This document shows positions 1 through 64,000 of a stretch of 64,000 bases of DNA, piece after piece. Made by a program: the position numbers and the translations under genes. The stretch spans positions 5,642,001 through 5,706,000 of the forward strand of contig OZ024757.1 in assembly GCA_964016885.1 (NCBI GenBank). The letters run 5' to 3'. Positions within the stretch are counted from its first letter, which is position 1; the number at the start of each line of letters is the position of its first letter. Under the pieces are notes generated by a model that was not told where the DNA came from, made no database searches, and was given only the letters and a program-made list of their open reading frames with translations. Origin of the DNA: Eledone cirrhosa. Lineage: Eukaryota.

Positions 1-54
1 ATTACATTCAAGGAATTTATCAAGTCTGTAACTTCCAACTTTTTTTTATTTTGC

Positions 55-720
55 CATCTTAATCTCTGTTATTAACACCACATGTAATGATATCATCTTG
101 TAAGTAGTTTTAATACATCTAACACTCATCTAAATCTCTGTTATTAACACTATATGTAATGATATCATCTTGTATGTAGTATTAATACATCTAACACCCA
201 TCTAAATCTCTGTTATTAACACCATATGTAATGGTATCATCTTGTAAGTAGTTTTAATACATTTAACACCCATCTAAATCTCTGTTATTAATACTATATG
301 TAATTATATCATCTTGTAAGTAGTTTTAATACATCTAAATCTCTGTTATTAACACCATATGTAATGATATCTTTAAAGTAGTTGTAATACATCTAACACC
401 CATCTAAATCTGTTATTCACACCATATGTCATGATATCATCTTGTAAGTTGTTTTAATACATCTAACACCCATCTAAATCTCTGTTATTAACACCATATA
501 TAATGATATCACCTTTTAAGTAGTTTTAATACATCTAACACCCATCTAAATCTCTGTTATTAACACCATATATAATGATATCACCTTTTAAGTAGTTTTA
601 ATACATCTAACACCCATCTAAATCTGTTATTAACACCATATGTAATGATATCATCTTGTAAGTAGTTTTAATACATCTGACACCCATCTAAATCTGTTAT
701 TCACACCATATGTAATGATA
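55..720. repeat. Tandem repeat, 72-bp unit, ~9 copies
   Basis: Unit aacacccatctaaatctctgttattaacaccatatgtaatgatatcatcttgtaagtagttttaatacatct recurs at 121, 193, etc. Confidence 0.95.
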
Positions 721-849
721 TTTTAGAAGAAGTTAGTTATGTAGAGATATTTAGAAGAGGTTGTTTAGTAGATGTTTGTTCTTCGGGAATTATCACTTTA
801 GCAAATAGTATATATTTGTTGGTTACAGGCTGGACTCCATGTAACATAA

Positions 850-1090
850 TATAATTAACAACAATGTAGCAAGCAGTTACACTATTTTATCACTGCGGAG
901 TAATTTAGTCGTGTTTTGTCACTCACTAGCCCTTAGGATTGGTGGCGTATGAATACAAAAGATGACTTCCACACAGCAGTTGCTTCACACCTTTTTTCAG
1001 TTCTAGGTAGCAGTTGCTCTTTACATTTTGTTGACACCAGCAACTTACAAATGTCTTTCCCAGTCAAGACACCATCTTTCAAAACTACCC
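850..1090 (-). pseudogene. Possible decayed DNA-transposase fragment (Chapaev3/CMC-like)
   Basis: Minus-strand reading gives LKDGVLTGKDICKLL...EATAVWKS and GLVSDKTRLNYSAVIK, resembling the KEGVFVGPQIR..AWKSF..FLGN.KA.NY pattern; interrupted by stops, weak match. Confidence 0.3.
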
Positions 1091-1539
1091 CCCAGTTGTG
1101 TTTTGGAGTTGTCTAGCAGCTCGTAATGGCTTCCCTACTCCTGTCACTTTGCTCTCTAACGATGAGTATACGGCTTTTAGAAGAGTTACCGTAACCGACA
1201 ACTTGGTTCCAAAGTACTTACCATTAAGAGATTTGCTATTACATGTCAGCTTTGTTATACAGGATCTCTGTACCACTTCACACCTTTTGTACATACGTTC
1301 ACGTCAAGCAAAAAAAAATCTTTATTATGTTTTGAAGTATGCCTACTGATCTGATCCACAACCATGAAACATAAACGCGCAGCCTTACATCTCTATCTTC
1401 TTTAAGGATATAATCTCCGCTACCAATACAGAATACAGCTTAAAGTCCTTTCACTAAAAACTTACTTCTTCATAAGATTTGTACCAATATAGAATAAGAT
1501 TTTTTGGGAAAATACAGTATTAATGTTGTCATCACTGGT

Positions 1540-2099
1540 AGCTCACCTTACTGAGGTGTCAGGTGATGTCTGTGAGGGTACCTGGTTATTTCAGTACCTT
1601 AGCCCCACCTTACTGAGGTGTCATGTGATGTCTGTGAGGGTACCTGGTTATTTCACTACCTTAGCCTCACCTTACTGGGGTGTCAGGTGAAGGTACCTGG
1701 TTATTTCAGTACCTTAGCCTCACCTTACTGAGGTGTCAGGTGAGGGTACTTGGTTATTTCAGTACCTTAGCCTCACCTTACTGGGGTGTCAGGTGAGGGT
1801 ACCTGGTTATTTCACTACCTTAGCCTCACCTTACTGAGGTGTCAGGTGAGGGTACCTGGTTATTTCAGTACCTTAGCCTCACCTTACTGAGGTGTCAGGT
1901 GAGGGTACCTGGTTATTTCACTACCTTAGCCTCACCTCACTGAGGCTTCAGGTGAAGGTACCTGGTTATTTCACTACCTTAGCCTCACCTTACTGAGGTG
2001 TCAGGTGATGTCTGTGAGGGTACCTGGTTATTTCACTACCTCAGCCTCACCTTACTGAGGTGTCAGGTGAGGGTACCTGGTTATTTCACTACCTTAGCC
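1540..2099. repeat. Minisatellite, 53-bp unit (62-bp variants), ~10 copies
   Basis: Unit gcctcaccttactgaggtgtcaggtgagggtacctggttatttcagtacctta, period 53 (1717, 1770); internal inverted pair cctcacct/aggtgagg. Confidence 0.95.
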
Positions 2100-2337
2100 A
2101 TGCCATAACCCGTGGTAATGTTGCCAGTGTGTTGGCTTGCTTCAAAGTGTGGTGTTAACCCCTAAGGTGTGAGGTGCAGTTAATTGTCACACCTGGTGGT
2201 GAATTTCCCCTCCCCTCCTTTTTTCTTTCCTTTATCATTATTGTTCAATAAATTATATTATTATATTTTTATACACGGCTTAGACATTATATTTGTAATG
2301 TTTTTCTAAACGAATTGCGAGCAATTTATGTTTTTTA

Positions 2338-2475
2338 CGCATCTGTAACGTTATTTATGTATATATATATATATATATATATAACACATCTGTAATGTTA
2401 TTTATGTATATAGATATATACAACATATCTGTAATGTTATTTATATATATATATATATACAACATATCTGCAATG

Positions 2476-2526
<51 letters not shown>

Positions 2527-2697
2527 ACATATCTGTAATGTTATTTATATATATATATATAACATATCTGTAATGTTATTTATATATATATATATATATA
2601 ACATATCTGTAATGTTCTTTATGTATATATATATATATATATAACATATCTGTAATGTTATTTATATATATATATAAAACATATTTGTAATGTAATT

Positions 2698-2732
<35 letters not shown>

Positions 2733-3267
2733 CATATCTGTAGTGTTATTTATATATATAAAACATATCTATAATGTTATTAATATATATATATTATATA
2801 ACATATCTGTAGTGTTATTTAACATATATATAAAACATATCTATAATGTTATTTATATATATATATGGAGGCACATGGCTTAGTGGTTAGAGCATTGACC
2901 TTGCAATCAAAAGGTTGTGAGTTCAATTCTCAGACCGTGTGATGTGTTGTTTCCTTGAGCAAGACACTTTATTTCACATTGCTCCAGTTTACTCAGCTGT
3001 AGAAATCAGATGATAGGGACTGGGGTCCATATCATTCCACTGCAAAGTGGTCGTGGAGGTGCCACGGCAAAAAAGCACCCAGCACTCACTGTAAATGAGG
3101 TTGGTGTTAGGAAGGGTATCCAGCTGTATAAATCAAGCCAGAATCAGTTTCCGTCCCACCCTTGCAAGCAGGGAAAAAGTGGACGTAAAATGAAATGATG
3201 AAATGATGATGATATAACATATCTGTAATGTTATTTATGAATATATATCTAAAACATATCTGTAATG

Positions 3268-3298
<31 letters not shown>

Positions 3299-3347
3299 AC
3301 ATATCTGTAATGTTATTTATATATATATATATAACATATCTGTAATG

Positions 3348-3380
<33 letters not shown>

Positions 3381-3435
3381 ACATATCTGTAATGTTATTT
3401 ATATATATATATAAAACATATCTGTAAAGTTATTC
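2338..3435 (+). repeat. Minisatellite aacatatctgtaatgttattt+(TA)n, interrupted by a SINE
   Basis: More than 20 units with variable TA tract; inverted-orientation array at 4455-4693. Confidence 0.9.
2867..3213 (+). mobile_element. tRNA-derived CORE-type SINE with RTE-derived tail (family S1)
   Basis: A box tggcttagtgg, B box gagttcaattc, CORE-like ccttgagcaagacacttt, tail matching RTE 3' ends, (GAT)n end; copies at 8784 and 24417. Confidence 0.9.
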
Positions 3436-3545
3436 AATTGAAATTTAAACTTAAAGGTGTAGTAATGCCACAAACGTTTTTCTATCGTTAAACAATTAGA
3501 TATTTATTTATATAAGTCTAAATACAAGTGCCACAGCCCACACAC

Positions 3546-4452
3546 ATCATCATCATCATCATCATCATCATCGTTTAACGTCCATATTCCACGCTTGCAT
3601 GGGTTTGGACGGGGGTTTTCCCACTTGAGGCAAGAGTGGTTGTCTTGCTCGCATAGGACTGTCTGGCGGGTTTTCTACAGCTGGATGCCCTTCCCAACAC
3701 CAACCACATTTACAGTGTGGGGCTGGGAGGTTTTTACCGTGTTGCCTACACAGCCACATTACAGAGTGGACCGTGTGTTTTTTTGTCGTGACACCTACAC
3801 GAACTCATTTGTTTTGGGCTGGATTTTGTGACACCAACATAACTTTACATTGAAGGGGTGGTGTGGATGGGGTGGGTGTAGTGGAACGGGGTTGTATTTT
3901 GTTAGAGGTGCCTACTGACTGTAGTAGGTTTCACTTTGTACTTAGGTAAGGCGGGTCTTCTCTATTACTGTGTAGCGCCAAAGATCTCGGTCCAGTGACA
4001 TTGCCTTGGTGAGGTGTAAGTGTGTGAGGTCGGAAATTCTCAGCTCGTCCCAGGTTTTTCTGGGTCTGCCTACTCCATGGCTACCGTCTATTTTTATTGC
4101 CCTGCACTTTTTTATACAGCTGTCGTCTTTCATGCAGATCACGTGACCATACTAACATAGTCTTCTCTCGAGTAAACAACATCTGATCCCTCTTATTTCT
4201 AATTTCTCCCTTAGTACGTTTATGCTTTGCCGTTCACTTATATTACTATTACACATCCAGCGGAACATGCAAGCTTCGTTCCTCTCCAGTCTGCGTATAT
4301 CCTCTGCACACAAAGCCCAGGTCTCACTGCCATGCAACATTGCTGTTCGTAAGCAGGCATCATACAGCCTGCCTTTCATTTCTAGAGAGAACCCTTTAGC
4401 GTCCAATAGTGGTATAAGCTCTCTGAACTTTTTCCATCCCGTTCTGACTCTA
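3546..4452 (-). mobile_element. 5'-truncated RTE LINE (family C)
   Basis: ORF pieces GRLYDACLRTAMLHGSETW and GVGRPRKTW; 3' UTR and (GAT)n tail; near-identical to 53321-55600. Confidence 0.9.
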
Positions 4453-4454
4453 GC

Positions 4455-4693
4455 TATATAAATAACATTACAGATATGTTATATATATATATATAAATAA
4501 CATTACATATATGTTATATATATATATATAAATAACATTAGAAATATGTTTTATATATATATATATATAAATAACATTAGAAATATGTTTTATATATATA
4601 TAAATAACTTTACAGATATGTTTTATATATATATAAATAACATTACAAATATGTTGTGTATATATATAAATAACATTACAGATATGTTTTATA
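4455..4693 (-). repeat. Inverted copy of the 2338-3435 minisatellite
   Basis: Unit ataaataacattacagatatgtt is the reverse complement of aacatatctgtaatgttattt. Confidence 0.9.
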
Positions 4694-6230
4694 TCATCAT
4701 CATCATCATCTTCGTTTAATGTCCATTTTCCACGCTAGCATGGGTTAAACGGGAGTTGTCCCACTTGAGACAAGGTTGGTCGGGTGACCGTGTCTAGCTC
4801 ATATAGGACAATCTGGCAGGTTTTCTACGGCTGGATGCCCTTCCTAACACCAACCACATTTACAGTGTGGAACTGGGGACTTTTTACCGTGTTACCCACA
4901 CGACCACATTACAGCGTGGACTGTGTGTTTTGTCGTGACACCTACACGATCTCGATCTCATTATCTCATTTATTTGGACTGGATGTTGTGGTACCAACTT
5001 TATAGAGAGAGGGTGGTGCTGGTGGGAGTGGGAGGATAGGGTAGGGGTAGTGGATTGGGGTGTATATTTGGTTAAGAGGAGGCTACTAAATGTAGATTTC
5101 CCTTTGTACATAGGCAAGGCAGGTCTTCTGTATTACTGGGTAGTGCCAAAGATCTCGGTCCAGTGACATTGTCTTAGAGAGGTGCAAGTGTGTAAGGTCG
5201 GAATTTATCAAATCGTCCCAGGTTTTTCTGGGTCTACCTACTCCGTAACTACCATCAATTTTTATTGCCCTGCACTTTTTTATACAACTGTCATCTTACA
5301 TGTGCATCACGTGACCATACCAACGTAGTCTTCTCTCGAGTAAACAGCATCTGATCCCTCTTATTCCTAATTTCTCACTTAGTTCATTTATGTTTTGCCG
5401 TTCAGGTATATTACTATTACACATCTAACGGAGCATGCATGCTTCATTCCTTTCCAGTCTACACAGGACCTCTGCATGTAATGCCCATGTCTCATTGCCA
5501 TGTAGCATTGCTATTCGTATACAGGCATCATACAATTTTCCTTTCGTTTTTAGAGAGAACCCTTTTGTGGCCAACAGTGGTATAAGCTCTCTGAACTTTT
5601 TCCATCCTGTTCTGACTCTGGCTACTGTACTTTCAGAGCACCCTCCACCACTGCTGATTGTGTCACCCAGGTAACGGAAAGTGTCTACTATTTCTATGGA
5701 ACCATCTGGGCAATAGAAGGGGCTAGTATCCTGTGGACACTTGCTACCTGTCACCTGAGCATCGGCCACATAAAGTCTACATTCTTAGATAGTTTATCTG
5801 TGATCCTACTACATCTTTATGTACACATACTTTACATTTGGGACATAAAATTGAATCTCTGCCCTCTCCTTTCCTACACAATGAGCAAGGCCATTTCCCT
5901 GAGGGTACCTGTGCCTAATTTTCCTTTCTACAAACTAGGACTTTAGTCTTAGACAAGTTAACTTTAAGGCCTTTTGATTCTAGACCATGTTTGCATGTTT
6001 GGAATTTCTTCTCTAGTTCAGCCATTGATTCAGCTATGAGCGTTAGATCATCTGCGTATAAGAGTTCCCATGGGCAGCCCATCTTGAACTCCTCTGTTAT
6101 AGCCTGAAGGGCAATAATAAATAGGAGGAGGCTAAGGACAGAGCCTTGGCGAACAACTTTTACACTAAATTCTTCACAATAATCATTGTTAATTCTAACC
6201 TTACTGAGTGTTTCATTATACATAGATTGT
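4694..6230 (-). mobile_element. 5'-truncated decayed RTE LINE (family C)
   Basis: QGSVLS..LYADD, FRYLG, MLHGNETW fragments; (GAT)n tail at 4694. Confidence 0.9.
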
Positions 6231-6280
6231 ACATAACATAACATAACATAACATAACATAACATAACAATACAATACAAT

Positions 6281-8783
<2,503 letters not shown>

Positions 8784-9148
8784 GAGGCACATGGCTTAGT
8801 GGTTAGAGCATTGGCCTTGCAATCGAAAGGTTGTGAGTTCAATTCTCAGACCAGGTGATGTGTTGTTTCCTTGAGCAAGACACTTTATTTCACATTGCTC
8901 CAGTTTACTCAGCTGTAGAAATTAGATGATAGGAAGTGTGTGTGTGTGTGTGTGGGGGGGGGGGGGGCTATCATTCCACTGCAAAGTGGTCGTGGAGGTG
9001 CCACGGCAAAAAAGCACCCAGCACTCACTGTAAATGAGGTTGGTGTTAGGAAGGGCATCCAGCTGTAGAAATCAAACCAGAATCAGTTCCCCTCTCACCC
9101 TTGCAAGCAGGGAAAAAGCGGACGTAAAATGATGACGATGATGATGAT
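8784..9148 (+). mobile_element. SINE family S1
   Basis: Same head, core and tail as 2867-3213. Confidence 0.9.
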
Positions 9149-9213
9149 ATATATATATATATATACACTCACATGTATGTTTATATATATATGGACATTA
9201 AACGATGATGATG

Positions 9214-9247
<34 letters not shown>

Positions 9248-9503
9248 GTATATATATATATACACTCATATGTATGTATGTTTATCTATATATATACACT
9301 CATATGTATGTTTATATTTTATATATATATATATATATAAATATATAAAAATATATATATATATATATACATATATAATATATATATTTATATATATATA
9401 TAAATATATAAACATACATATATATATATAAATATATAAACATACATATATATATATAAATATATAAACATACATACATATATGTATATATATACACTCA
9501 TAT

Positions 9504-9559
<56 letters not shown>

Positions 9560-9926
9560 TCATATGTATGTTTACATATATATATATATATATATATAAA
9601 GATATATATACTCTATATATGCATACATCTGAAAATGTATATATGCATGTAAACACATACTTAAACGTACATGTACATACATATAGATGGACAGTTATAC
9701 ATATACAATAACTTATTTCTATACATACATATACCACAAGTAAGGCATGGTGCTGCCAACTAACCAGACCTCCCTCATAATGGACCAGCTAGATCCCAAA
9801 ATACAGGCATACAGTCCCAATAAGTGTAAGTTACAGCGCAGCTATCTGGACAGACTTGTCTTAAGACTACTCATTATCCCACTACATCTTTTGTGTACTA
9901 TATATATACTGTATATATATACTGTT

Positions 9927-9958
<32 letters not shown>

Positions 9959-10384
9959 ATTGTGTATTCACAGATTATCTTAGTAATGAAATAATCAATA
10001 ATTTTAGTAAATTGTTCAACATTCTTCATTAACCCTTTTGGTAGAAACCCAGCCAAAACTGGTTCTCGTTCTATGGAAACGGTTCCTATCTAAATTAAAG
10101 TCTTCCAACGAAATTCTATATAACAACCGTATGTTAAGTTACTATGTTAGTAATTAACTAACAATTGTGAGAAATAGCTCAAAATTATTCATAATTAATT
10201 GAAGTACGAGGTTCATAATTATAATAAAATCTTCGAATAGGCTACGAAGCCGGTAAACCTTAAAGGTACGAAACACACACATCGCTATAGCGTTTCACCA
10301 GCCAATTCCTTCCTCAATCATTACATAGATGTGTGTGTATGTAATAATTATTTTGTATCGTGTGTCTATTTATGAATATGTATG

Positions 10385-10950
10385 AGTAGATGTGTAACCC
10401 ATTAGATGTGTGTGTTATGTAACTCAGTAGATGTGTGTGTATGTAACACAGTAGATGTGTGTATGTAACACAGTAGATGTGTGTATATATGTAACCCAGT
10501 AGATGTGTGTGTATGTAACTCAGTAGATGTGTGTATGTAACACAGTAGATGTGTGTGTATGTAACTCAGTAGATGTGTGTATGTAACACAGTAGATGTGT
10601 GTGTATGTAACTCAGTAGATGTGTGTATGTAACATAGTAGATGCATGTGTGTAACCCAGTAGATGTGTGTATGTAACACAGTAGATGTGAGTGTGTCTGT
10701 GTAACCCAGTAGATATGTGTTGGTGTGTATGTAAGTCAGCAGATGTGTGTGTATGTAACACAGGAGATGTGTGTGTGTGTGTGTAACACAGTAGATGTAT
10801 GTGTATGTAACACACTAGATGTGTGTGTATGTAACACAGTAGATGTGTGTGTATGTAACACAGTAGATGTGTATGTATGTAACACAGTAGATGTGTGTGT
10901 ATATATAACACAGTAGATGTGTATGTAACACAGTACATGTATATATGTAA
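10385..10950. repeat. Minisatellite, ~22-24-bp unit
   Basis: gtatgtaacacagtagatgtgt repeated ~24 times. Confidence 0.95.
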
Positions 10951-11231
10951 CTAAAGTGTAACGTACGTTACGCATGGACGACTAAATGTTTTTTAACAAT
11001 TGATGGTGGAAAAGATTTTAAATTGTCTTAACTCAGACCATAAAGGGCCGTAACACGTGGTGTCTGACACTCTTCCCGGCTACATAGCCTGTGAGTCTAT
11101 TTTACCGGCACCGGCTACATAGCTTCTGCCTAAAATCTTCCAATTGTTAAGTTACTAATTAAATAATTAATAATTAAAAACTTTAGTAAATCCTTCCAAT
11201 GATATCTCAGTAATGAAATAATTAATAATTG

Positions 11232-11850
11232 GGCACTGTCGTGGTATTAGCTGTCAGAAAGAAGGTGACGTCATTCGTCAACCTTCTCAATCCTTTATTT
11301 CCGTATCACTATTCCGTTTATTTACGTTTATGATTTTCTTTATGGGGACCAAATAACCCCGTAATTTTCGAGAGAAACGATAATATACAATCTTATTTAA
11401 CATGTGCATTAAAAACTACACTAACTGTTACAATTGTAATTAACGTGTAAGAACTTAAATGAAAATATAGGTGGCCCTTAAAAGGGCAGGTGTTGAACTT
11501 AAATTTGTTTTCTAACTTGATAACCATGACTTGTTTCAACACCGGCCCTTTTAAGGGCCACCTATATTTTCATTTAAGTTCTTACACGTTAATTACAATT
11601 GTAACAGCTAGTGTAGTTTTTAATGCACATGTTAACTAAGATTGTATATTATCGTTTCTCTCGAAAATTACGGGGTTATTTGGTCCCCATATATTTTTTA
11701 ATAAGTGTATCTCATCGTAAACGTATCTCTTAGAAAATCCTAAACATAAATAAAGGGAATAGTGATACGGAAATAAAGGATTGAGAAGGTTGACGAATGA
11801 CGTCACCTTCTTCTGCTTTCACTTCTGACAGCTAATACCATGACACTGCC
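11232..11850. mobile_element. Foldback MITE, Merlin-type
   Basis: ~270-bp inverted arms; termini GGCA...TGCC; 8-bp TSD aataattg (11224-11231 and 11851-11858). Confidence 0.85.
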
Positions 11851-12069
11851 AATAATTGTTATAAATACCTCAAAATTCCTCATTAATTAAACCCAAGACA
11901 GGTAAAAACTCCAGAGTCTTTCAGTCGGACATGAAACAAATTAATTTCTAATGGAAGAAGAGAAGATGTTAAAGTCAGCCAAGGGAGATCACTCTCAGCG
12001 ACTTATTGTAATTCTTGTTCGTGAATGAATCCGGATTAAGTCATTCCAGTATATTTTGTGTGGAGGACA

Positions 12070-12400
12070 CCATGTTTAGGCGGTGATAGCGCGTAATTCA
12101 CGAACCTATGGTTCGTGAGTTCGAATCCCAGACCTGGCGACCTGTACGTTGTGGCCTTGAACAAGACACATTATTTCTCATTGTTTTATTTCACCCAGCT
12201 GGAAAAATAATAAGTTGTACCAGTAATTATAGTGGAAACGTTGTTACATAGAATTGTCACACTGAATCTCCCTGAGAACAATGTCAACGGTATACGTATC
12301 AATACAATACCCAGACATATTATAACATAAGATGGGTTCTACATGTATTTCACAGGGAAGCTATGTCATACATCTCGCTGAATCTCCCTGAGAACTACGT
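12070..12400 (+). mobile_element. Decayed tRNA/CORE-type SINE (third family)
   Basis: B box gagttcgaatcc, CORE-like ccttgaacaagacac, duplicated ctgaatctccctgagaac. Confidence 0.6.
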
Positions 12401-12409
12401 ATATACTAG

Positions 12410-14358
12410 TGACTATAAGACATAGTGTATCTAGGACTACATTATCTAATGTACAGTACAGTAGTTAGTATTAGTGACTATCAGACAGTCTATCTTGGAC
12501 TACATTATCTAATGTACAGTATAGAAATTAGTATTAATGGCTATCAGACATAGTGTACCTAGGACTACATTATCTAATGTACAGTATAGTGGCTATCAGA
12601 CATAGTGTATCTAGGACTACATTATCTAATGTACAGTATAGTGTCTATCAGACATAGTGTACCTAGGACTACATTATCTAATGTACAGTATAGTGTCTAT
12701 CAGACATAGTGTACCTAAGACTACATTATCTAATGTACAGTATAGTGGCTATCAGACATAGTGTACCTAGAACTACATTATCTAATGTACAGTATAGTGG
12801 CTATCAGAGATAGTGTATCTAGGACTACATTATCTAATGTATAGTATAGTGGCTATCAGACATAGTGTACCTAGGACTACATTATCTAATGTACAGTATA
12901 GTGGCTATCAGACATAGTGTACCTAGGACTACATTATCTAATGTACAGTATAGTGTCTATCAGACATAGTGTATCTAGGACTACATTATCTAATGTACAG
13001 TATAGTGTCTATCAGACATAGTTTACCTAGGACTACATTATCTAATGTACAGTATAGTGGCTATCAGACATAGTGTACCTAGGACTACATTATCTAATGT
13101 ACAGTATAGTAGCTATCAGACATAGTGTACCTAGGACTACATTATCTAATGTACAGTATAGTGTCTATCAGACATAGTGTACCTAGGACTACATTGTCTA
13201 ATGTACAGTATAGTGGCTATCAGACATAGTGTATCTAGGACTACATTATCTAATGTACAGTATAGTGTCTATCAGACATAGTGTACCTAGGACTACATTA
13301 TCTAATGTACAGTATAGTGGCTATCAGACATAGTGTACCTAGGACTACATTATCTAATGTACAGTATAGTAGCTATCAGACATAGTGTATCTAGAACTAT
13401 ATTATCTAATGTACAGTATAGTGGCTATCAGACATAGTGTACCTAGGACTACATTATCTAATGTACAGTATAGTGTCTATCAGACATAGTTTACCTAGGA
13501 CTACATTATCTAATGTACAGTATAGTGGCTATCAGACATAGTGTATCTAGGACTACATTATCTAATGTACAGTATAGTGGCTATCAGACATAGTTTACCT
13601 AGGACTACATTATCTAATGTACAGTATAGTGGCTATCAGACATAGTGTACCTAGGACTACATTATATAATGTACAGTATAGTGGCTATCAGACATGGTGT
13701 ACCTAGGACTCCATTGTCTAATGTACAGTATAGTGGCTATCAGACATAGTGTACCTAGGACTACATTATCTAATGTACAGTATAGTCTCTATCAGACATA
13801 GTGTACCTAAGACTACATTATCTAATGTACAGTATAGTGGCTATCAGACATAGTTTACCTGGGACTACATTATCTAATGTACAGTGTAGTAGCTATCAGA
13901 CATAGTGTACCTAGGACTACATTATCTAATGTACAGTATAGTGTCTATCAGACATAGTGTACCTAGGACTACATTATCTAATGTACAGTATAGTGTCTAT
14001 CAGACATAGTGCACCTAGGACTACATTATCTAATGTACAGTATTGTAGCTATCAGACATAGTGTACCTAGGACTACATTATCTAATGTACAGTATAGTGT
14101 CTATCAGACATAGTGTATCTAGGACTACATTATCTAATGTACAGTATAGTGGCTATCAGACATAGTGTACCTAGAACTACATTATCTAATGTACAGTATA
14201 GTGTCTATCAGACATAGTGTACCTAGGACTACATTATATCATGTACAGTATAGTAGCTATCAGATATAGTGTATCTAGGACTACATTATCTAATGTACAG
14301 TATAGTGTCTATCAGACATAGTGTACCTAGGACTACATTATCTAATGTACAGTATAGT
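12410..14358. repeat. Satellite, 52-bp unit, ~37 copies
   Basis: Unit tatagtggctatcagacatagtgtacctaggactacattatctaatgtacag, period 52 (12601, 12653). Confidence 0.97.
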
Positions 14359-14378
14359 AGTTAGTATTTGTGGCTATC

Positions 14379-14813
14379 ATTAATATAGACTTCAAGTAAA
14401 TCTTTGTCAACTTACCTCCTTCACATATAATCAATGTGTTGTGTTGTTAGTTGTTACTAAACAACCAAAGAAATAATCTCTTTGTTATCGAATTAGAAGT
14501 TTCAATGTTATCAGCTTTATTTCACATTAACGTTGGTGTATCTTCTTCATCTTTAGTCATAAATTGATATCTTGTCAGAATGAAGTAGTGAGGCTGACTT
14601 TATGTCTTTAGCTACAGATTTGATAGGAAATATATATATATTAGGTTGATATGTGGTCTAAAATATATATATATTGTCTATAAATGACTGATAGCAGATG
14701 TTCTGGTGAAATAGTAGTTTTACTACTACAGATTGTAATGGAACTCTTAGTAGACACAATTGTAAAGTAAGAATAGATATGACAGTGTAAGACTGATGTC
14801 GGGGAATTAAAAT

Positions 14814-14846
<33 letters not shown>

Positions 14847-15090
14847 GTAATTGTTACACAAGATATAATTAGATTAAGAAGACAGCAGGTACTCGGTGTC
14901 ATTGGAAATGATTTAACTCCCTTACCGGTGTCATTAGTTAAAAGTCCCTGATATAATTTAATACATTCAGACAGTTCCAATCGTATTTAATCGATAGTAA
15001 ATGAAAAGGTATCACTCAGTAAAATATAAATTATATATCGACGTAGTCTCTCTGACTGCTAGAAATAGCAGTGAAATTATCCATTACAGA
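14379..15090 (-). other. Paralogous block (copy 1) with putative non-coding 5'-UTR exon 14416-14611 of a ZNF gene left of the window
   Basis: Closely similar to 41544-42291; minus-strand acceptor tttcctatcaaatctgtag and donor gag|gtaagt. Confidence 0.55.
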
Positions 15091-15728
15091 CTTTTCTTTC
15101 TTTAAACTCTTACGTTTAGTAGATGTTTGTGTTGAGAATGTGTGTATTTGTGTATTGTATGACGGAAGTCACCATTGAAGATGTTAAAAGCAATGTTGTG
15201 GAAAATAGGATCGTACGACTTTGTAATTGTTTATATATAATTTATTTACAGATTACAAAGGTTATAATAATGTCTCTTGAGAGGATAGTTAATGTTATCA
15301 AAAAAAGGTTATAAAGATTTAAAGACGTACGGTCAACTGGCTGAGGCGTTAGCCAGACCTGTAGTGATATCTGTTGCTACACATTGTCTATGCTTGATGA
15401 ACGAAAGCAAGAGATGTTTACCTTCACGGTGTCGAGCTGCAAGAGAGAGAGAGAGAGTTTCGAATCTCTGCGGGAATTTTTCCTTCTGGGCAGAGGTCGA
15501 GATACATTTTCCTACGCTGGTAGCGATTGGCTGAACTGAGCCAAACAACGCACAGAGAATGTATCCATGAGCCCTCGGAATATAGGTCACTACAATACCC
15601 CCTATTTAGTCTGCAAGACGATATATAAGATTGAATCAGCAGGAAAAAGGCTCAAAGACAGGACATCAATGAATATATATGTATATATATATATGTATAT
15701 ATGTATGTATATATGATATATATATATA

Positions 15729-16589
15729 CAGGTGTGGACGATATTTGGTTGCAATTTTCAACTGCTAATTTTATGCAAATTTTTTTTGCTTCCGTTGTCA
15801 CTCTCGTCCTCATAAAAACAGTGACTATATTTCCATTATTTATTTTCAGAATAATTGATTATGAATTATTTTGACCTCCAAATTTGTGGAAGAGACACGG
15901 AGTTCTTCTTGGAATCTGTGCCGGGAAGACAAATAAGACCAGAAGATCAACTCCCAGAACAACAGGTGGCTCGCTGTCTCATCCAAAGATGTGCCCAGAG
16001 TCATGCAGACAAAGTTTCCACCGGCAACATTGGTCTTAGGTGTCGTCATGCCACCTCACTGCTTCCCTGGGGGCCTCAAGCTGAACACCGATGGCTACAT
16101 TCACGTTCTGAGCGAGGTAGTAAAGCCCTGGATCGTCCAGGTAGCTGCAGGTAGGCCGTATGTGTTGCAGCAAGACTCAGCGCCCTGCCATACCAGCCGA
16201 AAGATCCAAGCCTGGCTCTCAGATAACTTCGTCGACCTCACCTCCCCTGACATCTGCCCTCCCAGCTTACCTGACTCCAATCCTCTCGACTTCTTTGTGT
16301 GGGGCGCAGTGGAACGAGACACCAACAGATCCAGCTGCAATACGAAAGACGATCTGAAAGCCATGATGATAAGTGCCTTTAGGGGCCTAAGTCAGGGGAC
16401 AGTGACGAAGGCCTGTAGCCGGTTTAGAGGCTGTCATCAAAGCCAATGGCAGGTCTATCGAGTGAGATTGAAAGAACAAGTTATGAAGACAAACTGACCC
16501 AAGTTTGATAAATAAACCTTAAAAAACAAAACTACTGTGTTATTCTTTCCTAGACAGTAATCTTGCGAATAATTATCGTCCGCACCCTG
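15729..16589 (+). mobile_element. Internally deleted Tc1/mariner element, maT (DD37D) type
   Basis: Imperfect TIRs caggtgtggacgata / tatcgtccgcaccctg in TA context; QQD...NPLD with 37 residues between the Asps; NSQNNRW motif upstream. Confidence 0.85.
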
Positions 16590-16619
16590 TATATATACAT
16601 ATATAATATATGATATATA

Positions 16620-16662
<43 letters not shown>

Positions 16663-18123
16663 AAAAGGGGATGCCCTGGAGAGGAGCAATTATAGGGGTA
16701 TAAAACTGATGGATCGGGTTATGAAAGTGGCAGAAAGGATATTAACACAACTAATTAGAGAAAGGGTCAAACTAGATGAGATGCAGTTTGGTTTTGTGCC
16801 TGGGAAGAGTACAACAGATGCCCTCTTCTTGGTAAGACAATTGCAAGAGAGGTTCTTAGAGAAGAATAAGCCACTATACTTAGCCTTTGTTGACCTAGAG
16901 AAGGCCTTTGATAGGGTACCCCGATCTGTCATCTGGTGGTCCCTAAGGAAACTAGGTGTTGAGGAATGGCTTGTGAGGACAGTGCAAACTATGTACAGAG
17001 GTGCTGTCAGTAACATCAGGGTAGGAATGGAGTTTAGTGAGGAATTCCAGATACAAGTAGGAGTACATCAAGTTTCCGTCCTCAGCCCGCTTTTGTTCAT
17101 TATAGTCCTCCAAGCCATAACAGAGAAGTTTAAGACTGGCCGTCTATGCTGACGATCTGGTTCTTATAGCAGAATCAGTAGAGGAGCTAGAGAATAAATT
17201 CCGGCTATGGAAACAGCAGTTGGAAGCAAGAGGACTGAGGGTGAACCTAGCTAAGACAAAAGTGTTGATGAGGAGAAAAGAAGACAAAACTCTTATTCCG
17301 TCAGGGAAATGGCCATGTTCGATATGCAGAATAGGAACTGGCATAAATTCTATAAAATACACACAATGCAGATCCTGGGTACACAAGAGATGTAGCGGGA
17401 TAGCAGGCAAACTAACAGGTAGGGAGAAATATGTATGCAGTAAATGTAGAGGGAAATTAGACAGTAGAAGTCGCATTGATAGACACATTTTTCAAATGCA
17501 GGAGGGCGCTATAGAAGTGGTGGATAGCTTCCGGTACCTAGGAGATCAGATTAGCATGGGAGTGGGTGTTCCGAGGCCATAGTATCTAGAATAAGGACGG
17601 GTTGGAAGAAGTTTAGGGAGCTGCTTCTTCTGCTGACGAAGAAGGGTTTCTCCCTGCATACGAAAGGCTGGTTGTATGATGCCTGTGTCAGGAGCGCGAT
17701 GCTGCATGGTAGTGAGACATGGGCAGTAACTGCAGAGGATATGTGATGGCTGAAGAGAAACGAGGCAAGCATGCTCCATTGGATGTGCAGTGTAAATGTG
17801 CTTGAACGACCCGGCATAAATCTGTTGAGAGAGAAACTGTGTCTGAGAGGGATAGAGTGTAGTGTGTGGGAGAGAAGACTGAGGTGGTATGGACATGTGA
17901 TGCACATGGAGGAGGACCAATGGGTGAAGAAGTGCCAGTTGAAGACGTGGTAGAGATAGACCAACAAAAACATGGGCGGAGGTGGTGAGAACAGACCTCA
18001 GATCATTGAAGCTCATGGTGGAGATGACGAAGGACCGTGACGAGTGGAGAGATGTTGTGCTGAATAAGAACCGTCCCACACTTACAAGCAGGGAAAAGAG
18101 GACGTAAAATGATGATGATGATG
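16663..18123 (+). mobile_element. 5'-truncated RTE LINE (family B), frameshifted
   Basis: High similarity to 6321-8643; (GAT)n tail; flanked by (TA)n. Confidence 0.92.
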
Positions 18124-18150
18124 ATATATATATATATATATATATATATA

Positions 18151-18378
18151 TCATCATCAACACTGTTTTACGTCCGTTCTTCTATGCTAGCATGGGTTAG
18201 ACGGGTTGTCATGTTGTGGGCAGTGTCCGGTTGGCTGACCTTGTCTTGCTCATACGGGAACTGATTTTGGCTTGATTTCTACAGCTGGATGCCCTTCCAA
18301 ACACCAACCTCATTTACAGTGATTGCTGGGTACTTTTCTTCCATGGTGCCTACATGTCCACTTTATAGTGTGGGTTGA
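18151..18378 (-). mobile_element. RTE family A 3'-UTR fragment
   Basis: Reverse complement of 23465-23680. Confidence 0.8.
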
Positions 18379-18518
18379 TATATATATAAAATATATTTAA
18401 TATATATATATGTGTGATATATATATATAACATATATATATATATATTATAATATATATAACATATATATATATATAATATAATTTATATAACATATATA
18501 TATAATATAATATATATA

Positions 18519-18695
18519 TCTATATATCTAAAATAGAGAATGCCTAAAACTCAAGAACCACCCAACCGATTGTTTTCAAACCTTACACATGTAATACTTA
18601 TAGTCCTGTGAGTGTTTTGAGTAGAAAAATTTCAAATTTTCAATGCCCTAGGGACCGCATTAGGCGATTTAGCGATCTCCGGGCCATTTTGCTAG
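18519..18695 (+). mobile_element. Short non-autonomous Helitron
   Basis: 5' TC, 3' CTAG, inserted at A|T; 5' part matches 29930-30114 and 43740-43890. Confidence 0.8.
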
Positions 18696-18716
18696 TAATA
18701 TATAATATAATATATA

Positions 18717-18929
18717 TGGCTTAGTGGTTAGAGAATTGGGCTTGTAATTGAAAGGTCGTGAGTTCAATTCTCAGACCGGGTGATGTGTTATGTCCTTGAG
18801 CAAGACACTTTATTTCAAGTTGCTCCTTCTACCTGGAGTTGTGACCAATAGATAGTATTAGCAATTGGAAAGACCAATGGAAACATTGTTTCTACGGTCC
18901 AATTTGACGAAAGTCGATCGACTGACGAT
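18717..18929 (+). mobile_element. tRNA/CORE-type SINE (family S2)
   Basis: Same head as S1 with a different tail; second copy 28548-28760 (-). Confidence 0.8.
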
Positions 18930-18968
18930 ATATGTATATATATATATTATTTATAATATATATATATT

Positions 18969-21900
18969 AGGGTTTCTAGGGTTTCTCTTAGTAGCTTTTT
19001 TCATGACGCTATTATTGTTAATTTTACTGATGTAGTATTAACTTGGATATTCACCATGCGACCCTCAGTTCCTACCCCCCCCCTCTCTATGCACTTCTTT
19101 AAGGCTTACTACCCTGTCTTTAACCTAATTCATTCAATCTGAAAATATTGAAGAGATAAGACACTTTCCCATTCTTCTCTGCTAAAATGTACCACTAGAG
19201 CTGATTCAAATTTTCCCAGCCAGCCATCCATCTAATCTACGAAGGTATTTTAGCCTACATATTGTCGTTAATATTATGATGTTCCCTGCTGTATTAGCGT
19301 TAAATTTTCCCTGCTGTATTAGCGATAAATTTTCGAGGGTTTCTCTTAGTAGCTTTTTTCATGACGTTATTATTGTTAATTTTACTGATGTAGTATTAAC
19401 TTGGATATTTACCATGCGACCCTCAGTTCCGATAAATTAGCGATAAATTTTCGAGGGTTTCTCTTAGTAGCTTTTTTCATGACGTTATTATTGTTAATTT
19501 TACTGATGTAGTATTAACTTGGATATTTACCATGCGACCCTCAGTTCCTACCCCCCCCTCTCTATGCACTTCTTTAAGGCTTACTACCCTGTCTTTAACC
19601 TAATTCATTCAATCTGAAAATATTGAAGAGATAAGACACTTTCCCATTCTTCTCTGCTAAAATGTACCACTAGAGCTGATTCAAATTTTCCCAGCCAGCC
19701 ATCCATCTAATCTACGAAGGTATTTTAGCCTACATATTGTCGTTAATATTATGATGTTCCCTGCTGTATTAGCGTTAAATTTTCCCTGCTGTATTAGCGA
19801 TAAATTTTCGAGGGTTTCTCTTAGTAGCTTTTTTCATGACGTTATTATTGTTAATTTTACTGATGTAGTATTAACTTGGATATTTACCATGCGACCCTCA
19901 GTTCCGATAAATTAGCGATAAATTTTCGAGGGTTTCTCTTAGTAGCTTTTTTCATGACGTTATTATTGTTAATTTTACTGATGTAGTATTAACTTGGATA
20001 TTTACCATGCGACCCTCAGTTCCTACCTCACAATTTCCCTCCCCCCCACCCCCACACACCACCATTGTCTATTCGACCAATCAAACCTAGCATGCCATTT
20101 CCACTGCTGCTGCTGCTACTACCTGCCTAACTAACTCTCTCCTCCTCTGGCGCATCCCAACACACCCTGCCATTACCCCACCACCACTGTCCTTCTAGCC
20201 CTCAATTTTCCCACCGTTATGGATGGATGAGCTGGGAATACACGAGCAACTCTGAATCAATAGATGAAATATGAATCTGCGAGCTACCAAGCACCCACGT
20301 GAAGCGCCAACCCAGAGACCCTCCCCTACGAGTGTCGACAAATGCCCAAAACTCCGAGTTGGTACCATCAATGTAGGCTCAATGAAAGGAAGAGCAGGAG
20401 AAATCGTAGAAATGCTAGAGCGAAAGGAAGTTGATGTATGCTGTGTGCAAGAGACTAGATGGAGAGGAGGGTCTGCTAGAGTCCTTGTAGGAAAAAGCCA
20501 GTGCTACAAATTTTTCTGGGTGGGAAATGACGATGGGATGGGTGGTGTAGGTATACTATTAGCTGACAAGTGGGTAGATAAAGTAATCTCAGTGTACAGG
20601 GTAAATGCAAGAATCATTAAACTCAGACTAGTCCTGAATAAGACAATTACCACAATAATATCAGCTTACGCACCCCAATCGGGGCTGCCAGACGAACTTA
20701 AGGATAGGTTTTACGAGTCCCTAATACACACTACTGCTCTAACAGACGACAAGGACTTCCTAATCATTGCAGGAGATTTTAACGGACACGTAGGTAAACA
20801 CTGCGACGGCTTCAATAGAGTACATGGAGGCCATGGAGTTGGCACAAGGAATGAGGAAGGATTCAGACTTCTAGAATTCTGCGACGCCAATGACATGTCG
20901 ATATGTAACACAAACTTTAAAAAACCCGACAACCACCTGATCACCTATAGATCAGGGGAGCACTCTAGTCAGTTAGATTTTATCCTCATCAGAGGACGTG
21001 ACAGATGGACGGTCGTAAACACAAAAGCCTTCCCTAGTGAGGAATGTACATCCCAACATAGCTTAGTTGTCAGCGACCTCACGGTCAGAACTAGACGAGC
21101 CCTGAAACAGAGGCCAACCTGGAGAAGAAAGATCTGGAAGCTGAAAGTCCCCTCAACCAGTAACAGATTTAAAGATATTTTACTCAACGCCTACGACAGT
21201 AAAGAAGAACAGATAGAGACATTTAACGTAGAAGAGAACTGGGAGTTCCTAAAAAATAACTTACTAGAGGCGACGGATGAGGTTTGTGGCTGGAGTAAGA
21301 CCTCAAGCCGGAGGAGAATGACTTGGTGGTGGAACAATAAGGTAGATGAAGCAGTCAAGGCCAAGAGACAGGCATGGAAAGAATGGAAGAACGGGGGGAG
21401 CAGGGTACATTACATAGAGACCAAGAGGGAAGCTAGGCGACAAGTATACTTAGCTAGGAGGGAAGCAGAGGATAGAAAATTCAAGCATGTTTTACAACGT
21501 GAGGACCAGAAACAGGAGGTATTCAAGATTGCGAGGCAGTGTGTCAGAGATAGTTGTGATGTCATTGGAGAGAAGTGTATCCGGAATGATAAAGGTGAGC
21601 TTGCCCTCACAAGTGCTGAGAAGAAAGATGCATGGAAGAGTCATTATGATAGATTACTAAATGAGGAGAATGCATGGGAAGAAGAGACCCTACCCCACGT
21701 AGACCCTATAGAGGGACCAGCAGTACAAGTCAGCGGCAGCGTAGTAAGTAAGGCAATCAGAGATATGAAGATAGGGAAGGCAACCGGTCCATCGGGTATA
21801 GCTGCCGAGATGCTGAAGGCATCTGGGTCTGTAGGTCACACTATAACCACACGTATCGTTAACCAGGTAATACTAGAGGGGGCCATACCAAAAGATTGGT

Positions 21901-23702
21901 GCAGTAGCATCATTGTCAACTGCTACAAAGGTAAAGGCGATGCACTAGATAGAGGAAACTATAGAGGTATAAAGTTGATGGACCAGGTCATGAAAGTAAC
22001 AGAAAGAGTTATAGCACAGCTGATTAGGGACCGGGTGAATATAGACGAGATGCAATTTGGGTTTGTACCAGGGAAAGGCACCACTGATGCGCTCTTCCTT
22101 GTGAGGCAATTACAGGAAAAGTACCTAGCTAAAAGTAAGCCACTCTACTTGGCATTTGTCGACCTTGAGAAAGCCTTTGACAGAGTTCCACGTGCAGTAA
22201 TCTGGTGGGCTCTTAGAAAACTAGGAGTAGATGAATGGCTTGTGAAAGCGGTACAAGCCATGTATAGGGGAGCAGTCAGCAAAGTTAGGATTGGCAATGA
22301 GTATAGCGAGGAATTTAGCGTACAGGTTGGGGTCCACCAGGGCTCTGTTCTTAGCCCTCTCCTGTTCATCATAGTCCTGCAGGCAATAACGGAGGAGTTT
22401 AAGACCGGATGCCCATGGGAACTCCTGTATGCTGATGACCTCGCACTCATAGCTGAATCTATGGTAGAACTAGAGAATAAATTCCAAACCTGGAAGCAGG
22501 GACTAGAGAGAAAGGGCCTCAAAGTCAACATGACAAAGACTAAGGTCCTTATAAGTAGACGAGAAAACAGAACCCAGATCCCCTCAGGGAAATGGCCTTG
22601 CTCAGTATGTAGGAAAGGTGTAGGTAGGAACTCCATTCTTTGCCCCAAATGCAAACAATGGGTACACAAGAGATGTAGCGGGATCTCAGGAAGCTTAATT
22701 AAGAATGTAGGATTCACATGCAGCAGCTGTGCTGAAACAGCAAGCAAACAGCCACAGGAAACAAGTACCACCAATCTCTGGGAGGGCCCTGTAGAAACAG
22801 TAGACAGCTTCTGCTACCTAGGTGACCGAATTAGCAACGGAGGTGGGTGCTCAGAAAGTACAATAACTAGGGTAAGAATGGGATGGAAGAAGTTTAGGGA
22901 ACTACTACCACTGCTAGCTGCAAAAGGCTTCTCCCTCAGAATGAAAGGCAGACTGTATGATGCGTGTATCCGAACAGCGATGTTGCATGGTAGTGAGACC
23001 TGGGCGCTGAAGGTGGAAGACCTACGTAGATTAGAGAGAAACGAAGCCTGCATGCTCCGATGGATGTGTAACAGTAATATACGTGAACGACAAAGCATAA
23101 AGGAATTGAGAGAGAGACTGAGCATAAGAGGAATCAAATGCTGCGTGCAGGAGAGGCGGTTACGCTGGTATGGACATGTGATGCGTATGAAGGATGACAG
23201 CTGCATAAAAAGGTGCAGAGCACTAGAAGTTGATGGAAACCGCGGAGTGGGGAGACCCAAGATGACTTGGGATGAGGTGATAAAAGCCGACCTTACCCAA
23301 CTACACCTCTCAAAGTCAATGACACACGACCGTGACTTCTGGCGTCACGCAGTAATACAGGGTACCCGACCTCCCATGGGTACATGCTGAAGCATATAAA
23401 CAATATGCCCCCCCCCCCCCCCACCGCAAGGTGGTCGTGGAGGTGCCACGGCAAAAAAGCACCCAGCCCACACTGTAAAGTGGACGTGTAGGCGCCACGA
23501 AAAAGCACCCAGCACTCACTGTAAATGAGGTTGGTGTTAGGAAGGGCATCCAGCTGTAGAAATCAAGCCAGATCAGTTCCTGTATGAGCAAGGCATGGTC
23601 AGCCGACCAGACACTGCCCACAACAGGACAACCCGTCTAACCCATGCTAGCGTGGAAGAACGGACGTAAAACGGTGATGATGATGATGATGATGATGATG
23701 AT
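18969..23702 (+). mobile_element. Apparently full-length RTE-clade LINE (family A)
   Basis: Repetitive 5' region, single intact ORF, 3' UTR with terminal stem-loop, (GAT)n tail, TA-rich flanks; 5' boundary inferred. Confidence 0.85.
20271..23390 (+). CDS. RTE LINE ORF: APE endonuclease + reverse transcriptase + PHD-type zinc finger, 1039 aa
   Basis: GTINVG, VQETRW, SAYAPQ, GDFNGHVG, LDFIL (APE); YRGIKL, AFVDLEKAFD, GVHQGSVLSP, YADD, YLG (RT); no stops. Confidence 0.97.
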   Translation: MNLRATKHPREAPTQRPSPTSVDKCPKLRVGTINVGSMKGRAGEIVEMLERKEVDVCCVQETRWRGGSARVLVGKSQCYKFFWVGNDDGMGGVGILLADKWVDKVISVYRVNARIIKLRLVLNKTITTIISAYAPQSGLPDELKDRFYESLIHTTALTDDKDFLIIAGDFNGHVGKHCDGFNRVHGGHGVGTRNEEGFRLLEFCDANDMSICNTNFKKPDNHLITYRSGEHSSQLDFILIRGRDRWTVVNTKAFPSEECTSQHSLVVSDLTVRTRRALKQRPTWRRKIWKLKVPSTSNRFKDILLNAYDSKEEQIETFNVEENWEFLKNNLLEATDEVCGWSKTSSRRRMTWWWNNKVDEAVKAKRQAWKEWKNGGSRVHYIETKREARRQVYLARREAEDRKFKHVLQREDQKQEVFKIARQCVRDSCDVIGEKCIRNDKGELALTSAEKKDAWKSHYDRLLNEENAWEEETLPHVDPIEGPAVQVSGSVVSKAIRDMKIGKATGPSGIAAEMLKASGSVGHTITTRIVNQVILEGAIPKDWCSSIIVNCYKGKGDALDRGNYRGIKLMDQVMKVTERVIAQLIRDRVNIDEMQFGFVPGKGTTDALFLVRQLQEKYLAKSKPLYLAFVDLEKAFDRVPRAVIWWALRKLGVDEWLVKAVQAMYRGAVSKVRIGNEYSEEFSVQVGVHQGSVLSPLLFIIVLQAITEEFKTGCPWELLYADDLALIAESMVELENKFQTWKQGLERKGLKVNMTKTKVLISRRENRTQIPSGKWPCSVCRKGVGRNSILCPKCKQWVHKRCSGISGSLIKNVGFTCSSCAETASKQPQETSTTNLWEGPVETVDSFCYLGDRISNGGGCSESTITRVRMGWKKFRELLPLLAAKGFSLRMKGRLYDACIRTAMLHGSETWALKVEDLRRLERNEACMLRWMCNSNIRERQSIKELRERLSIRGIKCCVQERRLRWYGHVMRMKDDSCIKRCRALEVDGNRGVGRPKMTWDEVIKADLTQLHLSKSMTHDRDFWRHAVIQGTRPPMGTC

Positions 23703-23859
23703 ATAATATATATATATATATGTGTCACTTGCTGGATCTGCTAGAAGGACCCAGATAATATGAGATGTTCTCCCGGCTGTATCATATACTGCAAATCTAT
23801 GCAGATGTATACACATATATACACAAACACATAAAGATACACATGTAATTATACACACA

Positions 23860-24365
23860 TAGAAGTGGTTGATAGCTTCTGTGATGACTGTATAACACCT
23901 GCCAATAAAATATGATGCTGCATGGTAGTGAAACAAGGGCTGTGACAGGAGAAATAAAGTGTAGACTGGAGAGAAATGAAGCAACCATGCTTCATTGGAT
24001 GTGCCATTTAAGTGTGAGAGAAAGGCAGAGCTCGGACAAGTTCAAGAAGAAGCTGGGTTTAAGAGGGAACTTAAGAGATGTGTAAGAGAGAAGACTGCAT
24101 TGGTATGGACATGTGATACACATGGATAATGACAGCTGGGTGAAGAAGTGCCAGGACATCCCAGTAGAAGGAAGCCCTAGTAGAGGTAGACCAAGAAAGA
24201 CCTGGACAGAGGCTGTGTGAACTGACTTCAAATGACTGACTCTCACAGAGGAGATGACAAAGGAACACGACAAGTTGAAAGATGCCATGTTGAGAAGGAC
24301 ATGTCCAACCCAAGGAAGCATGGAAAAACAGACATAAAAACAGTGATGATGTTGATGAAGATGAT
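23860..24365 (+). mobile_element. Decayed RTE 3' fragment
   Basis: MLHGSET, WYGHV, GRPRKTW remnants and gat tail. Confidence 0.75.
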
Positions 24366-24416
24366 GTACATATACACACATACATAATAAATAAATCAAA
24401 TACAGATATGCACAGT

Positions 24417-24757
24417 GGAGGCACATGGCTTAGTGGTTAGGGCATTGGCCTTGCAATCAAAAGGTTGTGAGTTCAATTCTCAGACTGTGTGATGTGTTGT
24501 TTCCTTGAGCAAGACACTTTATTTCACATTGCTCCAGTTTACTCAGCTGTAGAAATGAGATGATAGGTACTGGGGTTCATATCATTCCACAGTAAAGTGG
24601 CTGTGGAGGTGCCACAGCAAAAAAGCACACAGCACTCTCTGTAAATGAGGTTGGTGTTAGGAAGGGCATCCAGCTGTAGAAATCAAGCCAGAATCAGTTC
24701 AGTCCCACCCTTGCAAGCAGGGAAAAGTGGACGTAAAATGTTGATGATGATGATGAT
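24417..24757 (+). mobile_element. SINE family S1
   Basis: Same as 2867-3213. Confidence 0.9.
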
Positions 24758-25024
24758 ATGCACATACTTATATACAAACATATACATGGACACAAATTTC
24801 TACACACATACATTCACATATATATATAGCATATGTCAATTCTGAACAACACAGTTTTGTCAGCACAAGTCTTGGTTACAACTTCTACAAATGAAATGAA
24901 AGGAGAATAATTTCTTAGTAAAACAGTTTTATTCAATATATTAACAACATTGGTGGCACTATTTTAGGTGAGTGACATGGTTTTTATCTTGTCTGATTGT
25001 GTTTGTGTTGCATCAAGTAACCTT

Positions 25025-25560
25025 TACAAGAGAATTATTTACCACAGACACCACAGTGATATGGTTCCTCTCCTGTATATGTTAGTGTGTAGGGAACCCA
25101 CAACATTTACTACAGATATCACAGTGATATAGTTCCTCTCCTGTATATTAGTGTCTAGTGAAACCACAACTTATAGAGAATGATTTATCACAGACATCAC
25201 AGTGATATGGTTCCTCTCCTGTATGTTAGTGTTTAGTGACACCAAAATTAGAAAATGATTTACATGGGCTGAGGTGGTAAGGGCAGACCTCTGAAGCTCA
25301 AGGTGTAGATGACAAAGGACCGTGACAAGTGGAGAGATGCTGTGTTGAATAGGACTCATCCCACCCTTGCAAGCAGGGAAAAGCAGACGTAAAATGATGA
25401 TGATGATGATATGTTTTCCCTCATCTATGCATATATTTAGTTAAATTGCTGCATTAAAAGATATATTTTCCAAACATATCAAAGTGATATGGCTTCCCAC
25501 CTGTATATGTTTGTGTGAAGTTAATGTAGCATTGAAACAGAATGATTTACCATATATATT
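25025..25560 (-). repeat. Degenerate zinc-finger repeats downstream of the ZNF stop (3' UTR), interrupted by an RTE-B 3' fragment at 25263-25410
   Basis: Repeated cacagtgatatggttcctctcctgtat units, out of frame. Confidence 0.75.
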
Positions 25561-25628
25561 ACGCTGATATATATTTGTATTCTCATTAATTCACAATGTT
25601 GAGAGGATCTATCACTGATGTCAATGCA

Positions 25629-27575
25629 TTAAGATTTCTCCTCTGCATGTATGAGTTTGTGAGTAGTTAGGCTACTTTTCCCAGAGAATGATATACCACA
25701 GATATCACAGTGATATGGCTTGTCTCCTGTATGGGTACGTTTGTGTCTAGTTAAGGTACTACTTCGAGAGAATGATTTACCACAGATATCACAGTGGTAT
25801 GGCTTGTCTCCAGTATGTATACGTTTGTGGCTAGTTAAGGCACTACTTTGAGAGAATGATTTACCACAGATATCACAGTGGTATGGCTTGTCTCCTGTAT
25901 GGGTACGTTTGTGTCTAGTTAAGGTACTACTTCGAGAGAATGATTTACCACAGATATCACATTGGTATGGCTTGTCTCCTGTATGTATACGTTTGTGGCT
26001 AGTTAAGGCACTACTGAGAGAGAATGATTTACCACAGATATCACAGTGGTATGGCTTGTCTCCTGTATGGGTATGTTTGTGTCGAGTTAAGGTACTACTA
26101 TCAGAGAATGATTTACCACAGATATCACAGTGGTATGGTTTGTCTCCTGTATGTATACGTTTGTGGGAAGTTAACTGACTACTTTGAGAGAATGATTTAC
26201 CACAGATATCACAGTGGTATGGCTTGTCACCTGTATGGGTACGTTTGTGTCTAGTTAAGGCAATAGTTTCAGAGAATGATTTACCACAGATATCACAGTG
26301 GTATGGTTTGTCTCCTGTATGTATATGTTTGTGTCTAGTTAAGTGACTACTTTGAGAGAATGATTTACCACAGATGTCACAGTGGTATGGCTTGTCTCCT
26401 GTATGGGTACGTAAGTGTTTAGTTAATGCATCACTTGGCCGGAATGTTTTACCACAGATATCACAGTGGTATGGCTTGTCTCCTGTATGTATATGTTTGT
26501 GGCTAGTTAAGTTACCACTTTGATAGAATGATTTACCACAGATATCACAGTGGTATGGCTTGTCACCTGTATGGGTACGTTTGTGTCTAGTTAAGTTAAC
26601 ACTTTGATAGAATGATTTACCACAGACATCACAGTGATATGGCTTGTCTCCTGTATGTATATGTTTGTGGCTAGTTAAGTTACCACTTTGATAGAATGAT
26701 TTACCACAGATATCACAGTGATATGGCTTGTCTCCTGTATGTATACGTTTGTGGCTAGTTAAGTAACTACTCTCAGAGAATGATTTACCACAGATATCAC
26801 AGTGATATGGCTTGTCTACTGTATGTATATGTTTGTGTCTAGTTAAGGTACTACTTTGAGAGAATGATTTACCACAGATGTCACAGTGGTATGGCTTGTC
26901 TCCTGTATGGGTACGTAAGTGTTTAGTTAATGCATCACTTGGACGGAATGTTTTACCACAGATATCACAGTGGTATGGCTTGTCTCCTGTATGTATATGT
27001 TTGTGGCTAGTTAAGTTACCACTTTGATAGAATGATTTACCACAGATATCACAGTGGTATGGCTTGTCACCTGTATGGGTACGTTTGTGTCTAGTTAAGT
27101 TACCACTTTGATAGAATGATTTACCACAGATATCACAGTGATATGGCTTGTCTCCTGTATGTATACGTTTGTGGTTAGTTAAGTTACCACTTTGATAGAA
27201 TGATTTACCACAGATATCACAGTGGTATGGCTTGTCTCCTGTATGGGTACGTAAGTGTTCAGTTAATGCATCACTTCGAGGGAATGTTTTACCACAGATA
27301 TCACAGTGATATGGCTTCTCACCTGTATGTAAATGGTTGTGACTAGTTAGGTTACTTTTCTCAGAGAATGATTTACTACAGATATTACAGTGATATGGTT
27401 TGTCTCCTGTATGTATAACTTTGTGAGTAGTTAAGGTACTACGTATATTGAATGATTTACCACAGATATTGCAGTGATATGGTTTCTCTTCTCCAACCTT
27501 TGTCATCTCACCAGGAATACTAAACATTTTCGATTGTGTTTCGCATTTAACCTTTTCACTCAATTTATTTTCCAT
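25629..27575 (-). CDS. Tandem C2H2 zinc-finger protein, 22 fingers, 648 aa, no recognisable effector domain
   Basis: 22 x 28-aa [12 protein letters not shown]...HTGDKP units; splice acceptor tttctttcttatttcag| ending at 27753 upstream of the ATG. Confidence 0.95.
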
Positions 27576-28209
27576 AATAATTTCATCTCCAACAGAATAT
27601 ACTTGTAATATTTTTTACATTATATTCCTAAAAAATATATCTTCTATATTTCCCTCAACTGTGATTTCAGTTAATAGTCTTCAAATGATGATAAATAGAG
27701 GTGATGTATCCGAGATTGAAAATAATAATTTATCCCAATGTCATCTGGTATTCTGAAATAAGAAAGAAACAGTATGAGATAATAGAGAATACTGAAGAAG
27801 CAGAGATAGATTTAACAGTGGAAATTTTATATTTCTATATTGGTAAACTGTAGATATCAACTTTCCTATCCAATGCAAACAGTAGTATTCCAGCATGCTC
27901 TATAAATGTCATCCTTCTATCTCTAGAGAAGTCTGCTCTATGGCAGTTTAGTGAAAATTTCATTCTGATAGGACTCTCTAATATAGCTATTATCTCCTCT
28001 CCTGGTGACATGTCAACACCAGTTTAACTTCCATCTTTTTATTAGTAGGAGTCAATTGTTCCTCTACATCTTTATCTTACTTCTTTTCTATCTTTCTCTG
28101 GGAGAAATCGGCCGTGTTTAGACCAGGAGTTACGAGTCTATATGAATCCATACAATATATGATTTCACTTGAAGTTTTATTCAGATTTCAATTGTGTTCA
28201 GATGAGAGA

Positions 28210-28990
28210 GGTGATGGGCTCCATCAGGTTTAAAATATGTCCAAGAAATACTGTATGTCACTTAGTGTACCCCTACGACTCCACCAGTGTTTCATTTGTT
28301 TAGGACTATGTCTGGGTTAGCCAGCCAAGTATCAGTAGAAGGGAAAACAGGGCCCTGACCCCCTCAGAAAAATGGCCTTGCTCAGTGTGCTAGAAAGGTG
28401 TAGGTAGAAATTCCATTCTCTGTCCAAAATACAAACAATGGGTACACAACAGATGTAGTGGGATCTCAAGTAGGTTAGCTAAGAAAATAGGTTTCACATG
28501 AGGCCATTGCACAGGAGCAGTAAGCAGCAAACATTCACAGGAAGCAACGATTGACTTTCGTCAAATTGGACCGAGGAAACAATGTTTCCATTGGTCTTTC
28601 CAATTGCTAATACTATTTATTAGTCACAATTCCAGGTAGAAGGAGCAATGTGAAATAAAATGTCTTGCTCAAGGACATAACGCATCACCTGGATGGTTAA
28701 TCGAACTCACAATCTCACAATTGCGAATCCAATTCTCTAACCACTCAGCCACACGCTTTCACAGGAAACAAGCTCTAACAAACTCTTGGATGGTTACTTA
28801 GAAGAGGTAGACAGCTTCTGTTACCTGGGTGATGATATCATCAGTGGAGGTGGGGTGTTCTGAAAGTAGAGCAGCCTGAGTGAACATGGAATGGAAAAGG
28901 TTCCGGAGCTACTACCACTGCAACTTACTAAAGGCTTTTTCCTGAAAACAAAGGGCATGTTGAATAATGTGTGTATACGAACAGTTTCAT
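28210..28990 (+). mobile_element. Decayed RTE fragment with nested SINE S2 (28548-28760, -)
   Basis: KWPCSVC...WVH.RC and VDSFCYLG remnants on either side of the SINE. Confidence 0.7.
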
Positions 28991-29017
28991 ATATATATAT
29001 ATATATATTTATATAAT

Positions 29018-29090
<73 letters not shown>

Positions 29091-29211
29091 TAAGACAATG
29101 TCACTGGACCGAGATCTTTGGTGCTACTCAGTAATACAGTTTATCTTGGAGTAATAAAATTGAAAAAGTGGAGAATAACATGGTCAACAGTACAAAAAAG
29201 GGGATTTATTT

Positions 29212-29323
29212 ACAGTCTAACAATTGTTTCACTGATAGAGTTGTCTAAACATTGCTGAACACTAACAGCAGTGCCACACAATTTTAAATACGATGTTAGC
29301 TCTATCAGATCTTCGGAAACTGT
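29212..29323 (-). ncRNA. Type I hammerhead ribozyme variant (CCGAAGA core) in pLTR
   Basis: acagttt-CCGAAGA-tctgatagag...ctctatcagt-GAAA-caattg-TT-agactgt. Confidence 0.7.
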
Positions 29324-29519
29324 TAAAAATTTATATATATGTAACGGGCAAATTTACAAATTCAAATTACATCATCAATAATTATATTAATAATAAATAT
29401 ATAGAGAGAAAAGGAGGAAGAAAGGGAGATAGATACAGTAAAGAAAGAAAGGAAAGGAAGGAAAAAGAAAAAGGAGAAATTATTATAGATAGAAATATAA
29501 AGAGAAGATATATAGATGA

Positions 29520-30114
29520 CTAGCAGTGGTACCCGGCGTTGCACGGGATAAGGTATTTTGGAATGCGGGCCACCAACAAACCTAATCGTGGAAAAACTGC
29601 ATGCCCGGACAATATGTAAAGAAAATAAAACGAATACTCTGATGGCTGGATAATCTTTAAGATGTTCCTTGATGAAGCAGGAAACTTGCAGGTTTTCATC
29701 TAATGTGGGCCCTGAAACATAAGTAATACACATGTAAAGTTTGAAAAAAATCAGTTGGGTACTTCTTGATTTTAATGGATTCAAACTCACAGACACACAT
29801 ACACAGACATCCTCAGGGAAGTGACGTAATGCAGACAGCCAGACATACAGACATATATTATAAGGGCGCGACGTTATATGTATGTATCTATTTAAAAAGA
29901 GAAAGACTAAGAATTATAGAGAGAGAACGCTAAATCGCTTAATGCGGTCCCTAGGACATTGAAAATTTGAAATTGTTTTTGCTCAGAACACTCCCTGAAA
30001 CATAAGTATTACATGTATAAAGTTTGAAAACAGTCGGTTTGGTGGTTCTCGAGTTTTAGGGATTCGAACTCACCCACACACAGACAGACATACTCAGTTT
30101 TATATATATATAGA
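29520..30114 (-). mobile_element. Non-autonomous Helitron nested in the PLE 3' UTR
   Basis: 5' TC, 3' hairpin cccgtgcaacgccggg then CTAG, A|T insertion site. Confidence 0.85.
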
Positions 30115-30745
30115 TGATGGTAGATAGAGGAGAGACAAACATAAGTAAAAATACCATAGGATAGAAAGAAGAATAGAGGGACAAATAAATGAATAAACGT
30201 TAATACATGAATAAATGTAAATAAAAATAAAAATAGATATATAAAAAATATATGAAAAAATATATTTAAAAAAATAAATACATAAATAAATTATATCTAA
30301 TGTGATATAAAATGGTATAAAATGTGAAAAATGAAGAATAAAAATAAATAAATACGTAAAAGGAGTAAAAAGGTGCAAAGAATATTTAAACATTAAAATT
30401 ATTGAGAATGTTTTTTGAGAATTGTTGAAATATATGGAGAGATAATAAGGTGAAAATATGATAATGTTAAATATATTTATGTGTGTATTGGTTATTTTAA
30501 TAAACAAATTAATTAGTTTTAAGTTATATTATATGATAAAATAAAATGACAGAGATGAAATAAATTTAGGGAGAGAAATATAAAGATAGAGAGTCTAAAA
30601 TAAAGATATATAAAATAAGTGTAAATATAAGAGGTTTTGATGTTGTTCTTTGACAATTATAATTATAATGATGATTATGTTAATAATGTGATATCATAAT
30701 AGATCCAAGTGGTACAATGTGGGTTATGGAATAGAAAAGATGGAA

Positions 30746-32790
30746 TTAAGCTGGTCTAAGATTCTCAAATTTAGTTGCTGTTTTGTGTCGACAAAAAATA
30801 GTGTTTTCAATTTTACTGTTAAGAAGAATTTTGTTGTAATTTAAAATTTGGAAAAGTTCCATATTACAGAGACCAAGTGGGACATACCAATTTGATAAGC
30901 CTTTGAGTTTGATAGCTTTGTCCAGCTGATTTTATATTCCATGTTTGCATCTTTGGGTTGCCAGATTTTATTGGTGAGAGTTGTTGTATTTGAGATATTC
31001 CTGTTAGTCATAGAGTGTCTATGTACGTACCACCTTTTCTAAAACTCCCCAGCTGTGGACCCAATGTAATGCCATGCTAAGCTACCTGAATTTATAGTAC
31101 ATAGGTATACTATATTTGTCTCTAGGCATCTATTTTGTAAAGGGCATTTGTCAGGTAGATGGCAGTTACATTTAGATGCTTTTCTATGTCCCGGTTCTTC
31201 TATATGGTTTTGTAGGTTGCTATGTATGGGCTGAGAATTGGGTTTGTTGATGTATTGTGGTGATATGCTCTAACGTGTGTTTGGTTGTGATGATGTTATA
31301 TGCTTATGTTTTGTATTAGGTGTTGTGGTACTTATTTGCGGGCCACTTGTATTATAAATTCTTTTATAGTTAATTTTATGTATGTGCGATAAAATGTTGT
31401 TGGCAGTGGAGTATGATAGTTTGATAGTTTTTCTATTAAAGATTTTATGATATTTATGAATTTTAGGGAAATGTTTGTCAACTAATTTGAACAAAGCGTA
31501 AGGTAGCTTAGTTTTTATAGAGGAGTTAAACATTGGATTGAACCATAAGTAGTTTCTATTTCTGCATCTTCTATAGTTATTAGTGCTCTCTGTATTAGTA
31601 TTCTGTTCTTTTAATTTACGTGCTTGTTGCCAATTTTTATGCTTAGTCCTAGGTTTGTTGTTTCTATAGGTGTGGATGGTGCTATTAATATTAAGTGTGT
31701 TATTTTTTTGTATCTAGTATGTATTTGAGTATCTCTTTATGGCCTACCTTAAGTAAAGCTATGTTGTAGTAGTTAGCGTGTCCATTAAACATTTCTATGT
31801 TAAAAGATAGGTGTGAGATTCTAAGGGATATACTATGTGCTATGGAGTTAATTATGGATTGAGGGTGATTATAGCTATAATCAATGTAAGCTAAATTTTC
31901 ATTATTTTTATGGAAGGGTTCTATTAGTCCTGAGTTAAGGTTGAGCAATACATCTAAGAAGTTAGCTTTTTTAGAGTTGGGTTCAAAAGTGATGTTAAGG
32001 CCTAAATTATTAAAGAATTTTCTAATCTTTTTCCTTAATCTTTCTTAGTTTTGATTATTTAAGTTTTTAGCTTAAAAGTAGTGTATCGTCTCTATAGATT
32101 CCTCCTTGTAGGTTATCAAATTCCCTATGTAAGAAATGTGCTATATAAATTCCAACAATGTCTGTAATTTGGGCTGAATCATTTGATCCCATAGTTATAT
32201 CAAAGTGATTCTGTCTATTTTTTCGTTCCCAGTAATTATTGTCGAATTTAATGATTGTTCTTCTAGCAGCTAGTATTATTTTAATTTCATCTGGTGAATG
32301 GTCAGAGTTTTTTTGTGCAAAGGATAGTGCCTTATTTAGGGTAACTGAGGAAATAGAAGAGTAGTAGTCATTTAAGTCAAATTGTATAAAGTCGTGAGAT
32401 TCACTCTTGTCTAATTCATTAAACCAATCTACTGCTTCATTTGTGTTACCCCAGAGCTTGATTATTAGTTGTTCTTTAATTTATGGTATTATTCTATCTA
32501 GTATAAACTTGCAAATTCTGCCTATATCTGATTTTGGTGGACATATTAATCTAATAGTAGGGTTAGTTTCGAAGTTACATTTATGATCCTTCAGATTAAA
32601 AGTGGGTTTACAAGAGGTTAGAGGTTCTGTTCTATCGGATATTTTAACTTTTTTTACTATTTTAAGACCTTCTTTGTTAAGGCTTTTGAGTGTAGCCGCT
32701 GTAGTTTTCTTGTGTTTTTTATGTAATTCTCGGCATATAAAATTGTTGTATGTATTAAGGCTCATGGTGTATACATTTGATGTTTTGTCT
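30746..32790 (-). pseudogene. PLE reverse transcriptase + GIY-YIG endonuclease, disrupted
   Basis: LKDHK..RLICPPKSDIGRI, TMGSNDSAQ, GIYRDD, FLDV, WFNP, KCNC..KCPL..RCL..NIVY..YIG..KRWYVH, FCRHK; stops and frameshifts. Confidence 0.9.
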
Positions 32791-32967
32791 ACCTTTACTA
32801 TAATATATACTTCTTCTTTCTCCTTCCTTTCCTTTCTTTCTTTACTGTATCTGTCTCCCTTTCTTCCTCCTTTTCTCTCTATATCTTTATTATTAATATT
32901 ATTATTGATGATGTAATTTGAATTTGTAAATTAAATTTGCCGGTTACATATATATATATTTTTTTAA

Positions 32968-33077
32968 CAGTCTCCGAAGATCTGATAGAGCTAACATTGG
33001 ATTTAAAATTGAGTGGCACTGCTTTTAGAGTTCAGCAATTTTTAGACAACTTTATCAGCGAAACAATTGTTAGACTG
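32968..33077 (+). ncRNA. Type I hammerhead ribozyme variant (second pLTR copy)
   Basis: cagtct-CCGAAGA-tctgatagag...ctttatcagc-GAAA-caattg-TT-agactg. Confidence 0.7.
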
Positions 33078-33353
33078 CAAATAAATCCCCTTTTTTGTAC
33101 TGTTGACCATGTTTTTCTCCACTTTTTCAATTTTAAATATAATATATATATATAACCGGACGGTTGTTCATATATTGTCAAAGTTCTTTCGTCACACATT
33201 CTGTGACACAAAACACACAAAAACAAGATGGCATAGGACAGAACAAAGGAGAGGCACAAAACAAAGAAAAGTATCCTCAGTCACTGAAGAGGTCACAGTA
33301 TATATATATTAATTCAAAATATTAACAAAAATAGACCTTCGTGTGATCAAGTA

Positions 33354-33420
33354 TATTTTATTATACATATTTCAGAGGTACTGAGCTAACTTCAACAGTA
33401 TGTCCTCATCAGATAAAATA
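33354..33420 (-). ncRNA. Minimal type I hammerhead ribozyme
   Basis: tattttat-CTGATGA-gga..tactg...cagta..tct-GAAA-tatgta-TA-ataaaata. Confidence 0.75.
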
Positions 33421-34817
33421 AGATTCAGTCATGGTAGTGAATAAAATATGACAAAACTCAATATTTATATACCTTAAGATTGAGACATGAAAAAACTTAC
33501 ATATAATACAGAGGGTGCGTTTGAGAAAGCTTAAAAATAGATAATAGCAATTTACATAACTGTTAGAGATTCAAATAATTTAAATTATTGAAGAAAGACA
33601 GAGAGAAATAGATGAGGGGAGAATATAGTTACTAGAAGTATAGAAAGCAAAAGAGAATTGATGAAGGATAGAGAGACAAGGAGGAATAATTTTTATAGTA
33701 TAAAGCATAGGGAGGGAGGTTTGTATTGTCTTGGATGAATAGGGTGTGATTAGATAATGCAAACATTTTATATATCTATACAAACACATGATTATACATT
33801 TGGGCATAGCTTTGTGAAAGAGTAAACTTTAATCTTTGAATTATTGAATTATCTAGAAGTATCTATCAATCTAAATATTAAATATATCTGGGTGTAATTA
33901 TATGAGGGTTTAACTTCGTGTCCTTAGTTAATTAGAAATATACTAACAATTAATTATATAGACTATATATATCCAAAGGTATCCGGCTGACCGTTAAATT
34001 TCAAATCATTTAAGTTAGTTCAGAATGATGAATTAATCAAAATGTATAATATTTCAGGCTATAAAAGTTTATAAATATCTATATTAATATTAAAGTATAC
34101 TATATTAAAGTATACTATTTTATTTATAAAATCCTATTTAAAGTATTTGCAAACATGAGAAAGAAGACTTAATATTTTCATCCTCACGAAGGTAATCCAT
34201 ATTAAATTATATTATTTTATATTATATTAAAAATAATTCACATTATATAATTTAGAAAATAATTACAGTTATAACTTAAAAATTCATATAATTACACCCA
34301 GATATATTTAATATTTAGATTGATGGATACTTCTAGATAATTCAATAATTCAAAGATTCGAATTTACTCTTTCGCAAAGCTATCTATGCCCAAATGTATA
34401 ATCATGTGTTTGTATAGATATATAACATTTTTGCATTATCTAATCACACCCTATTCATCCAAGACAATACAAACCTCCCTCCCTATGCTTTATACTATAA
34501 AAATTATTCCTCCTTGTCTCTCTATCCTTGATCAATTCTCTTTTGCTTTCTATACTTCTAGTAACTATATTCTCCCCTCATCTATTTCTCTCTGTCTTTC
34601 TTCTTTCTTCAATAATTTAAATTATTTGAATCTCTAACAATTATGTAAATTGCTATTATCTATGTTTAAGCTTTCTCACACGCAGCCTCTGTATTATATG
34701 TAAGTTTTTTCATGTCTCAATCTTAAGGTATATAAATATTGAGTTTTATCATATCTTATTCACTACCATGACTGAATCTTAACCATCTACTATGTCAGGG
34801 TATGCCATGCATCATCT

Positions 34818-34884
34818 TATTTTATCTGATGAGGACATACTGTTGAAGTTAGCTCAGTACCTCTGAAATATGTATAATAAAATA
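34818..34884 (+). ncRNA. Minimal type I hammerhead ribozyme
   Basis: Same motif as 33354-33420 on the opposite strand; predicted cleavage after 34876. Confidence 0.75.
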
Positions 34885-35066
34885 TACTTAATCACATGAA
34901 GGTCTATTTTTGTTAATATTTTGAATTAATATTAATAACTCCGGAAAACCCTAACTGTTGAGTGCTTCCAATCTATTGTAAAACTCATTCTTTGATTTAT
35001 TCATTGAACCTTGTTTAACCTTTAAATATATATATATATATACATACAATAATATATATATATATA

Positions 35067-37200
35067 CAATAATATCAGCTTACACACCCCAATTGGGGTT
35101 GCCAGACGAACTTAAGGATAGGTTTTACGAGTACCTAACGCACACTACTGCTCTAACAAATGACAATGATTTCCTAATCATCGCATGAGATTTTAACAGA
35201 CACGTAGGTAAACACTGTGATGGCTTCAATAGAGTCCATGGAGGCCACGGGGTTGGCACAAGAAATGAGGAAGGATTCAGACTTCTAGAATTCTGCGACG
35301 CCAATGACATGTCGATATGTAACACAAACTTCAAAAAACCTGACAACCACCTGATCACCTATAGATCAGGGGAGCACTCTAGTCAGATAGATTCTATCCT
35401 CATCAGAGGACGTGGCAGATGAACGGTTGTAAACACAAAAGCCTTCCCTAGTGAGGAATGTACCTCCCAATTTAGCTTAGTTGTCAGCGACCTCACAGTC
35501 AGAACTAGATGAACCTGGAAACAGAGGCCAACCTGGAGAAGAAAGATCTGAAAGCTGAAAGACCCCTAGGCCAGTAACAGATTTAAAGATATTTTACTCA
35601 ATGCCTACGACAGTAAAGAAGAACAGATACAGACATTCAATGTAGAAGAGCACTGGGAGTTTCTAAAAAATAACTTACTAGAGGTGACGGATGAGGTTTG
35701 TGGCTGGAGTAAGACCACAAGCAGGAGGAGAGTGACTTGGTGGTGGAACAATAAGGTAGATGAGGCAGTTAAGGCCAAGAGACAGGCATGGAAAGAATGG
35801 AAAAACGGGGGAAGCAGGGTACATTACATAGAGACCAGGAGGGAAGCTAGGCGACAAGTATACTTAGCTAGCAGGGAAGCAGAGGATAGGAAAATTCAAG
35901 CATGTTTTGCAATGTGAGGACCAGAAACAGGAGGTATTCAAGATTGCGAGGCAGTGTGTCAGAGATAGTTGTGATGTCATTGGAGAGAAGTGTATCTGGA
36001 TTGATAAAGGTGAGCTTGCCCTCACAAGTGCTGAGAAGAGAGATGCATGGAAGAGCCATTATGATAGATTACTAAATGAGGAGAATGCATGGGAAGAAGA
36101 GACCCTACCCCAAGTAGACCCTATAGAGGGACCAGCAGTACAAGTCAGCAGCAGCGTAGTAAGTAAGGCAATCAAAGATATGAAGATGGGGAAGGCAACC
36201 GGTCCATCGGCTATAGCTGCCGAGATGCTGAAGGCATCTGGGTCTGTAGTTCACACTATAACCACACGTATCGTTAACCAGGTAATACTAGAAGGTGTCA
36301 TACCAAAAGATTGGTGCAGTAGCATCATTGTCAACTGCTACAAAGGTAAAGGTGATGCACTAGATAGAGGAAACTATAGAGGTATAAAGCTGATGGACCA
36401 GGTCATGAAAGTAACAGAAAGAGTTATAGCACAGTTGATTAGGAACCTCAAAATGAAAGGCAGACTGTATGTTGCGTGTATCCGAACAGCAATGTTACAT
36501 GGTAGTGAGACCTGGGCACTGAAGGTGGAAGACTTACGTAGATTAGAAAGAAACGAAGCCTGCATGCTCCGATGGATGTGTAATAGTAATATATGCGAAC
36601 GGCAAAGCATAAATGAATTGAGAGAGAGACTGAGCATAAGAGGAATCAAATGATGTGTGCAGGGGAGGCGGTTGCGTTGGTATGGACATGTGATGCGTAT
36701 GAAGGATGACAGATGCATAAAAAGGTGCAGAGCACTAGAAGTCAATGGAAACCGCGGAGTGGGGAGACCCAAGAAGACCTGGGATGAGGTGATAAAAGCC
36801 GACCTTACCCAATTACACCTCTCAAAGGTGATGACACGACCGTGACCTCTGGCGTCACGCAGCAATACAGAGTACCCGTCCTCCCATGGGTACAAGCTGA
36901 AGCATATAGACAATATGCCCCCACACCCACCCACTGCAAAGTGGTCGTGGAGGTGCCATGGCAAAAAAGCACTCAGCCCACACTGTAAAGTGGACGTGTA
37001 GGCGCCAGGGAAAAAAGCACCCAACACTCGCTGTAAATGAGGTTGGTGTTAGGAAGGGCATCCAGCTGTAGAAATCAAGCCAAAATCAGTTCCTGTATGA
37101 GCAAGGCATGGTCAGCTGACCAGACACTGCAGGTTGTCCACAACAGGACAACCCGTCTAACCCATGCTAGCATGGAAGAACGGACGTAAAACGCTGATGA
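35067..37200 (+). mobile_element. RTE family A copy, 5'-truncated, with ~0.9-kb internal RT deletion
   Basis: Colinear with 20655-23680 except a jump at ~36445 (equivalent to ~22032 joined to ~22936); many stops. Confidence 0.92.
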
Positions 37201-37583
37201 AGATATATATTTGGTTTGCAAGGTTTTTGATATGAAATCGTGTCAAAACAAATATTGTTATACTTGGGGAGGGTCATATTGTTGTAATAATATTGCCAGA
37301 ATTAATAACAGAACACACTGTTTGGTTGGTTTTCGCTTCTGTATCTTTTATATCAGTTAATTTATTCAGTCCTGAAAGAATCGCTGCTTTCACCCTTCTT
37401 CAGAAGATCCCGTTAAGGGTGAAAGCAGCGATTCTTTGCTTAAACTTTAATCTGTTATTTTAATAAATATTTGCTCTACGGTTCTTATATATTTGATATA
37501 TATTTATCCTTATCGAGCCTTCTTTGGATTTTAGTCTTCAAATTTATTATTTATTATTACTATATAAATATATATATATAAAT

Positions 37584-37618
<35 letters not shown>

Positions 37619-37624
37619 CATATA

Positions 37625-39248
37625 TAAGGTAAAGGGGATGCTCTGGAGAGGAACAATTATAGGGGCATAAAGCTGATGGATCAGGTTATGAAAGTGGCAG
37701 AGAGAATATTAGCGCAGCTGATTAGAGAAAGGGTCAGACCAGATGAGATGCAGTTTGGTTTTGTGCCTCGGAAAAGTACAACAGATGCCCTCTTCTTAGT
37801 GAGGCAACTATAAGAGAGGTTCTTAGAGAAGAATAAGCCACTATACTTAGCTTTTGTTGACCTAGGGAAGGCCTTTGATAGGGTAACCCAATCTGTCATC
37901 TGATGGTCCTATGGAAACTAGGTGTAGATGAATAGCTTGTGAGGACAGTGCAAGCTATGTACAGGGGTGCTGTCAGTAAAGTGAGAATAGGAATGGAGTT
38001 TAGTGAGGAATTCCAGATACAAGCAGGTGTACATCAAGGTTCGGTCCTCAGCCCTCTCTTGTTTATTATAGTACTCCAAGCCATAACAGAAGAGTTTAAG
38101 ACTGGATGCCCATGGGAACTTCTCTATGCTGATGATCTGGTTCTTATAGCAGAATCAGTTGAGGAGCTAGAGAATAAATTCTGGCTATGGAAACAGCAGT
38201 TGGAATCAAGAGGCCTGAGAGTGAACATAGCTTAAACAAAAGTGTTGATCAGTAGAAAAGAGGAGAATACTCTGATTCCATCAGGGAAATGGCCATGTTC
38301 GATATGTGGGAAAGGAACTGGCATAAATTCCATAAAATGTACGCAATGCAGATCTTGGGTAAACAAGAGATATAGTGGGATAGCAGGCAGACCATCAGGT
38401 AGGGAAAACTAAGTATGCAGTAGATGTACAGGGAAAGTTGGAAGTAGTAATCGCAGTGATAGACACATTTTTCAAATGCAGGTAGTTTCTATAAAAGTGG
38501 TTGATAGCTTCCGGTACCAAGGTGATCAGATTAGCATCAGAGGGGGGTATTCCGAGGCCATAGTATCTAGAATAAGGAAGGGTTGGAAGAAGTTTAGGGA
38601 GCTGCTTCCTCTGTAGACAAAGAAGGGTTTCTCCCTGCATACGAAAGGACAGTTTTATGATGCCTGTGTGAAATGAGCGATGCTGCATGGTAGTAAGACA
38701 TGGGCAGCAACTGCAAAGGATATGCGACAGTTGGAGAGAAATTAAGCAAGCATGCTCCATTGGATGTGCAATGTCAACATATGTGAACGACCAAGCATAG
38801 ACGAGTTGAGAAGGAAACTAGGTATAAGAGGGATAAGTTGTGGTGTGCAGGAGAGAAGACTGAGATGGTATGGACATGTGATGTGCATGGAGGATTACTG
38901 CTGGGTAAAGAAGTGCCAAGAAATACCAGTTGAAGGTAGACACAGTAGAGGAAGACCACGACAAACATGGGCGGAGGTGGGGAGAGCAGACCTCAGATCA
39001 CTGAAACTCACCGAGGAGATGACGGAGGACCGTGACAAGTGGAGAGATACTGTGCTGAGTAAGACCCGTCCCACCCTTGCAAGCTGATCCGTCAGTTATA
39101 TACCCCTATAATTGCTCCTCTCCAGAGTATCCCCTTTACCTTTGTAGCAATTTATGTGACTACTGTCACATAAAGTGGAGAGATGCTGAATAGGACTTAT
39201 CCCATCCTTGCAAGCAGGGAAATGCGGCCGTAAAATGATGATGATGAT
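37625..39248 (+). mobile_element. RTE family B copy, decayed, with inverted fragment (39086-39157) and second 3' end
   Basis: Similarity to 6321-8643; YADD retained; stops. Confidence 0.88.
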
Positions 39249-39418
39249 ATATATATATATACTAGTATTCAAATGTTTAGGGAGAGACCGATAACATTGT
39301 TAGAACTCATTGCAGCCTTGAAGAGATGGTTTCCACAAGATTGGATGGTGAAAGTTATAGTTTTTGTAGTAGGATCTTATCACATAAGGTTCCTTCAAAG
39401 ATTCCTCTAGAGTTACAG

Positions 39419-39735
39419 AGTCATTTATATATATGTGTGTGTTTTGAACAATGAAAGTAAAACTAGAGACAAAGATATGTTCTTGATTAGTTCACTGTTT
39501 TACGATCATTTCAGAGGTTTGATTGATCATGGTAGATTGATATATTGACAAACAGGTAGTTGTTACGTCACTAACTATTTCTAGTCTCAAAATCCCTGAT
39601 CAATCACACCATATCAATATATTGATTTACCATGATCAATCAACCCTCTGAAACGATAGTAAAACAATGAACCATATCTCAGACTTTTGTTTTATTTTCA
39701 ATGTTCAATACCCACAAACACACATATATAATTGA
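39419..39735. mobile_element. Imperfect foldback / MITE-like element
   Basis: Arms 39419-39548 and 39614-39735 are reverse complements; part of the right arm recurs at 40343-40410. Confidence 0.55.
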
Positions 39736-39749
39736 CAATTTCTTTGGAA

Positions 39750-41175
39750 TACTTGATGAGATTTGGGGCTGGAACAAAGTATCAGCCAGACAGGGGTGAC
39801 CTAGTGGTGAAACAGCACAGTAGATAGAGCTATTAACCCTGTAGCATTTACAATACTCTATATTTACTATTATATTTTCATGGTAAAGTCTTTATCTCAC
39901 ATAATATTGAATCTATGAGACTTTGATATTACTTATTTTGAGGACAATACATTAACATCAATATGAGCAGCGAGTTACAGCCGGTTTGAACAGGAGGTGA
40001 GAGAATTCTGGCTGGATACGGCCAGTTTAAATGATAAAGGGTTAAAGATAAGTGACAGGCATGGAAAGACTAGAAAAATAAGGGTATCAGACCAGGACCA
40101 GGTAGCTAAGAGAGAAGCTAGAAGACAGGTATACATAACACAGAGAGAGGCTGAAAAAAGAAAGTTTGCCAATGTCTTGAGACGTGAGAATCAGAGGTGT
40201 GAAGTGTTCCACATTGCAAGACAGGGAAAGGTGTGTTAGAATGACACTGGTACACTTAGCACCACTGATGCTCAAAAGAAAGAGGCCTGGAAATGTTACT
40301 ATGAGAGATTGATGAATGTAGAGAATGAATTAAGAAGCAATCTTAGACTTTTGTTTTATGTTCATTGTTCAACAAACATACACATATAATTGACATTCTC
40401 TTTGGAATTACTGATGAAACTTGTTAGTGACACAGCTACAAGAGAGGTTCCTAGCCAAGATTAAACTGCAATATTTAGCTTTTATAGATCTAGAAAAGGC
40501 CTTTGGCAGAGTACCTCACTCTGTTATCTGGTGGTCCTTCAGAAAATTAGGTGGAGAATGGCTTGTGAGAGCAGTGCATGCCATGTACTAAGGAGGTGTC
40601 AGTAAAGTGAGAGTAGGAAGGGAGTTTAGTGAGGAATTCAATGTACAGGTAGGTGTTCATCATGGTTCAGTTCACAACACACGTCCACTGTTGGCAAATG
40701 TTTCTCCCTACGTACAAAATGTTGGCTGTACAATACCTGTGTGTAAAGTGCAATACTGCATGGAAGTGAAACATGGGCAGTAACTGCAGAAGACATGCAT
40801 AAGCTGGAGAGAAATGGAGCAACGATGCTTCGTTGGGTGTGCGACGTAAAGGTGAGAGGAAGGCCGAGCTTGGATAAAATGAGGAAGAAATTGAGCTTCA
40901 GAGGAAACCGAAGTGGTGTGCAAAGAGAAGACTGCTTTGGTAGGGATGTGTGATATGCATGGATGGTGATCACTGGTTAAAGAAGTGCCATGGAATACCA
41001 GAGGAGGGAAGCCGTACTAGAGGTAGACCAGGGTAGATGTGGTGAGAGCTGATCTCAAATTGCTGAGATTCACAAAGGAGATAACGAAGGAGCAAGCGAG
41101 TGGGAGATGCTGTGCTTAAAAGAACCCATCCAACCCATTCCAGGATTGAAAAACGGACGTAAAATTATGATGATG
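39750..41175 (+). mobile_element. Old fragmented RTE LINE
   Basis: AKREARRQVY, DLEKAF, ILHGSETW remnants and gat tail. Confidence 0.75.
39837..40041. mobile_element. piggyBac-type MITE inserted in the RTE fragment
   Basis: TTAA on both sides; ends ccctgtagcattta / taaatgataaaggg. Confidence 0.8.
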
Positions 41176-41543
41176 TAGATGAAGTAAATTATATCAAAAC
41201 AGATTTAGAATAAAACGAACAAAACTTCCCTGAAACAACAACAAGGTACAGCTATATATAAACTATATTTTATAATGTAAGGTAGTGAACGACATAATTA
41301 AATAGACGGAGATAATTTAAATAATAAAGATATCTTTAATTTACTTAAAGCAATAACAAGGTACAGCTAAATATAAACTATATTTTATAATGTAAGGTAG
41401 TGAACAAGATAAGCAAATAGACGGAGGTAATTTAAATAATAAAGACAGTCATGATAACAATATATTTTATATCACATGTAACAGTGGAATCTGGTTAATT
41501 ACTCGATCATTGTAAGGTTCAGATAATTATATTATTTACACAC

Positions 41544-41972
41544 ATTAATATAGACATTAAGTAAATCTTTGTCAACTTACCTCCTTCACATATAATCAAT
41601 GTATTGTGTTGTTAGTTGTTACTAAACAACCAAAGAAATAATCTCTTTGTTATCAAATTAGAAGTTTCAATGTTATCAGCTTTATTTCACGACATTAACG
41701 TTGGTGTATCTTCTTCATCTTTAGTCATAAATTGATATCTTGTCAGAATGAATTAGTGAGGCTGACTTTATGTCTTTAGCTACAGATTTGATAGGAAATA
41801 TATATATATTAGGTTGATATGTGGTCTAAAATATATATATTGTCTATAAATGACTGATAGCAGATGTTCTGGTGAAATAGTAGTTTTACTACTACAGATT
41901 GTAATGGAACTCTTAGTAGACACAACTGTAAAGTAAGAATAGATATGACAGTGTAAGACTGATGTCGGGGAA

Positions 41973-42030
<58 letters not shown>

Positions 42031-42291
42031 TATAATTGTTACACAAGATATAATTTGATTAATTAAAGTTATAATGAAGACAGCAGGTACGCGGTGTCGT
42101 TGAGAATGTTTCAACTCTCTTAACGGTGTCACTATTTAAAAGTCCCTGATATAATTTAATACCTTCAGACACAGTTCCAATCGTATTTAATTAATTGTAA
42201 ATCAGAAAGTATCACTCAATAAAATATCAATAAGAAAACCTCTACGTAGTCTCTCTCACTGCTAGAAATATCAGTGATATTATCCATTACA
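41544..42291 (-). other. Paralogous block (copy 2) with putative 5'-UTR exon 41581-41779 of the 22-finger gene
   Basis: Duplicate of 14379-15090 with the same acceptor and gag|gtaagt donor. Confidence 0.55.
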
Positions 42292-42738
42292 ACTGCTCTC
42301 TCTATATATATACGAGTATATATATGTACACACACACACATATATGTATGTATGTATATGTGTATATATGGGTATGTATGAGTGTGTCTGTGTGTTTGCA
42401 CGTATGTATGGTGTGTATATGTGTACATAAGGTTTTCGTATATGTATGTTTGGTGAACATATGTGTATTTACCTGTAGGTATGTGTGAGTGTGCGTTCTA
42501 TACGCATTTATGCGTGTATATTTATATATGTGTATATAATTATATATATATACACACACACAAACAAACATATATTTATATATGTATTTGGTGTATACGT
42601 TCGTGTGCAGGTATATGTGCCGCCCCGGTTTACTTCCGTGTGCGCGTGTTTATGTGTACGTGCATATATATGCATGCATGGCGTGAGTTTTCGCATATGC
42701 ACGTGTATAAATGTGTGTATGCATATATTTAATTATTA

Positions 42739-43895
42739 CTAGCAGCAGGACCCGGCGTAGCACGGGGTAGGAAACATGAAATAGCAACACGCATATGCCA
42801 AGATTGAGGAATGTAGCTGTGTACTTTTGAATTCATTTATTCTCAGGGAATGATTGTTCATCTACTGGAAACGTAGAACACCAGCAGGAAGAATCCAGTA
42901 GTAGCGGTGTCAGTGGGTTGATTGCGGAAATCCTGTATGCCAAAAGAGTAAGTAAGTGTTGTAGGGCGATGTATGTCGTAAGTCTGTTCACAAATTACGT
43001 CTCAGTTGGGGAACACACGTCAGTCTGAAGGAGCGACGTAGTCAATAGTGTGAAAACCAAGTAGGTATGTACATTTAAGTAGGGATATTAAGATGACGAA
43101 ATCAGCGTGGCAACGCAGCTGCAGCAGAAGGGGGTCATAGTGCAATTAGCACAAACACTGGGCGGCACTGGTTTACACAGCAACAAAGGTGCGACAAAAG
43201 GAGTCAGTGTGGAATTAGCACAACCGCTGTTCAGCGTACTTGCGCAGGACGTTCATGCTGCAGTGTAGGTGCAACAAAAGGGGTTTTAGTAGAAGTAGCA
43301 CAGGCGTGAGTTTTACGGTGTCAATAACACGGCAACGTACACAGGGCCCGGATTTGTGCGTGATGAAAGTACGAAGCGTCAACAGGGTGCTGACAAATAT
43401 TTTAAGGTCCTCCTCATTTCCTCAACCCCAAGAAAATGATCCTGCTTAAAAGTAAGTAAGTGTTGTGTCGTCTGTTAAATAAACTAAATTTTTCGACGAA
43501 ATATTATACGTTATTTACGATGTTTAAGTAGTGTTTAAATTGAAAATGAAAAAGGGCAAATTATGCCCAATGCTAATTCGTGAATTTCCTAGAAACCATT
43601 AACAGAATCGGAGATCTTTTTGTCCACAGTAATGTGAGAGGACTAACGAATGTGTGCTGCAAATTTTGAGGAAATCGGTTGGATTATATTTAAGTAACGC
43701 CTCAAAAAAGACTAAAAATGCCTAAAAGATGCGGTTTTTCGCCTAATGCGGACCCTAGGGCAGCAAAAGTTAAATTTTTTTTAGCCCATTGCACTTCAAG
43801 AAATATAAGTAACGTATGTGTAATGTTCGAATAAGTCGGTTGGGTACTTCTAGAGTTTTAGGGATTTACACAGACATTTTGTTTTATATACATAT
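42739..43895 (-). mobile_element. Non-autonomous Helitron with long unique interior
   Basis: 3' hairpin ccccgtgctacgccggg then CTAG|T; 5' end similar to the other two Helitrons but eroded. Confidence 0.75.
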
Positions 43896-44078
43896 ATATA
43901 ATAAATACAATATCGGAGAAAGTTTTTTAGCGATACTCCGGCCAAATTCCAACTCACTCAACAAACATTAGGAAATAAATGATTATATTCCCAATTATGT
44001 GTTCGGGGTGCTAACTAAAAGTATTGCGTGGAAAATTGGCTGTATTATTTCAAATGAGACATATCTAATATATCTCTT

Positions 44079-44205
44079 CCCAGACGGACGTCTCGTTTCA
44101 TTATAGGACTCCTACAATTTGGGTGAAATTATACCAGTTTATGTAGGAGCTTGTATACCATCAATAGATATATATTCAAGTGGGCTCCTATAATTCATCA
44201 GTGGG
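44079..44205 (-). ncRNA. Type I hammerhead ribozyme with branched stem II
   Basis: ccca-CTGATGA-attatagga...tcctataat-GAAA-cg(agacgtc)cg-TC-tggg. Confidence 0.7.
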
Positions 44206-44366
44206 GCCCAATAATATAATACTAATATTGATAATCTAACCATCATCAGCATTTAGCGATAATCACGTCCAACTCTTGCTAGCAGGGAAAGTGGACATTT
44301 AAAACAACAACCTGCAAAATTTTATATAGACTTTAGTCTATTTCCATGCCAGTATGGATTGAATGT

Positions 44367-44415
44367 GTGTCACTGATGAAAGATTAACAAATCTTGAAAC
44401 AACACTGTCTGGCAT
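44367..44415 (+). ncRNA. Canonical compact type I hammerhead ribozyme (GUC site)
   Basis: gtgtca-CTGATGA-aagatt(aaca)aatctt-GAAA-ca(acac)tg-TC-tggcat; all three stems pair. Confidence 0.85.
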
Positions 44416-45290
44416 CCCTGTTATATATTATTAGAGGAAAATAGAGACAAATAAATTGCTTTGTTACGAAAAAATAATTTTCTTTGATAGCAAGTCTACT
44501 AAAATGAACATGTTTTCATCTACACCTCTATAAGGAGTAAGATAGAAATCTGATTTTATTTTATTGCATCTCTCCCTCTCTTTTTCTTGCTCTATCTCTC
44601 CCCCCTCTCTCTCTCTCTTACTTGCTGTGTCTCTCTCCCACTTCTACTCACTGAATTCCTATACAAGGTTCTCTTATTCCATTGTTTACTTTCAACTACT
44701 CCCAGTATGTGAGTGGCCAGAAGTAAATAAAAGTTTGAGAAACTTGTTGAAACTATAAAACGAATGAAATGGTAAAAATGCATTACATAATGGAGTTGTG
44801 AAACAAAAACTATATTTTAAACGACACTTAAAACATTTTAAACATCAAAATATTAAAACTTCATAAATATATTTAATACTCATGAGTATTTCAAAACCAC
44901 ACAATCTAAACATAATGTGTTGATTAGCTACCTCAGCTTATAAACGGGTTTTCGATTTTTGCCCATTTCTCAGGCATAAAATAGGAGTTTAGATTATATT
45001 TAGATCAGTTGATATTTGAGTATATATGGTATTTTCTCTGTTATGTCTAATTTAGGGAAAATAGAAAAAATAGAGAGGATAACAAAATATCAAATTCTGG
45101 ATATCACTATATATGATTATCACATTGCTTTAGATTCAGCAACCCTAAGAAAAAGATGAACCATTATATTAATGACTTTCTGTTTCTATTTCAAATGACA
45201 TAAACTCATAAGCTCGGAATTTTACACGCACACACACACACACATACATAAAAAAAGAAGAAATTAAAAGATGGTTAAAAAAGTTCCATA

Positions 45291-45360
45291 TACTTTATTA
45301 TGCGCATTTCGAAAACAACATCATCCTGCGACAAAAATTGTGTTCTCATCAGATAAAATA
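45291..45360 (-). ncRNA. Minimal type I hammerhead ribozyme, same family as 33354/34818
   Basis: tattttat-CTGATGA-gaacacaat...gttgttttc-GAAA-tgcgca-TA-ataaagta. Confidence 0.8.
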
Positions 45361-45518
45361 AGGTAACATGGTATGAGGCCTAAAAACACTTGTCAACAGG
45401 AAAGTGTCATGTCTACATATGACAGAAATATAAGAGTAAGAACAAGATAGGAAAATAGAAGGAAAGAAGGAGAAAAAGGAAAACGAAAGAGAGGAGAGGA
45501 AAAACAAAGGAAAAAGAA

Positions 45519-45574
<56 letters not shown>

Positions 45575-46259
45575 CTTTTGATCAGGAACGCTGTTAAAAT
45601 GAAACAAGCTGTAAATAACGGTTAAAAAGTAAATTGATGAGGTGTATGTGCGATAAAATAAAGCGGTCGATAAAATAAAGTACCAGTAATGCACTGGTTA
45701 ATTGCTGGCCTTGTGCCAAAACGTAGAAACAATTATAGATGGTATTCAAATATTAGAGGTCTAAAATATAGAAACTGGGTATATTATTTTATATTGGGTT
45801 TAAATACTAAAAATTGGATTAAGAAGTGTAAAAATGTATTAATAAAATAAAATAAAAAAAAATAAAATAAAATTAAAATAAGTATAAAACAGATTTTTTA
45901 TAAAATAACATTAAATTAAAAAATAAAAATAGTCTATCTATGTCAAAATTAAAAATGTCTATAAAAAAATCTATATATGTGGGTATTTAATTATTATTTT
46001 ATATCAACAATTAAAGGAAATTGCTAGAATGATTTATAAAGGTAGAAAGACGTATGACGTCATCGAATGTTTGAACGAAAATCTAAGGCTATCGAAAAAG
46101 GGTGAAAGGTTTAAAATATGCTGAGAAACTGAATTAATACATTGTAGAATATATTGAAATATGTGTAAAAATAATATGTGTAAAAAATTAACCGTTATTC
46201 GTGGAATATGTTATAGGACATTAGCTATATACTTTGTGAAAGTGTGTATATATATACTG

Positions 46260-46339
<80 letters not shown>

Positions 46340-46361
46340 GAATATAAATAAATATATATAA

Positions 46362-46410
<49 letters not shown>

Positions 46411-46448
46411 TTTATTTATATATCAATCATCTTTTAACATATATATGT

Positions 46449-47130
46449 GGCATACGTCAAGACGGGCGGTCAGAAAACTGAAAGTAAATTTATTTTCATT
46501 TTCGAACGTCGTGTTTACATTTTGTGTGTGTTTAGATCTAAATTAATGTCGTTTTAACTGATTATATATATATGTCTATGTTTGTGTGTGTGTGTAGTTG
46601 ACGGTTGAGAGAAGAGTACTCAATACCGAAGTAATCTTGTAATGAGGCTTGCAGAATGGTGAGTCCGCCATTCTAGACGCTGCTGCCTTGTAGAAGTCCC
46701 AAATCGAAGCTCTGACACTCTCGTCCCCATCATTCAGCAGGGATTTTGCCAGGCAGCCGCATCATCTCCGTTGGTTGGGCTTCCTATTTGGAAATTGAAG
46801 GTGGGATTTACGTTCATGATGTTGTGGTGCACGAACGGAACTTTGTAGATCCTACGGACCCTGATGTGCACACACAGCTCATAGAGAACACATGGAGCCG
46901 TGCAAAGAAGAAGCTTCGTCACCAGCATGTGCAAGTCTCATTACAAGATTACTTCGGTATTGAGTACTCTTCTCTCAACCGTCAACTACACACACACATA
47001 TACATATATATATAATCAGTTAAAACGACACTAATTTATATCTAAACACACACACAAAATGTAAACACGACGTTCGAAAATGAAAATAAATTTACTTTCA
47101 CTTTTCTGACCGCCCGTCTTGACGTATGCC
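46449..47130 (+). mobile_element. Merlin (IS1595-like) deletion derivative with ~205-bp TIRs
   Basis: Termini GGCA...TGCC, 8-bp TSD atatatgt; internal PGSRIISVGW..Y...HERNFVDP..VHTQLIENTW transposase piece. Confidence 0.9.
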
Positions 47131-47154
47131 ATATATGTGTATATAAAATATAGA

Positions 47155-47229
47155 CAGGGTCTCCCCAAAAATGTATACACACGTCAACTACAATCTATGT
47201 AAGTGTGTATACATTTTTGGGGTACACTG
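47155..47229. mobile_element. 75-bp Tc1/mariner-type mini-MITE
   Basis: cagggtctccccaaaaatgtatacacac / gtgtgtatacatttttggggtacactg inverted ends. Confidence 0.65.
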
Positions 47230-48055
47230 TAATATACATATCATGTAAGGTGACTCCTACATGTGTATAAATAAATATACATGTATTTTATTAACAATTT
47301 TGTGTAGATTCTGTTCTGTGTCCCAGGTTCATGTAGCTGTTGGGCATAAGTTCCATATCACCAAAAACTGCCTTTAAACACATGTCAGATGGATTACAAT
47401 ATTCATTATTACAAATACTTTGACTGTTCCCTGACAACTAGTACCAGCTTCAATATAGAATTATTTTAACAAAGTAGATTTGATTTGATTTGATTTTCGC
47501 CAACAAACCACGTGTGGTCATGGACGGGGGAAATAAACAACAAATCACTACATCCCTTAGGGATTGCAGTAAGTACTTCACAAAATCTATAAACAACAAT
47601 ATACACACATATTTATATACAGATACATACCACATGCATATACACACAAGTGAAAAGAAACCACACTATTTCATGTGAGACACTATACCGGCCAATCTTA
47701 CGTACATTTGTAAAATATTTCTGGACATTGACTTCGCTTCTAACCCACATACACCTTTTAATTATATATATATATATATAATTATATATCCGTGTGCAGA
47801 TCTTGTTGCATACACACACACATAATACATAGTAACACAGAAACAGAAATACAAAAACAAAACCCAAACAAACATTTATCTCGTTAACTCACGCAGCATA
47901 TTTATTTGTTTCATGCACAGACTCTTCTGTACACACACATCATTTAGGAAAACGGAAACAAAATACACAAAAAAACAAACATAAACAGACATTTTATTTC
48001 TATCGTAATCAAGTGCGCTAAACCTATATTGTTTACATTCTATGTTTTTCTCCGG

Positions 48056-51000
48056 ATGGATAGAAATAACAAAATTGCCATGGTGATATCCATGGATGAA
48101 GTATGCGACAAAACTGGTCGATGTTCCAAAATAGAACATTGCCCAGAAAATCACATCTGCCATATCTGTACGGAACCCGAAGACTCGTTCCGTAATCACT
48201 GGGTCGAATGTGGAACCTGTCACATCTCTGTCTGCCTTCAATGCGCCACAGGCTTCCGGAGGATCCCAGGCCCAAAAAAGAGACATCATAATGCTATGAT
48301 GGATGGAATCTGGGAGATGGTCCAGCTAAAATTTTGGTCCTTTCAGTGCCTGGACTGTATGCCTGCCTCCACTAATGTTATTGAAAAACAACAACAACAA
48401 CAACAGCAACCGATGACTGTATCTCCCTCCACCATTGTTACTGAACAACTGCAAAAACCTATGACACTGGCTTCTGCTGCTATTCCTGTGGGATAACATC
48501 AGAAACAACAACAACCCATGTCTTCCACTCCCAGTACATCTCGACACCAACAACCGGCGACTGTGTCTTCCCCTACCATTCCCGTGAAGGAACAACACCA
48601 ACAACAACAACAACAACAACAACCGACCAGTATAGATTTTGCAGAATTGCAACTAATGATTTCTGCTTTAAGAAGGGAAGTAACAGGAATAAAGGCAAGC
48701 ATTCGGGTAGGACCCCACAATGAGGAATCTTATCGGAATGCCTTGCTAAAGAATCTCCCTGTACCTCTTGCCGTATCTGGGCACACTGAAAAGACTGCGG
48801 AATCTGCTACCCATGAAGTAATTGCCATTGGGGTACCAGAGGACAAGGCTGATCTTCAGGCATTTGCTGCCAGCTCAGCCAAAGACCTAGGCTGTGTTCC
48901 CCCAAAGGGTGCTCTCCGCATTGGCCGACCTGGTCCAAAACCCAGACTCATCAGGCTGTCTTTTTCGGACCCCACTGAGGCAATCTCATACCATCTGGCC
49001 TCTGTTAAAGCTGGGCGTGAAAATCGGATTACCAAGCCTACCACCCCATGTACGTCCAAAGCTACGTGCTGCAGCTTCCTTGAATCGGAACTCAGCACAA
49101 CATGAAAGTTTTAGTCTGCGTGGTGATGGACAGATCTAGAGGTTTGTTAAGGCTGGTGTAACGTGGAAGAGAGATACCAGCTGGTCTGAGTGTGATCTAC
49201 CCACAATAACTGGCAATGAAAAAAACTGCAACAACTCTGGGAAACTAAACCAGAACAACCTGCCACCCTCTACACACCATCATAAACTGCAAGCAGGGTA
49301 CAAATTGTTGTCCTTAAATGCTCGTATTTTTATGCAACAAGATACATCTGTTTGACTCCTACGTCAGAAGCATCGACCCTGACTTCATCACAGTCATAGA
49401 AACATGGGCACATTCCTTACTCTGTGATGGGGTTTTCAGCATTACTGGGTACAACCTTTTCTGCAAGGACCGCATTAATCGCCGTGGTGGTGGTGTGATG
49501 GTCTACGTTCGTTCAAACTTTTCGATAATTCCTTGCGTTGATTTGAACGAATCACAAGAAGAAATTTTATTTTGTGACCTACGCATGACCATGTCAATAC
49601 TTCTGCTTGGTGTTGTTTATCGCCCCCCCCCCCCAAAAAAAATACCACCAGGACACACAGCTTTGCGATATCCTCAGAGTTGCTGCCAAGAAAACAGCCA
49701 CTTATGTGTTTATTGCAGGTGACTTCAATCATCCTGAGATCGATTGGGAAACCTTTCGTTGGCCACAAGGTGCAAACGATATCCTTGAACTAGTGCTGGA
49801 CTGAAACTGGTCACAAGTAGTCACCTCTCCAACAAGAGGTGACAACACTTTGGACCTGATCTTCACCACTACTCCTGAAGTGGTTATCAGTTGTTCTACT
49901 GAGGAACCTCTAGGCGACTCTGATCATGCTATGATCATTGCCAATCTGGCACTTGCGGGCAGCAACAAAAATCAGAGCCATCTCCAATCTGCTTGCTTTG
50001 ATTGGAAGAAAGCAGATTGGAACTTGTACTGCACTGAGCTACAGCGCCCAGACTGGCATGAGATGTATAACTCTGGAGATGTGAACACTATACTCCAGAG
50101 CATCCTGGACTCAATATGGATAGCGTGTGCAGCATCGGTGCCACGTAAACAGAAAAAAAAACACCCCAAAAGTGCAATTTGGGAAACTTCAGCGTCTGAC
50201 TTGCCAGGAAAGAATGTTGGGACGCTGAACGGGAATATAAACTGCATAGATCAGATGCCAACAGAAAAAGCGGAATAAATCTTCTAACCATCTCAAGCAA
50301 GTGACAAAGAAGGCAGTGCTTGAATTTGAACAGTGCGTAGCAACCAATCCTGACAGTAAGGTGTTCTGGAAATATGTTCATTCAAAGCAGCGACCTCACT
50401 CTCCAGTTGGTCCTCTTCGCAATCCCCACACAAGCCAGATCACTGACGATCCCAAAGAATGCGCAGAACTCATTGCTGAGTGCTATGCAAGTATTTTTAC
50501 TGTTGAAAACCAGAATGTACCATCTCCACCATCAAATTCCATAACAACTATGGAATTTACACCTGCAATGTTGCGACGTCACCTTAAGAATAAGCGCAAC
50601 TATGCCTCCCCTGGTCTTGATGGTGTGACATACCTGCTTCTCAAACGTGGCGAGTATTTCCTTTTGCACCAGCTTTCTTTCTTCTTTCAATACTGTCTCA
50701 ACAATGGTGCTACTCCGGAGCAGTGGAAAACTGCCAGTGTCATTCCCCTGTTCAAAAAGGGCAACCGCATGTCACCTGTCAACTATCGTCCAGTCAGTCT
50801 TACTAGCTTTATGGCCAAACTGTCGAATCCTGTGTCAGAGAAACACTTTGGAACTTCTGGAGCTCTCACAGCCTCATCCGGCCCTCACAGTTTGGATTTA
50901 TTCCTAACTCCAGCTGCTGTGATCAGCTTATCGAGTTCCTTGAAGACATCACCCGGATCACTGACAACGCCTCATGGGTGGATGTTGTTTACCTTGACTT

Positions 51001-52201
51001 TGCTAAGGCTTTTAATTCTGTGCCACATAAAAGACTTATGGCAAAACTCTCTGCAATGGGTGTGAGGGATGATCTTTAGAACTGGTTGAAATCCTTCATT
51101 CTCAGCCGAAAATAGGTAGTCACGGTTCTAGGACAGCATTCTTCACCATATGAGATGTCATCTGGTGTACCACAGGGATCTGTTCTTGGTCCCCTTTTGT
51201 TTGTGGCATATATTAATGACATACATGCCAACTTAAAGAATGCCATGGTACTGAAATATGCAGATGACATCAAGCTGTACCTTGAAATCAAAAGGACTGA
51301 TCCTGAAATCTACAACTCTTTCCTACAATCAGACCTGGACACAATGCAGCAATGGATCACAGACTGGCAACTGAAGCTGGCTGTGGACAAGTGTACCACC
51401 ATGCACTTTGGGAGGAAAAATCCAGCGTCCACATACTCCCTCCACAACACTGATATCAAGAAGTCCTCTTGTGAACGTGACCTGGGCATTACTGTCAGCA
51501 ACGATTTACGTTGGACAAAGCATGTCTCTAAGATTGTCAAGAGGGCCGAGGGTGTTTGGCATCACTCAGCAAGACCTTTGTTATCCGCTCTCCAGCCATC
51601 TATTTAAAACTGTATACAGCTATGGTACGACCACACTTGGAATTCGCATCATCAGTCTGGAACCCCTATATTGCTCGGAACATTGACCTCCTGGAAACTG
51701 TTCAGAGACGTGCAACCAAGCGCATACCCTCCATCAGACACCTACCATACTCTGAACGCCTTGCTTCCCTGGGCATGGATTCATTGAAGCTCCGACGTTT
51801 GGCAATGGACTTGGTAAACACCCACAAAGGTATTAACCATCTCGCCAATTACAACCCTGAGCACCATTTTGATCTCCATGTGTCTAACACACGTGGACAT
51901 GCCTACAAAATCAGAAAACAGCACAGCTCCCATGACTTTCGTAAACATTTTTTCACGCTCAGAGTTGCTGAAGCATGGAACAAACTGCCTGCGTCAGTTG
52001 TTAGCTGCCGAGACACTGCATCCTTTAAGACACTCATGCTTCCCGAAATACGCCAAAGCTACACTTGATGTACCCCTTCCATACACATGCGTGTAGCATG
52101 ACTCATGCACTGTTCATTTTCCTGACGTTTGTACATTACTCTATGTACTATACATACACTTTTGATGAGTTGTAGTGCACCTGAGCACTGTACACAATAT
52201 T

Positions 52202-52225
<24 letters not shown>
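48056..52225 (+). mobile_element. Near full-length decayed CR1-group LINE (ORF1 PHD + polyQ; ORF2 APE-RT)
   Basis: ORF1 48056-~49105 with one in-frame TAA at 48494; ORF2 fragments GDFN, SDH, YRPVSLTS, SGVPQGSVLGP, YADD, VRPHLE, TRGH, WNKLP; (ATT)n tail. Confidence 0.92.
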
Positions 52226-52233
<8 letters not shown>

Positions 52234-52455
52234 TAATATAAGAAACGATTACACACGAGAGAGTGTGTTTATAAACGTACAGGCAATATATTTATATTTT
52301 AAATTATATTAGGGACTTTTAACGTATGACACTGGTCAAAAACCGGAAAGGGAAACATTGTCAACGACCTGCTATCTTAATTATAACTTTCATTAATCTA
52401 ATTATATTTTATATAGTAACGAAAACGTATCTAGCAACGAAAACAATGGGTGAGG

Positions 52456-52665
52456 GTGAGGGACAGACACTATATTCCAGTCTGAGCTGTGATTCAGCCC
52501 CACCCTACAGACAAAGTGACAAAGGTGTTACCACAAAGAATAGCCAGAGACACCCACTGCAACATCCACCCCACCTCATGGGACTCCTTCCTCAAGTGGG
52601 CTCTTGTCTTTCTAATTTTGAGAAGGAAATCAGCAGTGTGGGGACAGAGAGGAAGTGGTTGGTTA
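52456..52665. repeat. Unclassified ~210-bp dispersed repeat (copy 1; copy 2 at 61157-61370)
   Basis: Direct similarity between the two copies. Confidence 0.8.
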
Positions 52666-52704
52666 GGCAGCACAGCAGAAATTGAGAGGAAGAGTGCTAC
52701 TGTT

Positions 52705-53228
52705 ATACACCGTTTCCAGTCACAGGAAGGATCTGTAGATGTGGTTGATAGCTTCTGCTATCTAGGTGACCTAATCAGCAGCAGAGGAGGGTATGCCAAG
52801 TGTAGAGTGGCTTGAATAAGGATAGGATGGAAGTTTAGTGAACTACTACTGCTGATAACATAAGGTTTCTCCCTACACAAAAAAGGAAGGGTATATAAAG
52901 CCTGTGTGAAGTGCACAATACTGCATGGTAGAGAAACATGGGCTGTGACTGCAGATGATGCGATTAGACTGGAGAAAAATGAAGCAACCATGTTTTGTTG
53001 GATCTGCAACGTATATGTTAGAGAAATACAGAGCTTGGAGAAATCCTAGTGGAAGGAAGCTGCAAGAGAGGATGACCAAGAAAGTCAGGGGCAAATGTTG
53101 TGAGAGCTTAACTCAAATTGTGAATACTGGAAGAGGAGATGACGAAGGAACGCATCTAGTGGAGAGATGTCGTGCTAAGAAGGACCCGTCCAACCCATGC
53201 AAGCATGGAAAAGTAGTGTAATGATGAT
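52705..53228 (+). mobile_element. Old RTE 3' fragment
   Basis: [16 protein letters not shown] remnants; terminal cgtccaacccatgcaagcatgg. Confidence 0.7.
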
Positions 53229-53320
53229 ACACAAAATATACACTATATATATACATACGTATATAGTATGTGCTACATATACACAAAAATATACACTAAA
53301 TATATACATATAAATACTAT

Positions 53321-55600
53321 GGATGCCCTTCCTAACACCAACCACATTTACAGTGTGGGGCTGGGAGGTTTTTACTGTGTTGCCTACACAGTCACATTAC
53401 AGCATGGACTGTGTGTTTTTTTGTCGTGATACCTACATGACCTCATTTGTTTCGGCCTGGATGTTGTGGTACCAACATAAATTTACATTGAAAGGGGCGG
53501 TGTGGACGGGGTGGGGGTGGGGGGACTGGGGTGTATTTTGTTAGAGATGCCTACTGACTGTAGTAGGTTTTACTTTGTATTTAGGTAAGGCGGGTCTTCT
53601 CTATTACTGAGTACCGCCAAAGGTCTCGGTCCAGTGACATTGTCTTGGTGAGGTGTAAGTGTGTGAGGTCGGAATTTATCAGCTCGTCCCAGGTCTTTCT
53701 GGGTCTGCCTATTCCGTGGCTACCGTCTATCTTTAATGCCCTGCACTTTGTTATACAGCTATCGTCTTTCATGCGCATCACGTGACCATACCAACGTAGC
53801 CTTCTCTCGAGTAAACAACATCTGATCCCTCTTATTTCTAATTTTTTCCTTAGTTCGTTTATGCTTTGCCGTTCACGTATATTACTATTACACATCCAGC
53901 GGAGCATGCAAGCTTCGTTCCTCTCTAGTCACGTATATCCTCTGCACACAATGCCCAGGTCTCACTGCCATGCAACATTGCTGTTCGTATGCAGGCATCA
54001 TACAACCTGCCTTTCATTTTTAGGGAGAACCCTTTAGCGGCTAATAGTGGTATAAGCTCTCTGAACTTTTTCCATCCAGTTCTGACTCTAGCTGCTGTAC
54101 TTTCAGAGTACCCTCCCCCACTGCTGATTTTGTCACCCAGGTAACAGAAGCTGTCCACTATTTCTATCGAACCCTCTGCGCAGTTGAAAGAGCTAGTATT
54201 TTGTGGACACTTGCTGCTACTTATTGCACCAGAGCACCGGCCACATGTAAAATCTATGTTCTTAGTTAGCTTACCACTACATCTTTTATGCACCCATACT
54301 TTGCATTTGGGACACAAAATGGAGTTTCTACCTACGCCTTTCCTACACACTGAGAATGGCCACTTCCCGGAAGGGACCGCCACCTTATTTTCTTTCTTAC
54401 AAACTAGAACTTTAGTCTTAGCCAGGTTAATTTTAAGGCCTTTTGATTCTAGGCCGTGCTTCCATGTTTGGAATTTCTTCTCTAGCTCGGCCATTGATTC
54501 AGCTATGAGTGTTAGGTCATCTGCGTATAGGAGTTCCCATGGGCAACCGGTCTTGAACTCCTCTGTTATAGCCTGAAGGGCAATAATAAATAGTAGGGGG
54601 CTGAGAACAGAGCCCTGATGGACGCCAACTTTTACACTAAACTCTTCACTATATTCCTTGTTAATTCTAACCTTGCTGACTGTTTCTTTATACATGGCTT
54701 GTATAGCTCTCACAAGCCATTCATCAACACCTAGTTTTCTAAGAGCCCACCAGATAATGGAACGGGGGACTCTGTCGAAGGCTTTCTCCAAGTCGACAAA
54801 AGCTAAGTATAGGGGTTTACTTTTAGCTAGGTACTTCTTCTGTAGTTGTCGTACAATGAAAAGAGCGTCTGTGGTACTTTTGCCTGACACAAACCCGAAC
54901 TGCATTTCATCTAGATCAATTCTCTCTCTGATTAGTTGCGCTATTACTTTTTCCGTGACCTTCATGACCTGGTCGATTAATTTAATGACTCTATAGTTAC
55001 TCCTATCTAGGGCATCTCCTTTACCCTTATAACAGTTAACGATGCTGCTGCTACGCCAGTCCTTCGGAACAACCCCATTCTGTACGACTTGGTTAACTAT
55101 CCAGGTGACCATGGTGTGTTCCACCGTACCAGATGCCTTCAGCATCTCGGCAACTATTTCCGAAGGCCCAGCCGCCTTACCCGTCTTCATATCTTTGATT
55201 GCCTTACTTATTATACTACCCTCGACTAACACTGCTGGTCCCTCTATTGGGTCGATGTGGGGGAGACTGTCTTTCTCCCATTTATTCTCCTCATTTAGTA
55301 GCCTTTCGTAGTGACACTTCCAAGCTACCTTTTTATCAGTGTTGGTGATGGCAAGTACGCCGTCATCATTAAGTACACACTTCTCCCCGACAATATCACG
55401 GTTTTCCCTGACACATTGCCTCGCAATCCTGAACACCTCACGTTTTTGGTCCTCGCGTTGTCGGACATGCTTGAACTTTCTTTCCTCTGCTTCCCTTCTT
55501 GCGAAGTACACTTGTCTCCTAGCTTCCCTCCTGGCCATTTGATAATCTTCTCTGCTTCCCCCATCCCGCCATACTTTCCAAGCCTGCTTTTTGGCCTTAA
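53321..55600 (-). mobile_element. RTE family C copy truncated at both ends, inside an AT-rich minisatellite
   Basis: ORFs 53925-55538 and 53581-53907 (RT, YADD, PHD-like); no (GAT)n tail. Confidence 0.92.
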
Positions 55601-55602
55601 TT

Positions 55603-55900
55603 GATACATATAAATACTATGTATATAGTGTACGTGCTACATATACACAAAATATACATTATATATATACATATAAATACTATGTATATAGTGTATGTGC
55701 TACATATACACAATATATACACTATATATTTACATTTAAATACTATGTATATAGAGTATGTGCTACATATACACAATATATACACTATATATAAACATAT
55801 AAATAATATGTACGGGCTACATATACACAATATATATAAATACTGCATATATAGAGTATATGCTACATATAGACAATATATAAACTATATATATACTACA
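55603..55900. repeat. AT-rich minisatellite (~64-bp unit), continued at 53230-53320
   Basis: tatagtgtatgtgctacatatacacaa...ataaatactatg units. Confidence 0.8.
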
Positions 55901-56499
55901 TACACATTATATATAATGTTGTCCAAGGGAATAGCTGAAACAACTTGGCACCAATGACATCATAGATCATCATTTAATGTCTACTTTCCCTGCTAGCAAG
56001 GGTGGGACAGGTCTTTACAAACCAGGGTGCAGTGGTAGACCACATCTCTCTTACATTTTGTCCCACATTCTACTGGGGCACCAGTACTAAAGAGGTTGTT
56101 ATGTCTTTGACACAACTGAAGGGTCCTACCAAACCCTTGTTTGGCAAGAGAAGAAAGTTGTAAAGTATTTTCAAATGTGAATTATTTCTAAAAAAAAGTC
56201 ATAATTTCAACTGTCATGAAAGTACCATCAACAAATATTAAAGTTATAAAATTGTTTATATTTACACATAAATGTGGATATTTTGTCATAAATATAAACA
56301 TAAACCAGTTAGTGTTTGTAAAATAACACATATAAACACATCAATCTTGTTTGTTTTTCTTATATTTATGGAGTCATAGGGGTGTCACTGTGGACATTTG
56401 AAACTTGGTGGAGCCCTTCACTCACCAGGTTAGAACAGGTGATTTCTTCCAGAGAAGGAGAGAGAGGAAGTGAGAAAGAAATATAGAGAGGAAGAACAG

Positions 56500-56830
56500 A
56501 CCCCTGTGGTAGACAGGTACTTTTTTGTTATCAACCTTGAATGGATGAAAGGCAAAGTTGACCGTAGCAGAATTTAAACTCAGAGAGCAGAGAACCAGAA
56601 CAAATATGGCAGAAAGCATTCCATCCATTGTTTTATAGACTTTAAATAAATGTTTCTACTTTTAACTCAACCCCAGTGCATTACTGGTACTTTATTTTAC
56701 TGAACCTCTGAGGAAGAAGAGTAAAGCTAACCTCAGCAGGATTTTAATACAGAACGTAAAGGGATGTAACTATATGACACAAAGTATATCGTCTGACACT
56801 CTACTGATTCTGCCAATCCACCACCATCAC
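56500..56830 (-). mobile_element. Two decayed tRNA-derived SINEs with Meta/MESC-like core
   Basis: Minus strand actttgcctttcatcc...gataa..aagtacc; related copies at 60960-61143 and 45660-45735. Confidence 0.6.
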
Positions 56831-57223
56831 CAATAAAATAAGATTGTGTCTCTATAAGAAACCTTAATGACAAATATGAAGTAGAACTTTCTACAGAGTG
56901 TATTTGTGGATTACAATACAAAACCTGAGAATAATTTCAAACATATTTCACCATAATAAATGTTCATTAATATATATTATTATTTCGTGGCATTCTTGAG
57001 ATCATTAATCCCCAGCTGAACATCCCTAGACATCTGATCTATGTAGGTCATTTTCAGTCATCTCACTAGGGTCTTACTATGTTTAGGTATCCACCACAGG
57101 AGCCAGCTCATCAATTCATTGGTAGGAATGTCTGGCATATCTTGTCCTTCGCTCCCTAGTTATTGTAGTAATCTTCAATATATGGCAGTATACTTCTTCC
57201 ATTTGATAGAGTATATATATATA

Positions 57224-57670
57224 GATGCATATGAAGGATGACAGCTGCATTAAAAGGTGCAGAGCACTAAATGTCGCTGGAAGCCATGGAGTGGGGAGAT
57301 CCAGGAAGACCCGGGATGAGGTGATAAAAGCTGACCTTGCCCAATTGTACCTCTCAAAGGCGATGACGCAGGACGGTGCCCTCTGGCATCATGCGGTAAT
57401 ACAGAAGACCCGACTTCACACGGCTACAAGCCGAAGCTGAAGCATATAGACAAATATGTCCCCATCCCCACCCACTGCAAAGTGGTCAACAAAAAAGCAC
57501 CCAGCCCCCAGAGTTAAGTGGCTGTGTAGGCACCATGGTAAAAAAAGCACCTAGCACACACAGTAAATGAGGTTTTGTGTTAAGAAGGACATCAAGCTGT
57601 AGAAATCAAGCCAAAATCAGTTCCCCTACGAGCAAGACGAGGTCACATGACGTAAAACGGTGATGATGAT
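57224..57670 (+). mobile_element. RTE family A 3' fragment
   Basis: MKDDSCIKRCRAL..., 3' UTR and gat tail. Confidence 0.8.
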
Positions 57671-57768
57671 AAGTATAAGATAAGGATTTTTCAAGCTTCA
57701 CATTTTATATTCTTCCTTCCAGAGTGTGTCTGTATATTTGTGTGTTTCACATTTCACAGTGATGGGGT

Positions 57769-59127
<1,359 letters not shown>

Positions 59128-59929
59128 ATTTCTAGCTAGAGATCTTTACATAAAGGATTCTCACTAATTTTACTGATACATTAAGAAATGAAGATATCGT
59201 TAATAGATGCCATGTATTCTAATATACAGAGTGTCCATAAAAGACTGCAGAAGTCTGCTTTCTTCTTCTACAAGTTGTAATGTAGCATTTAGTTGGTACA
59301 AGTAATAAGACATATGTCAGTGTAAGACTGATCTTGGATGAAGAAAAGGCAAGTGCTTATATATGTGTGTGTGTGTGATTATTGTGGAATATTCCACTAT
59401 TATTATTGTTAAGGTGAGAGAAGCTCTATTCACAATAAAATCCTCAGCTCATAAAACAGACGAATAAGACTTCTATAGTTAAGGTTCTTGTTATTGAGGA
59501 CAGTTCAGGTGACAAGAGAATTAATATCCATAATTTCAAAAGATGAAGGTTAATATATATACATATATATATGTACAGACATACAGTGTGTAGGTATGAG
59601 AGAGAAATAGACGTGTGTGTGTGTGTATAAATATGTGTGTAGGTATTTCACTTCAGATAGAAAAGTTCACAATGTTTGTGTTGTGGTGGAAAAGGAAATA
59701 ATACGTACTTTAGTTGTCAAGACCAAATATAAAGTCAAGAAAAGTTAGTAAAAACTAAATGTTCACTGATTTCTGATTAAAATAATATTTTCCTGTCCTG
59801 TAAAATGTTGAACAACCCCTTCAATATTTAATAATACAGGTGATAAAACAACAACTATAAGGTAAGTAAGTCACCTTATGTTATTTAGAAACATTAACGT
59901 CCACCTTAATATGAAATAATCACCATAAA

Positions 59930-60320
59930 AGATAAAATTAGATGAGGTTTAAGTTGTAACAATGGAGCTGATATAAATGGTAATATTTCACCGTCTAGTT
60001 GACACCGGTGTCATGACTTATAAGTCCCCCACATAATTTAATACATGCAGAAACAACTTCCGTTATATTACTTCACACCTTCAATCTATTTGTTAGTTCT
60101 TTATTCATATTTATATAAATAACATTATTAATTTTACATAGTTGTTCATATTAAAACAGAACACAATATTAAAGGTAATAAAATATTTAAGAAATGTGGA
60201 TAGAAATTGTAACGATGGAGACATTGTAGATAATTTTCCACTGTCTAGTTGACACCGGTGTCATGACTTGAAAGTCCCCTACATAATTTAATACATTCAA
60301 AAACAACTTCAGTTATATGA
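59930..60320. promoter_or_regulatory. 250-bp-period duplication carrying palindrome tgacaccggtgtca, upstream of the ZNF gene
   Basis: Copies at 60000 and 60250; related motif at 14925, 42124 and 52300; regulatory role inferred only. Confidence 0.4.
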
Positions 60321-60959
60321 ACTAACAGAAAACCACCTTCGGCCGGTTTTCTGCTAGCATGTGTAGTGTGTGTATTGATATTATACGCAAGTATATATAT
60401 ACATGTAGATATGATACATCAAATAAAATCGTAATTGACAAGATATAATACACAGAAATTGAACGAAGACTGTGTTACACTGTCTTATGTAATCAGTAAC
60501 GTAATCCATGATACATTAAAAAAGACGATATTATATATAAACTGCATTAGGAGAAAATTAGTGACAGAAAATTAATAGTTTATTGAAGTGATGGCCAACC
60601 GGAAGTGTTGACATTTCAGAAATTTTAAAGAAGTGAATCTTTAAATAAACAAAATATATTTAATCAACAGCCACGAAATTTAGTAGATAAATTGGGTAAT
60701 ATTCATTCATTATTTATTCAAAGTAATGCAACTTATTTTACTAATGGGATAAACAATTATAAACCGTACGCAGTCCCGCAGTCCATCTTTTATTATAGTT
60801 TAGATTCATACGTTCAATAGATATGCTAGTACTTTATTCAGATTTAAATAAATAACGTTATTAATGTTATATAACTGTTCATATTAAACCAAAACACATT
60901 ATTAAAGGTAATAAAATATTTAAGTAATGGAAAAAAAAACGAATCAAACAACGAAAATA

Positions 60960-61143
60960 ATTGTTTCTACTTTTGGCACAAGGCCAGTAATTATTCTAGT
61001 GTATTACTGGTACTTTATTTTATCGACCTCGTAAGGATGATAGGCAAAGTTAACCCTGGCGGGATTTGAACTCAGCTCATAAAGGGAGGTAACTCTATGC
61101 TACAAAGCATGGCGTCCGACGCTCTACCAACACTGCCAATCCA
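60960..61143 (-). mobile_element. tRNA-derived SINE with Meta/MESC-like core
   Basis: Minus strand tggcagtgttggtagagcg...gagttcaaatcccgcc...gcctatcatcc...gtcgataaaataaagtaccag. Confidence 0.7.
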
Positions 61144-61925
61144 ACGAAAATAACGGGAGAGGGACAGACTTTATATTTCAGTCTGAGCTGTGATTCAGCC
61201 CCACCCTACAGACAAAATGGTAAAGGTGGTACCACAGAGAATAGCCAGAGACACCCACTGCAACATCCACCCCACCTCATGGGACTACTTCCTCAAGGGG
61301 GCTGCTGTGTTTCTAATTTTGAGAAGGAAATCAGCAGTGTGGGGACAAAGAGGAAGTGGTTTGTCAGGCCCCAGTATTTAACTATCGTCCTCTTCTCTCT
61401 ATTGCAGGTAGTAAAGCCTGGGTTTGTGGCCGCAGTGAAAATATTGGAGGCAGAGAATGATCCAACCCATGCTAAACCTCCAACTAAAGCTGATACTTGT
61501 CTTTTTCAGCTGTGGAGATTAGAGACATGTGGAATGATGTGTCTTGCTTAAGGTCACAATGTACCTCCCTAAATGAGAATTGAAAACATGATATTACCAT
61601 ATGTTGTATGACTTCACTATACAATATATATGTGTTTGTATACATATATATAGTATATATTTGTGTGTATACATTGTCTCATTCCATGAGAGTAACTTGG
61701 TCAGCCTATGAACTCCTCATCCGACCCTTCTATATGTATATACATGTTTGTCAGTGTGTGTGTACATATGTATATAGAATAATGTCACAACTACTATATA
61801 CACCACATATACACTACATATAATATTGTCCAATATATATAGACTATATGTCATGTTGTCCAAGGGAAAGGCTGATATAGATCAGCACCAGTGACATTAC
61901 AACTATTATATACACTATATATCAA

Positions 61926-62750
61926 CATCATCATTATCATTTAATGTCTGTCTTCCACGCTAGCATGGGTTAGACAGGAGGTGTCCCACTTGAGGCAAGA
62001 TTGATCGGGTGACCGTGTCTCGCTCGTATAGGACTGTATCTGGCAGGTTTTCTACAGCTGGATGCCCTTCCTAACACCAACCACATTTCCAGTGTGGACT
62101 GGGAGCCTTTTCGTGATGACACCTATACGACCTCTTTAGTTGGACTGGATGTTGTGGTACCAACATAGCTTTACAGAGACAGGGTGGTGTTGGTGGGAGT
62201 GGGAGCATGGAGTAGGGGTTGTGGGTTGGGTGTATATTTGGTTAGGAGGGGCCTACTGACTGTAGGTTAACTTTGCACATAGGGAAGGCACGTCTTCTCT
62301 ATTACTGTGTGGTACCATAGATCTCGATCCAGTGACATTGTCTAAGAGAGTTGTAAGTGTGCAAGGTTGGATTTTATGTCGTCCCAGGTTTTTCTGGGTC
62401 TACCTACTCCATAACTTCCATCAAATTTGATCACCCTGCACTTTTTTATAAAGCTGTCATCTTTCATGCGCATCACATGACCATACCAACGTAATCTTCT
62501 CTCAAGTAAACAGCATCTGATCCCTCTTATTCCTAATTCTCAATTAGTTTGTTTATGTTTTGCCGTTCATGTATATTACAATTACACATCCAACAGAGCA
62601 TGCATGCTTCGTTCCTTTCCAATCTGCGCAGGTCCTCTGCACACAATCCCCATGTCTCACTGCCATGTAACATTGCTGTTCATATGCACGCATCATACAA
62701 CCTGCCTTTCATTTTTAGAGAAACTTTTTGTGTCCAGCAGCGGTATTAGC
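61926..62750 (-). mobile_element. RTE family C 3' fragment
   Basis: Similar to 4694-5600. Confidence 0.85.
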
Positions 62751-62759
62751 TCATTGTGA

Positions 62760-63580
62760 CATGTGAGAGAAACCATTCTCTTTGAATGTTACATTAACTA
62801 CACACAAACATATACATACAGCTGGGAAGCCATATCACTTTGATATATTTGGTAAATCTTTCTCTAAATGTTGTGGATTCACTAGACACTAACATATACA
62901 GGAGAGGAACCATATCACTGTGATGTCTGTGGTAAATGCTTCTCTAAATTCTGTGACTTTACTACACACTAATATATACAGGAGAGGAACCATATCACTG
63001 TGGTGTCTGTGGTACCTCACTCTCTAAATGTTGTGGCTTCACTACACACTAACATATACAGGAGAGGAACCATATCACTGTGATGTCTGTGGTACCTCAC
63101 TCTCTAAATGTTGTGGCTTCACTACACACTAACATATACAGGAGAGGAACCATATCACTGTGATATCTGTGGTACCTCACTCTCTAAATGTTGTGACTTT
63201 ACTACACACTAACATATACAGGAGAGGAACCATATCACTGTGATGTCTGTGGTACCTCACTCTCTAAATGTTGTGGCTTCACCACACACTAACATATACA
63301 GGAGAGGAACCATATCACTGTGGTACCTCACTCTCTAAATGTTGTGACTTCACTACACACTAACATATACAGGAGAGGAACCATATCACTATGATGTCTG
63401 TGGTACCTCACTCTCTAAATGTTGTGGCTTCACTACACACTAACATATACAGGAGAGGAACCATATCACTGTGATATCTGTGGTACCTCACTCTCTAAAT
63501 GTTGTGGCTTCACTACACACTAACATATACAGGACAGGAACCATATCACTGTGATGTCTGTGGTACCTCACTCTCTAAAA
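62760..63580 (+). repeat. Zinc-finger-derived satellite, 80-bp unit, ~9 copies (3' remnant of a ZNF paralogue)
   Basis: Period 80 (62881, 62961, 63041...); unit contains acaggagaggaaccatatcactgtgatgtctgtggt = [11 protein letters not shown]; lead-in matches the reverse complement of 25460-25550. Confidence 0.9.
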
Positions 63581-64000
63581 TTTGTTTGCTTTTAAGAAAC
63601 CACTGGTAAATGAAATAATTGCCTTATGTTGTTTATTACATAACTATTAAGCTCTGTTACCTACATAGAGCACTCTTTTTTCCTGGACTTTTCCGACGGA
63701 ATTACTTCACATATATACATATAAACGAAAAAAATGAAACGAAATTTCATTTCCCACTCTTAGTACGGCTGTAACTTAAATATAAGTATGTATACGTACA
63801 TACATATATGTATACAGACGTACAGTAGTATGTATATATACATACATGCACACATATATATATGTACGTATGGATTCACCAAACATTCATTACAATGCTC
63901 AGTGTGTTTGTAAACAAACATCCCGAATTAAGCCGTAGTGTCCAGCAACCATCGTTGCTCGTTTGTTCAACACTGACAAAGGAACGCTGTACTAGTTTCA

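Follow-up and report, generated by a model that had tools for sequence, protein, structure and literature searches.

A type I hammerhead at 44367-44415

The window, i.e. the whole 64,000-nucleotide stretch of Eledone cirrhosa DNA analysed here, contains at positions 44367-44415 a genuine type I hammerhead fold (Table 1). The conserved CUGANGA, GAAA and UH core is present and surrounded by three helices, of which helix I is open-ended. As read from the sequence, stem I pairs GTGTCA (44367-72) with TGGCAT (44410-15) over six base-pairs including two G-U pairs, the core boxes CUGAUGA and GAAA occupy positions 44373-79 and 44396-99, respectively, and the GUC cleavage site places C17 at 44409. Stem II (AAGATT/AATCTT, 44380-85/44390-95) is capped by an AACA loop, and stem III comprises three base-pairs, A15.1-U16.1 included (44399-401/44406-08), closed by an ACAC loop. 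Re-reading every element reproduced exactly the 49-nt hammerhead reported in a preliminary description of this DNA, and a descriptor scan of the window recovered the motif as 6/6/3 bp. The fold is far beyond chance: hammerheads of at least 4/4/3 bp were found in 0 of 300 simulated windows (second-order Markov, 64 kb, both strands), which rules out a chance origin, and loose 3/2/2 matches occurred at a rate of 0.14 per simulated 64-kb window. The Rfam hammerhead models did not match the window motif, neither at the gathering score nor at E<=10. When the 49-mer is folded alone, the hammerhead lies 1.0 kcal/mol above the predicted minimum-energy fold. There is no open frame of at least 120 codons between 38817 and 47876, and hence no linked RT/GIY-YIG ORF at the locus, which agrees with the earlier remark that no ORF is nearby.

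Such hammerheads number in the thousands in animal genomes, and a single motif of this kind is ordinary. The 3.0-Gb genome contains 67 exact matches to the 28-nt core (reversed control: 0), and a 121-nt query produced at least 43 matches, with the best 40 of 601 candidates scored; the hammerhead is therefore not single-copy. The exact stretch 44284-44396 reached a contig depth of ~380-440, compared to ~10 for most other listed contigs, in three contig sets of one sample that is possibly the source sample of the assembly, which corresponds to roughly 40 copies. A search of the flanks for tandem or dispersed copies, as suggested in the preliminary description, revealed dispersed copies and no tandem array at the window locus. 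Two sets can be told apart among the copies: the close set is ~90% identical to the window across kilobases, the distant one 65-75% across ~200 nt. The distant, or free, family numbers about 1000 candidates in the genome.

Table 1. Features of the hammerhead locus (positions in the window; strand as +, - or, where none applies, a dot).
Feature	Positions	Strand	Basis or remark
Module A, non-autonomous Helitron, 1.15 kb	42739..43907	-	source of the compound element's 3' end
Helitron 3' end	hairpin 42751-42766, 8 nt from CTAG 42739-42742	-	sequence
~360-bp insert in TA run after module A	43908..44264	-	common only to L004 and L009
Scrap of a very abundant repeat	44265..44300	+	contig depth >10,000
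Remnant of the 404-nt unit	44308..44540	+	BLAST -94..+122 around the cut, 72%, to 44506; alignment to ~44540
Orphaned 5' arm of extended stem I	44347..44366	+	loop I triplet at 44364-66
Type I hammerhead core (helices Ia, II, III)	44367..44415	+	predicted cut after C44409
18-nt deletion site, 3' arm of distal stem I gone	44417..44418	+	alignment
Module B, non-coding captured DNA	44541..45243	.	common to the 20 Helitron-borne stretches examined
Module C, part of a further repeat family (truncated)	45244..46242	-	family also free and longer elsewhere
(TA)n run	46243..46425	.	followed by module D in other copies

The carrier of the close copies

The close copies share a block that extends from 42739 to about 46245. 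The left end of this block is sharp: A precedes it in 16 of the 16 ends identified in 21 stretches, the terminus reads CTAG in 15 cases and GTAG in one, and the flanks are of 15 different kinds. The same A was found in front of the Helitron end in 19 of 20 further copies. Read on the minus strand, this arrangement matches the canonical Helitron 3' end, i.e. a hairpin located ~10 nt before a CTAG that is joined to T (PMC4778049). Among 20 newly found copies with the module A end, 19 consist of module A alone, and one contains modules C and D with the hammerhead region deleted. Given that the hammerhead is missing from all 20, the Helitron moves without it. Among the 18 module-A-only 5' ends listed, at least 10 are of the TC type (TA run, then GA); the window copy has no such end.

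The (TA)n run at 46243 was dropped as a candidate for the end of the element once module D turned up beyond it. Module D measures about 430 bp, ends in a Helitron 5' TC end and is missing from the window. It was located downstream in 10 of 20 stretches, mostly ending in a TA run plus GA, and finite stretch length and insertions may contribute to its non-detection in the other ten. Module D also occurs alone, so that some of its pairings may be due to chance, and in L049 (oriented 7329-7993) 172-bp units built of module D 5' ends form a tandem array. At the place where module D would be expected in the window, i.e. ~46445-47135, long terminal inverted repeats surround a short decayed coding scrap, an element which we take by eye to be Merlin/IS1595-like. 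The scrap of abundant repeat next to the hammerhead unit is, again by eye, presumably an RTE-type LINE/SINE tail.

It is known from bats that a 5' end from one Helitron and the 3' end of another can capture the DNA between them (PMC4224331). Judged from its modules, the block appears to be of this type, and the window hammerhead likely sits inside a compound non-autonomous Helitron, to which it is antisense. The window copy itself would be immobile because module D, and hence the Helitron 5' end, is missing.

A hammerhead-like motif and a further hammerhead lie within the block. The former is located in the ~360-bp insert on the minus strand (44079-44205); its 9-bp stem II surrounds an insert of 95 nt, it has a GUC site, and two diverged relatives of this motif (71-75%) are located in L045. 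Module C carries a hammerhead of the type found in Penelope-like elements (PLEs) on the minus strand (45291-45360), with a near-palindromic loop III. Given that the latter is intact in 12 of 20 Helitron-borne stretches, the compound Helitron contains two hammerheads on opposite strands.

The PLE-like character of module C, its minus-strand position 5' of modules A and B, and the variable right-hand extent of the copies could also be explained if the composite had spread by retrotransposition, as a 3' transduction from module C, and not as a Helitron. However, such a process would be expected to generate scattered 5' ends, whereas the truncation of module C is at a single fixed position, with (TA)n behind it. 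In addition, the Helitron CTAG is precisely where the copies terminate, and the ten stretches with module D have a second Helitron 5' end further on. We consider this scenario extremely improbable, and a compound Helitron the likely carrier.

A 404-nt parent family with an extended ribozyme

The distant set defines a dispersed, non-coding head-to-tail unit of 404 nt (34% GC), in which the longest stop-free frame spans 69 codons. The family thereby shows three features of non-LTR retrozymes, i.e. a non-coding unit of ~170-400 nt, GC content <45% and a canonical type I hammerhead ribozyme (HHR). We compiled a set of 65 free loci, from which four duplicate and four Helitron-borne loci were left out; 17 of the 30 loci of a further search had been recovered before and were dropped. 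Free copies continue past the cut site and enter the start of their own unit again; 24 of the 65 loci exceed one monomer by >20 nt, with the longest span at 660-666 nt, and 12 contain an adjacent inverted piece. The 5' ends of the free copies vary. Among the 18 copies that reach +200 past the cut, 11 end at ~+212 into (TA)n, four enter the next unit, and three do neither. Footprints of this kind are what target-primed reverse transcription of circular or multimeric RNA would leave. The family is old, with a mean identity of 82% to its consensus and a complete ribozyme in 10 of the 43 free copies that were not picked via the exact core. Two recognisable cores, located 409 nt apart, were detected at a single locus, L202, where the second one is mutated; in L110 the first core is degenerate, and L209, an automatic third 'dimer', was discarded as an unrelated motif. 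Among the loci examined, which come from the 40 candidates scored per search, the 404-nt unit was represented neither by a long tandem array nor by a young copy that could serve as source, and the 67 exact core matches likewise contained no array. These data support a non-LTR retrozyme-like family as the parent of the window motif, and the 'retrozyme-like element' of the preliminary description has thus found its family.

The same description had also considered a solo pLTR of an autonomous element. In this case, the 404-nt unit would be the pLTR of a PLE, and the free copies would be its 5'-truncated stubs rather than products of a circle. Partial tandems, inverted 5'-truncated pieces and microsatellite targets, (TA)n included, have been described for PLEs, and for Naiads especially (PMC8557442), and all of these traits are present in the free family; moreover, a preprint derives retrozymes from pLTRs (10.64898/2026.07.22.740005). 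However, upstream of the hammerhead the copies enter the 3' part of their own unit and no ORF. A PLE RT fragment was found within 1.5 kb of a free copy at 1 of 65 loci, where it is non-contiguous and on the opposite strand (the queries were the three PLE-like fragments of the window), and the ribozyme is canonical, unlike the minimal form of PLEs (PMC4209133). We therefore regard the pLTR as unlikely and the retrozyme-like family as the better supported parent.

The ribozyme of the family exceeds 49 nt. Its stem I is composed of six base-pairs, a UGA/U internal loop and a 17-bp helix. In an alignment of 24 distinct rows, stem I pairing is maintained in 87% of the cells, compared to 28-40% in slid controls, and covariation is weak, as the 10 two-sided pairs were reached by 23 of 500 shuffles; stem II is invariant by construction, owing to how the rows were selected. 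The triplet also occurs in an unrelated hammerhead in L037, with six pairs between it and the core. A looped helix I permits monomeric type I cleavage (PMC6155905), and a palindromic loop III allows a double-hammerhead mode (PMC4209133). In the consensus, helix III together with its loop forms a 10-nt palindrome. Helix III is strictly palindromic in 8 of 52 copies and self-complementary with G-U pairs in 20 of 52, and most other copies are one or two changes short of the palindrome. Given that the family consensus is palindromic, the ACAC loop of the window appears to be a derived state and no design feature. The suggestion that the window ribozyme may act as a monomer since its stem III is non-palindromic does not survive this comparison, all the more so as the distal arm of stem I has been lost as well.

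Probable capture, re-copying and decay

In a tree of 84 rows, 21 Helitron-borne copies are located on one side of a branch with support of 100/99 (midpoint root; bootstrap not fully settled; two of the 65 free loci omitted, as no core could be located in them). The stem of this clade has a length of 0.17, compared to a median of 0.11 for end branches. Identity amounts to 94.6% among Helitron-borne and 75.4% among free copies. Given that the Helitron-borne copies form one young clade, the sampled copies would go back to one aged insertion, which was captured once and recently re-copied at the DNA level. The flank of the window copy outside the Helitron end is common to 10 of the 19 other loci examined; three of these ten lie on unplaced contigs, where duplication by the assembly is possible. 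Because these flanks lie outside the Helitron, the ten loci appear to be segmental duplicates.

We counted changes over 20 independent insertions, leaving out the ten segmental duplicates. The 12 core letters, the 49-mer and the flanks contained 5 changes in 238, 21 in 972 and 97 in 4177 positions, respectively (Fisher p = 1.0 for core versus flank and 0.9 for 49-mer versus flank; low power, with five core changes). The mutation rate of the core equals that of its flanks, and at this low power there is no sign of selection. Chance and ascertainment can explain how an intact core persisted over a branch of 0.17; selection could do so, too.

The window copy has preserved all core letters together with its three short helices, as have 22 of 30 Helitron-borne loci, compared to the 10 of 43 free copies mentioned above. 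The remainder of the ribozyme has changed. Of 60 free copies, 45 have TGA as the loop I triplet, where the window copy has TGT; among the 30 Helitron-borne loci it is TGT in 28 and TGA in none, and it is changed in all 30. The middle part of stem I is weakened in all Helitron-borne copies. Of the 30 loci (L001-L030), 28 retain the distal 3' arm, which is missing from the window copy and L002; the 18-nt deletion is known from the assembly, in which an error is possible, and contig cover falls away past 44410. In its 111-nt context, the hammerhead fold of the window copy is located 6.6 kcal/mol above the minimum, compared to 0.7-2.4 kcal/mol in three arm-bearing copies and 3.6 kcal/mol in the free consensus; the energy of the fold is -31 kcal/mol in the free consensus versus -13 kcal/mol here. 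These folding energies ignore tertiary contacts. Because the supporting distal helix is lost, we predict that the window ribozyme, in its genomic context, cleaves inefficiently at physiological Mg2+, while the bare 49-mer would be expected to cut at high Mg2+, like minimal hammerheads. Release of a monomer circle is impossible for the window copy because it contains one ribozyme and about 60% of the unit, where a full unit would be bounded by two HHRs. The window copy is probably a fossil passenger.

Taken together, we judge it highly probable that the motif is the fossil of an old retrozyme-like copy that was likely captured in a compound Helitron, re-copied as its cargo and is now a weak or silent passenger. 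The parent family would have produced multimeric RNA, from which the hammerhead released 404-nt monomers that closed into circles. An RT/endonuclease of Penelope type might have copied the circle into (TA)n microsatellites, resulting in 5'-truncated, over-unit-length and partly inverted insertions. One old copy was likely caught inside the compound Helitron and multiplied as DNA cargo, and one Helitron insertion was, as the shared flanks show, amplified a second time through segmental duplication. Loss of module D and of 18 nt from stem I would have followed in the window copy, which could, at most, nick a passing plus-strand transcript after C44409.

A Helitron-borne hammerhead might instead still be active, and have been kept or spread for cutting antisense or read-through transcripts of the element or of the zinc-finger gene cluster that surrounds the window. 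The intact cores in 22 of 30 loci, the ten further loci that share the window insertion via duplication and the small distance of the 49-mer fold to its minimum would be compatible with such a function. On the other hand, core and flanks mutate at equal rates, the loop I triplet is changed throughout, the newly found module A copies have no hammerhead, and the distal arm is gone in the window copy. We consider continued activity very unlikely, and assign equally little probability to a bolder version, in which the Helitron has turned the retrozyme hammerhead into a portable transcript-cutting cassette that still cleaves, has been spread as DNA to dozens of sites and, by duplication, through the zinc-finger cluster, and ends read-through or antisense RNA there. 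If true, it would provide a case in which a ribozyme exchanged RNA-based mobility for that of rolling-circle DNA, followed by use in the host. The fossil passenger remains our preferred interpretation.

The parent family resembles the metazoan non-LTR retrozymes of corals, mussels (350-390 bp) and axolotl in its canonical type I HHR, its non-coding unit of about 400 nt, GC content <45%, head-to-tail continuity and co-occurrence with PLEs (Cervera and de la Pena 2020, PMC7229834). In contrast to these, the copies described here are dispersed, cover 0.3-1.6 units and form no long array among the loci examined; the family is old, and the window copy is a fragment. Dispersed 'solo' monomer retrozymes, called likely non-transposing offspring and proposed to originate from PLEs, have recently been described in vertebrates and four invertebrates (Li, Clavereau, Pollet, bioRxiv 10.64898/2026.07.22.740005). 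In the available text of that preprint, Helitrons are mentioned with respect to distribution and not to capture, and under its two-unit rule no copy examined here would count as 'active'. Compound or chimeric Helitrons, such as HelibatN539 of bats, and Helitron-amplified retrogenes likewise have mixed ends and re-amplify retroposed cargo (Thomas et al. 2014, PMC4224331), whereas the cargo reported here is a ribozyme-bearing retroelement remnant with repeat scraps and not a gene fragment. With the minimal hammerheads of PLE pLTRs the family shares type I topology, a palindromic consensus helix III and partial-tandem or inverted insertions, and it differs from them by its long looped stem I, the 6-bp stem II closed by A-U, the 3-bp stem III and the lack of a linked ORF (Cervera and de la Pena 2014, PMC4209133).

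Each of these ingredients is known, and their combination appears to be absent from the mostly open-access literature searched: neither a Helitron-carried retrozyme nor a cephalopod retrozyme was found in its titles and abstract openings. The published case for copying of retrozyme circles by Penelope-type enzymes is, in the portions of the literature covered, built on co-occurrence and trees. The footprints of the free family, i.e. over-unit length, inverted pieces and a preferred 3' end ~212 nt past the cut that is joined to (TA)n, would add sequence-level support for this process. In addition, capture by a compound Helitron followed by segmental duplication may constitute one route to 'isolated' genomic hammerheads.

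The Eledone genome is dense in type I hammerheads of other families, which we encountered in random 10-kb stretches (L037, oriented 2709, as well as L042, L043, L044, L034 and L049). The window itself contains an inverted pair of PLE-type hammerheads at 33412 (-) and 34826 (+), with a 32-nt stem II region and a near-palindromic loop III. This pair is located upstream of broken RT fragments (frames 31270-32930, minus strand), for which a Pfam search of three PLE-like fragments returned no family. By eye, we take these fragments to be Naiad-like, based on a KR-rich block and a DK motif. Naiads have been reported to be without canonical hammerheads (PMC8557442). The region around the hammerhead is segmentally duplicated, and C2H2 zinc-finger arrays, partly degenerate, are located at 25683-27489, 57808-59145 and 62797-63579. 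Finally, Rfam identified a histone 3' UTR stem-loop at 11539-11583 on the plus strand (40.5 bits), which lies in the centre of a 186-nt inverted repeat.
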